Assembly: GCA_963812135.1 (NCBI GenBank)
Contig: CAWETU010000001.1
Location: 1,152,001 to 1,216,000, forward strand
DNA from: Vulcanimicrobiota bacterium
GTDB lineage: Bacteria; Vulcanimicrobiota; Vulcanimicrobiia; Eremiobacterales; Eremiobacteraceae
Length of the DNA: 64,000 nucleotides
Direction: 5' to 3'
A program made the position numbers and the translations under genes. Of the stretch, positions 1-64,000 are shown one piece after another. The notes below the pieces were generated by a model. It had not been told where the DNA came from. It was given only the letters and a program-made list of their open reading frames with translations, and ran no database searches. Within the stretch, counting starts at the first letter, position 1, and every line of letters starts with the position of its first letter.

Positions 1-1
1 A

Positions 2-463
2 TACGAGCTGTTGCAAGACGGCATACCGTTCACGCTGATCGCCGATGTCATGGCCGGTCACTTCATGCGCCGCGGGGAGATCGGGGCCGTCGTCGTCGGC
101 GCCGACCGCATCGCGACCAACGGCGACACCGCGAACAAGATCGGCACGTATTCGCTGGCGGTGTTGGCGCACGAGAACGGCATCCCGTTCTACGTCGCGG
201 CACCGCGCTCGACGTTCGACCCCGATCTCGCGTCGGGCGACGACATCATCATCGAAGAGCGCGACCCCGATGAAGTGCGCACCGTCCGCGGTGTTGCGTT
301 GGCGCCGGCGCAGACACCCGTGGCGAATCCGGCCTTCGACGTGACGCCGGCGCGTTACATCACCGCGTTCATCACCGACAACGGTGTGCTCCAGCCGCCG
401 TACCAAACATCGATCGCCGCAATGCTCGAAGCCGGTCAGCTTTCGGAGACGCATGCCCGCTAA
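2..463 (+). CDS. mtnA: S-methyl-5-thioribose-1-phosphate isomerase, C-terminal part (5' truncated by window)
   Basis: [21 protein letters not shown] and NPAFDVTP motifs of the eIF2B/MtnA family. Confidence 0.92.
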
Positions 464-1475
464 GAAGGCGTCCGGTAAGATCGGCTATCTGCAGTTCATC
501 GATGCGCCCGTCAGCGAGCCGCCGCGGCTCGTCATCATCGCCGGCAAGGAGCCGATCTTGGCCGACGACGTCATGGCGCGTTTGGTGGCTGCTGCGCTGC
601 CCGACGAGTCGATGCGCGCGCTCAACCTGGATGTCATCGACGCGCGCGCGACCGACGACTTCAACGGGATCGAAGAGAAGACCAGCGCGTTGCCATTCCT
701 CGCTGGCCGTCGCGTGGTGACGGTACGCGGCACGATCGACCTCAAGAAGGAACAGCGTGACGAGATCGTCGCGGGAGCGGAGACGGTGCCCGAGCAAGCG
801 TTGCTCATCATCGATCACAGCGGCAAGCCTGCCAGACCTCAGGGCCGCAAACCGATGGATGAAGCCGCGGCATTCGCGAAGGCATCGCCGGATTCGATGA
901 TCGTCGACGTCACGCTCAACGCCGCCGGTTGCGAACGGTATATCCAGACGCGCGCCGCCGAGCTGGGAGTGAAGCTCGACGTGGCTGCGGTCGGCGCGCT
1001 CGGCTCGCTCGAGAACGTCACCGAGATCAAGAACGCGCTCGATCTGCTCTCGTTGCTCAAGAAACAGATCACCGAGGCCGACGTGCGCCAGTACGCGCTG
1101 CCGAGCACCGACGTGAAGTTCTGGGATCTGGCGGGCGCGATCAACGATCGCGACGCCGAGCTCGCGTTGCGGCTGGCCAAAGAGCTCGTCTCCGAGCCGA
1201 GCGACGCGATCGGGCCGCTCATCTGGCTCGCCGGCGAACAGCAGATCATCTGGGAATTGCGCAACGGCGCGCGCGGCACCGAATATGCTGCAGCCACGGG
1301 GCAAAACGCGTGGCGGGTCAACAAGCTGCTCGGCGTCGGCCGAGACCTATCGAAAAAAGAGCTGAAAGATCGCGTCGACGTCACCATGGCGGCGCTGGAG
1401 CGCTCGATCACCGGCCGGCGCCAGGCCGATCAGGCGCTCGAAGAAGTGATCGTGCGGCTCGCCAGCAAGAAGTAA
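453..1475 (+). CDS. holA: DNA polymerase III delta subunit
   Basis: ~340 aa; [30 protein letters not shown] and LEEVIVRL match the HolA layout; ATG 453 overlaps the mtnA end. Confidence 0.8.
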
Positions 1476-1489
1476 ACCCACTCAAGCCG

Positions 1490-1520
1490 CCAGGCGCGGC
1501 CCTTGCGACGCCTGGGTTTC
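1490..1520 (+). terminator. Possible intrinsic terminator after holA
   Basis: CCAGGCG...CGCCTGG stem followed by GTTTC. Confidence 0.35.
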
Positions 1521-1545
1521 CACGATTTGAATAGGTCAGATAGGC

Positions 1546-1601
1546 TTGACAACCGCCTGGTAAATGTGGTATTTAGTCAAGTGACCAAGGCGTGTGACTA
1601 A
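1546..1601 (+). promoter_or_regulatory. Sigma70-type promoter with overlapping palindromic operator (probable TetR site)
   Basis: TTGACA 1546-1551; TGnTATTTA 1567-1575; TTAGTCA-AG-TGACCAA 1573-1588; extra half-site GTGACTAA 1594-1601. Confidence 0.6.
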
Positions 1602-1657
1602 CCCGGTATGGGGTGAACAAGCCTCTGGTTTCCCACTGCCCAAAAGGAGAGGTCAAA

Positions 1658-2383
1658 ATGAAGCGCACCGGATTCTTGACCGTTCTGGGCGGGGCGGCCG
1701 TGGCCGTTCCTCTCATAACCCAGAAGATAGAAGCTCAGACGGTCACAGTCGCAGATACCCAGACGAAGGCCCAGGGTAAGACCTATCAGCTCGCCGGCAC
1801 GCTGCTCGAGGCGTGCTCGTGCCGGACGCTGTGCCGTTGCTGGATCGGGGAAGACCCGGACGGCGGCGCGTGCAACGCGTTCAACGCCTATCACATCGAC
1901 AAGGGCACGATCAACGGGATCGACGTGTCCGGACTCACCTACGTGCAGGCCGTCAAGATCCCCGGCAACGTGCTCGTGCCCAAGAGCTGGACCCGCGTCA
2001 CCTTGCTCGATTCCAAAGCGACGCCGGCGCAGCGGCAAGCGCTGCTCGACGCCTACCATGGAAAGCTCGGCGGTCCGCTCGCAGACCTCAACGGGCTCAT
2101 CAAAGAAGATCTTGCGGTCTACGACGCGCCCATCACCCACCAGCTCGCCGGCGGCAAAGGCACAATCGTCGTCGGCGACAAGATCAGCGCGACGATGGCC
2201 CCCTACAAGAGCGCGTACGGCACCGCGACGACGTTGCGCGACAGCGTATTCAGCACGATCGCCGGAGCGCCGGCCTACGTCTCAAAAGCGACAGAGCACA
2301 TCGTGAACATCCCGGAGCATGGTATGGTGTGGACCTTCCACGACCGCAACGCCATTCAGGGCGACTTCAAGATGGAGGCATAG
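1658..2383 (+). CDS. DUF1326 family Cys-rich protein with signal-peptide-like N-terminus
   Basis: EACSCRTLCRCWIGEDPDGGAC motif; AGGAG RBS; next to DUF2182, its usual partner. Confidence 0.85.
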   Translation: MKRTGFLTVLGGAAVAVPLITQKIEAQTVTVADTQTKAQGKTYQLAGTLLEACSCRTLCRCWIGEDPDGGACNAFNAYHIDKGTINGIDVSGLTYVQAVKIPGNVLVPKSWTRVTLLDSKATPAQRQALLDAYHGKLGGPLADLNGLIKEDLAVYDAPITHQLAGGKGTIVVGDKISATMAPYKSAYGTATTLRDSVFSTIAGAPAYVSKATEHIVNIPEHGMVWTFHDRNAIQGDFKMEA

Positions 2384-2386
2384 CAC

Positions 2387-3175
2387 ATGGCGACGATCGC
2401 GGCACGCACAGCGTCACCAGACACCGGCTACTACCGCACGCTTGCGGTCCTGGCGGCAGCGATCATTGCGGCGTGGGGCGCCTGTGTGTGGGCGGAGTGG
2501 AGCGGCATCGCCGCTTCGCTCCACCACCACGCGCTCTACGAGAGCGGGCGGCCGTTTTGGATGTCGGCACTGGTGGTGCTTGGCGCCTGGCAGGTGATGA
2601 CGGCGGCGATGATGCTGCCATCATCGCTTGGCTTTATCCGCATGTACGCGGCGGCGGCACGCAACGCTCCGGAATTCCCGAAAGCGCTTGCGCTGTTCCT
2701 CACCGCCTACTTCGCGGTGTGGTCCGCGTTCGCGCTGCTCGCATTCGCAGGCGATATGCAGCTGCACCGATTGGTGGAAGCGTGGGCGTGGCTTGGCGCG
2801 CATTCGCAGTACGTGCTCGCCGGCACGCTCGGCTTCGCGGCGGTCTACCAGCTCACGCCGCTCAAAGATGCGTGCTTGAAAGCATGCCGCCATCCCGGCA
2901 TGTATCTCGCGCGCCATTATCAGCGCGGCGTGGCGAACGGCTTGTGGATCGGTCTTGGGCACGCCCTGTTCTGCCTGGGCTGCTGCTGGGCGCTCATGCT
3001 CGTGATGTTCGCGGCGGGTGTCGCGCATCTGGCATGGATGGGCGTTCTCGGCGTGGTGATGCTGGTAGAGAAAGGCTTCCCCAACGGCGATCGCGCGGTG
3101 GTGCCAGTGGGAATCGCGCTCGGAGCGCTCGCCGTTGTCGCCGCATTCGCCCCGCACGCGATACCAGGACTGTAG
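2387..3175 (+). CDS. DUF2182 predicted metal-binding integral membrane protein
   Basis: WQVMTAAMMLPS, YQLTPLKDACLKACRHP and CLGCCWALM motifs; multiple TM helices. Confidence 0.88.
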   Translation: MATIAARTASPDTGYYRTLAVLAAAIIAAWGACVWAEWSGIAASLHHHALYESGRPFWMSALVVLGAWQVMTAAMMLPSSLGFIRMYAAAARNAPEFPKALALFLTAYFAVWSAFALLAFAGDMQLHRLVEAWAWLGAHSQYVLAGTLGFAAVYQLTPLKDACLKACRHPGMYLARHYQRGVANGLWIGLGHALFCLGCCWALMLVMFAAGVAHLAWMGVLGVVMLVEKGFPNGDRAVVPVGIALGALAVVAAFAPHAIPGL

Positions 3176-3213
3176 CGGTCCGGACGAGCAACGCACTAGC
3201 GGAGGACCTGACC

Positions 3214-3855
3214 ATCAAATCGACACCACGGCAACGAGTCGGCATCACGCCGGCGCGCGAAGACGCTGAAAAAGCGTTCCTCGACGCGGCGGAGCGGCTG
3301 CTTGTCCGAGTCGGATATGCCGGCATCACGACGCGCAAACTCGCCGAAGAGGCAGGGCTCAACCACGGGCTGGTCCACTACTATTTCGGCTCCATGCAAG
3401 AGCTGCTCTTGCGGGTGCTCGAGCGTCACACCGAACGGCTCATCGCCCGGCAGAAAGAGATGTACGCTGCGCCGGGCCCGTTCATCGAGAAGTGGCGGAC
3501 CGCGATGCGCTACCTCGTCGAAGATGAAAGCAGCGGCTACGCCAAGATGTGGTTCGAGCTGCAAGCGATGGGGTGGAACGACCCCGAGATGCGCAAGCGC
3601 GTGGTCAACGTCGACCGCGCGTGGACCAAGGTCATCACCGACGCGCTCGACAAAGCGATGGCGGAATATGGCCTGGACCGCAGCCAGTTTCCGCTCGACG
3701 CCGTGGTGACGCTCGTCGGCACCTTCAATGAAGGCATCCATCTGCAGCGCTTGTCCGGCATCCATTCCGGGCACCGCGCGTTGCTCGACGCGATCGACCG
3801 CTGGCTCGAAGGCCTCGAGCAGCGCAAGAAGTCGCGCGGTGCGGCTGCGCAATGA
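3214..3855 (+). CDS. TetR/AcrR family transcriptional regulator (start codon non-canonical or uncertain)
   Basis: HTH FLDAAERLL...ITTRKLAEEAGLNHGLVHYYFGS; GGAGG RBS at 3201-3205. Confidence 0.88.
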   Translation: MKSTPRQRVGITPAREDAEKAFLDAAERLLVRVGYAGITTRKLAEEAGLNHGLVHYYFGSMQELLLRVLERHTERLIARQKEMYAAPGPFIEKWRTAMRYLVEDESSGYAKMWFELQAMGWNDPEMRKRVVNVDRAWTKVITDALDKAMAEYGLDRSQFPLDAVVTLVGTFNEGIHLQRLSGIHSGHRALLDAIDRWLEGLEQRKKSRGAAAQ

Positions 3856-6017
3856 GAGCCCGGCTGCCCGATCGCGAGGGATACGCGACGCGAGATGGGA
3901 TCAAGATCTTCTACGAGGTCTTCGGCGATGGACCGCAGACCATTCTGTTGCTGCCTCCGTGGGCGATCAACCACTCGCGGACGTGGAAGGGACAGGTCCC
4001 GTACCTCGCGCGTCATTTCCGCGTCGTCACGTATGATCCAGTCGGCAACGGGCGTTCTGACCGCCCCCAAGACCCAAACGAATATACCGATTGGAAGCGC
4101 GTCGCGGACGCGATCGCGGTCATGGATGCGACGGACACGCCGCAGGCGGTCGTCGTGGGCATCTGCACCGAAGCGTGGGTCGCGACGCTGCTCGCCGGCG
4201 AGCATCCGCAGCGCGCCAACGGCCTCGTGTTCTTCTCGCCGGTTTCGCCGTATGGTGAATCCATGCCCGAGCGCGAGGGTTTCTCGTTCGACGAACCGCG
4301 CGACACGTACGAAGGCTGGGCGAAAGAGAACCGCCACTACTGGCTGAGCAACTACAAAGATTTCCTCGAATTCTTCTTCAGTCAGGGTCTCGATGAGCCG
4401 CATTCGACCAAGCAGATCGAAGACTCGGTCGAGTGGGGATTGGAGACCGACCCGAAGACGCTGCTCGCGACGGTGGACGCACCCGAATTTCTCGCGACCT
4501 TGACGGCGTCGGACCCGCAAGTGGCCGAGCTCTATCGGAAGATCGAGTGTCCGGTGCTCGTCATCCACGGAGAGAAGGATCGGCTCGTTTCGCCGACGCG
4601 CGGCGAAGCGGTCGCACGCGCGACCGGCGGGGAGCTCGCCGTCATCGAGGGAGGCTGCCACGTCCTGTGGGGCCGCCATCCCGTCAAGATCAATCTGTTG
4701 CTGCGAGGCTTCGCTGAAAGGATCGCGTCCATGGGATCCCCGACATCAGGTAACGGAGCGCCGGCGGCGGAACGCGGACCGATGAAAGAGCAGCGTTGGG
4801 CGACCGCGCGCAGCCGCAAGCGCCGCGCGCTCTACATCTCTTCGCCCATCGGGCTCGGCCATGCGCAACGCGACGTCGCGATCGCGCGCGAGCTGCGCCG
4901 CTTGCGACCCGACCTCGAGATCGACTGGTTGGCGCAAGACCCGGTCACCCGCGTGCTCGAGGCGGAAGGCGAGCGCATCCATCCTGCCAGTCGCTTCCTC
5001 GCAAGCGAGAGCAAGCACATCGAGAGCGAGTCGGCTGAGCACGATCTGCATGCGTTCCAAGCGGTGCGCCGCATGGACGAGATCCTGGTCAACAACTTCA
5101 TGGTGTTTCACGATATCGTGCGCGACGATCCGTACGACCTGTGGATCGGCGACGAGGCCTGGGAGCTGGATTATTTCCTCCACGAGAATCCGGAAGAGAA
5201 GCGCGCCGCCTACGTGTGGATGACCGACTTCGTGGGATGGGTCCCGATGCCGGACGGCGGCGAGCGCGAGGCGTTCCTGACGACGGACTACAACGCCGAG
5301 ATGATCGAGCACATCGCGCGGTTCCCGCGCCTGCGCGATCGGTCCATCTTCGTCGGGAATCCCGATGACATCGTGCCCGAAAGCCTCGGCAAGGATCTGC
5401 CGATGATCGCAGACTGGACGCGCGAGCACTTCGATTTCTCCGGATATATCACGGGGTTCGATCCGGCCGCATTCGCCGACCGCTCGGCGCTGCGCGCCGA
5501 GCTCGGCTACAAGCCGGACGAAACCGTCTGCATCGTGACCGTCGGCGGATCAGGTGTCGGTGGAGCTCTGCTGCGTCGCGTGATCGAGTCGTTCCCAGCG
5601 GCCAAGCGTCTCGTGCCGAGCTTGCGGATGATCGCGGTCGCGGGGCCGCGCATCGATCCCGCTTCGCTTCACGCGGCTGACGGGCTCGAGATCCGGGCAT
5701 ACGTCCACGAATTGTACCGCCATCTGGCGGCGTGCGACATCGCGGTTGTACAGGGCGGACTATCGACCACGATGGAGCTGACCGCGAATCGCCGGCCGTT
5801 CTTGTACTTCCCGCTGCGCCACCACTTCGAGCAGAACTTCCACGTCCGCCACCGGCTCGAACGCTACGGTGCCGGCCGCTGTATGGATTTTGCTACCGCG
5901 ACGCCGGACGTCATCGCGGCGGCGATTGCCAGCGAGCTCAAGCGGCCGGTGGCGTACAGGCCCGTCGAAACTGACGGCGCCGCACGCGCCGCGGCGCGTA
6001 TCGCCGAGCTGCTATGA
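3852..6017 (+). CDS. Alpha/beta hydrolase fused to a GT-B (GT28-like) glycosyltransferase domain
   Basis: N-terminal YDPVGNGRSDRP, LVIHGEKD, GGCH; C-terminal SSPIGLGHAQRD, VTVGGSG, VVQGGLSTTMEL, HHFEQ. Confidence 0.85.
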   Translation: MRARLPDREGYATRDGIKIFYEVFGDGPQTILLLPPWAINHSRTWKGQVPYLARHFRVVTYDPVGNGRSDRPQDPNEYTDWKRVADAIAVMDATDTPQAVVVGICTEAWVATLLAGEHPQRANGLVFFSPVSPYGESMPEREGFSFDEPRDTYEGWAKENRHYWLSNYKDFLEFFFSQGLDEPHSTKQIEDSVEWGLETDPKTLLATVDAPEFLATLTASDPQVAELYRKIECPVLVIHGEKDRLVSPTRGEAVARATGGELAVIEGGCHVLWGRHPVKINLLLRGFAERIASMGSPTSGNGAPAAERGPMKEQRWATARSRKRRALYISSPIGLGHAQRDVAIARELRRLRPDLEIDWLAQDPVTRVLEAEGERIHPASRFLASESKHIESESAEHDLHAFQAVRRMDEILVNNFMVFHDIVRDDPYDLWIGDEAWELDYFLHENPEEKRAAYVWMTDFVGWVPMPDGGEREAFLTTDYNAEMIEHIARFPRLRDRSIFVGNPDDIVPESLGKDLPMIADWTREHFDFSGYITGFDPAAFADRSALRAELGYKPDETVCIVTVGGSGVGGALLRRVIESFPAAKRLVPSLRMIAVAGPRIDPASLHAADGLEIRAYVHELYRHLAACDIAVVQGGLSTTMELTANRRPFLYFPLRHHFEQNFHVRHRLERYGAGRCMDFATATPDVIAAAIASELKRPVAYRPVETDGAARAAARIAELL

Positions 6018-6961
6018 GAGCGCGCGAGCCGGACGCGTCCGGCTATGTCGAGCGCACGGACGCACGGATCTACTATGAGGTCTTCGGCTCGGGCCCGCAG
6101 ACGCTGCTCTTCTTGCCGACCTGGTCGCTCGTCCACTCACGCGTGTGGAAATTGCAGGTGCCGTACTTCGCGAGACATTATCGCGTGATCACGTTCGACG
6201 GGCGCGGCAACGGCAAATCGAGCCGCCCGAGCGACGCGAGCGCATACACGTATCAAGCGTTCGTCGACGATGCGCTCGCGGTGATGGACGCGACGGCGAC
6301 GCCGCGCGCGACGATAGTCGGCTACTCGATGGGCGGCGTCCGCCTGGCGATGCTCGCAACGCATCACGCCGAAAGAGTAGAGGGCGCCGTCTTCATCGGG
6401 CCGGTTTCGCCGTTTGCCGAACCGACGCGGCCCGGCGCCGGTTCGTATTCGTGGGACGAACCGCTCGAGACGACCGAAGGTTGGGCGAAGCACAACAAGT
6501 ACTACTGGCGCCAAAATTATGCCGATTGGCTCGAATTCTTCGCGGGCAAGCTGTTCACCGAACCGCACTCGACCAAAGCCATCGAAGATGTGATCGGATG
6601 GGGAAACGAGACGAATGCGGAGACCTTGATCGCGACGTATGAGTCGCCGCGATCTGCGGACCAGCCGCCGCCGGACCGTGAAGCTGCAACCGAGTACTAC
6701 GCCGGGATCCGCTGCCCGGTGCTCGTCATCCACGGCAGCGATGACGCCGTACTGCCGCACTCAATGGGCGCCGGCGTCGCACGGGCGACCGGCGGCACGC
6801 TCGTGACGATCGAGGGCGGCGGCCACACGCCGCACGTGCGCCACCCAGTGAAAGTGAATATTCTCATCCGGCGCTTCATGGATGAGGTCGTCGCACCGCG
6901 CGCGCAGCGCGAGAAACAAAGAGCTTCGCTAGACGTCGAGCGGCTCGAAGTTCGCAAATAG
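6014..6961 (+). CDS. Alpha/beta hydrolase, paralogue of the upstream hydrolase domain
   Basis: FDGRGNGKS, GYSMGG nucleophile elbow, HGSDD, GGGH. Confidence 0.9.
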   Translation: MRAREPDASGYVERTDARIYYEVFGSGPQTLLFLPTWSLVHSRVWKLQVPYFARHYRVITFDGRGNGKSSRPSDASAYTYQAFVDDALAVMDATATPRATIVGYSMGGVRLAMLATHHAERVEGAVFIGPVSPFAEPTRPGAGSYSWDEPLETTEGWAKHNKYYWRQNYADWLEFFAGKLFTEPHSTKAIEDVIGWGNETNAETLIATYESPRSADQPPPDREAATEYYAGIRCPVLVIHGSDDAVLPHSMGAGVARATGGTLVTIEGGGHTPHVRHPVKVNILIRRFMDEVVAPRAQREKQRASLDVERLEVRK

Positions 6962-7249
6962 CTCAGAGCACTCGGGGACCGTCGCGAGCGGCACGTATTC
7001 GCACGCCTCGTTGAAGCGCCCCCAGAGCTTGGCCACCTGTGGATTCGAATGCGCCTGCTCGATCGCCTCATCCGACTTCCACTCAAAGACTTCGACGATC
7101 GTGCCGTCCTCCGCGCGCATCGCCTGCGCCGGACGGTTGGTGATGAGGTTCTCGGCGCGCAACACCGCCATGTGATCGGTGACGGCGTCGAGCAGCAATG
7201 TCTCCTTGCCCTTGCGCGGCCGATATGCCGCAATTGAAAATACACCCAT
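6929..7249 (-). CDS. Small ABM/dimeric alpha-beta barrel-like protein (106 aa)
   Basis: MGVFSIAAYRPRKGKE...IVEVFEWKSDEAIEQAH pattern. Confidence 0.65.
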   Translation of the reverse strand: MGVFSIAAYRPRKGKETLLLDAVTDHMAVLRAENLITNRPAQAMRAEDGTIVEVFEWKSDEAIEQAHSNPQVAKLWGRFNEACEYVPLATVPECSELFANFEPLDV

Positions 7250-7270
7250 GCGTGTGAACGTTCGCCCAAA

Positions 7271-7294
7271 AGGGCGTTCGCGTCCCGCGACGAA
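7271..7294 (+). promoter_or_regulatory. SigH-like promoter (AGG-N17-CGAA) upstream of purB
   Basis: Same spaced motif recurs before 8 genes in the window. Confidence 0.5.
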
Positions 7295-7307
7295 CGAGCA
7301 AAGTACC

Positions 7308-8726
7308 GTGACGAATTCGTACTCCTCCCCGTTTTCTTGGCGATACGGTCGTCCCGCTATGCGCGCGCTCTTCTCGGAAGAGACCAAACGGCGCATGTGG
7401 CGGCGGATGTGGCTCGCGCTCGCCCAAGCCCAGGGCAGGGCGGGGTTGGTCAGCAACGAGGAGATCGCCGACCTGCGCCGGTTCGTCGATGCGGTCGATT
7501 TGGCCGCCGCGCACGAGCTCGAAAAAGACATCCATCACGACCTGATGGCCGAGCTGCGCGTGTACGCAAGCCAGGCGAAGCTCGGAGGCGGCAAGCTCCA
7601 TTTGGGCGCGACGTCGATGGACATCGAAGACAACGTCGAGACCGCGCGCATGAAAGTGGCGCTCTCGATGCTCGACGATTCGCTGCGCTCCTTGCTCGAC
7701 GCGTTCGCGGGCCAGATCGACAAGTACGCCGACCTGGCGTGCATGGCATACACGCACCTGCAAGCGGCCGAACCCACGACGCTCGGCTATCGCATGAGCC
7801 TGTGGGCGCACGATTTTTATCTCGACTACGAAAATCTCAAGTGCCTGGCGGCGTGGCTGCCGAGCAAAGGCTTGCGCGGCGCGGTCGGCACCTCCGCGTC
7901 GTATGCGGCGTTGCTCGACGGGACCGGCGTTTCTACCGAGGATGTCGAGCGCGAAGTCTTGTCCTCGTTCGGTCTGACGGCCGCGATGATCACGGGCCAG
8001 ACATATTCGCGGCGACTCGACTACATCGTCGTCTCGGCGGTCGCAGCGCTGGCGGCGACGGCGAGCAAGTTCGCGTTCGACATCCGCATCCTCGCGAGCA
8101 GCGGGTTCGGCGAGCTGGGCGAACCATTCGGCGAAAAGCAGGTCGGCTCGTCTGCCATGCCCTTCAAGCGCAACCCCATCATGAGCGAGCGCATCTGCTC
8201 GCTCGCGCGCCTCGTCAGCGCAAACGCCGGCGTCATGTGGCAAAACGCCGCCGACAATCTGCTGGAGCGAACGCTTGACGACTCCGCGAACCGGCGCTCG
8301 GTCATCGCCGAGACCTTTTTGGCTGCCGACGAGCTCATCGCCCTGGCGAACAAGATCGTGAGCGGATTGCGCGTTGACGAGCAGCGCATCGAGGGGAACC
8401 TGCGGCGCTTCGGGCCGTTCGCAGCGACTGAGGCGGTCCTGATGGCCGCCGCGCGGCGCGGCGGGGATCGCCAGGCGCTGCACGAGCGATTGCGAGAAGT
8501 GTCGATGCGCGCGTGGGAAGCGCTCGAGACCGATGAGAAAAACCCATTGCCGGACCTCATCGCCGCGGACCCGGCGTTCGCGGAGTACATCGAGCCGGCC
8601 GAGCTTCGAGCGCTGATGGACCCGAAGGCCCATACGGGGCTGGCCGCCGAGCGGGCGAAGCTCTTCGCAGCAAAAGTGCGCGCGCTCGAAACACCGGCGC
8701 CGCTGACATTGGAGTCGATATTGTGA
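7308..8726 (+). CDS. purB: Adenylosuccinate lyase
   Basis: HLGATSMDI, YTHLQAAEPTTLG and GSSAMPFKRNP signature; GTG start. Confidence 0.95.
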   Translation: MTNSYSSPFSWRYGRPAMRALFSEETKRRMWRRMWLALAQAQGRAGLVSNEEIADLRRFVDAVDLAAAHELEKDIHHDLMAELRVYASQAKLGGGKLHLGATSMDIEDNVETARMKVALSMLDDSLRSLLDAFAGQIDKYADLACMAYTHLQAAEPTTLGYRMSLWAHDFYLDYENLKCLAAWLPSKGLRGAVGTSASYAALLDGTGVSTEDVEREVLSSFGLTAAMITGQTYSRRLDYIVVSAVAALAATASKFAFDIRILASSGFGELGEPFGEKQVGSSAMPFKRNPIMSERICSLARLVSANAGVMWQNAADNLLERTLDDSANRRSVIAETFLAADELIALANKIVSGLRVDEQRIEGNLRRFGPFAATEAVLMAAARRGGDRQALHERLREVSMRAWEALETDEKNPLPDLIAADPAFAEYIEPAELRALMDPKAHTGLAAERAKLFAAKVRALETPAPLTLESIL

Positions 8727-10000
8727 TGAAAAAAGGATCGGAAGTCGCGCGCGGCAAGACCAAAGTGCTCTACCAGCATCCGGATCAACCGGACGCGGTG
8801 ATCGTCTCGTCACAAGACAGCATCACCGCCGGCGACGGCGCGAAGCGCAATACCATCGAGGGCAAAGGGCGCCTCGCCGCGCTGACCACGGCGCGCATCT
8901 ACCGGCTGCTCAATGCGTGCGGTTTGCCGACCCACTATCTCAGCGGCGGCGAAGACGAAGACGGCAACGAGATGATCGTGCGCCGCTGCGAGATGATCCC
9001 GATCGAAGTCGTCGTACGCGGGGTCGCCGCCGGTTCGTATCTCAAGCGCAACCCAGGCGTCAAAGAGGGCACGGTGTTCGCCCCACGTCTCGTCGAGTAT
9101 TTCTTCAAAGACGACGCGCGCCACGACCCGCAGTACACCGCAGAGCAGATCATCGTCGAGAACCTGGCGACGCCGGCCGAGCTCGTCGAGATGACCGACA
9201 TCGCGCGGCTCGTCTTCGAGATCCTCGGTCATGCGTGGAAACTGCAGACGGTGCTGCTCATCGACCTCAAGGTCGAGTTCGGACGCTGCAAAGCGGCCGA
9301 CGGCACCACGCAGATCCTGCTCGCCGACGTCATCGACAATGACTCGTGGCGCATCTGGCCGGGCGGCGACAAAGAGCGCATGCTCGACAAACAGATCTAC
9401 CGCAATATGGCGACGCCCAAAGACAGCGAGCTGAGCCTCGTCAAGGAGAAGTACGAAGAGGTCGCCGAGCGGGTCGCGCAATTCCAGAAGAGCATCGGCG
9501 GATTCGTCGCCATCATCATGGGCTCGTCGGCGGACGCGGCGCATGCCGAGCGCATCGGCAAAGCGCTTTCCGCGTTCGGCATTCCGAGCACCAAGCACGT
9601 GGCGTCGGCGCACAAGACGCCACTGTACGCCCTGGCCCGCGTCCAGCAGACGGACAGCGCCATGGGTCACGTCGTCTATATCACGATCGCGGGGCGCAGC
9701 AACGCGCTGTCGGCGTTCGTCGACGCGGCGACGCCGAACCCGGTGATCGCGTGCCCGGTCATCGGCTCGAACTGGGCGGGAATGGAAGTGCTCTCCAGCC
9801 TGCAACTGCCCTCGGGTGTGGCGAGCGTCGTGGTGCTCGAGCCTGAGAACGCCGCGCTGGCGGCGGCCAAGATCCTTGGCGTGGACGATACGGTTCTGTA
9901 CGGCAGGGTGCTTGTGTCGCAGTACCGCAGCCGGCGTAACGTCATCGATTCGGACGCGCGGCTGAGCGCGCCGCCCGGCAACGGCAAAGCGGGCGCGTGA
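8723..10000 (+). CDS. purC-purE: Bifunctional SAICAR synthetase / AIR carboxylase (PurC-PurE, PAICS-like)
   Basis: RGKTK, IPIEVVVRG, IDLKVEFG, LADVIDNDSWRIWP, then IIMGSSAD, SAHK, AGRSNAL, SSLQLPSG. Confidence 0.93.
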   Translation: MMKKGSEVARGKTKVLYQHPDQPDAVIVSSQDSITAGDGAKRNTIEGKGRLAALTTARIYRLLNACGLPTHYLSGGEDEDGNEMIVRRCEMIPIEVVVRGVAAGSYLKRNPGVKEGTVFAPRLVEYFFKDDARHDPQYTAEQIIVENLATPAELVEMTDIARLVFEILGHAWKLQTVLLIDLKVEFGRCKAADGTTQILLADVIDNDSWRIWPGGDKERMLDKQIYRNMATPKDSELSLVKEKYEEVAERVAQFQKSIGGFVAIIMGSSADAAHAERIGKALSAFGIPSTKHVASAHKTPLYALARVQQTDSAMGHVVYITIAGRSNALSAFVDAATPNPVIACPVIGSNWAGMEVLSSLQLPSGVASVVVLEPENAALAAAKILGVDDTVLYGRVLVSQYRSRRNVIDSDARLSAPPGNGKAGA

Positions 10001-12400
10001 CGGAAGGCGTTTCGTACTCGGCTGAAAAGCTCGCCGTCAGCGGCGCAGGAGACGACCAATTGCAGCGCCTCGCCCGCAGCGAGGCGCTTGCGCTTTCTGC
10101 CTCGGAACTCCGCGACATCGCGCAGCGCATCGGCCGCGATCCGACGCGCGCCGAGGCGCACGCATTTGCGATCCAGTGGAGCGAGCACTGCTCGTACAAG
10201 AGCAGCCGTCCTTTGTTGAAGCGGCTCCCCACGCGCAGCGCCGACGTGCTCGTCGGCGTCGGTGAGGACGCCGGCATCTTGCGCGCGGGCACTGTCGACG
10301 GCGTCGAGTATGGCGTCGTGGTCGCACACGAAAGCCACAACCATCCCTCCCAGGTCGTGCCGTTCGAGGGCGCGGCGACGGGCGTCGGCGGCATTCTGCG
10401 CGACGTGCTGTGCATGGGCGCGGAGGTCGTGGCCAGCGCGGATCCGCTGCGCTTCGGGCCGATCGCGGCGGGTTCGCATGCGGCGTATGTCGCGGCCGCG
10501 GCGGTCGATGGGATTTCTGCGTACGGCAATGCGGTCGGCGTGCCGAACATCGCCGGCGACGTCTACTTCCACGAGTCGTTCGCCGAGAATTGCCTGGTCA
10601 ACGTCGTCGCGGTCGGCACCGTGCGGGCCGATCGCATCATCCACAGCCGCGTGCCGCCCGACGGCGCCGGCTACGATCTCGTACTGGTGGGCAAGGCGAC
10701 TGATGCATCGGGCTTCGGAGGTGCCGCGTTCGCATCGCTCGTACTTGACGCGTCGCTCGCACAGGCGAACAAGAGCGCCGTGCAAGTGCCCGACCCCTTT
10801 CTCAAGAGCGTGATCATGCGCGCGAGCTATGCGGTTTTCGAAGAGGTACGTGCGCGCGGACTCCAGGTCGGCTACAAGGATCTGGGCGCAGGCGGCATCA
10901 TGGGCAGCTCGTGTGAGATTAGCGCCGCGGGTGGTTTCGGTGCCCAGATCGACATCGACGCGGTGCCGCAAGCAATCGCCGGCTTGCCGCCATTCGTGCT
11001 CGCGTGTGCCGAGACCCAAGAGCGCATGCTCTGGGCCGTGCCCCCGACGTTCACGCCGACGCTGTTGAAGATCTACAACGAACAGTTCACGTTGCCGGAA
11101 GTGTCTTCGAACGCTCGCGCCGCGGTGATCGGCAAAGTCACCGCTGAGAAGCGGTATGTCGTCCGCTCGGCCGGCGAGGCCGTCATCGACGTGCCGATCG
11201 ACGTGTTGGCCGGTCCGATCGTTGTGCAACGCACTGCGGCGCCTGAAAGTAGCGGCCGAGTTTACGCGGCTGGTTCCAGTGAAGGTAGCGGTCGAATTCA
11301 TTCGACCGGTCGAGCAAGCTCGACCGGTACGACCCTCTTGGAGGTGCTCGCTCATCCCGACGTCTGCAGCCGGCGGCCGCTCATCGAGCATTACGACCGC
11401 TTCGTGCGCGGGGCGACCGTCATCCCATCCGGTTACGCCGACGCCGGCGTCTTCATCATCAAGCGCGGCGCGCGCGCCGGCATCGCGCTTTCGGTCGATG
11501 GCAATCCACGCTATGGCGCGCTCTCAGCCAGACTCGCCGCCGCGCACGCCGTGGTCGAGTCAGCTCGCAACGTCGCTGCCGTCGGGGCGCAACCGATCGG
11601 CCTCACCGATTGCCTCAACTACGGGAATCCCGAAGATCCCGTGGCGTACCGCCAGCTCGTCGACGGCATCGAAGGACTTGCAGAAGCCGCCAACGCGCTG
11701 CAGCTCAACGAGGCCGGCGAGCCGCTACCATTTGTGAGCGGCAACGTCAGCTTATACAACGAGTCGGCGGCGGGCGCATCCATCGCACCGTCGGCGATTG
11801 TCGCATGCGTCGGGCGCGTGGACGACATCGGTAAGGTCGTGACCATGAAGCTGACAGGCGCCGGTAAGCACTTGTTCCTGTTCGGGCGGCGCACGCCGAA
11901 TCTAGCAGGCTCAATCCTCGAAGCGCTGGGGCGCGCGACATCGGGCGCGGACGAGTTGCCGCCGCTCGACTATGCTGAAGCAAACGCATCGATCCGGGCG
12001 GTCGTCACCGGCATCCGGCGCGGCGCCATTAGTGCAGCGCACGATATCTCGGACGGCGGTCTGCTCGCGTGCGTCGCGGAGATGTGCCTGGGCGGCGACG
12101 CCGATGGGACGATCGGCGCGCATATCGATGATCCGGGCGAATGGGCGCCCGGCTTGCCGCCTGATGCGGCGCTCTTCGGCGAGACGCCAGGGTTTGTGGT
12201 CGAGGTCGCCGCTCGATCAGCTAGCGGCATTCCACGAGATATGCAAGAGCGTTGGTGCGGACGCGATGCTCATCGGCGCGATCGGCGGCGCTCGCATCAT
12301 CGTCGAGGGGGCCGAATGCGACGTCGCGCTCAGCGACGCGGCAAACGCCTGGAGCGCGACGCTTGAGGGAGCTCTATGCCTGACCCAAAAGTCGCTGTGA
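9997..12400 (+). CDS. purL: FGAM synthase subunit PurL, one +1 frameshift near 12210
   Basis: WSEHCSYKSS, ESHNHPS, DLGAGG, SGNVSLYNE, HDISDGG; the plausible C-terminus (DQLAAFHEI...AWSATL) lies in the frame of ORF 11972..12400. Confidence 0.93.
11249..11330. repeat. Three GTAG-type REP-like palindromes inside purL
   Basis: GTAGCGGCCGAGTTTACGCGGCTG 11249-11272; GTAGCGGTCGAATTCATTCGACCG 11285-11308; inverted copy 11307-11330; matches the intergenic copy at 47611-47634. Confidence 0.75.
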
Positions 12401-13116
12401 TCGTGTTCCCGGGCACCAACTCGGAAGTGGAGACGGTCGATGCGTGCCGCGACGCGGGCATGGACGCCCGCTTGTTCTGGTGGTCCGAAGACCCCGAGAC
12501 GCTACGGGATTTCGATGCGTACGTCATCGCAGGCGGCTTCGCGCACGAGGACCGCGTGCGCGCTGGGGCCATCGCCGCGAAGAGCCCGATCGTCGCCGTT
12601 ATAAAGGAAGAAGCTGAGAAGGGCAAGCTCGTGCTGGGGCTGTGCAACGGCGCACAGGTGCTGGCCGAGGCGGGCATGCTCGGCGAAGTCGCGCTAGCCC
12701 ACAATCTGCCGGCGCATCATTTTCAGGGGCTCATGGTTGACGTGGTCGTCGACCGGGAGCCGCAGCGCTGCGCGTTCACGCAAGCCATGGCTCCTGGCAC
12801 ATCCATGACGATGGCGCTTGCGCACGGCGAGGGCCGCTTCACCGGCGCGCCCGAGGTCTTCGAAGATCTCGAAGAACATAGCCGCATCGTCCTGCGCTAC
12901 GCCAGCCGCTCGCCCAATGGCGCCGAGCATAGCGCTGCGGGCATCTGCAATGAACGAGGCAACGTGCTCGCGCTCATGCCGCACCCGGAACGTGCGGCGT
13001 GGAACCTCAACGTCGCGTACGCGAAGCCCGAGCTGCGAGCGGGCGATCCAAATACACCCGCCGGCGCGCACGCGATCTTCGCGAGCATGGCGGAGGCGCT
13101 GCGCGAATCCCTATGA
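12376..13116 (+). CDS. purQ: FGAM synthase glutaminase subunit
   Basis: VFPGTNSE, GGFAHED, LGLCNGAQ, AHGEG, LMPHPER. Confidence 0.95.
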   Translation: MPDPKVAVIVFPGTNSEVETVDACRDAGMDARLFWWSEDPETLRDFDAYVIAGGFAHEDRVRAGAIAAKSPIVAVIKEEAEKGKLVLGLCNGAQVLAEAGMLGEVALAHNLPAHHFQGLMVDVVVDREPQRCAFTQAMAPGTSMTMALAHGEGRFTGAPEVFEDLEEHSRIVLRYASRSPNGAEHSAAGICNERGNVLALMPHPERAAWNLNVAYAKPELRAGDPNTPAGAHAIFASMAEALRESL

Positions 13117-13685
13117 AGACCACGGCGCCGGTTTGGTATACAATCGGCGCGCTGGTGATCATCGTCGGCATGACGGCCAGCGTTATCGGCGTCATCAATG
13201 ACTTCCGCACGCTTGAGACAGCATTTGTCAGATTTGTCGCGCCAGGTCAGAGCACGCTCGACCTCACCAAGCCCGGTCTGCACGAGATCTATTACGAGTA
13301 TCGCAGCGTCGTGAACGGCGAGATATTCGACACGGCGGAGACAACCGACATCAAATGCACGATCAAAGGTCGCGACGGCCGCTTGCTGGAGATCTCGTCA
13401 GCGGGCCTGACCGCCGAATACGATTTCGGCGGCCACGCGGGTAAAGCAGTGGCGCAGTTCTCGGTGCCGGCGCCGGGTTCGTACGTGATCGATTGCCGCC
13501 ATCCCGACGGGAAGGGCGAACGCATCGCGCTTGCGATCGCTCCACTCGTCGCAGCAGATTTCTTCATCTCGCTGCTCAAATGGCTTGCGGTTGCGTTCGC
13601 CAGCATCGGCATCGGCTTGGTCATCCTCATCGTGACCCTGGTGCGACGCGCAGTCCCAACGCGCCCGGTCCCGCCGCTGGCATGA
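13113..13685 (+). CDS. Hypothetical membrane protein (N- and C-terminal TM helices)
   Basis: Overlaps purQ stop and the next start; hydrophobic ends. Confidence 0.7.
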   Translation: MKTTAPVWYTIGALVIIVGMTASVIGVINDFRTLETAFVRFVAPGQSTLDLTKPGLHEIYYEYRSVVNGEIFDTAETTDIKCTIKGRDGRLLEISSAGLTAEYDFGGHAGKAVAQFSVPAPGSYVIDCRHPDGKGERIALAIAPLVAADFFISLLKWLAVAFASIGIGLVILIVTLVRRAVPTRPVPPLA

Positions 13686-14209
13686 TCGAGTTGGAGATCG
13701 CGATCGATCTGATCGTGCCGGACAATACGGCATACACCGTGTTGGTCGCGCTCCGCCAGCTCGGCTACAAGGAACTCGAGCGCGTCGAGCGGTCGGAGAT
13801 CGTGGTGCTGGGGCTTGACGCCGCTCCGAGCGACGTCGAGCGCATCGTGGCGCGCATCGCCCATGCGGAGATACTCTTCAATCCCAACAAGCACCGCATG
13901 AGCTACGTCCTTGCCGCAAGCCGATCGGACGAAGGCAAAGCGGACGGCGCGCAGTGGGAAGCGCTCGTCACCGATCGGGACGATAACACGTCCGCCCTGG
14001 TGAAGCTGCTGGCCGGCCCGTTCGGTTTGCGCGAATTGCGGTCGCTGTCGCGTGGCGTCGCGTGGCGGCTCTACGAAAAAGGTGGCGATGCGCCGCGCGA
14101 GCGCGTCGAATGGGCGTGCCGCGAACTGCTGGCCAATCCATACTCGCAACGTTTTCGCGTGCGACCAAACATCGCGCGAACGGCGGCGGGAATCGGCGCA
14201 GTGGAGTAG
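13682..14209 (+). CDS. purS: PurS-like protein with two tandem PurS domains
   Basis: Two repeats ending ILFNPNKH and LLANPYSQ (PurS LxNP motif); located near purL/purQ. Confidence 0.65.
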   Translation: MIELEIAIDLIVPDNTAYTVLVALRQLGYKELERVERSEIVVLGLDAAPSDVERIVARIAHAEILFNPNKHRMSYVLAASRSDEGKADGAQWEALVTDRDDNTSALVKLLAGPFGLRELRSLSRGVAWRLYEKGGDAPRERVEWACRELLANPYSQRFRVRPNIARTAAGIGAVE

Positions 14210-14226
14210 AAGTAGAACAGGCAAGA

Positions 14227-15342
14227 ATGGCACGCAAATCGTCCGCGCAACTCCCCGAGCTGTACACCATCGCCACGCTCGGCAGCCACTCCGCGCTGCA
14301 GATCCTCAAGGGAGCCAAGGACGAAGGCTTCCATACGCTCGCAGTCACCACGCCCCAGAACGAAAGTCTCTACGCGAGCTTCGGCTTCGTCGACGAAGTC
14401 ATGGTGATCCCGCGGTATAGCGATTTTCCCAAAGTCGAAAAAGAGCTCAACAAACGCAAGATCGTGCTCGTGCCGCACGGCTCGTTCGTGGCGTATCTGT
14501 CCCTCGAAGAGCACAAGGCCATGACGACGCCGTACTTCGGCAACAAGGCCGTGCTCGACGTTGAAGCCGATCGCATGCGCCAACGCGAGTGGCTGCTCGC
14601 AGCGGGCCTCAAGATGCCGCGCCAATTCACCAAGGCGAGCGACATCGACCGCCCCGTAATCGTCAAGTTGTACGGCGCGCAAGGCGGCAAGGGATATCTG
14701 TTCGTCAAGAATGCCGAAGATTTCCATAAACGCGCGGCGCATCTCGTCGAGCAGAAGCACATCATGCAGGAGTACGTCATCGGCGTGCCCGTGTACATCC
14801 ATTACTTCTACTCGCCGCTCACCGGCAAGCTCGAGATTATGTCGATGGATCGGCGCTACGAGAGCAACGTCGATTCGCTCGGTCGCATTCCGTCCGCGAG
14901 TCAAGAGGGCTGGGATATCCAGCCGAGTTACGTCGTCATCGGCAACCAGCCGATCAGTCTGCGCGAATCGCTGCTCGCCGAAGCGTTCCACATGGGCGAA
15001 GCGGTCGTGCGCGTGAGCCGCGAGCTGTGCCCGGAGCGCGGTTTGTTCGGCGCGTTTTGCCTCGAGACGATCGTCACGCCCGAAGCTGAGTTCTTCTTGA
15101 TGGAGATTTCCGCGCGCATCGTTGCCGGCACAAATCTGTTCATCGACGGTTCGCCGTATTCGTATCTGAACTACACCGAGCCGATGTCGACCGGTCGGCG
15201 CATCGCGCGCGAGATCAAAAACGCACTGTTGTCGAACAGCTTGTCGCTCGTGCTCGATCAGTCGAGCAGGCTGCGAGTCGAGGAAGCCAATGGCATACCG
15301 CCGTTGGCGCGCATTCCGGGACCCGGAGTCCCGGCGAATTGA
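14227..15342 (+). CDS. purP: Formate-dependent AICAR transformylase PurP (ATP-grasp, archaeal type)
   Basis: IATLGSHSALQILKGAKDEGF, VPHGSF, GGKGY, DRRYESN, EISARIVAGTN. Confidence 0.9.
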   Translation: MARKSSAQLPELYTIATLGSHSALQILKGAKDEGFHTLAVTTPQNESLYASFGFVDEVMVIPRYSDFPKVEKELNKRKIVLVPHGSFVAYLSLEEHKAMTTPYFGNKAVLDVEADRMRQREWLLAAGLKMPRQFTKASDIDRPVIVKLYGAQGGKGYLFVKNAEDFHKRAAHLVEQKHIMQEYVIGVPVYIHYFYSPLTGKLEIMSMDRRYESNVDSLGRIPSASQEGWDIQPSYVVIGNQPISLRESLLAEAFHMGEAVVRVSRELCPERGLFGAFCLETIVTPEAEFFLMEISARIVAGTNLFIDGSPYSYLNYTEPMSTGRRIAREIKNALLSNSLSLVLDQSSRLRVEEANGIPPLARIPGPGVPAN

Positions 15343-16472
15343 CGGCGGGCGTCGACGACGTCCTCGCCGGTTACAACCACGACAATCTGACGCTCTGCTG
15401 CATCGGCAGCCATTCCGCGCTGGACGTGTGTTTGGGCGCGAAGCGCGAGCATCTGCGCAATCTCGTCGTCACCGTGAAGGGGCGCGAGCGGACGTACGCC
15501 GTTTATTACGCCTCACGCGCCGACGGCGCGGGTTGCGTCGACGAAACGTTAATGGTGGGCCATTTCGCGGATGTCGTCTTAGAGAGCGTACAGGCCGAGC
15601 TGCTGCGACGCAATTGCATCTTCGTCCCCAACCGTTCGTTCGAGGTGTACGCGCGCCAGCGTCATTCGTATGAGGAGATCGAGCGCGGCATGCGCGTGCC
15701 GTTTTTCGGATCTCGCTACCTGCTGCGCGCCGAGGAGCGCGACGAGCCCGACAACCAGTACCGGCTGCTCGAAGCGGCCGGTCTTCGCTTTCCGCGCCGT
15801 CTGAAGTCGCCGGACGAGATCGACGGCCTCACGCTGATCAAAGCGCCGCACGCCAAGGTGACGTTCGAGCGCGCGTTTTTTGTCGCGGCGTCACCCGAGC
15901 AATACAAACGCCGGTCTGAGACGCTGCTGCGTGCCGGCGTGATCAGCGAAGCCGGCCTTGCCGGCGCGGTTCTCGAGGAGTACGTCCTTGGGCCGACGGT
16001 CAACCTGAATTTCTTCTATTCGCCGATCCTCGACGAGCTCGAACTGCTCGGGACCGATACTCGCCGACAGACCAACATCGACGGCGCGCGTGCGTTGCTG
16101 GCCATCGAGCAGGCGTCGCTCGGCGGCGCGTTCATGCCTTCAATGGAAGAAGCTGGCCACATCGCTGCGACGCTTACCGAATCGATGCTCGAACAAGCCT
16201 TCGACATAGGCGAGCGCTTCGTGAAAGCCGCCCGTGCGGCGCGCGCTCCGGGTATCATCGGGCCCTTTGCGTTGCAATGCGTCGTGGCGGCCGGACCGCC
16301 CAAGTCGTTCGTTGTGTACGACGTCAGTTTACGTATCCCGGGATCGCCAGGCACGAAGTACACGCCGTACTCGGCGTATCGCTGGGGACGCGAGATCTCG
16401 GTGGGCGAGCGCATCGCAAAGGAAGTCGTCATGGCACGCGACGCAAAACGTCTCAAAGAGGTTCTCACCTGA
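15339..16472 (+). CDS. Second PurP-like ATP-grasp protein (DUF1246/DUF1297)
   Basis: IGSHSALDV, FVPNRSF, FERAFF, DTRRQTNIDG, GPFALQ, DVSLRIPGSPG. Confidence 0.85.
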   Translation: MTAGVDDVLAGYNHDNLTLCCIGSHSALDVCLGAKREHLRNLVVTVKGRERTYAVYYASRADGAGCVDETLMVGHFADVVLESVQAELLRRNCIFVPNRSFEVYARQRHSYEEIERGMRVPFFGSRYLLRAEERDEPDNQYRLLEAAGLRFPRRLKSPDEIDGLTLIKAPHAKVTFERAFFVAASPEQYKRRSETLLRAGVISEAGLAGAVLEEYVLGPTVNLNFFYSPILDELELLGTDTRRQTNIDGARALLAIEQASLGGAFMPSMEEAGHIAATLTESMLEQAFDIGERFVKAARAARAPGIIGPFALQCVVAAGPPKSFVVYDVSLRIPGSPGTKYTPYSAYRWGREISVGERIAKEVVMARDAKRLKEVLT

Positions 16473-16493
16473 AATCAGGAATAATGTGATGCG

Positions 16494-18076
16494 ATGAAGC
16501 CTTCACCCGTTGTCGAGCAGTCGGTACCGCAACAGCCCGCGCAGGAAACCGTCGTCATCCTCGACTTTGGCGCGCAATACAGCCAGCTCATCGCCAGGCG
16601 CGTGCGCGAAGAGCACGTCTACTCCGAGGTCCTGCCCTACGATACGCCATGGCCGGAAGTCGAAAAGCGGAATCCGAGCGCGTTCATCCTCACTGGCGGG
16701 CCTGAGAGCGTGGTGGCGCCGGATGCGCCGCACCTGCCGCCGCAGTTGCTGGAAGCCGGCAAACCGATACTCGGCATCTGTTACGGGTTGCAAGACCTCG
16801 TACGCGCGCTCGGCGGCACGGTCGTTCCCGGTGAGACCCGCGAATTCGGCAAAGCCGAGCTGGTCGTCGACGCCGTGCATTCACCGCTGCTCGACGGACT
16901 GCCGACCCACTCGCAAGCGTGGATGAGCCACGGCGATACCGTGACCGAACTCCCTGCGGGGTTCCACTCGCTGGCGCACACCGGCAGCATGCGCTCAAGC
17001 TGCCGTCGGCGATCCGAGCAAGCGGTGGTATGGGGTCCAGTTCCATCCTGAAGTCAAGCACACCGAAGCATGGCAAGCGCGTCTTGCACAATTTCTTGCG
17101 CAACGTGGCGGGCATCTCCGAAAAGTGGGAGATGTCATCGTTCATCGAGCGCAGCGTCGAGCAGATCCGTGCCCAGGTCGGCGACGCGAAGGCGGTCTGC
17201 GGCCTTTCAGGCGGCGTGGACAGCGCGGTCGCGGCCACGCTGGTCGCGCGGGCGATCGGCGATCGCCTGACCTGTATCTTCGTCGATCACGGCTTGCTGC
17301 GCCAGGATGAGGCTGCCCAAGTCGTCGAGGCGTTCCGCGAGGTGCTGCATCTGAATCTCGTGCACGTCGATGCGAGCGATCGGTTCCTCACCGCGCTCGC
17401 CGGCGTCAGCGACCCCGAGGAGAAGCGCCGGATCATCGGCCGCGAGTTCATCGCAGTGTTCGAAGAAGAAGCGCAAAAAATCGCAGGCGTCGAGTTCCTG
17501 GTCCAGGGAACGCTCTATCCGGACGTCATCGAAAGCAAGACGCCGCAGAGCAAAGCCGGCGCTAAGATCAAGACGCATCACAACGTCGGCGGCCTGCCGG
17601 CCACGATGGCGCTCGGTCTGGTCGAGCCCTTGCGATCGCTGTTCAAAGATGAAGTGCGCGAGCTCGGCCGCGAGCTCGGATTGCCCGAACCCATCGTCAA
17701 TCGGCAGCCGTTCCCCGGTCCGGGTTTAGCGGTGCGTGTGTTGGGCGCCGTTACGAAAGACCGGCTGGACATCTTGCGCCGCGCGGATGCGATCGCGCGT
17801 GAAGAGATCGAAAAAGAGCCAGAGCATCCGTGGCAATACTTCGCGGTGCTCACGCCGCTGCAAAGCGTCGGCGTGATGGGCGACGGCCGGACTTACGCCA
17901 ATATCGTGGCCATCCGCGCCGTGACGAGCGACGACGGCATGACCGCCGATTGGGCGCGCCTGGCGCCCGACACGCTGGCGCGCATCGCAACGCGGATCGT
18001 CAACGAAGTGCCGGGCGTGAACCGCATCGTCTACGACATCACGAGCAAGCCGCCCGCGACCATTGAGTGGGAGTGA
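16494..18076 (+). CDS. guaA: GMP synthase (glutamine-hydrolysing), two +1 frameshifts near 16983 and 17065
   Basis: [35 protein letters not shown] in a third frame; [24 protein letters not shown]. Confidence 0.93.
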
Positions 18077-19725
18077 CTTCCAGGTCCACGGGCGTCGCTC
18101 TCGCGGTGATCATGCTTGCATCGCTTGTCGCACCAGGCTGCACGAAGATATCGAACCAGACCGGTATCGGCAAGACCAATCCCTGGACGACGCCGGGCGT
18201 TCTGCGGGTCGGCATCCGCCAGGAGCCTGACAACCTCAATCCCGTGTTGAGCTCGCAGTCGATCGGGCTGGACATCGCGATGTTCTGGGCGGGTTTCTTG
18301 CTCGACTACGATGATAAAGGCCGGTTTGTGCCCGATGTCGCGGTCGCACTGCCGACCGTAGAAAACGGCGGGATCAGCAAAGACGGCCGAACGATCACGT
18401 ATCATTTGCGGACCGGCGTCACGTGGCAGGACGGCGCGCCGTTCAGCGCAGACGACGTGATATTCACCTGGCGCGCCATCATGAATCCGCGCAATGAGGT
18501 GCCGAACCGCATCGGCTTCGAAGAGATCACGTCCATCACAAAGATCGATGCGCGCACGATCGCAGTGCACTTGAGACGCCCGTACGCGCCGTTCATCGCC
18601 GATTTCTTCACGCCCGCCGGAATCAACAACTTCGTCATCTTGCCGAGCCACTTGCTTGCGCGCTATCCGGACATCAATCGCACGCCGTTCAACCGGTTGC
18701 CAGTCGGCCTCGGCCCGTACCGCGTGGAGCACTACGATCCTGACAGTCTCATCCACTTGGTTGCGAATCCGAAATACTGGCGCGGCGTGCCCGGTTTGCG
18801 AGAGATCGACATCCACATCGTCCCTAACGACAACACGCTCGCGACCATGATCCGCAGCCATGAGATCGACCTCTACTATCGCGTGCCGCACAAGATCAGC
18901 CGAGAACTGCAAGGGCTGCAGGGCACGGCGATCGTCAGCGCCTGGTTCACTCGTTACACCGACATCGGCTTCAACACGACGAGCCCGATCTTGTCGGACG
19001 TCCGCGTACGTCGAGCGCTTGCATACGCGACCGACAAAACGGCGATCATCCAAAAAGTGACCTTTGGCGCGGACGTGCCGGCCGACAGCGACCAGCCGTC
19101 TTCGTTGTGGGCGCACAGCGCGTCCGTGCCGATCTATCACTACGATCCCGCGCGGGCAGCGACGCTGCTCGAATCCGCGGGCTGGCGTGTCGGACCAGAT
19201 GGCGTTCGTGAGAAGGCCGGTATGCGTCTGCAGATCGGGCTCGCGGGCGTGGCGGGCGACTCGGTCTCCACGGCGACGCGCGAGGTGTTACAGGACCAAT
19301 GGCGTCAGGTGGGCGTGGATGCGCAGATCAAATCCTATCCGTCAAGCGTGCTCTTCGCGCCGTCAAGCGCCGGAGGCATCGAACGGGCCGGACGCTTCGA
19401 TGCGGTCATGCACAGCTGGGCGAATGGCGCTGATCCGGACGATTCGGACCTCTTCGAATGCCGTTGGATAGCGCCCGCCGGCGACAACGTCTACCGTTTT
19501 TGCGATCCGGCCGTTGATGCCGCAGAGCACGCCGCGCTCGCCAGCAATGACATCGCCGTCAGAAAAGCCGCCTATGTGCGGATCCAGGACATCGTGGCGA
19601 CGCAGGTGCCACTGCTCATGCTGTGGTTCGATCGCTATGATTACGCGGTGAACTCAGATTTGCGAGGCTTCACGCCCGCGCACGTCGGCTCTCCGTTTTG
19701 GAACACCTGGCAGTGGCAGATCTAA
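18073..19725 (+). CDS. Peptide ABC transporter substrate-binding lipoprotein (family 5)
   Basis: Lipobox-like [40 protein letters not shown]. Confidence 0.88.
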
Positions 19726-19744
19726 GCGCGCTTCGCGGGTTCCG

Positions 19745-20323
19745 CTAAGCTGACTTCCCGCTGTTCGCCGATTCTTGCTGATCGATCGCGAGCCAGCGAT
19801 CGGGCGGCGCGATGCGGGGCAAGTTCTTCGGGTAGACGCTCTGGTTGCGCTTGAGGTAGCGCACGCTCAAGAGGGCGAGGTATTCGAAGTTCTCAAGGAG
19901 TTCGGGCCCGCGCGAACGCCGCATTACGACAATGGTGTCGGCCATGTTGTCCCACACGCCTTGGATGACGGGTGCCCACAGGTCGCAGACCATGTCGGCA
20001 TCAAGTATGCCGCGATTGACGTAGAATCCGAACAACTCGTAGAGACGCCCGACGCGATGAATCGGGTAGAACTCCTCCGGCAACGCGTCGCTTTCGAGCA
20101 AGGCGCGGAACTCGCGATCGCCGACCTTGGACGGCAGCGCGTAGATGAACTCCATTGCCGCGCGGAATTCTGGATCTTCCGTCGCGATGCGAAAGTCATT
20201 GAGGATCGCGATTTGGTTGCTCGAGCGCAGATGGTAGAGCTGGATGACGGCGGCGATCGCGGTCGCGGTGATCACGACGAACGTGCCAACGGAGGCGATC
20301 GTGCTCCAAAGCTCGAGGCTCAT
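19745..20323 (-). CDS. DUF4760-like membrane-anchored protein
   Basis: N-terminal TM; YELFGFYVNRGILD...ENFEYLA pattern. Confidence 0.6.
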   Translation of the reverse strand: MSLELWSTIASVGTFVVITATAIAAVIQLYHLRSSNQIAILNDFRIATEDPEFRAAMEFIYALPSKVGDREFRALLESDALPEEFYPIHRVGRLYELFGFYVNRGILDADMVCDLWAPVIQGVWDNMADTIVVMRRSRGPELLENFEYLALLSVRYLKRNQSVYPKNLPRIAPPDRWLAIDQQESANSGKSA

Positions 20324-20361
20324 GAGAGGTCAGTTCGCGCCGCAGCCATAACCGCCTCGTC

Positions 20362-21643
20362 GTGAACGTTCTTGTCGTTGGATCGGGCGCGCGCGAGCAC
20401 GCGCTCGCGTGGAAGATTGCCAAAGCGCCGCAGGTGAGCGAGCTGCACGCTGCGCCCGGCAACGCCGGCACGGCGCAGCTCGGCACGAACTGGTCCGAGA
20501 TCTCGGCCACCGATACCCACGGAATCGTCGCGCGCGCAAAAGAGTCGCAAATCGGTCTCGCGGTCATCGGCCCCGAAGCAGCGCTTGCCGCCGGGCGTCG
20601 CGGACGCGTTGCGGACGGCGGGCATCCCGGCGTTCGGGCCGGGCCGCGCCGGGGCGCGGCTCGAGTCGAGCAAAGCGTTCGCCAAGCAGTGGATGACGCG
20701 TTTCGGCATCCCGACCGCCGCGTTCAAAGTCGCGCACGATCGCAAGCAAGCGCTGCGCGCGCTCAACGATTGGAAAGGCGGGGTCGTCCTCAAAGCGGAC
20801 GGGCTCGCCGCCGGCAAGGGCGTCATCGTGGTCGACTCGCCGGACGCCGCGCGGCCGGTCATCGAGCAGTGGTACGATACCCGGTCGCTGCCCGGCGGCG
20901 GCACGACGCTCGTGCTCGAGGAGCGGCTTGAGGGCAAGGAAGTCTCGGTGATGGCCGTGACCAACGGAACGCAGCTCCATGTTCTCGCCCCGGCGTGCGA
21001 CTACAAGCGCGCGCTCGACGGCGACGAAGGGCCGAACACCGGGGGCATGGGGGCCTACTCACCCGCCGCGGACGTGGTCGACGACGCGATGAACGCCCGT
21101 ATCAACCGGGACGTCATCGAGCGGGTGCGCCAAGGAATGGCACGCGACGGCATGGACTATCGCGGTTGCATCTACGCCGGCTTGATGATCACCAAACGCG
21201 GTCCGTACGTGCTCGAATTCAACGCCCGTTTCGGCGATCCGGAAACGCAAGTGGTCCTTCCGCGCCTCGAATCCGACCTCTTCGAACTCCTTAACGCGGT
21301 CGCGAACGGGACCGACGTGCCGGCGCCGGCGTTCTCACGTGACGCGTGCGTCGGCGTGGTGATGGTCAGCGAGCGCTACCCGGAGCGCTCCGAACCTGTG
21401 GATAACCTGCCAGTGCCGCCGGAGATGGACGACATCGCCTGGTTTTGGGGAGGGTCGACGCTCGCGGATGGGAAGGTCCGCGCCGCCGGCGGGCGCGTGC
21501 TCACGGCCACCGCGCGCGGTGCAAGCATCGCGCAGGCGCGCGAGCGGGCGTACGCAGCTTGCTCGGCATACGCCGCGCTCTCGCCGCCGACCGCTCGACT
21601 GCGCTATCGCAGCGACATCGCGCAACGAGCCGCCGACGGGTGA
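20362..21643 (+). CDS. purD: Phosphoribosylamine-glycine ligase, +1 frameshift near 20593
   Basis: VLVVGSGAREHAL, APGNAG, IGPE, then LESSKAFAK, KADGLAAGKGV, GPNTGGMG, EFNARFGDPE. Confidence 0.94.
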
Positions 21644-21675
21644 GGGTGCAACGGGGTGCAGCAATTGGCGCGCTA

Positions 21676-21684
21676 TGGTAAAAT
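21676..21684 (+). promoter_or_regulatory. Extended -10 (TGGTAAAAT) 6 nt before the purF ATG; probable leaderless transcript
   Basis: TG-n-TAAAAT; no clear SD sequence. Confidence 0.5.
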
Positions 21685-21690
21685 GAAGGC

Positions 21691-23154
21691 ATGAAGCGCA
21701 CCGTCCCGCCGTTCAAATCGCCTTACGACGGCTGGCAGGCGAAGGCCGGCGACGATGCCATCCGCGACGCCTGCGGCGTTTGCGGGATATTCGCACCGGG
21801 CGAGGACGTCGCCCGGTCTACGTTTTTCGCGCTCTACTCGCTGCAACATCGCGGCCAAGAAAGCGCCGGCATCGCGGTCTCCGATGGTCAGACCCTGCGC
21901 TGCCACAAAGACATGGGACTCATCTCGCAGATCTTCACCGAGGAGATGCTCGAGTCGCTGCCCGGCCATCTGTCGGTCGGGCACACGCGTTATTCCACCA
22001 CCGGCTCATCCATCGTGTACAACGCGCAGCCGCTGCTCACGCACACCGAGATCGGCCAGTTCGCGCTCGCGCACAACGGCAATCTCGTCAACACCGAAGC
22101 GCTGCGGGAGGAGCTCCAAGACACGCTCGTGCCGACCTCGAACTCGGACTCTGAAGTCATGGCGCGCCTCATCTCGTCGGCGGCCCATGGCTCCATGGAA
22201 GAGCGCATCGAAGCCGCCATGAAGCGCTGCATCGGCGCGTTCTCGATCGTGCTCGCCACCGAGACCCAGCTGTTCGGATTCCGCGATCCGTGGGGCGTTC
22301 GCCCGCTGTGCATCGGGCGCTACGGCAGCGGCTACGTGCTCGCGTCCGAGTCGTGCGCGCTGCTGACGATCGGCGCGGAGTACATACGCGAAGTCAAGCC
22401 TGGCGAGATCGCGATCATCGATAAGGATGGCCTGCGCAGCCGCATGCTCGAGACGGACATCAAGTCCGCGAACTGCATCTTCGAGTACATCTATTTCTCG
22501 CGTCCAGACAGCCAGGTCGCCGGCCGCGAGCTGTACTTGGCGCGCTATCAGATGGGGCGCAACATCGCCAAAGAAGCGCCGGTCGAAGCCGACGTCGTCA
22601 TGGGCGTGCCCGACAGCGCCACCGCCGCGGCCATCGGCTACTCCGACGAGTCCGGCATCCCGTACATCGAAGGGCTGATGAAGAACCGTTACATCGGGCG
22701 CACCTTCATCAATCCCGACCACCGCATGCGCGTGCAAGGCGTGAAGCTCAAATTCAATCCGTTGCACGCGAATCTCGCCGGCAAGCGCGTGATCCTCATC
22801 GACGACTCGATCGTGCGCGGTACCACGACCAAGCAACTCGTCGCGCTCTTGCGCAAGGCCGGCGCGAAAGAAGTGCACGTCCGCGTGACCTGTCCGCCGA
22901 TGCGCCATCCGTGCTTCCTCGGCGTGGATACCGCGACGTACGAGGAACTGATCGCCGCGAACCTGAGCGTGCCGGAGATCCAACAGGCCATCAACGCGGA
23001 TTCGCTCGCGTATCTCAGCGAGGAAGGCCTCGTCGCCTCGACGGCGCGCGAACGCAAAGAGTTCTGCATGGGGTGCTTCACCGGCCGCTATCCCGAGGGC
23101 ATCCACGAAGAGCTGACCGGCCGCGTGCGCGAGCCCGAAAAGGTCAAGGCCTGA
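21691..23154 (+). CDS. purF: Amidophosphoribosyltransferase
   Basis: ACGVCGI, LQHRGQESAG, GHTRYSTTG, HNGNL, DDSIVRGTT, Fe-S ligand CMGC. Confidence 0.96.
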   Translation: MKRTVPPFKSPYDGWQAKAGDDAIRDACGVCGIFAPGEDVARSTFFALYSLQHRGQESAGIAVSDGQTLRCHKDMGLISQIFTEEMLESLPGHLSVGHTRYSTTGSSIVYNAQPLLTHTEIGQFALAHNGNLVNTEALREELQDTLVPTSNSDSEVMARLISSAAHGSMEERIEAAMKRCIGAFSIVLATETQLFGFRDPWGVRPLCIGRYGSGYVLASESCALLTIGAEYIREVKPGEIAIIDKDGLRSRMLETDIKSANCIFEYIYFSRPDSQVAGRELYLARYQMGRNIAKEAPVEADVVMGVPDSATAAAIGYSDESGIPYIEGLMKNRYIGRTFINPDHRMRVQGVKLKFNPLHANLAGKRVILIDDSIVRGTTTKQLVALLRKAGAKEVHVRVTCPPMRHPCFLGVDTATYEELIAANLSVPEIQQAINADSLAYLSEEGLVASTARERKEFCMGCFTGRYPEGIHEELTGRVREPEKVKA

Positions 23155-23840
23155 AGCAGGGTCAGGAGGCCCAAGGCGCGGCCGCCGTAGGGCACCTTGA
23201 CGATGCTCCGCCGCGGGCATACCGGTATCTCTTCTTCGCGCTTCTTGGGTTGACGATGAGCGCCGGCCTGGAAGCCGGCAACCCATACCACCGACTGGTG
23301 ATGCTAGCGCTGTCGTTGATAGTGTTCAGCATTGCCGTGTGGGCGATGTGGTTGCGACCGATCGTGCGCTACCTCGCCCTTTTCCTCGCGGTCCTTTCGA
23401 TTGCCGCGATTGGGATCGATGCCTTTGCACCCGACCAGCCCGCGTTGCGGGCGCTGCTGACGTCCAGTTCGGCTTTTTTCGCGCTCACGATCTACCGGGT
23501 ATTGCGTCGCGTGCTCAACGTCTCAACCGTGACGCAGGAGTCGCTCTTCGGCGCCGGATCAGTCTATCTGTTGATCGGCCTGGCTTTCTCAACGATCTAT
23601 TACGTCGTCTGGAAAGCGGTGCCCACCGCATTTCTTTTCGATCCGGCGCGCACAACTGCGACGCATGGCTGGCCGGACTTCGTCTATTTCAGCTTCACGA
23701 CGCTGGCGACGGTCGGATTCGGCGACATCGTGCCGGTCATGCCGATCGTGCGGTCCCTTGTCGTATTGGAGATCATAACCGGAGTGTTCTTCGTCGCGGT
23801 GATCATCTCGAAGTTGGTAAGTCTGTATCGAATGAAGTAG
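23151..23840 (+). CDS. Potassium channel family protein (start uncertain; first ATG 23256)
   Basis: YFSFTTLATVGFGDIVP selectivity filter; several TM helices. Confidence 0.8.
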   Translation: MKQGQEAQGAAAVGHLDDAPPRAYRYLFFALLGLTMSAGLEAGNPYHRLVMLALSLIVFSIAVWAMWLRPIVRYLALFLAVLSIAAIGIDAFAPDQPALRALLTSSSAFFALTIYRVLRRVLNVSTVTQESLFGAGSVYLLIGLAFSTIYYVVWKAVPTAFLFDPARTTATHGWPDFVYFSFTTLATVGFGDIVPVMPIVRSLVVLEIITGVFFVAVIISKLVSLYRMK

Positions 23841-23851
23841 GCGAAAAAATA

Positions 23852-26800
23852 TCACCCGCGCGGCGGCGGGCCCTGGCCCTGGTCTTGTGGTCGCACCAAG
23901 TACAACCCGAGCGATGGGCTGTAGTTCAATGATGGGGGCCGTGCGAAATCCAGTTTCTTCGCTTTGATCTCATCGGGCGTACCGGTCGACACGTGACCGC
24001 AGTTCAACACCGCGGGGAAGCGTGAGATGTCGGCGAGTTGCAGCTCGACCCAATAGGTGCCACCGCTCTTGTGCGGCGTCGCGGTCCAACCGTCTGGCGC
24101 TGCGGCCGGCGGACTGTTCGGATCGAAGCTGGCGAAGTACGTCTGCAACGCGCTGAGCAAGGCGACGGCCGTCGGCTTGACCTCGTCGGTGCACGCGGTG
24201 CCGCCCGAAAGCGCGAACGGCTGGGCGGGCGGCGCCGTCGGCAGCTTGTACAGACGGAAATTCTCGCGTCCTGCCACTTGCGGCTGGCGCACGAGATACA
24301 AGCCCGCCTCAGGCGCATACGCGAGTGGGAATCGGTTGAAAGCGCTCGTCGGCGGGATATACAGGTTCAGCGATTTGGCGTCGTCTGCTGAGCCGATGTG
24401 GATCGGCGCGCATGAGACGAAGGCGCGGATCGAACCGGCTTTTGTCTGCGTGAACGTGAGCGCGTACGAGGCCGCCGTCTTGTGATACGCGACGTTGATA
24501 CCGTCGATCGCCGGCGCGCCCGCGGGCGCAGCGTCCGGGTAGCCGCTCGCGGTCTTGGCCGCCTCGACTGCAGCGACGTACGCCTTGATCTGGTCGAGCA
24601 CCGGTTTCACGCTCTTGGCGTTGTCGGAGGTGCAGGACTGGCGCGTCGTGTCGGGATCGAGCGGGTTCGCGGGCGATGCGTTGGAGAGCGCCGGCAACGA
24701 GGCGAGGAATCCGCCCGCGCCTCCCGGTCCCTGACCGCCGCCACGCGGACCGCCGCCGCCCGGACCCTGGCTAGTCTGCGCTAGCAACGTCGGCGTCAGA
24801 TTGCTTTGCGGCACGTTGCCGAGCTTTACTGTGTAGGTCACCGAGAGCTGGCGCGGTGAGAGCGGGCGCGCGACCGTCGGCACGAGCGAGCCGCCCGCAG
24901 TCTCCAACGGCACCGAGTTCGCAGGCGAGGCGAAGTCGTAGCCATATTTATTGAAGATGTTCGTCATGGCGACCGTGACCGTGCCCTTGGTCATGGTCAT
25001 CGCCACGCCCGCATCCGCGGTGACATAGCCCGGCAGATTGTTGGCGTTGTTGGCCGAGACAAAATTGCCGTTGAGCAGACCTTCGACCGCGGAGTGCGGC
25101 GCCTTGTAGTCCAGCGTCAATCCGCCGCGGTGCATCGGGATGTTCGGGACCTGGACGCCCGAGATGACGAGCGAATACGGATTGTCGATGCGCGGATCGG
25201 TCGAGTTCGCAATGGTCTCTGTGATGTTGTAGTATGGCTCGGCGACCAGGTTCTGGCCGATTCGAAAACCGCCCGTGAACTGTGCGCCTTGATAGACTCG
25301 CCGGACGTTCGCCACTGGCTGGGTGATATAGAGGTTGGTAGGCCCGAACGGCAACGCGACGCCGCAACCCGAAGTCGATTGGTAGATCGCTTGCGCGAGC
25401 GGGAAATAGCCCGGCGGGAAGTAGGCGGGCGGTAGCACCGACCCATTGACGAGCGTGTTCAAAAGGACGTCGTTTTGCAGTTGCTGATACAGCGTGATCG
25501 ACAGCTGGCCCGTCTTGATACGCCGCTGGTATGTCAGGCGATACGACGTCGAGCTGGTGGGTCCGGGTTGATCGCCTGGCCCTGCGCCGTAGCCGGCGCC
25601 GGCGTTGCAATCGAAGCGCAGCGAGGCGGGGTCAGTCAGCGGCACCGCGCGGGATAGGCCAGCGCCGGCGCCGCCTATGTCGACCGAACCGACGTATGTG
25701 TCGTACGATGTCGGCGTCCATGTCGCGCTGGCACCGCCGATGATCGAGTTCGAAGTCTGCGGCGAGAAGCTCATGCCCAATCGCGCGCCGAGCGTGAGCT
25801 TCGGGCTCGAATTGATCTTATCGCTCAGCTGCACGGTGCTGTAGTCGGAGAAGCTCGACGCGTTCGAAAACGGCGACGACGATGAGAGGACGCCGGCTGT
25901 GTCGATGGACGCGTGGGTCGTCGTCGCTTGGATCGACAGCGTGTGGCGCTCTCGCGACGGCAGCATGGCGTTGAGCGATGCACCGCGCGAGCGGCTATCC
26001 GTCACCGTGCCGAACGGCGCGGGGATGCCTGCGACAAATCGGTTCAACAGATCGCGGTTATACGTCGAATCGGTTCCGAACAGAGAGAACTGCAAACCGA
26101 CCGAGCCGAGCAGCGCGGTGTCGGTGAGGGTTGCCAGCGTCAAGTGCCGGTCGCTGAAGTTGCCTGGACCATAGCCGCACGGCACGGGCCCGGTGAAACG
26201 AGTGCACAACAGGTCGTCGTATCCGTTGGTGCTCACATACGTCGCGGAGATCGTCTGCGCGGCACCGAGCGGCGCGCGCAGCTTGAGCAGTGTGCCGCCG
26301 GTTTGCGAAGCACCGTTGTGGAGATAGTCCAGACCGCTCGCGTCCAAATACGTCTGGTCGTTGAGCGGACTGTACGCGCCGCGCGACGCTTGCGTCAAAG
26401 CGACGCCGACCCTGCCCGCCGTTCCCGAGAGCGAAAAGATGCCCGCGAGGTTGCCGTACGTGCCGACCGACGTCGTCAGCTTGCCCTGCCAGGTCAGCGT
26501 CGGCTCAACCGAGCGGAACCCGACGCTGCCGCCGAGCGACCCGGCGCTTGGGCCGAAGTTGACGCTCGCGCTGCTGAACAGATCCGTATTGATGGAACGC
26601 AGATCGCCCGCGACGCCGGGCGCGTTGAGCGGCACGCCGTCCAGCGTCAGCCCGGTCTGCGACGGATCGTGCCCTTCCAACGACACCGTCACCTGTGCGT
26701 CGGACGAGCCGTTCGGGTCGGAGCTGATCGTGACGCCGGAGAGTTTGCCGAGCGCGTCCGTCAGCGTGTCGGAGAGCTTGCGCACGGCGCTGTTCTCGTT

Positions 26801-27214
26801 CACGGTGTTGGAGCTGACGACCGCGGTAGAGCGCACCGTGACCGTGCCGAGCGACCGGACCGCGGGTTTGACGAGCGCCACCGACACGGTGACACCGCCG
26901 CCCTCGAGCACTTCGAATTGCGCCGACGTGACCGGATTATAGCCGCTCTTCACCACGCGCGCGCGATAAATGCCGCTCGGCACGTCCGTGAACACGACTT
27001 TGCCGTCCGGCGACGACAGTTCGCTTGTGATGACCGGGCCGTCAAGGAGCACGCGCGCAAGGCCGAGCGGCGTCTGCGTGGCATTGTCGACGACGGTGAT
27101 CGTGATGGTGCCGGTCTGGTCAGCCGCGGCTGGCGCGCACGCGCCCATATAGATGAAGGACGCGAGCACGGCGGCAACGACGCCAAGAGAGGATCGGGGG
27201 ACGCGCGGACCCAT
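23852..27214 (-). CDS. TonB-dependent receptor-like outer membrane protein with N-terminal carboxypeptidase-regulatory-like domain and C-terminal duplicated domain
   Basis: Signal peptide; GKVVFTDVPSGIY; plug motif LGKLSGV...LTLDGVPLN; MTNIFNK...PRQLSVTYTVKL barrel end. Confidence 0.8.
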   Translation of the reverse strand: MGPRVPRSSLGVVAAVLASFIYMGACAPAAADQTGTITITVVDNATQTPLGLARVLLDGPVITSELSSPDGKVVFTDVPSGIYRARVVKSGYNPVTSAQFEVLEGGGVTVSVALVKPAVRSLGTVTVRSTAVVSSNTVNENSAVRKLSDTLTDALGKLSGVTISSDPNGSSDAQVTVSLEGHDPSQTGLTLDGVPLNAPGVAGDLRSINTDLFSSASVNFGPSAGSLGGSVGFRSVEPTLTWQGKLTTSVGTYGNLAGIFSLSGTAGRVGVALTQASRGAYSPLNDQTYLDASGLDYLHNGASQTGGTLLKLRAPLGAAQTISATYVSTNGYDDLLCTRFTGPVPCGYGPGNFSDRHLTLATLTDTALLGSVGLQFSLFGTDSTYNRDLLNRFVAGIPAPFGTVTDSRSRGASLNAMLPSRERHTLSIQATTTHASIDTAGVLSSSSPFSNASSFSDYSTVQLSDKINSSPKLTLGARLGMSFSPQTSNSIIGGASATWTPTSYDTYVGSVDIGGAGAGLSRAVPLTDPASLRFDCNAGAGYGAGPGDQPGPTSSTSYRLTYQRRIKTGQLSITLYQQLQNDVLLNTLVNGSVLPPAYFPPGYFPLAQAIYQSTSGCGVALPFGPTNLYITQPVANVRRVYQGAQFTGGFRIGQNLVAEPYYNITETIANSTDPRIDNPYSLVISGVQVPNIPMHRGGLTLDYKAPHSAVEGLLNGNFVSANNANNLPGYVTADAGVAMTMTKGTVTVAMTNIFNKYGYDFASPANSVPLETAGGSLVPTVARPLSPRQLSVTYTVKLGNVPQSNLTPTLLAQTSQGPGGGGPRGGGQGPGGAGGFLASLPALSNASPANPLDPDTTRQSCTSDNAKSVKPVLDQIKAYVAAVEAAKTASGYPDAAPAGAPAIDGINVAYHKTAASYALTFTQTKAGSIRAFVSCAPIHIGSADDAKSLNLYIPPTSAFNRFPLAYAPEAGLYLVRQPQVAGRENFRLYKLPTAPPAQPFALSGGTACTDEVKPTAVALLSALQTYFASFDPNSPPAAAPDGWTATPHKSGGTYWVELQLADISRFPAVLNCGHVSTGTPDEIKAKKLDFARPPSLNYSPSLGLYLVRPQDQGQGPPPRG

Positions 27215-27287
27215 GCCCCGGATTTTACCCTACGATGCTGAGCGCATCTTGAGCTTCCGGGCGAAACTCGGGCGTTCTACAGCTGTT

Positions 27288-28907
27288 CTAATGGGCGCGT
27301 TTGCGGGTGCGGACCCGGCCGCTTGATTGCCCGTTGCCGCGATGGGACACCGACTTGCTCGCTGCGCCGTCCAAGAGACGGCGGTGCGCCGCTTCGTCCG
27401 CGCGACCGTGCACCGCGTGCTCGCTGAGCAGTTCAGCCAGCCGCACGAGCGGACGCAACGCGACCGCGCTTGGGCCCTTGACGAGCGGGCCTGAATCTCG
27501 CTCAGCCCACGACGTGCCCGCGATATCGAGATGGATCCACGGCGTATGGTCGACGAACTCCTTGAGGAACATCGCGCCGTAGATCGTGCCGGCCGGCCGC
27601 CCGCCGCTGTTCTTCATGTCGGCGATCGGGCTCTTGATGAGATCCGCGTACTCGGGGAAGAGCGGCAGTTCCCAGTAGCGCTCGCCATACGGCTCGGTCG
27701 CGCGGTGGAACAGATCCACGAGCTCGCGATCGTTGCTCATGACGCCCGTCGAGGTGTGGCCCAACGCCGTCACGACTGCACCCGTGAGCGTCGCGATGTC
27801 GACGAGATGGGTCGCGCCAAGCTTGCGCGCGTACACCAGTCCGTCGGCGAGCACGAGGCGGCCTTCCGCGTCCGTGTTGATGACCTCGATCGTCTTGCCG
27901 TTCATCGCGCGCACGACGTCGCCGGGTTTGGTCGCTTTGCCTGAGGGCATGTTCTCGGTCGCAACCACGATGCCGACGACGTTGATCTTGGGTTTCAACC
28001 GCGCGATGGCGTCAAGCGTCGCGATGACGGTTGCGCCGCCGGCCATGTCGCCCTTCATGGCATCCATGTCGAGCGCAGGTTTGAGCGAAATGCCGCCGGT
28101 GTCGAACGTGATGCCCTTACCGACCAGGCCAAGCTTGGTCCTCGAATCCTTGTCGCCGATGTACTCGAGCGCGATGATCTTGGGCGGCTCATCGCTGCCC
28201 GCCGCCACCGAGAGGAACGAACCCATCCCGAGTTTCTTCATCGCCGGCGTGTCGAGCACGGTGACTTTGAGGCCGTCTCGTTTGGCGAGGTCCTTTGAGA
28301 TCGCGGCAAGATGCGACGGCGTCATGTCGTTGGCCGGCGTGTTGACCATCACGCGTGCCGCGTTGGCGGCCTCGCCGAGGATAACGCCGCGCGCGATGCC
28401 TTTTTTAATCGCGGCATCCGCAGCACCGCTCGGCACGATCAGCGTCACCGTCGACACCTCGTGGCGCGGCGTCTCGTCCTTGGTCCGATACGACGCCGGA
28501 TTGAAGGTCGCCATCAGGGCGCCTTCGGCGAACAGCTCACCGATCTGCGCGGGATCAACGCCCTTGAGGTCGGGCAGGACGAACGCGAGCGACTTGAAAC
28601 CGCGGCGCTGCGCCGCGCGGACCGCGGTGCCGGCGAAGCGTGCCATCGCTGCGGCCCTACGATTGGACGCGGGTCCGAGGCCGATGACCAGCACGCGCTT
28701 TGCCTTCAGCTTGGGCGACGGCAACACGTGCAGTTCGTCTTCGCGCCCGCGGATCTCACCGCCGCGGTACATGTCTCTGATGACGTGGCCCAGCGGCTTG
28801 TCGAGGGCCTTGACGGTGTCGGGAACCTCGCCGTCCGAGAACACTGGGATGGCGATCGCATCGGCGGCGACGCGCAGCGGGCTCTCCGCGCGAACTTGGA
28901 TCTTCAT
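27288..28907 (-). CDS. pepA: Leucyl aminopeptidase (M17)
   Basis: VGKGITFDTGG, MKGDMAG, NTDAEGRLVLAD, DIATLTGA, WIHLDIAG. Confidence 0.95.
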   Translation of the reverse strand: MKIQVRAESPLRVAADAIAIPVFSDGEVPDTVKALDKPLGHVIRDMYRGGEIRGREDELHVLPSPKLKAKRVLVIGLGPASNRRAAAMARFAGTAVRAAQRRGFKSLAFVLPDLKGVDPAQIGELFAEGALMATFNPASYRTKDETPRHEVSTVTLIVPSGAADAAIKKGIARGVILGEAANAARVMVNTPANDMTPSHLAAISKDLAKRDGLKVTVLDTPAMKKLGMGSFLSVAAGSDEPPKIIALEYIGDKDSRTKLGLVGKGITFDTGGISLKPALDMDAMKGDMAGGATVIATLDAIARLKPKINVVGIVVATENMPSGKATKPGDVVRAMNGKTIEVINTDAEGRLVLADGLVYARKLGATHLVDIATLTGAVVTALGHTSTGVMSNDRELVDLFHRATEPYGERYWELPLFPEYADLIKSPIADMKNSGGRPAGTIYGAMFLKEFVDHTPWIHLDIAGTSWAERDSGPLVKGPSAVALRPLVRLAELLSEHAVHGRADEAAHRRLLDGAASKSVSHRGNGQSSGRVRTRKRAH

Positions 28908-29047
28908 CTGGAAAGCATGGCCTTTCAATGAAAAAGACGCGACAAATCGGTGTGGGGCGCCGTGAGCAGTCGCGTTTCGCCGCACCCAACGCGCGAACCT
29001 GGAAGAAGCGCGTAGGGGGCGGCACGGCCGGAGCGAAACGAAGCTGC

Positions 29048-30055
29048 GTGACTGACGCGTACGCAAAAGCCGGTGTGAACATCGATGCCGGCAATGACGC
29101 CGTCGCGCGCTACAGGGAAGTCCTTCCTAAACAGCGCGATCCGCGCGTCCTCGAAGGCATCGGCGGATTCGGCGGCTGCTTCGCGCTGACGGGCTTCGCG
29201 GATCCAGTCCTGGTGGCTTCGACGGACGGCGTCGGCACGAAATTGCTGGTGGCGGCCGAGTTGCGGCGCTACGACACCATCGGCCGCGATCTTGTCAACC
29301 ACTGCATCAACGATATCTTGTGCCTCAACGCGGGTCCGCTGTTCTTCTTGGACTATCTCGCGGTCGGCCGGCTCGATCCGGTAATGGCGGCGGCCATCGT
29401 CGGCGGGATCGGCGCTGCGTGCGCGGACAACGGGATGGCATTGCTCGGCGGTGAGACGGCTGAGATGCCCGGGCTCTATCAACCAACACATTTCGACCTT
29501 GCCGGCACGATCGTCGGCGGCGTCGAGCGGGCGCAGTTGATCGACGTGGCGCGCGTCGCGATCGGCGATGTCGTCATCGGTCTGCTCGCCAACGGCTTTC
29601 ACACGAACGGCTACTCGCTCGTGCGGCATACGCTGCCCTCGTCGCGCTGGAGCGAGCGCCTTGATGGCGGCTCGATCGCCGACGCGCTGCTCGCGGTGCA
29701 TCCTTCCTATCTGGCAGTGATCAGAGGCGCGCAGTCGGCGGGCGTCGACATCAAAGCGATGGCGCACATCACCGGCGGCGGTCTGATCGACAACCTGCCG
29801 CGGGCGCTCCCGGCAGGTGTTGCCGCACGCCTCCATCCGCAGCGTTGGCGTGTGCCGCCGATCATGGAGCTCGTCGTGCGCGAAGCGAAGCTCGAGCGAA
29901 AGGTCGCATTCCGCACGTTCAACATGGGCATCGGCTTTTGCGCGATCGTGCCGGCTGGCCAGCTCGAGAAGGCGCTCGCCGCGATGCCGGGATCGGTTGC
30001 GATCGGCGACGTCGTCGCGCACGAGGCTGACGCGCCGCGCGTGGTCATCGCGTGA
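29048..30055 (+). CDS. purM: AIR synthase
   Basis: YAKAGVNIDAG, STDGVGTK, FFLDY, GGETAEMPG, HITGGG, TFNMGIG. Confidence 0.96.
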   Translation: MTDAYAKAGVNIDAGNDAVARYREVLPKQRDPRVLEGIGGFGGCFALTGFADPVLVASTDGVGTKLLVAAELRRYDTIGRDLVNHCINDILCLNAGPLFFLDYLAVGRLDPVMAAAIVGGIGAACADNGMALLGGETAEMPGLYQPTHFDLAGTIVGGVERAQLIDVARVAIGDVVIGLLANGFHTNGYSLVRHTLPSSRWSERLDGGSIADALLAVHPSYLAVIRGAQSAGVDIKAMAHITGGGLIDNLPRALPAGVAARLHPQRWRVPPIMELVVREAKLERKVAFRTFNMGIGFCAIVPAGQLEKALAAMPGSVAIGDVVAHEADAPRVVIA

Positions 30056-30714
30056 CCGCTGCGGGCGGAGCCGCTGCGAAATATCCGACCGCGATCCTCG
30101 CTTCAGGCAGCGGCACCAATCTGCAGGCCGTGATTGATCAGGCAGATGCGGGCACGCTGCCGCTCGACATACGTCTGGTGGTGTCAAACCGGTCCGACGC
30201 GTACGCGCTCGAGCGCGCGCGTACGGCGGATATCGCGACGCTGGTGATGACGTTCTCGCCCGGATTCGAGTCGCGCGCCCGCTACTCGCGCGAGCTCGCC
30301 GCCGCGCTGAAAGCGAGCGGAGCACAACTCGTGTTGCTGCTCGGCTGGATGCTCGTGTTGACGCCAGAGTTCTTAGAGGCGGGTTTTGCCGGCGTGCTCA
30401 ACTTGCATCCATCGTTTCTCCCCGACGATCCGTCTGCCGACCAAGTGACATTGCCGGACGGCAGCTCGTCGCGCGTCTTCCGCGGTGCGCACGCGCTGCG
30501 CGACGCCATCGAAGCGGATGTCCGCACGACCGGCGCCACGCTGATCGAGATCACGCCCGCGGTGGACCGGGGTCCGGTGTTGGCGCGCCGCACCTTCGAC
30601 CTGCGCCCCGGTGACACGGTGGCGTCGGCGTTGGAGCGCCTGCATCTCGTAGAACAGGAAGTCGTGCGCGACGGCGTCTTGGCCTGGCTCGCAAGCAACG
30701 TAGCATCCAGATGA
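30052..30714 (+). CDS. purN: Phosphoribosylglycinamide formyltransferase
   Basis: ASGSGTNLQA, LNLHPSFLP, VDRGPV. Confidence 0.9.
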   Translation: MTAAGGAAAKYPTAILASGSGTNLQAVIDQADAGTLPLDIRLVVSNRSDAYALERARTADIATLVMTFSPGFESRARYSRELAAALKASGAQLVLLLGWMLVLTPEFLEAGFAGVLNLHPSFLPDDPSADQVTLPDGSSSRVFRGAHALRDAIEADVRTTGATLIEITPAVDRGPVLARRTFDLRPGDTVASALERLHLVEQEVVRDGVLAWLASNVASR

Positions 30715-32138
30715 TCGACCGCATCCGGCGCACGAAGATCGTCGCGACGCTCGGCCCGAGCTGCCGGGCGCCGGGCGTGCTCGATCAGCTCGTCGCTGCG
30801 GGCGTCGACGTCTTCCGGGTCAACCTTTCGCATGCGACGCTCGCAGAACTGGACGAGTGGGTCCGCCTCGTGCGCGCGTCCGCCACGGCGCACGACCGCA
30901 CCATCGGCGTGCTGGCGGACCTGCAAGGTCCGAAGCTTCGCATCGGAGGTCTGGCCGGACACCAGCCGGTAACGCTTGCCACCGGCAGCGTCGTCGAGAT
31001 CACGACGCGCGACGTCGAGGGGACGAGCGAGCGACTCTCCACGCGTTATGCGGCGCTCCCGAGAGACGTGAATCCGGGCGACCGCATCTTGCTCGCCGAC
31101 GGCACGGTGGAGCTGCGGGTCGAGGCGATCGACGGCGACAGCGTACGCTGCGTGGTCGTGCACGGCGGCACGATCAAGGAACACGCGGGCATGAACCTAC
31201 CCGGCGTCGCCGTGTCGTCGCCGGCGCTCACGGAGAAAGACCGAGTCGACCTCGAGCACGCGGTGCGTGCCGGCGTCGACTTCATCGCGCTCTCGTTCGT
31301 GCGCAAGCCAAACGATATCGTCGAAGCCAAGACCGCGGTCGCAGCGGCAGGCGGCGACACGCCGGTGATCGCCAAGATCGAACGCCCCGAAGCGATCGAC
31401 CAGCTCGATGACATCATCAATGCGTCGGACGCGGTCATGGTCGCGCGCGGCGACCTCGGCGTCGAGATGTTGCCCGAGCGCGTGCCGATGCTGCAGAAGC
31501 TCATCATCAAACGCGCCGGCGCGCTGCTCAAACCGGTCATCACCGCGACCCAGATGCTCGAGTCGATGGTGCACTCGACGCGCCCGACGCGCGCCGAGGC
31601 ATCCGACGTCGCCAACGCGATCATCGACGGCACCGACGCGACCATGTTGTCGGAAGAGACCGCCGCCGGCGAATACCCGCTCGAAGCGGTCGAGACGATG
31701 GTGCGCATCGCCCTCGAGACGGAGGAGTTCTTCCCGCCGCGCGTGCGGCGCAGCCTGCGCGTGGACAGCGACTCACACGCCATCTCGCATGCCGCCTGCA
31801 GCATCACCGAGAGCATCGACGTGCGCTGCATCGCCGCGTTCACGAGTTCAGGTTTTTCCGCGCGCATCGTCAGCAAAGACCGGCCCAGGGTCCCGATCTA
31901 CGCCTTCGCGCCGAACGAGACGATCGGTAGGCGGCTGTGCCTGGATTGGGGCGTCATCCCATGTCTCGCGACGTTTCGCGGTACGACCGAAAAGCTGATC
32001 TCGACCGTTGAGGCCGCGCTGTTAAGCCGCGGAGCTGTTACTTTGGGCGAGGCGGTCGTGATCGTCGGCGGCACGCCGATGGGCGTGCGAGGGAAGACGA
32101 ATTTCCTCAAGATCGTAAGGCCGGGGACCACCGCCTAA
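30711..32138 (+). CDS. pyk: Pyruvate kinase
   Basis: RTKIVATLGP, DLQGPKLR, IAKIE, MVARGDLG, TATQMLESM. Confidence 0.96.
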   Translation: MIDRIRRTKIVATLGPSCRAPGVLDQLVAAGVDVFRVNLSHATLAELDEWVRLVRASATAHDRTIGVLADLQGPKLRIGGLAGHQPVTLATGSVVEITTRDVEGTSERLSTRYAALPRDVNPGDRILLADGTVELRVEAIDGDSVRCVVVHGGTIKEHAGMNLPGVAVSSPALTEKDRVDLEHAVRAGVDFIALSFVRKPNDIVEAKTAVAAAGGDTPVIAKIERPEAIDQLDDIINASDAVMVARGDLGVEMLPERVPMLQKLIIKRAGALLKPVITATQMLESMVHSTRPTRAEASDVANAIIDGTDATMLSEETAAGEYPLEAVETMVRIALETEEFFPPRVRRSLRVDSDSHAISHAACSITESIDVRCIAAFTSSGFSARIVSKDRPRVPIYAFAPNETIGRRLCLDWGVIPCLATFRGTTEKLISTVEAALLSRGAVTLGEAVVIVGGTPMGVRGKTNFLKIVRPGTTA

Positions 32139-32141
32139 GCG

Positions 32142-32921
32142 ATGCGCCCGCAGCTTCTTGAATTCTACGATTCCGAACTACGCGTCAACCCACCAGCGCA
32201 GGTGGGGGTACGTTTTGAGCACGCGGAGGGTGTGCTTCGAGCTCGGGGCTCTGCCAACTGGATTTTCGCGCGTGACCTCAAAGCAGCAACGGTCGACTCC
32301 GTCGTAACGCGCGAGGCGGATCTCTTCAGGCGCCTCGGCGAAGAGGTCGAGTGGAAAGTCTACGGACATGAAGCAGCCGTCGATCTTCCCGCGTGTCTGG
32401 CCGCCAACGGCTTTGAGTCAGATGAAACAGAAACGCTTATGTTCCTCGATCTCGCTGCCTGGCATTCGTCACTTGGCGCACAGGAAGGCATACGGTTCGA
32501 GCGCGTCGCTGACCAACAAGGTTTGCACGACCTCATGACAGTAGCGTCCGAAGCCTTTGGGGAGAACCGTGCCGATCTGCAACGTGCGCTGTTTGAAGAG
32601 CTGAAAGTCACGTGTTTTGCGGCAGACCCGATCACCTTTGCGCATGTTGCGTACGCCGGCGAAATGCCAGTAGCCGCTGGAAGGATGGAAAGTGCGCCAG
32701 GCTATGCGTTTGCCAGCATCTGGGGCGGCTGTACGATCCCTGCATTTCGGCATCGCGGAATCTTTCGAGGTCTTGTCGCCATTCGCGTCGATGAGGCACG
32801 CCGCCGCGGCCACACCTACATGGCGGTGGACGCGGCTGATACGAGTAGGCCGATCCTCGAACGACTTGGCTTCCTACCAATCACGACTGTGACTGGTTGG
32901 AGATTTCTCGTTCGACATTGA
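32142..32921 (+). CDS. GNAT family N-acetyltransferase
   Basis: GGCTIPAFRHRGIF acetyl-CoA motif; ILERLGF. Confidence 0.8.
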   Translation: MRPQLLEFYDSELRVNPPAQVGVRFEHAEGVLRARGSANWIFARDLKAATVDSVVTREADLFRRLGEEVEWKVYGHEAAVDLPACLAANGFESDETETLMFLDLAAWHSSLGAQEGIRFERVADQQGLHDLMTVASEAFGENRADLQRALFEELKVTCFAADPITFAHVAYAGEMPVAAGRMESAPGYAFASIWGGCTIPAFRHRGIFRGLVAIRVDEARRRGHTYMAVDAADTSRPILERLGFLPITTVTGWRFLVRH

Positions 32922-32931
32922 GGTTGGGCGA

Positions 32932-33087
32932 TCAGCCGTGCCAGCCGCTGCGGATGAGCAGCACGGCGTAGATCGCGAACGAGAAGACGACGATCAGCAC
33001 GACGATCGCGCAACCCGCGAGCCACATGCGCAGGTCGCGCGCGGCTTCGCGCTTCTCGCCGCGGTCGTATTCGCCATCACCAGGCAA
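32932..33087 (-). CDS. Small single-TM protein (51 aa), absent from the ORF track
   Basis: TTG start overlapping the tsaD end: MPGDGEYDRGEKREAARDLRMWLAGCAIVVLIVVFSFAIYAVLLIRSGWHG. Confidence 0.6.
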   Translation of the reverse strand: MPGDGEYDRGEKREAARDLRMWLAGCAIVVLIVVFSFAIYAVLLIRSGWHG

Positions 33088-34093
33088 AGTTCGGATCCGC
33101 GTGCAGTGCGCTGACCGGGACCCGTGCGGAGGCGCCGCGATAAAATGCGGCTGCAGCGATCATCGCGGCGTTGTCAGTGCAATACGCAAGCGGCGGCACG
33201 AGCACGCGCAGGCCCTGGGCTTCTCCACGGCTGCGCAGCTGCGCGCGCAACGCTGAATTGGCCGACACGCCGCCCGCAAGCGCGACGGTGTCCACGCCGA
33301 GGTCGCGCGCCGCACGCAGCGTCTTCGCGCACAGCACGTCGACGACCGCCGCCTGGAAGCTCGCGGCGACATCTGCCGCGCGCTGACGCGCGTCGTCCGG
33401 ATGCGCGTCGAGATGGTAGCGCACCGCGGTCTTGAGGCCGGAGAAGCTGAAGTCGTTCGAACCCTCGGAGAGCAGACTGCGCGGAAAGTCGAACGCCTTT
33501 GGATCGCCGCCGCGCGCAAGCTGGTCGAGCAGAGGACCGCCCGGAAAGCCGAGCCCGAGCAGACGAGCCACTTTGTCGAAGGCTTCGCCTGCAGCGTCGT
33601 CGCGCGTGCGCCCGATGATGCGGTGCTGAGACGGAGATTCGACATGGATCAGATCGGTGTGTCCACCCGAGACGATGAGGCAGACGAATGGGCCGCTCGG
33701 CGGCGACTGATCGGGCATGTCCGGATTCTCGAGATAGTTCGCGAAAAGGTGGCCGTGCAGGTGGTTGACCGCGTAGGCAGGCAGATCGCGCGCGAACGCG
33801 ATGGCCTGCGCTGCCGCAACTCCGACAACGAGCGACCCCGCCAAGCCTGGTCCGCACGTAACAGCGACGCCGTCGAGGTCGTCAAACGTACGATGGGCTT
33901 TTTCAAGCGCTTGCTCCACCACGGCGCCGATGACCTCGGCGTGACGCCGGCTGGCGATCTCCGGCACGACGCCCCCGTATTCGCGGTGGAAATCGTCTTG
34001 CGACGCGAGCACGTTGCTGTGCACGACGCGGCCGTCCTGCACGACCGCCGCCGCCGTGTCGTCGCAGGAGGTCTCGATCCCAAGAAGGAGCAT
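33077..34093 (-). CDS. tsaD: tRNA threonylcarbamoyltransferase complex subunit TsaD
   Basis: LGIETSCDDT, GGVVPEIASR, NHLHGH, SGGHT, DDAAGEAFDK, TDNAAMI. Confidence 0.97.
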   Translation of the reverse strand: MLLLGIETSCDDTAAAVVQDGRVVHSNVLASQDDFHREYGGVVPEIASRRHAEVIGAVVEQALEKAHRTFDDLDGVAVTCGPGLAGSLVVGVAAAQAIAFARDLPAYAVNHLHGHLFANYLENPDMPDQSPPSGPFVCLIVSGGHTDLIHVESPSQHRIIGRTRDDAAGEAFDKVARLLGLGFPGGPLLDQLARGGDPKAFDFPRSLLSEGSNDFSFSGLKTAVRYHLDAHPDDARQRAADVAASFQAAVVDVLCAKTLRAARDLGVDTVALAGGVSANSALRAQLRSRGEAQGLRVLVPPLAYCTDNAAMIAAAAFYRGASARVPVSALHADPNFAW

Positions 34094-34201
34094 GCTTGCC
34101 GATGTTCGCCGTATGCGTGACGCGCCCTCGCCGACCGATATTATAATGGTATGCGGCGTCTAAACCTCGCGTCGTTTCTGGATGCCTTCGCGGAGCCGAA
34201 C

Positions 34202-37200
34202 GTGATCTTGCGAATCATCGTCACCGCGGTGTTCGTGGCGTTAGCGATGGCAGCATGGTCGATGGTCGCGCGCACCGCGGGTACCGTCGGCGTCAATAAG
34301 GCATTCGCTCCATCAAGCGTCAGCTTCGGAACGGACTCGACGCTCACCATCACGCTGCTCAACAGCGATCCGACCGCATCGGTCAACATCACGACGATGA
34401 CGGACAATATGCCGGCCGGGCTGTCCGTCGATCTTGGCCAGCCTGCGACGACGACGTGCGCGGGGGGGGTCGTCGGCACGACGGTATCGAGCGTGACGTT
34501 GACGGGCGGCGTGATTCCGCAGGCGCCAGATTCGTTCAACCCCGGCACATGTACGGTGACGCTCTCCGTATACGGCGCTGCCACGCAGAATTATGTCAAC
34601 ACCATTCCCGCCGGCGGCCTCGTGACGAGCGCCGGCAACAACGGCACGCCCGGCAGCGCGACGCTGCAAGTCACCGACCCCGGGAACATCGGCGTCGCGG
34701 TCAGCGTCCTCCCGACGCAGGTGCCCGAAACAGCTTCGCCCGTGTACACGGTCACGATCACCAACCCGAACAAGCTTGCGCTCACCAACGTGACGATCCC
34801 GGGCACGTTGACGAGCCCCTCAGGCGGTGCCACGCTGCACATCGTCAGCGCGGTGAGCAGCTGCGGCGGTTCGGTCGTCGTCGTGAATGGATCGCCGACG
34901 ACGTTCACGGTCACCGGCGCGACGATACCCGCGAACGGATCCTGTACGGTGACGGTCACCGTCAGCGTCAACGGCCAGTTCAGCAACAGTCAGCGCACGC
35001 AACGGTTGACGATCGCAGCGGGCGCCGTCACTTCCGCACAAGGCGTGACGAATAGCACCGGGTCGCAGGCCGATGTCACATACTTCCCGATCACGCCGAC
35101 GATCTCCAAGACCTTCACGCCGAACGTGACGGTACCAGGGGCGACGGTCTTGGTGACGCTCAATGTGGTCAGTCGCGACACCGTCGCGCTCACCAACTTC
35201 GGCTTCACCGACGTGCTGCCGGGGGGGTTGACTCTTGGAGCACCGCCCAATCTCGCCAACTCGTGCGGTGGTCCGGCGGGTTCGATCTCGGGAACGACGA
35301 CGGTCGTCGTATCTGGGTTGACGATAACGCAGGCTGCGAGCCTGGGCGCAAGTGGTCCTACGTGCCACGTCTCGTTCAACGTGCTGGTGCCGCTGGCGCC
35401 TCCCAGCCAGACGCCCACGAATTCGGTCGGCGCCAGCAGCGTGGTCAATGATCAAGGGTTGAAACCCCTGTCCGCTGCGAGTGCCGTGCTGACGGTCGGC
35501 CCGACGCCGACCCCACAACCGACGTTTAGCAAGGCGTTCTCGCCATCGACCGTTGCCCGAGGCAATAACTCAACCCTCACCATCAACGTCATCAATCCCG
35601 CCGGCGGGCTGCAACTCAACAACGTGAGCGTCACCGACACCTTGCCGGGGGCCTTGACCATCTTCTCGGCCCCGACGGCGAATGCGAATTGCGGTGCCCC
35701 GACGCTGGGCGGCGCACCGGGCGGCACGGTGATCACGATGACCGGCGGAACTATTCTCGCCGGAGCGCACACTTGCACCATCTCGGTCGTCGTCTCGACA
35801 GCCAACGTGACGCAACCATTCAACGTCACCTTGAAGAACGACATTCCGCCCGGCGGTATCACGGCAGTCAAGTCAGACCTCACGCCCGTGAGCAACGCAG
35901 CCGACGTCACCGCGAACTTGATCGTCTCGCATGGGCTCAGCCTAGTCCATTATTTCTCGCCTACCGGGTCCACGACGGTCGGCGTCGCTCCGATCAAAGA
36001 CACCATCAGCGTCGAGGACAAGATCGTTTCGACGGCGGCGTCGGACGACCACAACCTCTCCGCAGTCTTCACGCTGAATGCGTCCGGGTCGGCCGTTGTA
36101 CTCGCCGCAGTGCCGAATTTCACATACGTGTGCACGAAGGGTTCGGTCTTGACGTTCACGCCCGGCGTGGGGGGCTTGACCTATACCGCGGCCTCGGCCG
36201 ATTTCATCTTCAAAGACACGTGCACGATCACATACTCGGTAACGTCGCTCACCGCTGGCACATTCACCGCCGGCAAGATGACCGTCTCGAGCACCGAGGA
36301 TAATCTGCAGACTCTTTCAGGCTCGAACAACGTGATCTTCGTTAGCCCAGGGAACATCAACGTCAACAAGACGTTCACGCCGAACGCGATCCCCGCGGCC
36401 GGCATCTCACACATGCAGATCACGCTGTCGAACGACGCCCATGCGGCGCCCGGCGGAATCGTCTTCAACGAGACCGGCGTCGCGCTGACGGATAACATGC
36501 CGGCGGGCATGACCGTCGCCGCAGTACCAAATGCGAGCACGACCTGCGCCTCGGCTACGCTGACTGCGGTCGCCGGCGCGAGCAGCGTGTCGATCAGCGG
36601 CGCTTCCTTGCCGTCACGCACTGCAGGCGATGCGTTGCAGCCGTGCACCATCACGGTCGACGTCACAGCGACCGTGCCAGGCAATCTCACGAACACGATA
36701 CCGGCTGGATCCGTCACCTCGGGTTCGGGTGCCACCAATGCATTCGCCGTGAGCGTGTCCTTGACGTCGTCGGCGAACATCGGCCTGTCGAAGGCGTTCT
36801 TGCTCACGACGATCCCGCCGGGCGGCTCGACCTGGGTCGCGCTGACGTTCACGAACGGGTCGAACATCAGCGAGACGGTCAACAGTCTAACTGACAATCT
36901 GCCCAGCGGTATCGTCGTCAAAGATATCGTGTCACAGCCGCCGCCCCAGGGCGGGGCGCCGCCGAACTGCGGCGCAACCGTCACCGGCGTGGCCGGCGGC
37001 AGTTCGTTCACGGCGAGCAATTTCACCCTTGCACCGGCAGCCAAATGCGTCACGTACGTCGCCATAACGACGTCGACACCAGTCCAATTCGGTGTCTTTA
37101 ACAACACGATTCCCGCTGGCGCGATCGTCTCGGGCAGCGGCTTATCGAACCTGCAGCCGGCCACCGCGACCATCACGGTGGCGGCGGTGTCGCTGTCACT

Positions 37201-37510
37201 GGGCAAGCTCGTGCGCAACGTGACGACCGGCGGCACCAACGGCACCACCGCCAACGCGTCGCCGGGCGATACGCTGCTCTACACGCTGACCTACACGAAT
37301 ACGAGTCCGTTCGCCGAAGCGAACCTTGCCATCAAGGACACATTGCCGCCCAACACGACATTCGTCAGCGCCACCTGCGGCACGCTCGGCGGCGGCTTGA
37401 CGGCATGTACGCCTTCGGGTCCGACCCTGGGCGTGGTGACCTGGACGCTGACCGGAACGCTCAACGCCGGTGGCACGGGGACGGTCTTCTTGACGGTGAC
37501 GGTGCAGTAG
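34202..37510 (+). CDS. Secreted protein of 8 tandem DUF11-like Ig domains; last domain C-terminally incomplete (predicted tip adhesin)
   Basis: Signal peptide after GTG 34202 (alternative ATG 34151); repeats xxKxF...TDxLP...CT...NTI; ends GTVFLTVTVQ. Confidence 0.8.
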   Translation: MILRIIVTAVFVALAMAAWSMVARTAGTVGVNKAFAPSSVSFGTDSTLTITLLNSDPTASVNITTMTDNMPAGLSVDLGQPATTTCAGGVVGTTVSSVTLTGGVIPQAPDSFNPGTCTVTLSVYGAATQNYVNTIPAGGLVTSAGNNGTPGSATLQVTDPGNIGVAVSVLPTQVPETASPVYTVTITNPNKLALTNVTIPGTLTSPSGGATLHIVSAVSSCGGSVVVVNGSPTTFTVTGATIPANGSCTVTVTVSVNGQFSNSQRTQRLTIAAGAVTSAQGVTNSTGSQADVTYFPITPTISKTFTPNVTVPGATVLVTLNVVSRDTVALTNFGFTDVLPGGLTLGAPPNLANSCGGPAGSISGTTTVVVSGLTITQAASLGASGPTCHVSFNVLVPLAPPSQTPTNSVGASSVVNDQGLKPLSAASAVLTVGPTPTPQPTFSKAFSPSTVARGNNSTLTINVINPAGGLQLNNVSVTDTLPGALTIFSAPTANANCGAPTLGGAPGGTVITMTGGTILAGAHTCTISVVVSTANVTQPFNVTLKNDIPPGGITAVKSDLTPVSNAADVTANLIVSHGLSLVHYFSPTGSTTVGVAPIKDTISVEDKIVSTAASDDHNLSAVFTLNASGSAVVLAAVPNFTYVCTKGSVLTFTPGVGGLTYTAASADFIFKDTCTITYSVTSLTAGTFTAGKMTVSSTEDNLQTLSGSNNVIFVSPGNINVNKTFTPNAIPAAGISHMQITLSNDAHAAPGGIVFNETGVALTDNMPAGMTVAAVPNASTTCASATLTAVAGASSVSISGASLPSRTAGDALQPCTITVDVTATVPGNLTNTIPAGSVTSGSGATNAFAVSVSLTSSANIGLSKAFLLTTIPPGGSTWVALTFTNGSNISETVNSLTDNLPSGIVVKDIVSQPPPQGGAPPNCGATVTGVAGGSSFTASNFTLAPAAKCVTYVAITTSTPVQFGVFNNTIPAGAIVSGSGLSNLQPATATITVAAVSLSLGKLVRNVTTGGTNGTTANASPGDTLLYTLTYTNTSPFAEANLAIKDTLPPNTTFVSATCGTLGGGLTACTPSGPTLGVVTWTLTGTLNAGGTGTVFLTVTVQ

Positions 37511-37512
37511 CG

Positions 37513-39252
37513 TCAGGCTTTTGACGCGATCTCCTCGCCGAGTTTGATCGCGAATTCATCGGGCGTCATGGTCGTCTGCTCGCCCGAGCGCGAGCGCACG
37601 TTGACCTTGTTCTCCGCCACTTCGCTCTTACCAACCACGAGCATGTAAGGCACCTTGCGCATCTGTTGATTGCGGATCTTTTTCTGCAGCCGCTCATTGG
37701 ATCGGTCGACCTCGACGCGGAAACCGGCCGATGCCAGCGACATCGCGACGCGCTCGGCATAGGGCGCCTGATCCTCGGCGATGGGCAGCACGACCGCTTG
37801 GACCGGCGCCAACCACGCGGGAAACGCGCCGGCGTAGTGCTCGATGAGCACGCCCATGAACCGCTCCAGCGAGCCGCACAAGGCACGGTGGATCATCACC
37901 GGCCGGTGTTCGGAGCCGTCCGCGCCGGCATACGTCAGCCCGAAGCGCTCGGGTAAGTTGAAATCGACCTGCACGGTCGAGAGTTGCCACTCCCGGCCGA
38001 TCGCGTCGCGCACTTTGATGTCGAGCTTGGGGCCGTAGAACGCGCCGCCGCCCTCGTCGATCTCGTATTTCAAACCGGCGTGATCGCAGGCGGCTTTGAT
38101 CGCGTTGGTGGCGCGCTCCCAGAGCGCGTCGTCGCCGAGCGCGTTCGGGGGCTTCGTCGAGACGAACATCTTGTAGTCGTCGAACTTGAACGCCTTGAGC
38201 ACGGTCAGCGCGGCGTCGACGCAATCCTCGAACTCCTGCTGCAGCTGATCCGGCGTCACGAAAAGATGGGCGTCATCCATCGTGATCATTCGCACGCGCA
38301 GCAAGCCGTGCAGCGTGCCGGAGCGCTCGTCGCGATAGACGGTTCCGAACTCAGCGAGCCGAAGCGGCAGGTCGCGATACGAACGCGGCCGCGATTTGTA
38401 GATCAAGATGTGCCCCGGGCAGTTCATCGGCTTGACGCGATAGTGTTGTTCGTCGAGCTCGAACGGGCCGAACATGCTCTCGCTGAACGTCTTGAGATGG
38501 CCGGACGTCGCGAACAACGCCTCGCGCACCGCGTGCGGAGTGTACACGGGTTCGTAGCCGCGCCGGCGCAGCTCGCCGCGGATGAACTCCTCGATGACGC
38601 CTCGGACGCGACCACCCGCGGGATGCCAGAAGATGAGGCCGGGTCCCGCATCCTCCTCGATTGAGAAAAGATCAAGCTCTTTGCCGAGCCTGCGGTGATC
38701 GCGGCGTTCAGCTTCTTCGAGCTGCTTCAGATACTCGTCGAGCTCGTGCTGCGTCGGAAAGGCGGTGCCGTAGATGCGCTGCAACATCGGATTCTTCTCA
38801 TCGCCGCGCCAATACGCGCCGGCGACGGACAGCAGCTTCACGGCGCCGACTTCCGAGCTGCGCTCGACGTGGCCGCCGCGGCAGAGGTCGGTGAACTCGC
38901 CGATCGTGTACATCGACAGCGGCTCACCATCGGGAATGCCGGCGATGATGTCGAGCTTGAACGGCTGATCGAGCTTGGTGTAGTAGGCTAGCGCTTCGGC
39001 GCGCGTGACCGGCCTGCCGGTCATCTTGACGTCTTGCTTGATCAGCTCGCGCATGCGCGCTTCGATGCGCGGCAGATCTTCCGCCACGAACGGCGTGCTC
39101 TTGAGGAAGTCGTAGTAAAATCCGTCCTCGATCGCCGGCCCGATCGCGAGTTTGACATCATCGCCGAATAGATCGACGACCGCGTGCGCGAGCAGATGCG
39201 CCGCGGTATGCCGGGAGTGACCTAGGTCACGTTTTGTGTCTCCAGCGTCCAT
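37513..39252 (-). CDS. thrS: Threonine-tRNA ligase (short form lacking the N-terminal TGS domain)
   Basis: RHTAAHLLA, DLCRGGH, KPMNCPGH, GAFYGPKLD, IHRA...ERF. Confidence 0.97.
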   Translation of the reverse strand: MDAGDTKRDLGHSRHTAAHLLAHAVVDLFGDDVKLAIGPAIEDGFYYDFLKSTPFVAEDLPRIEARMRELIKQDVKMTGRPVTRAEALAYYTKLDQPFKLDIIAGIPDGEPLSMYTIGEFTDLCRGGHVERSSEVGAVKLLSVAGAYWRGDEKNPMLQRIYGTAFPTQHELDEYLKQLEEAERRDHRRLGKELDLFSIEEDAGPGLIFWHPAGGRVRGVIEEFIRGELRRRGYEPVYTPHAVREALFATSGHLKTFSESMFGPFELDEQHYRVKPMNCPGHILIYKSRPRSYRDLPLRLAEFGTVYRDERSGTLHGLLRVRMITMDDAHLFVTPDQLQQEFEDCVDAALTVLKAFKFDDYKMFVSTKPPNALGDDALWERATNAIKAACDHAGLKYEIDEGGGAFYGPKLDIKVRDAIGREWQLSTVQVDFNLPERFGLTYAGADGSEHRPVMIHRALCGSLERFMGVLIEHYAGAFPAWLAPVQAVVLPIAEDQAPYAERVAMSLASAGFRVEVDRSNERLQKKIRNQQMRKVPYMLVVGKSEVAENKVNVRSRSGEQTTMTPDEFAIKLGEEIASKA

Positions 39253-39412
39253 TGCGGGACGTTTCTCAGAAACCCGCGTGAGGACCTAGCGTGCTGTATG
39301 TCGTTTTGACGATAGTAATATCAAGCAGCCCCAGTTACAAATTGTTTGTACCAGGGGTCACAATGTGTGGGAGCCGCCGTTTGGCGGCAAGTCTTGGGGG
39401 ACGAGGAACGTC

Positions 39413-39901
39413 ATGCGTTTAGTAGCCCGGGGTATTCTTGTGTGCCTGAGCGTGATCGCGCTCACCGCATCGGTCGCGCTCGCGCGACCCGATGTCGTTT
39501 TGCATTTGAGCGGCGCAACCGTGCAACGCACGGCCAGCGGCGAGAAGCTCGTACCGCTTGACCCCGCTGTCAAGCTCAAAGCCGGCGAGGTCGTCCGCTG
39601 GACGATCGTCGGCACGAACAAAGGTTCCGATCCAGCGCTGCACTTCACGCCGGTTGATAAGATCGCCGCGGGCACCGCGTACATCGCGGGATCCGCAACC
39701 ATCGTGGGAGGGCGGCCAGAGTTTTCGCTGGACGAAGGCAAGACGTGGTCGCCAAAACCCATGGTGGTCGTCCAGTCCCCGACGGGTCCCGTCAACAAGC
39801 CAGCGGACCCGTCTTCATTCACGAACATCCGATGGATCGCTGACAAATCGCTCGCGCCCAAAGCAAGCGCGCGGTTTTCTTTTGAGGTCCGGGTGAAATG
39901 A
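39413..39901 (+). CDS. Small secreted single DUF11-like domain protein
   Basis: Signal peptide; AGEVVRWTIVGTNKG...VDKIAAGTAYIAGSA...NIRW...FSFEVRVK; GAGG RBS. Confidence 0.8.
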   Translation: MRLVARGILVCLSVIALTASVALARPDVVLHLSGATVQRTASGEKLVPLDPAVKLKAGEVVRWTIVGTNKGSDPALHFTPVDKIAAGTAYIAGSATIVGGRPEFSLDEGKTWSPKPMVVVQSPTGPVNKPADPSSFTNIRWIADKSLAPKASARFSFEVRVK

Positions 39902-42228
39902 CAAGGAGCAAAGCGAGACCCATGAACCAACCTCGGTTCGCGTCCCTTCTGCGTCCAGCGGTTGGCATAGCTGCTGCGGCGTTCGTCTGCTGCGCGCTGG
40001 CGTTCACGAGCCAGCCCGCCGCCGCAGCCACGGCAGCCGGCACCCTGATCTCGAACACCGCGTCGGCGACCTACACCGATACGAACGGCGTCAATTATTC
40101 GACCCAGTCGAACACCGTCGTGGTCGAGGTGCAAAACGCACCATCGCTCACGGTGTTCACCAATAACGGCGCAGCGCCCGGCACCGGCACCGGCGTGCCG
40201 AACTCGTGTTTCGCAGATGTCTACACGCTGACGAACACGGGTAACGGAATCGGTCACTTCCAACTGCCGACCATCTCGCCACCGTTCGCGGGCAGCGATG
40301 CCGGTTCGGTCACGACCACGTCGTATTCGCTGTCGATCAACGGCGGCGCCACGACCACGGGCATGACGCTGGCGGCGCTCAACGCGGCGCTCGCGGCGCC
40401 TGGCGGTCTGATCCCAGCCGGCGGCAACGTCGTCATCACGATCAACTATTGCATCGGTGGGGCGGTCGTGCCCGGCACGATCATCTCGACGGTGCAGGCC
40501 AACATCAAGTACTTCGCGGCCGACCAGCCCAACCCGGGTGGTCTTGTCGACACGACGTCGGCGAACGTGACGAACACGTACACCGATACGATCACCGGCG
40601 ACGCGCGGCTCGACCTGCAGAAGACGGTCTCGATCACCGGTCCGGCGGGCGCGCCCGTGGTCAACTACACGGTCAAGGCTGCCAACGGTGGCAACGCGGC
40701 GGCGCGTACGCTGACGAGCGTGCAGGGCATCGGCTCCGGCGCGCCCTTCACCACGCCCGGCGTGCTCGCGGTGGCTGACAAGATCCCGCTCTTCGCGGCG
40801 ACGACGTTGACGCTCAACGGCGTGCCGGCGTTGGCGACGAATATCGGCAACGGCTTTGTCGCAGGATCGGTCGCGACCATCGTCTACTCGACGGATCCCA
40901 CTGGCGCCACCAGCTGGTCGACCAGTGCGGTGAACGCGAAGTGGATCGGCGTGTACGTCACCAACGGGGCAGCCTACTCGCCGGTGTTCAACACGAACGG
41001 CACGTCGGCGGCCGGCAACGTCCCCAATCCGGCGATCACGCTGACGTTCTCCGTGAACGGGCCTACCGGACCTGGCTCGGGTAACCCGAACGCGGTCTGC
41101 AACATCGCCAACAGCGTCGTCGGTGGCGACGCCAATAACGCCAATCCCTCGCAGCTCATCGGACCGACGATCACCAGTTTGGTGAACGATGGGTCCGCGG
41201 GCGCAGCGACGCAGATCAACAACGCCATCAACAACACGACGGCTCTCGCGAACCCGAGCGGCGCGTCGCAGTTCGTCTGCGTCGCGATGCCGGCGAACCG
41301 CGCCGTGCTCAACGGTCCGCGGACCGCACCGGGCGCGACGGGCAGTTTCGACGGCGTCGTCGCGGTGAGCAACGACAATGACTTCACCGACGTCGGCTTC
41401 GTGCAACCTGCGTTCACGATCGTGAACGCCGGCACGGTGCCGGGCACGCCGAACGGCAACAACTTCTCCGCGGCCGTGTCGGGCATCAACGCCTCGAGCG
41501 ACGTCATGAACAACGGCAACGTGGACGACACCTACAACATCGTCGCCACCGCGCCGGCCGGTTTTACCGTGCAGTTGTTCCAAGACAACGGTGCGAACGC
41601 GCCGAGCGCGACGCCGCTTGGCGGCGCGACCGCCGGTGCGACGTCGACTGCCACGGGCGTAGCGGTCGCGTCGGGCGTGACGCTGCACTACTGGGCGGTC
41701 TACAGCGCGCCCAACGGCACGCAATCGCTCAAACGCTACGACGGCAACACCATCGCCACGAGCGGTGCCGATGCCACCATCCACAACGAGACGCACCATG
41801 AGCTGTATTCCAGCTTCGTGGCGCTGACCAAGTCGGTCGTGATCGTGACGAACTGCTCGGGCCCCGTGCCGGCCAACGGCGTGTGCCCGGGCGGCACGCT
41901 CACGTACACGCTTGACTACAGGACGATCGTCACGATACCTGGTGCGGGCAATACTGAGCCTGCGGCCGCGATCTTGACGACATCGGCCGGGTCGGTGGTC
42001 GTCACCGAAGACGGCGCCGCTGCTCCCAACAACTGGGCAACGTTCACGAATGGACTCAACGGAGCGGTGATCGACTCGAACGCCTGGGGCACCGTGTTCA
42101 CGTACACGCCTGGTCCAGGCCCGGCCACTGCGACGAAGTTCACGGCGCAGCTGGGCGGCGCGAGCGGGGTGCTGTCTCCGACGGGAACCGCGCAGGGCAC
42201 GCTGACCTTCGCCCTTACCGTGAAGTAA
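39898..42228 (+). CDS. Secreted DUF11-type protein, predicted major fibre subunit (alternative ATG 39922)
   Basis: Signal peptide, then AATAAGTLISNTASATY; internal DUF11 domain; incomplete terminal domain ending GTLTFALTVK. Confidence 0.8.
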   Translation: MTRSKARPMNQPRFASLLRPAVGIAAAAFVCCALAFTSQPAAAATAAGTLISNTASATYTDTNGVNYSTQSNTVVVEVQNAPSLTVFTNNGAAPGTGTGVPNSCFADVYTLTNTGNGIGHFQLPTISPPFAGSDAGSVTTTSYSLSINGGATTTGMTLAALNAALAAPGGLIPAGGNVVITINYCIGGAVVPGTIISTVQANIKYFAADQPNPGGLVDTTSANVTNTYTDTITGDARLDLQKTVSITGPAGAPVVNYTVKAANGGNAAARTLTSVQGIGSGAPFTTPGVLAVADKIPLFAATTLTLNGVPALATNIGNGFVAGSVATIVYSTDPTGATSWSTSAVNAKWIGVYVTNGAAYSPVFNTNGTSAAGNVPNPAITLTFSVNGPTGPGSGNPNAVCNIANSVVGGDANNANPSQLIGPTITSLVNDGSAGAATQINNAINNTTALANPSGASQFVCVAMPANRAVLNGPRTAPGATGSFDGVVAVSNDNDFTDVGFVQPAFTIVNAGTVPGTPNGNNFSAAVSGINASSDVMNNGNVDDTYNIVATAPAGFTVQLFQDNGANAPSATPLGGATAGATSTATGVAVASGVTLHYWAVYSAPNGTQSLKRYDGNTIATSGADATIHNETHHELYSSFVALTKSVVIVTNCSGPVPANGVCPGGTLTYTLDYRTIVTIPGAGNTEPAAAILTTSAGSVVVTEDGAAAPNNWATFTNGLNGAVIDSNAWGTVFTYTPGPGPATATKFTAQLGGASGVLSPTGTAQGTLTFALTVK

Positions 42229-42253
42229 CGGAGAAGGCGGTAGGAGCCTGACG

Positions 42254-44398
42254 GTGTTCCGTTGGTTGGTCCCGATTCTGGCGGCGGCTAGCGTCGGCGC
42301 GGTCGTACTTGCGACTGCGCCGGCGCTCGCTGCTACTCCGGCGGGCACGCTGATCAGCAACACCGCGTCCGCCACGTACTCGGACCAGTCCGGCACCGCG
42401 TACGCCACCGACTCGAATACGATCGTGGCGCAGGTGCAGGCGGTCGCGTCGCTGACGGTCTCGCCAAAAGAAGCGGTAGTCAATCCGGGGCTCGACGCGT
42501 ACGCGGTCGGCATGCCGGTGACGCGCCGCTTCATCATCACCAACACCAGCAACCTCACCGACGCATACACGATCCAATCCGCGACGACCAGCGCGGGCAC
42601 GATCACCGCGATCAATTTCGTCGTGCCTCCGGGTGGTCCGACCATCCCCGTCACCGTCGGCAGCACGATTTCGCCAAACGTCGTGCCGGGCGGCACGATG
42701 TTCGTGGACGTCACGGTGAACACGACGGGCATCCTCGTCGGCGCATCCTGGTCCATCAACATCAAAGCCCAGACCACGGTGGCGGGCACTGCGAACGGAT
42801 TGCAATCCGACACCGGTCAACGCTGGGCGATCGCGGTGCCCGGTCCCAACCTTAGCGGCATCAAGAAGTTGGTGGGCGGCCAGGCCTCGACACAGGCGGC
42901 ACCGGGCAGCACGGTCGCCTTTAGCATCTCGTTCACCAACACAGGCGGGCTGCCGGCAAACAACGTCGTCGTCACCGATGTCGTTCCCGTTGGCTTGCAC
43001 CCGCTCTTGAATTCCGTGCTCATCAACGGCGTCGCAGCCGGCGGCCAAGCGACCCTCGTCGGCCAAACGCTCACCGTCACGATTCCAACCGTCGCCGCCT
43101 CGCAGACGATCGTCATCGCGTTCAATGCGACCATCGACTCCGCTGCGGCGTTGGGCACGAGCTACGTCAATACGGCGCAGGTTGTCGCCACCGGCTTTGG
43201 CCCGGTGACTTCGCCGCCCGCGAGCGTGTTCGTCGGCACCGGCAACATCGTCTACGATGGTCTCGGCGGCGCGGGCCACCCGATCCCCGGCGCGCAGCTG
43301 ACGATCCTCAAGCCGCCGTCCATCACGCCGTACGCATTGACGGGTACGGGCGTCGCGCCGAACACATTGAACGCCAACCCCTATTCGACCGACGCCACCG
43401 GTTCGTATTCGTTCGGGTTCGGCAGCGGCCAGTTCGGCGGTGTCGGGGGCGACGCGCACTACACGCTCTTGGTGAGTGCGACCGGGTATCTCAACCGCCG
43501 CATCGACATCCTGCTGCACGCGGATCCGACGGGCACGTTGTACACGGCGACAATCACCGCGCTTGACGGGCAACTGCTCGCGGTGCCGGGCGGCTTCAAC
43601 CTGACATCTGGGCCGGTGGTGCTGAACAACGTCTTCAATCTGCTCGGGAATATCCCGATGTTCACCGCGCACCCGATCACCATTACGAAGACCGTCGATC
43701 AACAAGCGGTCGTCACCGGCAATCGCCTCATCTTCGCGGTGACCTTCGCGAACGCGTCGCTCGCGACGCTGACGAACGCGACGCTGATCGACACGTTGCC
43801 GCCGGGTGTCGCGTATGGCCCCGGCACCGCGCGCGTCGACGGCGTGCCGCAAGAGCCGCACGTGAATGGCCGCGTCCTTACCTGGACATTTGGCACCATG
43901 GCGCCATCGACGTCGCACACGATCGTGTACGGCGCCGTCGTGCTGCCGGAAGCGACGATCAACACGACGGTCGTCAACGTCGCCGCGCTGACGGCATTCG
44001 CGCAGGGCGCGCCGCTGAGCGCGTCGGCACAGGCATCGGTGGTGATCCTCGGCGGCGGCGCGTTCTCGTTCACGATTCCGATCACCGGGCGCGTCTTCAT
44101 CGACGTGGGCGGGCTCGGAAGGTTCGTCCCTGGCGATCAGGGTGTCTCCGGCGTTCGGCTGTATCTCGAGGACGGTCAGTACTCGGTCACCGACGCGCAA
44201 GGGCGCTACTCGTTCCCGTCGACACGGCCCGGCATGCACGTGATCAAACTGGATGCCTCGACGCTGCCGACCGGAGTGCGGCTGTTCCCCGATCCGCTCG
44301 ATTACGATAGTCCGCACAGCGCGACGCGGCTCGTGCACGGCATTCTCGACACTGGCCTGCTGCAAGACATCAACTTCGCAGTGGAGGCGGCCAAGTGA
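42254..44398 (+). CDS. Secreted DUF11 + SdrD-B/CnaB-like protein, predicted anchor/adaptor
   Basis: ATPAGTLISNTASATY N-terminus; two complete DUF11 domains; ITGRVFID...GVSGVRLYLEDG...TDAQGRYSF...LDASTLP; AGGAG RBS. Confidence 0.82.
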   Translation: MFRWLVPILAAASVGAVVLATAPALAATPAGTLISNTASATYSDQSGTAYATDSNTIVAQVQAVASLTVSPKEAVVNPGLDAYAVGMPVTRRFIITNTSNLTDAYTIQSATTSAGTITAINFVVPPGGPTIPVTVGSTISPNVVPGGTMFVDVTVNTTGILVGASWSINIKAQTTVAGTANGLQSDTGQRWAIAVPGPNLSGIKKLVGGQASTQAAPGSTVAFSISFTNTGGLPANNVVVTDVVPVGLHPLLNSVLINGVAAGGQATLVGQTLTVTIPTVAASQTIVIAFNATIDSAAALGTSYVNTAQVVATGFGPVTSPPASVFVGTGNIVYDGLGGAGHPIPGAQLTILKPPSITPYALTGTGVAPNTLNANPYSTDATGSYSFGFGSGQFGGVGGDAHYTLLVSATGYLNRRIDILLHADPTGTLYTATITALDGQLLAVPGGFNLTSGPVVLNNVFNLLGNIPMFTAHPITITKTVDQQAVVTGNRLIFAVTFANASLATLTNATLIDTLPPGVAYGPGTARVDGVPQEPHVNGRVLTWTFGTMAPSTSHTIVYGAVVLPEATINTTVVNVAALTAFAQGAPLSASAQASVVILGGGAFSFTIPITGRVFIDVGGLGRFVPGDQGVSGVRLYLEDGQYSVTDAQGRYSFPSTRPGMHVIKLDASTLPTGVRLFPDPLDYDSPHSATRLVHGILDTGLLQDINFAVEAAK

Positions 44399-47300
44399 GC
44401 GCGCGAGCTGCACTCGCGCGAATCACTCAAGCTGCGCTTGGGTGCTACATTCTGGCACTTTTGGCGGCGCCGGCGCTTGGCGCGCCGCCGACGGGCGCAA
44501 ACCTGAGCAACCTCACGTACACGGCGACCTCGGATCTGAGCGCGACGCTGTTGTCTCCAGCGGATAAGACCGCCTCGGCGACGAGCGCGGCGAAGATCCT
44601 CGTCTCCACCGTTGCGGGCGCCGGGGTCGAGCTGCGCGTGAATGGCAACGTCATTTCCGCGAAACAAATCGGCATGCGCTCGATCAACAAGAAGACGGGC
44701 GAGACGCGCTACGAGTTCTTCGGCGTCGTGCTCGAGCCGGGCCCCAACGTTGTGCAGTTGACCCCGCTCGGCGCAGACGACCAGCGCGGTCCGACAACGA
44801 GCTACACGCTGTTCGGTCCTGGCAAGCCCGTCCACTTCGCATTCGGACTCGATCGATCGCTGCGCGCCGACGGCGGCAACACGGTGTCAACGTTGATCAT
44901 CAGCGCGACGGACCGATGGAACAACCCCGCCATGCCAGGCGCCATCATCAAGGTCGGCATCGTGTCCGGCGACCTGCACCTGCTGGTGGCGACGTCCGCG
45001 GCGCAAGGCGAGCAGCCCCACTATCACCGCGCGAGCGCGGTCGAGATCCCGGTCGCGCCGGGCGGCATCGAGCAGCTTCCGATGGTGGCCGGATTGCTAC
45101 CCGGCGAAGCGCTCGTGCAGGTCACAGCCGCCGACGTCGTGACCAGCGAGCGATTCTACATCGATCCGAACCTGCGCAAGCCCTTCGTCGCCGGATTGAT
45201 CACCGCAGGCGCAGGTCCAGTGCCCGGATTCGCCGGCATGCCCGCCGCGGTGCCGGATGGGCAACAGACGCGTTTGGGCCGCATCGCGATTTTCGGCACC
45301 GGCGTCGTGAACCACGACATCCTGGCGACCATCGCATATGATACCGCGAACGTGCTGCAGCAGAATCTGCTCGGCCCGTACGTCGTCGATCCCTACGACC
45401 GCCCGTTCCAGACGTACGGCGACACGAGCTACCAGAACAACGACGCGTTGTCCCGCGACCATCTGTACGCGCGCTTCGACCGCAATCAGAGCAGCTTCGT
45501 CTGGGGCGAGTTCCGCCCCGACACCGGTTCGCCCGATCCCGACGGCGCGTTTCATCTCCTGGTGGACGGCGCCAAGCTCGAGCTTGGGACCAGCCGCACG
45601 CGCGTCGTCGCGTTCAACGCGAACAACGATTTCGCGTATGCGCGCCAACAGTTTAATCCGACCGGTCTCTCGCTCGGCGGTCAACTGCTCCATCCGAACA
45701 TCGTCGTCGGCTCAGACGTCGTGACGCTCGTCGTGCTCGACAAACGCACGGGTGCGGTTCTGAACCAGACCACGCTCGTGAACAACATCGACTACACGCT
45801 GGATTACTCCACCGGGCTGCTGCGCTTCATCAACATCCCGCTGCCCTACGATGACCATTTCAATCCTCAAGTCGTCCAGGTGCAGTACGAATACGGCGGC
45901 TCGGGCGTCAACTCGGAAACCACGGGCGGCCGCGCAAGCATGCTGCTCGATAGCAAGGGCAACCTGCGGCTGAACATCGGCTACGTCAACGACTCGACCG
46001 GCATGGCCAACTTCACGCTCTTCGAGCAGAGCCTGCAGGGCGCGATGCACGGCGGTTCGTGGAGCATCGCGCACATCGCGTCGAATGGCCCCGCGCTTGG
46101 CACGACGCTCGGTCCGACCGAGGCGGGCTCGTCGGTGCATGCGACATTCAGCGAGGTGTCCGGCTCCAACCGGCTCGCGTTTGATTTCACCACGGCGAGC
46201 GCCGGCTTCAACAACCCCTTCGGCGGTTTTGCGACGCCGGGCCTGACCAACTACAATTTGGAAGCCAAGCATCTGTTCAATCCGAACAGCGACATCACGC
46301 TCAACTACAACTTGCAGCACAACATCAGCACTGCGGGCAGCGAAGATCAGTCGCAAGCGTCGGTCGTGTATCACCACGTGTGGGGTGACCGGCTGCTCGC
46401 GAAACTCGGCGTGCAGACGAACGTCGTGTCGGGCGTGAGCGATCCGATCTCAGGCGCATCGGTGACCGGCTCCAACGCGCAAGCCATCCTGGGGCTCGGC
46501 TATAAGCTCTCGAAACGCCTGTCGCTCGGCGTCGAGGATATCGCGACGATCGGCGGCGGCACAACGACGCCGAGCGAGCCGTCGCAGACGATGGCGCAGC
46601 TCACCTATAGCGTGCCGAACAACACGAAGTTCTTCGTGCGCGAGCGCTGGAGTTCGCAGCCGACAGACAGTTTCGCGACGTCATCCGCGCCGTTCACAAC
46701 GGCGTCGCAGTCGACGCAGTCGTTCTCGGTCGGTTTCTCGCGCGACATGAGCGCCGCGATGTCGGTCGACAGCGAATGGGGCGTCGACCATACGAATAGC
46801 GGTCCGGACATCTACTCGGCATACGGCGTGCGCGAGAAGTTCAAGTTCGGCCGGAACCTGCAGGGCGATGCGTTCGCGCAGGACGGCAACGCGGTCGGCG
46901 GCGGGATGTCCGGGTTCTTCATCTACGGTCTGAACGCGTCGTACTCGAACACGCACAATTTCACCGCGGCCGCGTCGTGGCAGAACCGCACCGGGTCCCT
47001 GCCGGGCAGCAGCCTCACGGCCGGGTTCTCGGGTCCGCTCGGCACTAGCTTCGCGCTGCAGGGCACGCTGCAGAACTCGCGCACGCCGGATGCATTCGAC
47101 TATCAGGACCGCGTCGGCCTCGCATGGCGGCCGGCGAACAACGATCGCGGCGCCACGCTCGTCGAGTGGGATCATCGGATCGGCAATCTCTCCACCTTGA
47201 GCGAGCAGACGGACGTCATCATGGTGCAGCAGGTCTATCGCCCGACGCAAACGCTCGAACTGGCAGGCCGCTACGCGTATAAGATGGATGGCGGCGCGTT

Positions 47301-47589
47301 CTATCTGCCGCATACATCGCTGGTCGGCCTGCGCGCCGACGAGCGCATCGGCAAGCGTTACGATCTGGGCATCGAGACGCAGTTGGTCGAGCCGGCGGGC
47401 ATTCCGGCGGCGAAGTCCACCGATTTCGCGATCGAGAACGGTTACCGCATCGGCGGCTCGGCGCGGCTTGCGGTCGGTTACAACTTCGCGGGTTCGGCCG
47501 ATCCCACGCTCACCGGAGCTCCGGTGCGCAAGGGCGTTTACGTGACCCTCACGTCGATCGTCGACCGCATCTTCGGCTGGGGCCGGTAA
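44395..47589 (+). CDS. Large outer-membrane beta-barrel protein with N-terminal Ig-like domains
   Basis: Signal peptide; YGDTS, DYTLDYSTG; long run of amphipathic aromatic-ended strands; LAVGYNF...GVYVTL end. Confidence 0.75.
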   Translation: MSARAALARITQAALGCYILALLAAPALGAPPTGANLSNLTYTATSDLSATLLSPADKTASATSAAKILVSTVAGAGVELRVNGNVISAKQIGMRSINKKTGETRYEFFGVVLEPGPNVVQLTPLGADDQRGPTTSYTLFGPGKPVHFAFGLDRSLRADGGNTVSTLIISATDRWNNPAMPGAIIKVGIVSGDLHLLVATSAAQGEQPHYHRASAVEIPVAPGGIEQLPMVAGLLPGEALVQVTAADVVTSERFYIDPNLRKPFVAGLITAGAGPVPGFAGMPAAVPDGQQTRLGRIAIFGTGVVNHDILATIAYDTANVLQQNLLGPYVVDPYDRPFQTYGDTSYQNNDALSRDHLYARFDRNQSSFVWGEFRPDTGSPDPDGAFHLLVDGAKLELGTSRTRVVAFNANNDFAYARQQFNPTGLSLGGQLLHPNIVVGSDVVTLVVLDKRTGAVLNQTTLVNNIDYTLDYSTGLLRFINIPLPYDDHFNPQVVQVQYEYGGSGVNSETTGGRASMLLDSKGNLRLNIGYVNDSTGMANFTLFEQSLQGAMHGGSWSIAHIASNGPALGTTLGPTEAGSSVHATFSEVSGSNRLAFDFTTASAGFNNPFGGFATPGLTNYNLEAKHLFNPNSDITLNYNLQHNISTAGSEDQSQASVVYHHVWGDRLLAKLGVQTNVVSGVSDPISGASVTGSNAQAILGLGYKLSKRLSLGVEDIATIGGGTTTPSEPSQTMAQLTYSVPNNTKFFVRERWSSQPTDSFATSSAPFTTASQSTQSFSVGFSRDMSAAMSVDSEWGVDHTNSGPDIYSAYGVREKFKFGRNLQGDAFAQDGNAVGGGMSGFFIYGLNASYSNTHNFTAAASWQNRTGSLPGSSLTAGFSGPLGTSFALQGTLQNSRTPDAFDYQDRVGLAWRPANNDRGATLVEWDHRIGNLSTLSEQTDVIMVQQVYRPTQTLELAGRYAYKMDGGAFYLPHTSLVGLRADERIGKRYDLGIETQLVEPAGIPAAKSTDFAIENGYRIGGSARLAVGYNFAGSADPTLTGAPVRKGVYVTLTSIVDRIFGWGR

Positions 47590-47610
47590 GCAGGACGAAG
47601 GAGCTCGCTT

Positions 47611-47634
47611 CGGTCGAGTAAACTCGACCGCTAC
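47611..47634 (-). repeat. GTAG-type REP palindrome between convergent genes
   Basis: GTAG-CGGTCGAG-TTTA-CTCGACCG, perfect 8-bp stem. Confidence 0.75.
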
Positions 47635-48663
47635 TTAACGAGTCGCGAAGACGGACACCCATGACGGATCTTCAGTCACGCGCTGCGAGCGGCTGACGAC
47701 GTACAGCTGGCCGCGTGCGTCGAGCGCGACGCCTTCGACATACGCGCCCAGGCCTGCGTCGCTGCCGCCGATCGTGCGCACCGGCAGCGCGTTGCCCGAC
47801 GCACCGGGTGCGTACACCGTCACGTTACTGTCCACGAGATTCGAGACGTAGGCGTAACCATCGCCGTCCACCGCGATGCCCTGCGGCGTGTCGAGCGCTG
47901 TCTGGCTGCCGGTGATGATCCGCGCCGGCTTCGCGTCGCCATTCGCGTTCGGAGCGAAGACGATGATGCTGTCGATGCCGAGGTTGACCCGGCCGCTGTT
48001 CACGACGTAGACGAAACCGTGCGAGTCAACCGTCAAGCCGAGCGGCGTGTCGAGCGTCGTGTGCGGACCGGAGATCGTGCGGACCGGAGCGGACTGCCCC
48101 TTCGCCCCGGGACCGTAGACCGTGACCGAGTTCGCGGCGCTGACCATCGCTCCGTAGTTCGCGACGTACAGATCGCCGTGCGGGCCGAATGCCAGTCCCT
48201 TTGGCTTGAGAATGCCGTTGGTGATGGTGCGCGCCGGCACGGAGTCGCCGTGCGCCGTCTTGTCAAAGACGAGGATCGCGCCCGGTCCTTCGCTCGTGCC
48301 GCCGCCCGAGGTGCCGCTGCTGGCGACGTAGAGCTCGCCGGCCGCATCGAGCGCGATCCCGCCCGGCCGGGCAAGGGCACCGCTGATCGTCCGGATCGGC
48401 GCGGTATCGCCGCTGCCGCTTGGCGCATAGACGGTGATCGTGTCGCGTTTTGCCGCCAGCGATCCATCGTTGCTGACGTAGATGTTGCCGTTGGGATCGA
48501 CGACGATGCCGCTCGGCCACAGCAGTCCGGTGTTCGCGCCTTTGATGATGCGCGCCGGCGTGCCGAGCGGCGCGCCGCCGGCCTCCGATGAGGGGCCGGC
48601 GATCAATGCGGCAAGACAGACGGTCGCACATAGCGCGAACACGACGCTGTGAGACGGTCGCAT
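47635..48663 (-). CDS. Secreted NHL-repeat beta-propeller protein
   Basis: About 6 repeats of PxGIAVDxxGxxYVxN...VxVY(A/G)PxAxGxxAPxRTI. Confidence 0.85.
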   Translation of the reverse strand: MRPSHSVVFALCATVCLAALIAGPSSEAGGAPLGTPARIIKGANTGLLWPSGIVVDPNGNIYVSNDGSLAAKRDTITVYAPSGSGDTAPIRTISGALARPGGIALDAAGELYVASSGTSGGGTSEGPGAILVFDKTAHGDSVPARTITNGILKPKGLAFGPHGDLYVANYGAMVSAANSVTVYGPGAKGQSAPVRTISGPHTTLDTPLGLTVDSHGFVYVVNSGRVNLGIDSIIVFAPNANGDAKPARIITGSQTALDTPQGIAVDGDGYAYVSNLVDSNVTVYAPGASGNALPVRTIGGSDAGLGAYVEGVALDARGQLYVVSRSQRVTEDPSWVSVFATR

Positions 48664-48667
48664 GTGG

Positions 48668-49120
48668 CTAGGCGGGTTCGCGCTTTACTCCCGACACACC
48701 CGCGAGGATCGCATCGGTGTCGGGGAAGCCGCGCTCGTAGAAAACGATGCGGCCACCGCGATCGATGCCGACGACGGTGCGATTGATGACGGTGAACGGT
48801 CCCCATCGGGTCAACGCGTCATAGGCCCGCGACACCTTCAACCCCCGGTCGCTCAAGAGCGTTGCGGTGAATCCATGTCGTCGTGCGAACGCGCGATGCG
48901 AACGCACGCTGGCGCCGTTGATGCCGAACACCGTGACGCCGGCTTGCGCGTAACGAGCTGCGGCGCCGCGCACGGCGGCGAGTTGAAAATATCAGCCGAG
49001 AGTGTGGTCGAGGACGTAGAAGATCAAGACGGCTGCGTTGCTGCGCAGCACGGACGACAACGTGACCGGCGCGCCCTCGTGATCGAGCAGCGTGAAGTCC
49101 GGCGCGGTTTGGCCGAGCAT
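48668..49120 (-). CDS. Peroxiredoxin (AhpC/TSA, BCP-like) with in-frame UGA at the catalytic position; probable selenoprotein
   Basis: MLGQTAPDFTL...LIFYVLDHTLG-UGA-YFQLAAV...VFGIN...LLSD...RTVVGIDRGGRI, all in one frame; UGA at 48992-48994. Confidence 0.85.
48964..48980 (-). promoter_or_regulatory. Candidate bacterial SECIS hairpin
   Basis: CGCCGC-CGUGC-GCGGCG stem-loop starting 11 nt after the UGA. Confidence 0.5.
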
Positions 49121-49139
49121 CACGCTGCAGGCGAGGACG

Positions 49140-49997
49140 TCACGCGCGTGCGGCGACGCGTTTCTTCGCTTTGCCGTTCGATTCGCTCTTGCTCTTGCCG
49201 TTGGCGGCGACGGGCCGCTTCTTGCCCTGCTTGAGGCTTTGCTGCAGCACATCCATGAGGTTGACCACCTCGGTCGCCGGCTTCGCTTTGGCGGCGGCGA
49301 GCGCTTTGATCGGCTTGCCCTTGGCGCGCGCTTCGATCAGCGCCATCATCGCGTCGCGATATCGATCGTGGTACTCCTCCGGCTCGAACTTGTCGGTCAT
49401 CGTATCGATCAGCATCTTCGCGGCCTTCATCTCGCCGGGCGACGCCTTCTCTTTCCCTGGGGGAAATTCGAAGTCAGACGCGTCGACGATCTCGTCCGGG
49501 TAGTGCATCAGCTCGAGCACGAGGGCGTTGCCGTTCGGTTTGAGCGCGCACACGTATTCCTTCGTGCGGATGACGACGCGCGCGATGCCGACCTTATTCG
49601 ACTCGGCGAGCGCATCGCGCAACAGCGCGTACGCGTGGCGGCCTTTCTTCTCGGGCTCCAAGTAGTACGGCTTGTCGAAAAGTATGGGGTTTATCTCGGA
49701 GAGGTCGACGAACTCTTGGATGTCGATCGACTGCGTCGCCTCGATGCGGACGCTCTTGATGTCCTCGTCTGAGATGAGGACGTACTCGCCGTCACCGACC
49801 TCGTAGCCTTTGACGATCTCGTTCCACTCGACTTTCTTGCCGTCGATGCTGCACACGCGCTGGAAGTTGATGCGTCCTTTGTCCTTTTTGTGCAACATGT
49901 TGAAATGGATCTCGTTCTCGCGAACAGCCGTGAACAGGCGGACCGGGATCGTCACCAATCCGAAGTTGATCGAGCCGTTCCAAATCGCGTGCGCCAT
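49140..49997 (-). CDS. ku: Non-homologous end-joining protein Ku
   Basis: AIWNGSINFGLVTIPV, IVKGYE, FDKPYYL, VVNLMDVLQQSL, basic tail. Confidence 0.95.
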   Translation of the reverse strand: MAHAIWNGSINFGLVTIPVRLFTAVRENEIHFNMLHKKDKGRINFQRVCSIDGKKVEWNEIVKGYEVGDGEYVLISDEDIKSVRIEATQSIDIQEFVDLSEINPILFDKPYYLEPEKKGRHAYALLRDALAESNKVGIARVVIRTKEYVCALKPNGNALVLELMHYPDEIVDASDFEFPPGKEKASPGEMKAAKMLIDTMTDKFEPEEYHDRYRDAMMALIEARAKGKPIKALAAAKAKPATEVVNLMDVLQQSLKQGKKRPVAANGKSKSESNGKAKKRVAARA

Positions 49998-50036
49998 CAA
50001 AGTCCCCTCTCTGACTCTATTACTTCCCATCGGCAG

Positions 50037-50106
50037 CGAACGTGTGCTCCATCACAGGGCCAGAAGGAATCGAACATATCGCCGACAAACATACGTTCGA
50101 ACATAC
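50037..50106. promoter_or_regulatory. LexA (GAAC-N4-GTTC)-like boxes between divergent ku and HTH genes
   Basis: CGAACGTGTGCTCC 50037-50050; CAAACATACGTTCG 50086-50099; extra CGAACATA half-sites. Confidence 0.5.
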
Positions 50107-50146
50107 CCTTGTCTGCGCTCGAGCTCATAGACTTGGGGGTAGGGGG

Positions 50147-50506
50147 ATGCACAAGAAGCAACTCGCGGAGCAGTTCTGCAGCCGGCTGTGGGATTCGTTT
50201 TTCACCTCCTTGCGGGGCACCGACTTGTTGACGGCTTGCGAGAAACGGGTCCTCGAGAAGCTCTGGCTCTTGGGGACGATCAAGACCTCGACCTGCGATG
50301 CGTATCCGGGCCACGTCGAATTCGCACGCTCGCTGCGGGTGTCCGAACACCGGGTGAAGCTGGCGCTCAAGAAGCTCGAGATGAAGGGCTTCATTAAATG
50401 CGTGCGGCGCTCCAAGGCCGGCTTTGCCTATCTGCTCAACCCGCTGCTGCTCGAAGCGGCGTACGACCGCACCAAACGCGACTACCCAGACCTGCTCGCA
50501 TCCTAG
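50147..50506 (+). CDS. Winged helix-turn-helix protein (HTH_36-like)
   Basis: LTACEKRVL...YPGHVEFARSLRVSEHRVKLALKKLEMKGFI. Confidence 0.7.
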   Translation: MHKKQLAEQFCSRLWDSFFTSLRGTDLLTACEKRVLEKLWLLGTIKTSTCDAYPGHVEFARSLRVSEHRVKLALKKLEMKGFIKCVRRSKAGFAYLLNPLLLEAAYDRTKRDYPDLLAS

Positions 50507-50550
50507 AATAGCGAGGAGTTCGCTTACGACCCGCGGCAGCAGCTTCGGGC

Positions 50551-51312
50551 GTGGATGTCATAGCCCCATTCCGTCTCGACGGGCGCGTCGCTCTTGTGAC
50601 CGGCGCTTCCAGCGGATTGGGCGCGCGATTTTGCCGCGTGCTCGACGCCGCGGGTGCCAAAGTGGTGCTCGCCGCGCGCCGGATGGACAAGCTGGAACAG
50701 GTCGCAAAAGGCCTACATGACTCGCTGCCGGTGGCGTGCGACGTCACCGTTCAATCGGAAGTGGGCGGACTCGTGGACGCGGCGCTGCGGCGCTTCGGGC
50801 AGATCGACGTCCTCGTCAATGCCGCCGGCGACGCAGATCCGTATCGAGCAGAAGAAGAGCCGCTCGAAGAGTTCGCGCGGATCGTCGCGCTCAACCTGAC
50901 AGCGGCGTTTTCGGTGGCACAGCATGTAGGCCGCCACATGCTCGAGCGTGGCAGCGGCAGCGTGATCAATATCGCTTCCGTGTTGGGTTTGGTCGGCGGC
51001 GGCATCCATTCAACGCCCGGTTACGCCGCCAGCAAAGGCGGACTCGTCAATCTCACTCGTGAGTTGGCGATCGAGTGGGCCTCGCGCGGCGTACGCGTCA
51101 ACGCGATCGCGCCCGCGTATTTTCCGAGCGAGATGACGGCTGAGATTTTCGCGAGCGAGAAGGCGCTTTCGCTCATCGCCAAGATGACGCCGATGAAGCG
51201 GCCCGGCCGCGAGCACGAGCTTGACGGCCCGTTGCTGTTCCTGGCGAGCGACGCATCCAGCTACGTCACGGGTCACGTGCTCGCCGTGGACGGCGGGTTT
51301 CTGGCGGGGTAA
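50551..51312 (+). CDS. SDR family oxidoreductase
   Basis: TGASSGLG, VNAAG, YAASK, VDGG. Confidence 0.92.
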   Translation: MDVIAPFRLDGRVALVTGASSGLGARFCRVLDAAGAKVVLAARRMDKLEQVAKGLHDSLPVACDVTVQSEVGGLVDAALRRFGQIDVLVNAAGDADPYRAEEEPLEEFARIVALNLTAAFSVAQHVGRHMLERGSGSVINIASVLGLVGGGIHSTPGYAASKGGLVNLTRELAIEWASRGVRVNAIAPAYFPSEMTAEIFASEKALSLIAKMTPMKRPGREHELDGPLLFLASDASSYVTGHVLAVDGGFLAG

Positions 51313-51340
51313 GGGCACCCGTACTAAAGTAGCGTCCCGT

Positions 51341-51769
51341 TCAGGGGCGGATCGCGACGACTGCCAACGCGACCGTCAGGACATCTTCCCCAATGGCCAC
51401 AGCTATGTCTGGGATTCTCGCTCGCACGGTCAACAGCCGGCGCATGCCGTAACCGCCATACGCGCCGATGAGCGCGCCGGCAATCCCGAACAACACCGCA
51501 AGCCAACCGTTCAGGCTTCCGTGCAGGAGAAAATACGCGGATGCGCCGCCAGAGATGCAACGGGCGATGAGCGAGAGCGGCATCGTGCGCGCAGGCGTCT
51601 TCGGCAGCTTGTCGCCGATCAGCTCGACGATCGCCAAAACGGCAAAAATCATCCAAAGATAAGAATTGCGTGAATAGGCGACCGCGGTCGGCGCGATCAT
51701 CGTGCGCAGACCTGCGACGATGCCGATGAGCAACGCGTGGCCGATTGCCAAAGTGATGCCATTCTCCAT
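51341..51769 (-). CDS. DUF4126-like membrane protein
   Basis: AGLRTM, ELIGDKLPKTPAR, AIGEDVL. Confidence 0.75.
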   Translation of the reverse strand: MENGITLAIGHALLIGIVAGLRTMIAPTAVAYSRNSYLWMIFAVLAIVELIGDKLPKTPARTMPLSLIARCISGGASAYFLLHGSLNGWLAVLFGIAGALIGAYGGYGMRRLLTVRARIPDIAVAIGEDVLTVALAVVAIRP

Positions 51770-51856
51770 TCAGTCTGCCGGTTCTACGCGTATCGCGCGT
51801 CGAAGAAACGTGTGGGCGCAGCTCATCAGCGTCACGGCGATCCACAGGAGGCTACC

Positions 51857-52267
51857 TTGAAGCTACATCTCATCGCGGCGTTCGCGATGGCCGATTTGTT
51901 GTCCGCATCGCTTGCACCAGCACTCGCAGATGCGACGGCCGGGTCGCGAACGCTCCATTTCTCGATAGCGATGGTCTCCCACCTCGGCGGAAAGCCCGAA
52001 CGCGACGGCGCCATGACGATTTCGATCGACGCAAAAGGCAACATCAGCGGCACCTACCACGGCAGCGCGCCGGCGTCAGACCCGTATTACGGCAAGGACG
52101 AGCCCGTTAGCGGCTCGCTTACCGGGGAGCGCATCCACTTGGAGATCGGCCAACAGGGCGAATTGCACGTCGACGGCGCGCTCGACGAGAACGGCATCAT
52201 CGCTACCGGTTCGATCGGCAGCGTACAGCTCTACGATTTCGTCGCGGTGCCGACGCCTTCAGGGTGA
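51857..52267 (+). CDS. Secreted hypothetical beta-rich protein
   Basis: AGGAGG RBS, TTG start, ALA-D signal cleavage site. Confidence 0.65.
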   Translation: MKLHLIAAFAMADLLSASLAPALADATAGSRTLHFSIAMVSHLGGKPERDGAMTISIDAKGNISGTYHGSAPASDPYYGKDEPVSGSLTGERIHLEIGQQGELHVDGALDENGIIATGSIGSVQLYDFVAVPTPSG

Positions 52268-53925
52268 GTGCGCGCGCCCGGCAGACCTGCGACTTGGAGA
52301 TATTGATGGACGAAGGCGATCGCCATCGAACCTTCGCCGACGCCTGCGGCCACGCGTTTGACCGATCCGGAGCGCACGTCGCCCACCGCGAAGATGCCAG
52401 GCACGGTCGTCTCCAATAGGTAGGGATCGCGATCCGAACTCCAGCGCCCTGACGCGCGCACGTCGGCACCGGTCATGACGAAACCGCGGCGGTCAAGCGC
52501 GATCTCTGCGGGCAGCCACCCGGTGTCGGTGTCGGCGCCGATGAACACGAATAGTGCCGGCGTTTCTCGTCGCGTCACTGTGTTTGCCGCGCGGTCGGCG
52601 ACGTCGATCGCTTCCAAATGCTCGGTGCCGTACACCGCGACGACTTCGGAACGTACCTCGCAGCCGATATTCGGACGTCGCTTGAGCTGCTCGACGAGAT
52701 AGTACGACATGCTATCGGAGAGGGACCCGCCGCGCACGACGATCGTCACGGTCTTGGCGTAATTTGCGAAATACAGCGCCGCTTGCCCGGCTGAATTGCC
52801 TCCGCCCACGAGGTAGATGTCTTGGCCTTGCGTGGATCGCGCTTCATCGCGCGACGCGCCGTAGAAGACGCCGCGCCCGATGAACCGATCGATGGAATCG
52901 AGCTGGAGCCTGCGCCATGTGACGCCCAGCGCAAGCACGACGGCACGCGCGTGCAAGACTACGTCGTCGTCGAGCGAGATGTTGAACGTGTCAGGCGAGA
53001 TGGAGCAAACGGCGCGCGTCACCACGATTTCGGCTCCCAAGCGTCGCGCCTGTGTCAGCGCGCGGTGCGCCAGCTCATCGCCCGAGACGCCGACCGGAAA
53101 TCCGAGGTAGTTCTCGATGCGCGACGATGTGCCGGCTTGGCCACCTGGCGCCTCGCGCTCGAGTAAAACGGTGTGCAAGCCCTCCGACGCCCCGTACACG
53201 GCCGCGGCCAACCCGCCGGGCCCGCCGCCGATGATGACGACGTCGTACTCGGTATCCGCCGGTGCAGTCGCCAGGCCGACCGCGTTCGCGAGATCGACCT
53301 TGGTCGGTCCGGCGACCATGGAACCGTCTTGCAGACGGACCAGCGGCCATCGCGTCGAGTCGCCGTCGACCGCCAGATCTCCGAGAATCGGGTCGTCCGG
53401 CGTCACCCAATCGAACGGCACTTGGTTGCGGTGCAAGAAATCGCGGATCTCACCCGTCGGAGGATCCCACTTCGGCCCGATGACGAGCAGTTCGGGCGCA
53501 GGCGGCTGTGCCGCGATGTCGTGCAAGCCCTCGATTCGATCAAGCGCCGCGGCGCCGACTTTTCCAGAAATCTCGGGTGCGGCGGCGCACAGCGTGTGGT
53601 ATGCGCTCGGTTCTAGACGCAGCAGGCGGGAAGGATCGACTGCGCGCATGCTCGCGAGAAACGGCGTGTTGAGGACCATCGGCACTTCGCCGAACAGCTC
53701 GCCTGGGCCGCGTATACCGATGACCGTCTCGACACCATCGATGATCTTCGTAACCTCGAGCTTACCTTCGATGACCGCGAAAAAAGCGCGCGTCTCGCCT
53801 TCGTGCACCGCATACTCCCCCGGGCTCAACTGGATGTCGGCGGCTGTCCGTGCGAGGTAGGCGAGTTCTTTGTCGGCAAGCGTGGAAAAGAGGGGAATCG
53901 CGCGAAGTTCGTCAGTTGTGATCAT
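52231..53925 (-). CDS. cNMP-binding domain + thioredoxin-reductase-like FAD oxidoreductase
   Basis: GELFGE CNB motif; IIGGGPGG, IENYLGFP, VGGGNSAGQ, GDVR, GEG. Confidence 0.9.
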   Translation of the reverse strand: MITTDELRAIPLFSTLADKELAYLARTAADIQLSPGEYAVHEGETRAFFAVIEGKLEVTKIIDGVETVIGIRGPGELFGEVPMVLNTPFLASMRAVDPSRLLRLEPSAYHTLCAAAPEISGKVGAAALDRIEGLHDIAAQPPAPELLVIGPKWDPPTGEIRDFLHRNQVPFDWVTPDDPILGDLAVDGDSTRWPLVRLQDGSMVAGPTKVDLANAVGLATAPADTEYDVVIIGGGPGGLAAAVYGASEGLHTVLLEREAPGGQAGTSSRIENYLGFPVGVSGDELAHRALTQARRLGAEIVVTRAVCSISPDTFNISLDDDVVLHARAVVLALGVTWRRLQLDSIDRFIGRGVFYGASRDEARSTQGQDIYLVGGGNSAGQAALYFANYAKTVTIVVRGGSLSDSMSYYLVEQLKRRPNIGCEVRSEVVAVYGTEHLEAIDVADRAANTVTRRETPALFVFIGADTDTGWLPAEIALDRRGFVMTGADVRASGRWSSDRDPYLLETTVPGIFAVGDVRSGSVKRVAAGVGEGSMAIAFVHQYLQVAGLPGARTHPEGVGTATKS

Positions 53926-54094
53926 GCGTTCGCTCTCATGATGGGGACTTAGGGCGTTAGCGGAGCGGCGCAAGCCGCCCTCCCCGGGGCACAAAGCCTG
54001 AGCGGGCGCGGCCTTTGCGGTAGGGCACAGCTCAATGCGATTCGAACGGCCACCGTCCACTTCTACGACGCCATCTAACGGGGTGAGCAATCAA

Positions 54095-54568
54095 ATGAAG
54101 GCACCGAGCGGAAAAGACCCCAAAGCCTTGACGCGCAAGCGCCTCGCTGAACTACTCAACGAAGATCTTTCGCGCGAATATCAGGCGATCATCGCCTACG
54201 TCATCTACTCGCAAGTCCTCAAGGGCGCCGAGTACATGAGCATCGCCGACCAGCTCGAGACCCACGCCAAGCAAGAACTCGAGCACGCGCTCATCATCTC
54301 ACGGCAGATCGACTATCTGGGCGCGATGCCAACATCAGTGCCAAAAGCCGTCCGCATCTCTCCAAAGCCGAAAGACATGCTGCGCTTCGATCTCGACAAC
54401 GAGAACGAGACGATCCGCAACTACCGGGAACGCGTGAGGCAATGCGAGGAGCTCGGCGAGTTCGCCATGGCCGAGCAGATCCGGGGCATCCTCGTCAACG
54501 AACAAGACCACCAGATCGACCTCGCGACAGCGCTCGGCGTTGACCCGCCCGATCTGACGAAACGGTAG
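54095..54568 (+). CDS. Ferritin/bacterioferritin-like diiron protein
   Basis: EYQAIIAY, QELEH, ENETIRNY, EQDH. Confidence 0.85.
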   Translation: MKAPSGKDPKALTRKRLAELLNEDLSREYQAIIAYVIYSQVLKGAEYMSIADQLETHAKQELEHALIISRQIDYLGAMPTSVPKAVRISPKPKDMLRFDLDNENETIRNYRERVRQCEELGEFAMAEQIRGILVNEQDHQIDLATALGVDPPDLTKR

Positions 54569-54569
54569 A

Positions 54570-55421
54570 CTACAGCAGCGTCAAGTCGCCGGCGGCAAAC
54601 ATGCGCTTCAAAAATGCGTCGTGTTTGTACGACGACGACTTGCCGAAATGCGCGATGACCGTGTTGCGTGACGGCGCGATGTACAGCCCCTGACCTGCCG
54701 ATCCGCTCGCGTACACCAGGTCAGGCGGGGCGTTCGCGGCTCCCAACCACCAACCTAAGCCATAATGCGGGTTAGCGGCTGAACCCGCAAAGCATTCCGC
54801 GAATTCTTCGCGCCGCTCGCAGACGAGCCGGCCGTACTTCAACCATTCGTGCGCCGAGACGAACGCGCCGGTCGGCAAAGGACGCGTGCCGTCTGCGAGC
54901 GTGCGCCATTTCGCGACGCGCATGCCGATCGGATCGAAGATCCGCGCTTGAAGGTACTCGTGCGGCGTTTGCCCGCGCGGCTCGAGCTTGCGCGCAAATA
55001 CCGCGCCAAAGACCTGCAGTGGGATTCCGCTGTAGGTGAACTTCTTTCCCGGTTCGTTCTTGAGCTCGACTGCAAGCGCTTTCGCGTACGTCGGAACCGC
55101 CGATCCCATGCCGCCAAAGCCGATGCCGCTCGTGAGCTGCAACAGATGCCGCAGCGTGACACGCCTTTTCCATTCATCGGCCTGCCATTCCGGAAACGTT
55201 TCGGCGACGCGCTCATCAAGTCGCAGAATCCCATCGCGCTGCGCCGCGAGTGCGGCGACGCCCCAAAAGCTCTTGGTGCCGCTGTAGAGCGCGTGAGGGG
55301 TCGAACCGTCGTGACCTTCGCCATAGGTTTCGCTGACGATCCGGCCATCTTGGAAGATGACCAGCGCATGCAACGCGTGCTTGCGCGCGTACTCGATCGC
55401 AGCTTGGTTGGAGGCGGTCAT
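54570..55421 (-). CDS. Serine hydrolase, beta-lactamase family
   Basis: YSGTKS (SxxK), LRHLLQLTSG, FTYS, YGLGWW, GSAGQ. Confidence 0.88.
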   Translation of the reverse strand: MTASNQAAIEYARKHALHALVIFQDGRIVSETYGEGHDGSTPHALYSGTKSFWGVAALAAQRDGILRLDERVAETFPEWQADEWKRRVTLRHLLQLTSGIGFGGMGSAVPTYAKALAVELKNEPGKKFTYSGIPLQVFGAVFARKLEPRGQTPHEYLQARIFDPIGMRVAKWRTLADGTRPLPTGAFVSAHEWLKYGRLVCERREEFAECFAGSAANPHYGLGWWLGAANAPPDLVYASGSAGQGLYIAPSRNTVIAHFGKSSSYKHDAFLKRMFAAGDLTLL

Positions 55422-55586
55422 CGCGGTTCCGGTTGTCAGCGCGCACAATTCTAACCTTCTTGTAATCTTGGGAGCGAGCGAATGAGCGCGGCGAGAGGAC
55501 AACGCGCGCGACGATGACAACGCAGTAGCCGATCCTGGGAACTTCCTGACTGACTGCTGACGTTTCAGGGCCAACGGAGGGTCGTC

Positions 55587-56807
55587 ATGTTCCAGATTCG
55601 TTCATTCGTTCTTATCTGCGCGGTGTTCCTCATGGTTTCGGCGCTCGGCGAGCAAGCGCGCGCGGGCTATTCGGTCGCCAACGCGACGAACACCAACAAC
55701 AATGCTCACATGGTCACACCCCTGCCGCGGCCGACCGCCAAGCCGCCGCCGCCGCCGGCGCCGATCCCGGCACCATTTCACGTGCGCCCCGTGCAGAGCA
55801 AACACGACTGCGCTGCCGGGCTGAGCCTCTTGGCAGCAATCTGCGACGCGGACGTCAAGGCGGGCGGCTTGCAATTACTGTGGAATGACCGCGCGACCAA
55901 GCTTGACGGGTACAAGATCTATCGCGGGAGCGGCGACAGCCGCAAGCTCGTCCTGACGCTGTCGAACGGGCCATCGCCGAAATACGGCGCGATCAGCAAG
56001 CCAAGCGGTGGCTACGATCACAACTGCTATGCGGTGACCGCGTACGTCGGATCACGAGAATCAGCGCCAAGCGCAGCGTATTGCGTCCAGCCCGGTGCGA
56101 CCGCGCAAACCGCGACGTTCGCTCCCGCTCACGTGCGCTCGTACATATCGATCTCGAATCCGGGCCTCTTGGATCCGAACAACAACTCCGGCCAGCTTTC
56201 GTTGTCGACGGATCTCTCGAAGCTGCAGTCGACCGGTTTTAACAGCCTGCTCCCGTCGCAGGTCGCCAATTCCGCGCACGGCGCCTCCATCAGCGGAACG
56301 GCCTACGTAGGGTATCAATCCGGATACGTGAAGTCACCGGTCCCCAACAATGGCGAGTTCTACACCGGCGCAAGTCAGGGCTGGGTCACGATCAGATCGC
56401 GCGCCGGATATGATTTCAACCTCAGCAGATTGACCAACCACTCGATCTATTCCGCGATCCTCACGCTCAACGTCTCCCAAACAGCACGCGACAACAAGTA
56501 CCATAGCCACTTTGACCTAAGCGACTATTCATGCACCGACCGGTATCTGCTCGGCAAGGACTTCTGGTGGAGCCAGCCCGGCGCGCTCAACAACGCCTCG
56601 ACCGGCGCCGAATTCGGCCAGGGAAAAGGACCGGTCGTCACGGTCGATGTGACGAAGACGGTCGCTGACTGGGCGGCGGGTGCGTCTGATTACGGGTTCA
56701 TTCTGAGCAACGCGCTCGCCGATGCCACGGGTGCAAAGCCGGCGTACCCTGACCTCGGCTGCTTCACGAAATACTACAACGCTTCGCTCAAAGTGATATA
56801 TTTCTGA
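55587..56807 (+). CDS. Secreted protein: Pro-rich linker, Fn3-like domain and DNRLRE-like C-terminal domain
   Basis: Signal peptide; GYKIYR...YAVTAY...ESAPS; AILTL...VDVTKTVADW...YGFIL. Confidence 0.65.
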   Translation: MFQIRSFVLICAVFLMVSALGEQARAGYSVANATNTNNNAHMVTPLPRPTAKPPPPPAPIPAPFHVRPVQSKHDCAAGLSLLAAICDADVKAGGLQLLWNDRATKLDGYKIYRGSGDSRKLVLTLSNGPSPKYGAISKPSGGYDHNCYAVTAYVGSRESAPSAAYCVQPGATAQTATFAPAHVRSYISISNPGLLDPNNNSGQLSLSTDLSKLQSTGFNSLLPSQVANSAHGASISGTAYVGYQSGYVKSPVPNNGEFYTGASQGWVTIRSRAGYDFNLSRLTNHSIYSAILTLNVSQTARDNKYHSHFDLSDYSCTDRYLLGKDFWWSQPGALNNASTGAEFGQGKGPVVTVDVTKTVADWAAGASDYGFILSNALADATGAKPAYPDLGCFTKYYNASLKVIYF

Positions 56808-56908
56808 TCTGAGAAGCTAGCGCGACGGGCGGCCGGATGTCTACGGCAACCTCAAGGAATTCGTACGGCTGTTCTCGACTAGTACGCCTCCAAAGGAGGG
56901 CCCGTGCA

Positions 56909-57403
56909 ATGTTGGAGTTTCGCAAGCCCCTAGTGATCGCCGCATTTGTTCTTGGAATCGCATTTGTGGGCCAAACAACGAGAGCGAACGCTCTTCCAAC
57001 AGATCTCTGCGCGCTCTTGCCGGCGGCCGAGGTCAGCAAGACCTTAGGTCAAACCTACGACGCCCCGCAAGAGAGCGTCGCGCCCCGTCCCTTTCCCGGC
57101 ACGAATACGGGGACGGATTGCAATTACGAATCCAAGGGAGCGAACGGAAAGCTCTGGTTCCGGATGTACGTCGATCCGTCGGCGCCCGCTGCGACGGATT
57201 TATTCGCGAAACTGAAGGTGTACTATAGCCCGCCGACCGCGGTCCCCAAACTGGGCGACGAGGCGTACCTGGATCCCCAGCACGCCCTTCACGTCCGAAA
57301 AGGGAAAGTGCGCTTCTACCTCAATCTCTCGCCGGTCGGCGACGCGTCCGCGACTGAGAAGCAGTTGGAGAATCTTGCGGCACAGGTCGTTGGAGCGCTC
57401 TGA
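56909..57403 (+). CDS. Secreted hypothetical protein (DUF3558-like)
   Basis: AGGAGG RBS; DLCALLPAAEV...CNY...LGDEAY. Confidence 0.65.
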   Translation: MLEFRKPLVIAAFVLGIAFVGQTTRANALPTDLCALLPAAEVSKTLGQTYDAPQESVAPRPFPGTNTGTDCNYESKGANGKLWFRMYVDPSAPAATDLFAKLKVYYSPPTAVPKLGDEAYLDPQHALHVRKGKVRFYLNLSPVGDASATEKQLENLAAQVVGAL

Positions 57404-57425
57404 GGCCGCTTTCGGGTTAGAGATA

Positions 57426-58250
57426 ATGAGAGGAATTTCTCGATTCCTTGCGGTTGCCACGAGCTTCGTCGCGATAGCAGCAGCCCACGGCGTCGCGGCC
57501 GGCGCAACCGCGCCGAGCGTGTATCTGACGTTCAATGGAAGCAACAGCTATGTCGAGGTGCCAAGCAGTCCGGATTTTAGCCTGAGCAGCGCGGGGCTCA
57601 CCATCGCAGTCTGGATGCGGCCTGACAGCCTGACGTTTTCCAAGACTGAGGGTAGCCTCGCCTCGCAACAATACGTGCACTGGTTCGGCAAAGGTGAGAA
57701 CGCACAACAGGAGTGGACGTTTCGGATGTATAGCTTGACCCAACCCGGACCGCGCCAAAACCGGATCAGCTTCTACGCTTTCAAATTGGAAGGTGGTCGC
57801 GGATGCGGCAGCTACTTCCAAGACCCGATCCAGCCCGGGCAATGGCTGCAAGTCGTCGGCGTGGTGGATCAGAGCGTGAGCAAGGTCTCGATCTACAAGA
57901 ACGGTCAATTCCGGCACAGCGATTCGTATGCTTCGCTCGTGCCCGGGCCGCAGCCGGGATCGGCGCCGCTGCGCATCGGGTCGAAAGATCTGAGCAGTTA
58001 TTTCCAGGGCGCGATCGGCCCGATACGGATATGGAACCGGCCCCTGTCGGCTTCGGAGGTCGGCGCGTTGTTCTCGTCTGGCGCCGTGCCGCAAACCGGC
58101 TTGGTCGCTCAGTACCTCATGAATGAAGGCACGGGAACGACCATTCGAGACTCCGTGGGAGGTCACAACGGCGCGATCTCCGGCGCGACCTGGGGTCACG
58201 GAGGCGGGACCATAGGCGCCGGCGGCGGCCAAAGCGGAGGCGGCTGCTGA
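57426..58250 (+). CDS. Secreted LamG/concanavalin A-like domain protein
   Basis: LTFNGSNSYV, LTIAVW, WLQVVGV, YFQGAIGPIRIWNRPLS, YLMNEGTG. Confidence 0.8.
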   Translation: MRGISRFLAVATSFVAIAAAHGVAAGATAPSVYLTFNGSNSYVEVPSSPDFSLSSAGLTIAVWMRPDSLTFSKTEGSLASQQYVHWFGKGENAQQEWTFRMYSLTQPGPRQNRISFYAFKLEGGRGCGSYFQDPIQPGQWLQVVGVVDQSVSKVSIYKNGQFRHSDSYASLVPGPQPGSAPLRIGSKDLSSYFQGAIGPIRIWNRPLSASEVGALFSSGAVPQTGLVAQYLMNEGTGTTIRDSVGGHNGAISGATWGHGGGTIGAGGGQSGGGC

Positions 58251-58270
58251 TCGCAGCCGTCGGAGGTGGT

Positions 58271-58624
58271 ATGAAAAAGTTCCTGATCGGTTTGACTGCA
58301 TTGTGCGTGGTGACGACGGGTGTGGCCCTTGCGGCCGACGTCGGGTCGCCCGCGGACGTGGCCGCGGTGCGCTCGGCGGCGCACCAGAAGAATCCGAGCG
58401 ACCATGTCGCTGGAGTCCACGTGGTAGGCAATTACGCGTTGACCGATTGGTATGGCGGTGAGGCGTCGGGCTATGCCGCGTACAAGCGCATCTCAGGCGA
58501 GCAATGGAAGCAGATCGACTGGGGCGGCGGCGCGACAGACCCGCAGCTTCTCGCTCAGCATGGCGTACCGGCATCGATCGCGCAAAAGCTTTGCCCGGGG
58601 TGGGGCAGCTCTTCGCCCTGTTGA
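58271..58624 (+). CDS. Small secreted hypothetical protein
   Basis: GGAGG RBS; signal peptide; C-terminal Cys pair. Confidence 0.7.
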   Translation: MKKFLIGLTALCVVTTGVALAADVGSPADVAAVRSAAHQKNPSDHVAGVHVVGNYALTDWYGGEASGYAAYKRISGEQWKQIDWGGGATDPQLLAQHGVPASIAQKLCPGWGSSSPC

Positions 58625-58645
58625 AAGGCGCCCTATTCCCGCGAC

Positions 58646-58996
58646 TTAATGCACCAGCGTGATCTGAGTCGGAGTCTCGACCACGGTTCCATCAACCGTT
58701 TCCTTGACGACGGTGATTTTGACGCGGGTTTTACCAAGGACGAGTTGACTTGGCCAACCATCGCAAGGAAAACTGGGGCACCACGGTAACGGCTTTCCTT
58801 GGAACAGCGGTTTCTTCATATTGTCGAACCACAGGGCGTGACTTCGTCCGTCGCTCGTCCTGATGGTCATGTCGGTGCCCTTATTGCCGCTGTCATAACT
58901 GGCGATCACGCCGTCAAGTGTGTCGCCTCGTGCGCTACTCGCGACTGCCAATGCGATGATCATGCCAAGCGCACATGCCATAGCCACATGTTTCAT
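58646..58996 (-). CDS. Small secreted hypothetical protein
   Basis: Signal peptide; WCPSFPC Cys pair. Confidence 0.65.
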   Translation of the reverse strand: MKHVAMACALGMIIALAVASSARGDTLDGVIASYDSGNKGTDMTIRTSDGRSHALWFDNMKKPLFQGKPLPWCPSFPCDGWPSQLVLGKTRVKITVVKETVDGTVVETPTQITLVH

Positions 58997-59132
58997 GTCG
59001 CGTTTTTCCGGAGACTGGCTGATTTGCCCTTGTGCTCAGCGTTCTCCGTACGTCATTACGACGATGTGACCCGGTATCGTGATGCTTAAAGATCGTTCTT
59101 AAAGCCGCCATTGGCGCCGCCGCCCGCAAAAT

Positions 59133-60131
59133 TCACATTGCCGCCGCAATGTATCCGTGCCTTCGGAACCAGTCGACTGCTCGCGCCAGCGCGTCGCCGA
59201 CCGGTCCCGCGTGGAACCCCAACTCGCGGATGGCTTTGCTCGCGTCGACGTACTGGAATTCTCGCGACATGCGCACGCCCTCGAGCGGCACGAACGGCAC
59301 TGCATTTGGTTGGAGGCGGCAACGAAGTTCGTCGGCGTACGCTGCCAAGACGGTCAGACCATAGGGCACGCGCCAGCGCGGCGCCGTTCGTTGCGTCGCC
59401 TCCGCGAGCAACTCCCAGGCCCGATCGAACGATACGTTTTCGCCGCCGATGATGTAGCGCTCTCTGGGTTTGCCGCGCTCTAGCGCAGCGACATGCGCGC
59501 GCGCCACGTCCTCGACGGCGACGAGGTTGAAGCCGCCGGTGCTTGGTCGCGCTCCGATCCGCCCACGCGCGAAGTCGAGGACAAGCTTGCCCGTCGGTGT
59601 CGGTTTGTGATCTCCGGGACCGACGGGCGCGGTTGGCAGCACTAACACCGACGGAAGACCTGCGGCAAGAACAGCCTGTTCTTGCTCAAGCTTTGAGCGG
59701 TGATAGGTCGACGCGTGTGCGTCTGCCAAATTGTCGGCTTCCGTGGCGGGTACGCCGTCGTGCGCCGGTCCGACCGTCGCCGCACTTGAAGTGACCACCG
59801 CGCGCTCGACGCCGGCGGCAAGGGCCGCCTCCAAAACGCTCGTCGTTCCGGCGACGTTGACGCTCCGTATCGCGGCGCGATCTCGCGGCGCGAAGGAATA
59901 GAGCGCTGCGCAGTGGACCAGGTACCGGCAGCCTTGCATCGAGGCGATGACATCGCTCGCACGGCGTACATCGCCATCGACCCACTCGATGCTGGTCGGG
60001 GCGTCACGAGGGGCGCCGTGGGGTGCATGCGCGAGGGCACGGACACCGTAGCCCGAAGCGATGAATTCGCGCGCGACGTGAGCGCCGATAAAGCCGCTCG
60101 CGCCGGTTATGAAGACGAGGTCGCTTGGCAC
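59133..60131 (-). CDS. NAD-dependent epimerase/dehydratase (HpnA-like)
   Basis: ITGASGFIG, HCAALY, YHRSK, PVGPGDHKPTPTG, VEDVARAH. Confidence 0.85.
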   Translation of the reverse strand: MPSDLVFITGASGFIGAHVAREFIASGYGVRALAHAPHGAPRDAPTSIEWVDGDVRRASDVIASMQGCRYLVHCAALYSFAPRDRAAIRSVNVAGTTSVLEAALAAGVERAVVTSSAATVGPAHDGVPATEADNLADAHASTYHRSKLEQEQAVLAAGLPSVLVLPTAPVGPGDHKPTPTGKLVLDFARGRIGARPSTGGFNLVAVEDVARAHVAALERGKPRERYIIGGENVSFDRAWELLAEATQRTAPRWRVPYGLTVLAAYADELRCRLQPNAVPFVPLEGVRMSREFQYVDASKAIRELGFHAGPVGDALARAVDWFRRHGYIAAAM

Positions 60132-61432
60132 GCGTTTACGCTTCGGGCAGCGATAGCTCGCATACTTTTGACGTCCTCGTGATCGGCGCGGGGATGGCGG
60201 GCGTGACGGCCGCACGAGCGCTCGTGCGCGCTGGTTTGCGTGTCCGTGTGCTCGAGGCGAAGCAGCGTGTGGGCGGGCGCATCCACACGCTGCGCGATTT
60301 TTGCGACCTGCCGGTCGAAGCAGGCGCCGAGCTTATCCACGGGCGGCGCGCCCAAACGTGGCCTGAGGTCGAAGCCGCAGGCCTCACCGTGCGGCCCAAT
60401 TCGCACTCGATGAGCGCGCTGATGATCGATCTCGGCTATGGCACGCAGTGGTTGTCGCGCGCCTTGCTGCACCCGCAGACGTGGCGGGCATTCACGATTT
60501 TGCGGCGTCTCGCGCGCCGGGAATCACGCGACCTGTCTGCGCGCGAGTTCATCGAACGCCGCGGATACCGCGGCCGAGCCCACTCGCTGGCTGAGATGGT
60601 GTTCACCACGCATCTCCCGGGAACCACGAATGAGATCGGGATCCACGGCTTTCTCGACGATGGTGTGCTTGAGCTTGAGACCAGCGCAGACTATCGCGTC
60701 AATGAAGGCTACGATCGAATTGTCGAATACGTCGCGCGGGATCTCGAGACCGAATTCGGGTTCGTGCTCGGAACGATTGAGTGGTCGCCGGAGGGTGTAA
60801 AGATCAGCGCTCGCGATGGACGCGAGCGCATCGCTCGGGCTGCGATCTCAACGCTGCCCGTGGGCGTGCTGCAATCCGATGCGATTCGATTCACGCCCGA
60901 ACTCCCCGAGAGCAAACGCGAGGCGCTGCGCGGGATGGTCATGGGGCCGGTGCTCAAAGTCCTCATGCGTTTCGAAGAACCGTTTTGGCCACGGCACCTC
61001 GCGGCGCTGTGTTCGAGCGCTGGACCAGTCGCGCTCTATTGGAACGTGTTCTACAAGGCCAAGATCGAAGCGCCGGTTCTGACGGCCTACTGCACCGGCG
61101 AGCGCGCCGCGACACTGGCGCGAATAAGCGAAGAAGAAGCACTCGCACGTGTCGTGCAAGATCTGCGCCGTCACTTCCCCAAGGCAAAGCCGAAGCTCGC
61201 GGAATGGCGTCTGATCGATTGGAGCGCTGATCCGATGGCCTGCGGCGGATACACGTTCTTGCGTCCGGGCGCGGCTGGGGCGCGAGCGCGTCTCGCGGCG
61301 GCTGATACCGGTGCGCTGTTTTGGGCAGGTTCTGAAACAGCGACGAAACCGATCGCGGCCACGGTCGCGGGGGCGTATGCCACAGGTCTGCGAGCAGCTG
61401 CAGAAGTGGTTGCCAAGGTCGAGGTAGGCTAA
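60125..61432 (+). CDS. Flavin monoamine oxidase family protein (start uncertain)
   Basis: IGAGMAG, LEAKQRVGGRI, EAGAELIHG, WSADP..GGY, FWAG. Confidence 0.85.
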   Translation: MARVYASGSDSSHTFDVLVIGAGMAGVTAARALVRAGLRVRVLEAKQRVGGRIHTLRDFCDLPVEAGAELIHGRRAQTWPEVEAAGLTVRPNSHSMSALMIDLGYGTQWLSRALLHPQTWRAFTILRRLARRESRDLSAREFIERRGYRGRAHSLAEMVFTTHLPGTTNEIGIHGFLDDGVLELETSADYRVNEGYDRIVEYVARDLETEFGFVLGTIEWSPEGVKISARDGRERIARAAISTLPVGVLQSDAIRFTPELPESKREALRGMVMGPVLKVLMRFEEPFWPRHLAALCSSAGPVALYWNVFYKAKIEAPVLTAYCTGERAATLARISEEEALARVVQDLRRHFPKAKPKLAEWRLIDWSADPMACGGYTFLRPGAAGARARLAAADTGALFWAGSETATKPIAATVAGAYATGLRAAAEVVAKVEVG

Positions 61433-62304
61433 CAGCCTGACGCTGCAGACATGGCGCGGCGAAGCAGAGCCGGTGCCTTCATTCGGTCGGCGAAGCGATC
61501 GAACTCCGACCGCGGCCCCTCCCAACGAAGATCCTCGATCTTGCGAAAGACCGGCACGTCTAATCGTAAGGTTGCCAGCGTGCGAAACAGCAGGGCGTCG
61601 TCCCAAGCGCTGTTCAGCGCCTCGGACAGCGAGCGCGCCCGTGGGATGGAGGGATGCCACTTGCGCCAGTCCTTCGGAATCTCCTCAAGGTGGCCATATC
61701 GCGACAGCGTTGTGGCCGCGGCCTTAGCACCCCAGCCTGCCACGCCTGGAAATCCATCCGCGCTATCCCCGACCACGGCCAGGTAATCCGGAATCGAACT
61801 CGGTGTCACCCCGAACTTGGCGACCACGCCGGCCTCATCGCGCACGACGTCGCGCCGGCGATCCAGCTGAACGACGCGCGTGCCCACGACGGACTGGCTC
61901 AGATCCTTGTCGGGCGTACAAATGAACACGCGGCTCACGCGATCGTCCTTCGAAGCCTTGACCGCGGCGGAAGCCAACGCATCATCGGCCTCGTAGTAAA
62001 CCATCGGCCACACCACGACGCCCATCGCCTCAAGGGCTTCCTCTAAGATCGGAAACTGCGAAGCCAACTCGGGTGGCACACCTTCGCCGGTCTTGTAACC
62101 GCTATACAGATCGTTTCGAAAGGACTCGACGACGTGATCGGTCGCGACACCGATATGCGTGACGTCGCGCTCAAGCATCGATAAAACCGAAGACAAGACA
62201 CCGCGCACGGCGCCCACTTCTTGCCCATGCACGTCCGCCGTGGGTGGTACGGCGAAAAAATGTCGGAACAATTCATAAGTTCCGTCAACCAAATGTACCT
62301 GCAC
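61429..62304 (-). CDS. Standalone 5'-3' exonuclease (flap endonuclease-like)
   Basis: LVDGT, FRNDLYSGYK, YEADD, PDKDL, GDSADGFPGVAGWGAKAA. Confidence 0.9.
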   Translation of the reverse strand: MQVHLVDGTYELFRHFFAVPPTADVHGQEVGAVRGVLSSVLSMLERDVTHIGVATDHVVESFRNDLYSGYKTGEGVPPELASQFPILEEALEAMGVVVWPMVYYEADDALASAAVKASKDDRVSRVFICTPDKDLSQSVVGTRVVQLDRRRDVVRDEAGVVAKFGVTPSSIPDYLAVVGDSADGFPGVAGWGAKAAATTLSRYGHLEEIPKDWRKWHPSIPRARSLSEALNSAWDDALLFRTLATLRLDVPVFRKIEDLRWEGPRSEFDRFADRMKAPALLRRAMSAASGC

Positions 62305-62343
62305 GGGAAATGATGTCTTCGCTTTTGCCGTACGATTACCGGC

Positions 62344-63393
62344 CTATCGCGTGTACTGCGACTGCTGACGCAGTGCTTGCTGCATGGAGAAGTACGCAGG
62401 CTTCGGCGCGTAGTTCGCATCGAATTCCAGCGCCGCGCCTTCACCGGGATGACGCGCCGGAATCCACGAGTACTTGTCGGTGAACCCCCACGTTTGCAGC
62501 CCTTTGCACGCCGGTTGCTTCAGGCACGTTTGGAGGACGTCACTGTAGACCTTCGCCTGCGCTTCCATATCAGCTTGGCTGATCGGCGTCGGGTAGCGTA
62601 CGTCCATCTCCGTGACGTAGATCTGCAAACCCAAACGGGCGAAGCGCTGCATGTTGGCCGCCAGGCTTGACACGTCGATGCCGCGGTCGAGGTGCATTTG
62701 GAATCCCACCGCATCGATCGGCACGCCCTGTTGTCTCAGTTTCGATATCAAGGCGAGTTCAGCAGTGGATTTCGCGTTGACGGTCTCTACGCTGTAGTCG
62801 TTGTAGACCAAGACGGCGTTCGGATCATCGGCGTGGGCCTGCCGATACGCCAGCGCGATATACTGCGGCCCGATCGTGGTCTCCCAAATGGTTCGGCGGA
62901 GCGAGCCGTCGCCGTTCAACGCCTCATTGACGACGTCCCACAGCGCGATCTTTCCTTTATAGTGTCCGATCTCCGCGTCGATGTGTTTGGTCATCACGTC
63001 GGTCAACTGGGCCGCGGTCCAGCTCCTGCCCGTGACCCAATTCGGCAGCTCATGGTGCCACACCAGACAATGGCCATGCACCTTCATCCCATGCGCTTGG
63101 GCGAACTGGACGTGCCTGTCACCGGCGGCGAAATCGAACACGCCTTGCTGTGGCTCGGTGTCTTGGAACTTCATCTGGTTCTCGGGCGTGAGGATATTGA
63201 ACTCGGCGCTCGCAGTCGCTTCGTAGGTCGCGACATCGGGCAACGTCCAAAAGCTGTCATTGGACGCATACCCGATGAGAAAATCTCCAGCCAGGTCCCG
63301 CAGGTGGTCCTTGATGGGTTTGTCATCGCCGTTGACGGGCGCGGTTCCACACAGTAATAACACCGCCAGGAAGAACCATACGACCCTCTTCAT
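62344..63393 (-). CDS. GH10 endo-1,4-beta-xylanase
   Basis: TPENQMK, HGHCLVWH, WDVVNE, YNDY, GFQMH, VTEMD, WGFTDKYSW; signal peptide. Confidence 0.93.
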   Translation of the reverse strand: MKRVVWFFLAVLLLCGTAPVNGDDKPIKDHLRDLAGDFLIGYASNDSFWTLPDVATYEATASAEFNILTPENQMKFQDTEPQQGVFDFAAGDRHVQFAQAHGMKVHGHCLVWHHELPNWVTGRSWTAAQLTDVMTKHIDAEIGHYKGKIALWDVVNEALNGDGSLRRTIWETTIGPQYIALAYRQAHADDPNAVLVYNDYSVETVNAKSTAELALISKLRQQGVPIDAVGFQMHLDRGIDVSSLAANMQRFARLGLQIYVTEMDVRYPTPISQADMEAQAKVYSDVLQTCLKQPACKGLQTWGFTDKYSWIPARHPGEGAALEFDANYAPKPAYFSMQQALRQQSQYTR

Positions 63394-63585
63394 GGCGTCG
63401 GGTTCGAGAGGAGGGCCGCGATGCCCTCGCGTCCCTGGGTCAGGTAGACCGAGGGGAACGCCAGCTCGCTACCCTTGCAACCACACGGTTTTCCTCCGGC
63501 GCCATCAGCTGGACGCATTGTGGACGTGCTCATGGTAAGGTTAGCGCGATCGAGACAGTCCTTACTGTGCCGAGGGGATGAGCAT

Positions 63586-64000
63586 ATGAAACAATGGCTG
63601 GTTGCGTTTTTCGCGCTTTGCGTCCTAATCGCCCAGCCGCGTCTTGCGAACGCGGCGGTCACCGCTTCGATGTCGCTCGTCGGGTCAAATCCGATCAATG
63701 GGTGCCCTGCCAACGTCCAATTCACCGGAACCATATCCGGCACGCCCGGCACAGCATTCACCTACAGCTTCAACCGCTTCGTGGACAGCGTGCAGCAGGT
63801 TGCCGGCGGCACTGTGGTGACGATGCCCCCGAGCGGCTCGATCACGGTGAGCGACTCTATTCCGATCGCGGCATCGACGAACGGCGTCACCTTCGACCAG
63901 ATTTGGGTGCACAACATCGGCGCCTTTCAACCCGACGTGTATTCAAATAAAGTAGCCTTCACCGTCAACTGCGTCACCGCGACGCCGACGCCAGGATCAT
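63586..64000 (+). CDS. Secreted Ig-like protein, 3' truncated by window
   Basis: MKQWLVAFFALCVLIAQPRLANA signal peptide; open to window end; PT-rich linker begins. Confidence 0.65.
   Translation, partial: MKQWLVAFFALCVLIAQPRLANAAVTASMSLVGSNPINGCPANVQFTGTISGTPGTAFTYSFNRFVDSVQQVAGGTVVTMPPSGSITVSDSIPIAASTNGVTFDQIWVHNIGAFQPDVYSNKVAFTVNCVTATPTPGS

Follow-up and report, generated by a model that had tools for sequence, protein, structure and literature searches.

A candidate surface-fibre system on a split CLIPPER (DUF11) isopeptide domain in a diderm soil bacterium

A soil bacterium with two membranes carries a five-part gene system which probably forms a surface fibre on a split isopeptide domain of the CLIPPER type (DUF11, CnaA-like). 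The split of the DUF11 domain across proteins is confirmed by alignment and conservation. An earlier interpretation of the same DNA, here called the sequence-only reading, had proposed such a fibre and is partly supported overall.

In the proposed assembly every subunit would be exported by Sec. TIP and SHAFT end in an open domain minus its last two strands, which holds the Lys (K1019; K645) and the putative catalytic acid (D1063; E704), and SHAFT and BASE begin with exactly the missing two strands, an Asn-bearing hairpin. By donor-strand complementation this hairpin would enter the open domain of its distal neighbour. The product would be TIP-(SHAFT)n-BASE with n of at least 1, for which we infer both the polymer length and the order of assembly. 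The completed triad would probably form a Lys-Asn isopeptide bond spontaneously, and the chain would thus be covalent without a sortase. Since BASE has no open domain it would end the chain, and it would tie it to P0005, a predicted giant outer-membrane barrel with two Ig domains on the periplasmic side.

The locus and its host genome

The genes and their features are listed in Table 1, with positions in the window, i.e. the whole stretch of 64,000 nucleotides that was analysed. For TIP the start at 34202, taken in the sequence-only reading, and that at 34151 are equally possible. The stop of SML and the start of SHAFT overlap by 4 bases, as do the stop of BASE and the start of OMP. Each locus has a single shaft gene.

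Table 1 Genes and features of the fibre locus
Feature	Size or residues	Position	Strand	Basis
TIP (P0001)	1119 aa	34151..37510	+	ORF translation
TIP acceptor domain	~1015-1119	37193..37507	+	Pfam DUF11 and TIGR04226 partial matches
SML (P0002), small protein		39413..39901	+	ORF opens at 39365; ATG at 39413 is the probable start
SHAFT (P0003)	776 aa	39898..42228	+	ORF translation
SHAFT donor hairpin	44-83 (strands 50-60 and 66-77)	40027..40146	+	Conservation, profile alignment, complex model
SHAFT donor Asn	N53; N72	40054-40056; 40111-40113	+	Near-invariant
SHAFT acceptor domain	640-776	41815..42225	+	Profile alignment, conservation, complex model
SHAFT acceptor residues	K645; E704-D705	41830-41832; 42007-42012	+	Conservation
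BASE (P0004)	714 aa	42254..44398	+	ORF translation
BASE donor hairpin	27-62	42332..42439	+	25/36 identity to SHAFT donor; Asn conservation
BASE donor Asn	N36; N55	42359-42361; 42416-42418	+	Equivalents of N53, N72
OMP (P0005)	1064 aa	44395..47589	+	ORF translation

The host genome is that of a sortase-free diderm, the setting which the sequence-only reading had assumed. Both diderm markers, BamA and LpxC, were found, and a search of this 98.4% complete genome found no sortase, usher (PF00577) or PapD (PF00345). An outer membrane bearing lipopolysaccharide is described for the cultured relative Vulcanimicrobium alpinus (PMC9758169). Genome-wide, all six DUF11 matches and both donor motifs fall inside this locus. 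In the phylum the system is patchy, the barrel being present in 41 of 201 genomes sampled.

A DUF11 domain split across proteins

In BASE the signal peptide is followed by the donor hairpin, then by two intact DUF11 domains and, at the C-terminus, by an SdrD_B-like domain. The two intact domains contain the full triad in a single chain, as had been noticed from the letters: among 61 sequences D2 keeps K205 in 59 and both D242 and N306 in all 61, and D3 keeps K479 and D513 in 57 each and N575 in 59. TIP and BASE both exceed the Pfam cut-off for DUF11. The SdrD_B match stays below its own Pfam cut-off (19.9 bits, cut-off 29.7), so that of the proposed donor-only base with an SdrD-B domain the first part holds and the second does not reach the threshold.

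The terminal domains of TIP and SHAFT do end before the Asn strand. TIP is composed of a signal/TM segment, seven DUF7933 repeats and a truncated DUF11 domain at the C-terminus; DUF7933 is CnaA-like and is entered as an isopeptide family in the CLIPPER survey (PMC12617251). The terminal DUF11 match covers positions 10-84 of the 114 in the Pfam profile and runs to residue 1118 of 1119, and the TIGR04226 match covers 14-85 of 123. The chain closes with FLTVTVQ-stop. Among TIP-type C-termini Lys and Asp are both kept in 15/15, and all stop after the same strand. SHAFT, for which Pfam gave no match, possesses a signal peptide, the donor hairpin, three Ig-like domains and the acceptor domain. Its domain 1 aligns with RrgB (VIA Z 9.6, rmsd 2.9, 128 residues) and its domain 2 with 9IFR (Z 8.1, rmsd 2.9, 122/123 residues); one of the Ig domains holds an intact triad, K242/D294/N402. 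The chain closes with LTFALTVK-stop. Like that of TIP, its terminal domain breaks off directly after the sixth strand, and it retains the reactive Lys and acid but not the Asn strand. In a profile-to-profile comparison with an intact BASE domain the acceptor covers columns 4-96 of 131 (probability 78%, E 1.9e-5).

The missing piece is found at the N-termini of mature SHAFT and mature BASE, a two-strand hairpin with two near-invariant Asn. The two were described from the sequence as nearly identical, and indeed 25 of 36 residues agree, a value equalled by none of 100000 composition-preserving shuffles, the best of which reached 13. Against the intact BASE domain the donors align to the complementary columns 98/99-130 of 131, a match which is weak when taken alone (E 0.012-0.023, probability <4%). 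N53 or its equivalent is present in 69/69 shaft-class and 67/68 base-class proteins, N72 or its equivalent in 69/69 and 68/68. On the acceptor side K645 is a Lys in 59/63 donor-bearing and 36/41 acceptor-only SHAFT-type sequences; the nine without an aligned Lys comprise seven alignment gaps and two substitutions (A, T). Position 704 is Glu or Asp in 61/63 and 39/41, respectively, and position 705 alternates between Asp and Asn.

The polarity, with an acceptor-only tip, a shaft with donor and acceptor and a donor-only base, is kept across related loci, in agreement with the sequence-only reading. It was searched in 4281 ORFs from 80 related Eremiobacterota loci and the window. The donor HMM matched 138 of them, 69 shaft-class, 68 base-class and one fragment, where the shaft matches arise partly by construction, as the HMM was trained on shaft homologues, and the base matches do not. 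It had no match in the tip, small and barrel classes. Shaft-type acceptor matches number 104, 63 with and 41 without a donor, and 102 of them end at most 3 residues from the C-terminus; the acceptor HMM matched none of the 68 donor-bearing base-class ORFs. The order small-SHAFT-BASE-barrel is uninterrupted in 48 of 81 sources, with SML opening this core set.

DUF11 proteins occur often and have variable repeats, and the proteins could be taken for ordinary single-chain adhesins whose truncations are due to chance or to mis-called gene ends. This is hardly credible and is already contradicted by the conservation and the shuffle results. Almost every acceptor domain breaks off after the same strand, a signal peptide stands between each stop and the next donor, and the pattern is repeated in 80 loci.

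Closure in cis is very unlikely as well. Here the hairpin of SHAFT would fold into the C-terminal domain of the same chain to give closed monomers, and its similarity to BASE would reflect common ancestry only. The AF2 monomer of SHAFT, with pLDDT ~80 in the hairpin and ~90 in the C-terminal domain, could indicate such self-complementation. However, TIP and 41 other proteins are acceptor-only, and the 68 base-class proteins with a donor lack an acceptor, so that partners are needed in trans. Moreover, the structural matches of SHAFT domain 1 begin at residues 79-85 and not at the hairpin.

Fit of donor and acceptor

The complex of the SHAFT C-terminal domain and the SHAFT hairpin, a pairing which the sequence-only reading had put forward for modelling, supports the idea that the hairpin docks into the truncated domain. 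With acceptor 636-776 and donor 44-83 the predicted complex scored 0.71 and the best of three controls 0.00. Of 157 solved complexes 116 attain this mark, as do 2 of 215 mismatched pairs; these counts apply only approximately here because our own alignment was supplied. Between runs no fewer than 93% of contacts recur, and the pLDDT of the partner is 81 or higher. Residues 699-704 pair with 55-59, and W713 touches 51-52. As intact CnaA/CLIPPER domains are present in the PDB, the pass may partly reflect resemblance to an intact domain.

Both partners of this model are SHAFT, and self-addition is at least compatible with it. This bears on a fixed adhesin of three pieces, with a single copy each of TIP, SHAFT and BASE, in which a long fibrillar adhesin gene would have been split at domain boundaries and would yield a stalk of defined length. 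The single shaft gene per locus would agree with it, and acceptor ends directly precede the next donor starts (small-SHAFT-BASE), as expected after fission of a long gene. We regard it as rather improbable, SHAFT bearing both a donor and an acceptor.

Either of the two donor Asn may be the one that reacts. The least-error contacts of K645 in the complex model are S71 and V74, next to N72, and the profile alignment lets N53, not N72, correspond to the CLIPPER Asn. In the crystal structure 9IFR the isopeptide triad is K715/D748/N806, with ~22 residues between the Asn and the end of the domain (PMC12617251). The spacing from N53 to V78 matches that from the CLIPPER Asn to the domain end in 9IFR.

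The same strand complementation might be non-covalent: the hairpin would complete the fold like in chaperone-usher pili, and Lys, acid and Asn would only stabilise the core via hydrogen bonds. We consider this unlikely, although position 705 may be Asp or Asn and BsaA oligomers are described as SDS-stable even without the isopeptide (N35A; bioRxiv 10.1101/2024.11.04.621531). SML shows, in addition, that the fold tolerates loss of Lys and Asp. Against it, the three residues sit at the proven CLIPPER triad positions and are near-invariant exactly in the proteins which require a partner. They are lost only in SML, the one acceptor-shaped protein that would need to release its partner.

The small protein and the predicted outer-membrane barrel

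SML is a signal peptide followed by a single DUF11-like domain, cut at the same strand as the acceptors (C-terminus FSFEVRVK) and covering columns 4-95 of 131 of an intact domain (profile-to-profile probability 96%). The truncation noticed from the sequence is thus real. The assignment as an acceptor is not sustained: the reactive Lys is absent and the Asp mostly absent, neither being conserved, so that SML is no isopeptide acceptor, and a donor is absent too. It is perhaps an acceptor-shaped holder, a cap or chaperone which would most likely grip donor hairpins and let them go again.

P0005, suggested earlier to be the outer-membrane platform, consists of a signal peptide, two Ig-like domains (~45-258) and ~40 long beta-strands (264-1056). 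It gave no match in Pfam. The strand region models as a very large outer-membrane barrel (AF2, pLDDT 75, pTM 0.58). LptD barrels are the top matches in Foldseek, and in VIA many outer-membrane barrels score Z 10-13 and the Ig domains of intimin Z 10-11.

Comparison with known systems

The features of chaperone-usher pili are in part textbook knowledge. Type 1 and P pili have the same polarity, an acceptor-only tip, a rod with N-terminal donor and acceptor and a donor terminator, and their operon includes an outer-membrane barrel (PMC13721041). However, their subunits are joined non-covalently through one donor strand, and the groove receives a strand from the chaperone, whereas SML is acceptor-shaped. 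The barrel of P0005 greatly exceeds the usher with its 24 strands in size, and the usher matches it no better than other barrels do.

The CLIPPER domains of fibrillar adhesins (DUF11, PF01345) belong to the same CnaA-like Ig family as TIP and BASE; the triad has its Lys in the first strand, its Asp behind the second and its Asn in the last strand but one (PMC12617251). In 9IFR a single chain supplies all three residues and the bond forms within it, whereas here the Asn-bearing last two strands sit at the start of a different protein. The survey covered models of single chains, and its text contains neither 'split' nor 'truncated' (PMC12617251).

BsaA of Clostridium perfringens, a TasA-family protein, polymerises by 'donor-strand exchange and lock' (bioRxiv 10.1101/2024.11.04.621531). 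As here, the N-terminal donor carries the Asn (N35) and the acceptor the Lys (K74) and acid (E56), and, as proposed here, an intermolecular isopeptide arises spontaneously upon strand insertion, sortase-free. In contrast, BsaA has a TasA-type and no CnaA-like Ig fold, its subunits have one domain, and its host is monoderm; SHAFT lacks any Pfam match. It works with the signal peptidase SipW and with a secretion route linked to type IV pili, and neither an outer-membrane barrel nor a tip/base division is described for it (bioRxiv 10.1101/2024.11.04.621531). The Saci_0406 thread of Sulfolobus acidocaldarius likewise combines complementation by an N-terminal tail with a proposed covalent intermolecular isopeptide (PMC9715654). 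It is archaeal, however, and the N-terminal amine of Asp24 bonds Asn57 of subunit n+2; a Lys-acid-Asn triad, detectable homology and an outer membrane are lacking in the system as described (PMC9715654).

The principle of donor-strand exchange with an isopeptide lock is already published for BsaA and the archaeal threads, and the term 'undescribed' used in the sequence-only reading has to be narrowed to a CLIPPER-based system of diderms. For such a split-CLIPPER fibre no report was found in the literature searched.

Sortase-assembled Gram-positive pili (RrgB, SpaA, BcpA) are, as proposed here, covalent fibres of CnaA/CnaB-type Ig pilins. They require, however, a sortase and an LPXTG motif, and no such motif is visible at the C-termini of TIP, SML, SHAFT and BASE. 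Their inter-subunit bond connects a C-terminal Thr to a pilin Lys and does not arise from a completed domain triad. In SpyTag/SpyCatcher and SnoopTag/SnoopCatcher a peptide with one reactive residue docks as a strand into the remainder of the domain and bonds to it enzyme-free; these are man-made splits of Gram-positive domains. If the proposed assembly is true, the locus would encode, unlike the engineered SpyTag/SnoopTag splits, a natural split isopeptide domain that serves assembly.

Organisation of the gene cluster

Five genes of the same orientation encode the proposed fibre components, named here after their presumed roles as tip (TIP), shaft (SHAFT), base (BASE) and outer-membrane barrel (OMP), together with a small protein (SML); thrS is the one intruder in the region. 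Four-base overlaps join SML to SHAFT and BASE to OMP and the gap between SHAFT and BASE amounts to 25 bases, so that these four genes, of which SML is the first, look like a single operon. The flanks are of the housekeeping type: upstream lie purM, purN, pyruvate kinase and tsaD, downstream an NHL propeller and Ku. The NHL/beta-propeller gene directly follows the fibre genes on the opposite strand, and in the other loci it showed no connection with them. The thrS gene lies convergent between the TIP gene and the remaining fibre operon, and the two closest loci (L001, L002) have an identical layout. The N-terminus of the thrS product looks shorter than usual for a bacterial ThrRS.

Fibre genes and interspersed or adjoining genes, in window positions
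Gene	Position	Strand	Length	Product or remark
TIP (P0001)	34151-37510	+	1119 aa	
thrS	37513-39252	-	579 aa	threonyl-tRNA synthetase
SML (P0002)	ORF from 39365, probable start 39413, end 39901	+		
SHAFT (P0003)	39898-42228	+	776 aa	
BASE (P0004)	42254-44398	+	714 aa	
OMP (P0005)	44395-47589	+	1064 aa	
NHL gene	47635-48663	-		NHL/beta-propeller repeat protein

A CLIPPER domain divided between neighbouring proteins

In a survey of 2025 the DUF11 family was renamed 'CLIPPER' and described as a CnaA-like Ig domain with the sister families DUF7933 and DUF7925; the crystal structure 9IFR (domain 708-828) contains an intramolecular isopeptide formed by Lys715, Asp748 and Asn806 (PMC12617251). The survey concerns bonds within single chains, and the words 'split' and 'truncated' are absent from its text (PMC12617251).

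According to Pfam, TIP is composed of seven DUF7933 repeats and a C-terminal DUF11 match comprising profile positions 10-84 of 114 and ending at residue 1118 of 1119, and BASE contains two full DUF11 domains. Both proteins exceed the DUF11 (PF01345) cut-off of 24.6 bits (TIP 50 bits, BASE 58.6 bits) and also pass TIGR01451. Pfam families matching SHAFT or OMP were not found, and neither were any for the isolated pieces (donor 40-mers; SHAFT 630-776). The open C-terminal domain of SHAFT, termed acceptor here, is tied to DUF11 solely by profile-profile alignment with hhalign, in which it covers columns 4-96 of the 131 that make up an intact domain of BASE (probability 78%, E 1.9e-5). The N-terminal donor peptides of SHAFT and BASE fill precisely the rest of the domain, aligning to columns 98/99-130 in matches that are weak taken alone (E 0.012-0.023). 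Furthermore, the mature N-termini of SHAFT and BASE are identical in 25 of 36 residues, a value reached by none of 100000 shuffles (best shuffle 13); default BLASTP misses this match, and it is recovered with composition adjustment and masking switched off. Searches of the PDB sequences by phmmer with the TIP C-terminus or BASE as query gave no relevant chain and did not retrieve 9IFR.

The Lys/Asp/Asn triad is found within one chain in SHAFT domain 2 and in the internal domains of BASE. Among 61 aligned BASE proteins K205 is kept in 59, D242 and N306 in all, and in the second intact domain K479 and D513 in 57 each and N575 in 59. Such a one-chain triad is missing from the last domain of TIP and of SHAFT, which stops before the Asn strand; the Asn for it is carried by the N-terminal pieces of SHAFT and BASE. 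Its spacing is similar to that of the solved domain: in 9IFR the Asn precedes the domain end by about 22 residues (PMC12617251), and N53 of SHAFT lies 25 residues before V78. Pfam limits, profile alignments and N-terminal identity thus bear out the sequence-only reading in its description of terminal domains that fall short of the Asn strand and of the missing piece at the start of SHAFT and BASE.

Predicted structure of the shaft protein and modelled docking of the donor hairpin

The AF2 monomer of SHAFT (pLDDT 87.5, pTM 0.70) is predicted to contain a hairpin (50-60/66-77, pLDDT ~80) followed by Ig-like domains. For the whole model Foldseek returned nothing but generic multi-Ig matches. By VIA, domain 1 (~80-234) resembles RrgB (Z 9.6, rmsd 2.9, 128 residues aligned), domain 2 (~235-465) collagen-binding CnaA domains and 9IFR (Z 8.1, rmsd 2.9, 122/123 residues aligned) and domain 3 (466-640) PorA-N (Z 10.6, rmsd 3.0, 127 residues aligned). 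The matches of domain 1 begin at residues 79-85, which places the hairpin outside the canonical fold of that domain; the VIA search covers 640-776 scantly and is silent on the packing of the hairpin in the monomer. Domain 2 possesses its own triad (K242/D294/N402), so that SHAFT unites two kinds of isopeptide domain in one protein, one intact and one split. In relatives from other phyla the segment corresponding to SHAFT 233-465 (window ~40594-41292) is recognised as Pfam DUF7925.

A complex of the acceptor (SHAFT 636-776) and the donor (SHAFT 44-83) was modelled with an alignment for each partner. The score was 0.71 (runs 0.74, 0.71 and 0.71), whereas none of three controls rose above 0.00, a result that supports the earlier proposal that the donor hairpin fits the truncated acceptor. 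Among solved complexes 116 of 157 attain the mark of 0.71, among mismatched pairs 2 of 215, a rough calibration since an own alignment was supplied here. Contacts agree to at least 93% between the runs, with a partner pLDDT of at least 81, and include pairs of 699-704 with 55-59, K645 with S71/V74, 643 with A55/S71 and W713 with 51-52. Two invariant residues are candidates for the Asn partner of K645, namely N53, the equivalent of the CLIPPER Asn, and N72. The pass of the model may in part be a memory of the intact fold, because intact CnaA-like domains are present in the PDB. What the model shows is that acceptor and donor pieces look like one domain; their binding in the cell is a separate matter.

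Conservation of residues and polarity

Conservation was followed in 80 related loci plus the window, comprising 4281 ORFs of at least 100 aa that were classed by their best BLASTP match to the proteins of the window. In 43 shaft homologues T45, I51, N53, A55, D61, S71, N72, V78 and P82 of the donor are invariant, and K645, D705, G706 and W713 of the acceptor are invariant or nearly so; the SHAFT donors are almost invariant throughout, in loci that are related to one another. A donor HMM derived from the aligned shaft proteins matched 138 ORFs (69 of the shaft class, 68 of the base class and one fragment) and none of the tip, small or barrel classes among the 4281 ORFs; the shaft matches arise partly by construction, the base matches do not. 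N53 is present in 69/69 shaft-class and 67/68 base-class donors, N72 in 69/69 and 68/68, respectively.

An HMM of the shaft acceptor matched 104 ORFs, and in 102 of these the match ends no more than three residues from the C-terminus; a donor is present in 63 of the 104 as well and absent from the other 41. K645 is kept in 59 of the 63 donor-bearing and 36 of the 41 acceptor-only proteins, the remainder being mostly alignment gaps, and position 704 is acidic wherever aligned (61/63 and 39/41). Position 705 is D or N. All 15 acceptors of the TIP type have both K and D and all stop at the same strand. Retention of Lys and acid in a domain without its own Asn makes sense if the Asn is supplied by another chain.

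The unbroken order SML, SHAFT (donor plus acceptor), BASE (donor) and OMP occurs in 48 of the 81 sources, most of the others being cut by contig ends or broken frames. An acceptor-only gene is located downstream of the barrel gene in many loci; a position upstream, past thrS, is seen only in the window and the two loci closest to it. Across the genome that contains the window, SHAFT and BASE are the sole carriers of the donor motif, and this locus holds all six DUF11 matches.

The acceptor domain of SHAFT also contains C653 and C662 (CSGPVPANGVC, window 41854-41883), the former in at least 90% of homologues, which may form a disulfide. Many CLIPPER domains in Gram-negative phyla are reported to contain disulfides (PMC12617251).

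The small protein

SML consists of a signal peptide and one DUF11-like domain that breaks off at the strand where the acceptors do (columns 4-95 of 131, probability 96%). It passes TIGR01451 (29.3 bits vs 24) and is a weak match below the cut-off of Pfam DUF11. The position of the Lys is occupied by Leu or Pro, according to the alignment used, and that of the Asp by Gly or Ala in most of 29 homologues. Its stop overlaps the start of SHAFT. These sequence features suggest that SML is a non-reactive acceptor, which would keep a donor hairpin in place with no bond between the two and so serve as chaperone, length regulator or cap.

The barrel protein

The AF2 model of P0005 (OMP), built with 36 homologues (pLDDT 75, pTM 0.58), comprises two Ig-like domains (~45-258) and then about 40 strands of 7-16 residues (264-1056). 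The best Foldseek matches are LptD barrels with a TM of just 0.17-0.31. A full VIA scan gave Z 10-13 to SusC-like, Occ, TamA, AlgE, PapC/FimD and other outer-membrane barrels, all of them partial, and the Ig part matched intimin D00-D1 with Z 10-11. Partial matches to such varied barrels indicate that P0005 is a putative outer-membrane barrel, as modelled far bigger than any match and not specifically an usher, in an organism that possesses BamA. Homology to ushers in particular was considered and rejected: PapC/FimD score no better than unrelated barrels, and no match to the usher family (PF00577) was found in the 98.4% complete genome. Translocon, anchor or both are the candidate roles.

Seven distant members of the phylum (G009, G016, G022, G027, G031, G100, G103) encode ORFs of 307 to 1823 aa with partial matches to the barrel profile (columns ~250-580 and 820-1040, E 1e-26 to 1e-36). 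These may be barrels of related yet different systems.

Occurrence of the system

The genome is 98.4% complete and encodes BamA and LpxC. The cultured phylum member Vulcanimicrobium alpinus is described as having an LPS-bearing outer membrane, and the pili seen on it were attributed to type IV pili (PMC9758169). Of 201 genomes sampled from the phylum, 41 yielded the barrel gene (36/171 good-quality genomes; 26/80 genera), which makes the fibre system accessory. Homologues bear Eremiobacterota/Vulcanimicrobiota names. Eight loci (L043, L049, L057, L067, L068, L076, L077, L078) come from MAGs labelled Alphaproteobacteria, Rhodospirillales, Verrucomicrobiia, Limnocylindria or Acidiferrales, and their proteins are 28-39% identical to the SHAFT of the window, as are those of Eremiobacterota; mis-binning or horizontal transfer could account for the labels.

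Three shaft-like proteins from outside the phylum (P0066, P0067 and P0068, one named Pyrinomonadaceae) start with the same hairpin (GT.ISN.A.A.Y.D...SNTV) and have the same truncated C-terminus, stopping right after the strand ...GTFT.RR.I. The donor-plus-acceptor design therefore extends beyond Eremiobacterota. Look-alike DUF7925 clusters are most common in Acidobacteriota and Cyanobacteriota, and the fibre class may be widespread.

Comparison with known fibres

Covalently linked pili are a hallmark of Gram-positive bacteria, where they depend on sortase, and the pili of Gram-negative bacteria are non-covalent. With chaperone-usher pili the present system shares the principle that an N-terminal extension completes the incomplete Ig fold of a neighbour, here in the model only and as a likeness of mechanism, not of membership. 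However, their usher (PF00577) and PapD-like chaperone (PF00345) are missing, with 0 matches each in the whole 98.4% complete genome and a positive E. coli control both times. Sortase pili differ in that the C-termini of the fibre proteins here end in a beta-strand, with no LPXTG/hydrophobic tail, and the genome has no match to sortase (PF04203). Type V pili of Bacteroidota (FimA/Mfa1) have lipoprotein precursors and C-terminal donor strands released by a protease, whereas the donors here are N-terminal and lie behind signal peptides of the AxA type as judged by eye.

Engineered SpyTag-type pairs are split isopeptide domains. 'Donor-strand exchange and lock' with N35/K74/E56, including mutants, has been described for the monoderm protein BsaA of the TasA family (bioRxiv 10.1101/2024.11.04.621531), and archaeal threads combine donor-strand complementation with a proposed isopeptide (PMC9715654). 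Together with the engineered pairs they make clear that the principle is not new. The conserved Asn on the donor and Lys plus acid on the acceptor are shared with the BsaA/TasA fibres as an analogous arrangement, not as homology. In the Pfam scan TIP, SML, SHAFT, BASE and OMP gave no match to the TasA family, and the folds found are CnaA-like Ig domains. Two further candidates were set aside: the DUF11 matches of the 'tafi' paper are in fact DUF1102, and the Pam pili of CPR bacteria are an unrelated donor-strand system. In the openly accessible literature, including parts of a 2026 review, no natural split CLIPPER domain, sortase-free covalent diderm fibre, dedicated giant barrel or non-reactive acceptor was found.

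Proposed assembly and implications

Assembly could proceed as follows, with the sequence of steps, growth from the base, the route of export and the bond all drawn by analogy from chaperone-usher pili and CLIPPER chemistry. All subunits would be exported by Sec, and SML would possibly restrain the donor hairpins. TIP would be engaged first, after which the hairpin of each incoming SHAFT would enter the open domain of the preceding subunit, and the completed triad would form a Lys-Asn bond with loss of ammonia. BASE would finally terminate the chain and tether it to the barrel. The sequence-only reading had proposed such a donor-strand fibre with isopeptide locks, a tip/shaft/base polarity and an outer-membrane platform. 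It is largely upheld on the computational side by the donor-acceptor fit in the model, the conserved residues and the polarity, whereas the covalent lock and polymerisation are predictions.

We tentatively propose, at somewhat less than even odds, a distinct class of diderm pilus, in which polymerisation would be enzyme-free through insertion of a two-strand N-terminal hairpin into a split CLIPPER domain, each joint would be locked covalently by Lys, acid and Asn, a giant barrel of its own would serve as translocon and anchor, and a new kind of helper, acceptor-shaped but stripped of the reactive residues, would hold the hairpins reversibly; this class would perhaps be widespread. If true, diderms would make covalent fibres without an enzyme by means of a self-crosslinking domain divided between neighbouring subunits, a further assembly route beside chaperone-usher, type IV, type V and curli. 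Many 'hypothetical' DUF11 operons would be explained, and attention would be drawn to an unusually large barrel. In addition, protein engineering would gain a non-reactive 'blocker' and tag/catcher pairs that are both natural and orthogonal. For the poorly known Eremiobacterota the system would offer a first handle on surface attachment.
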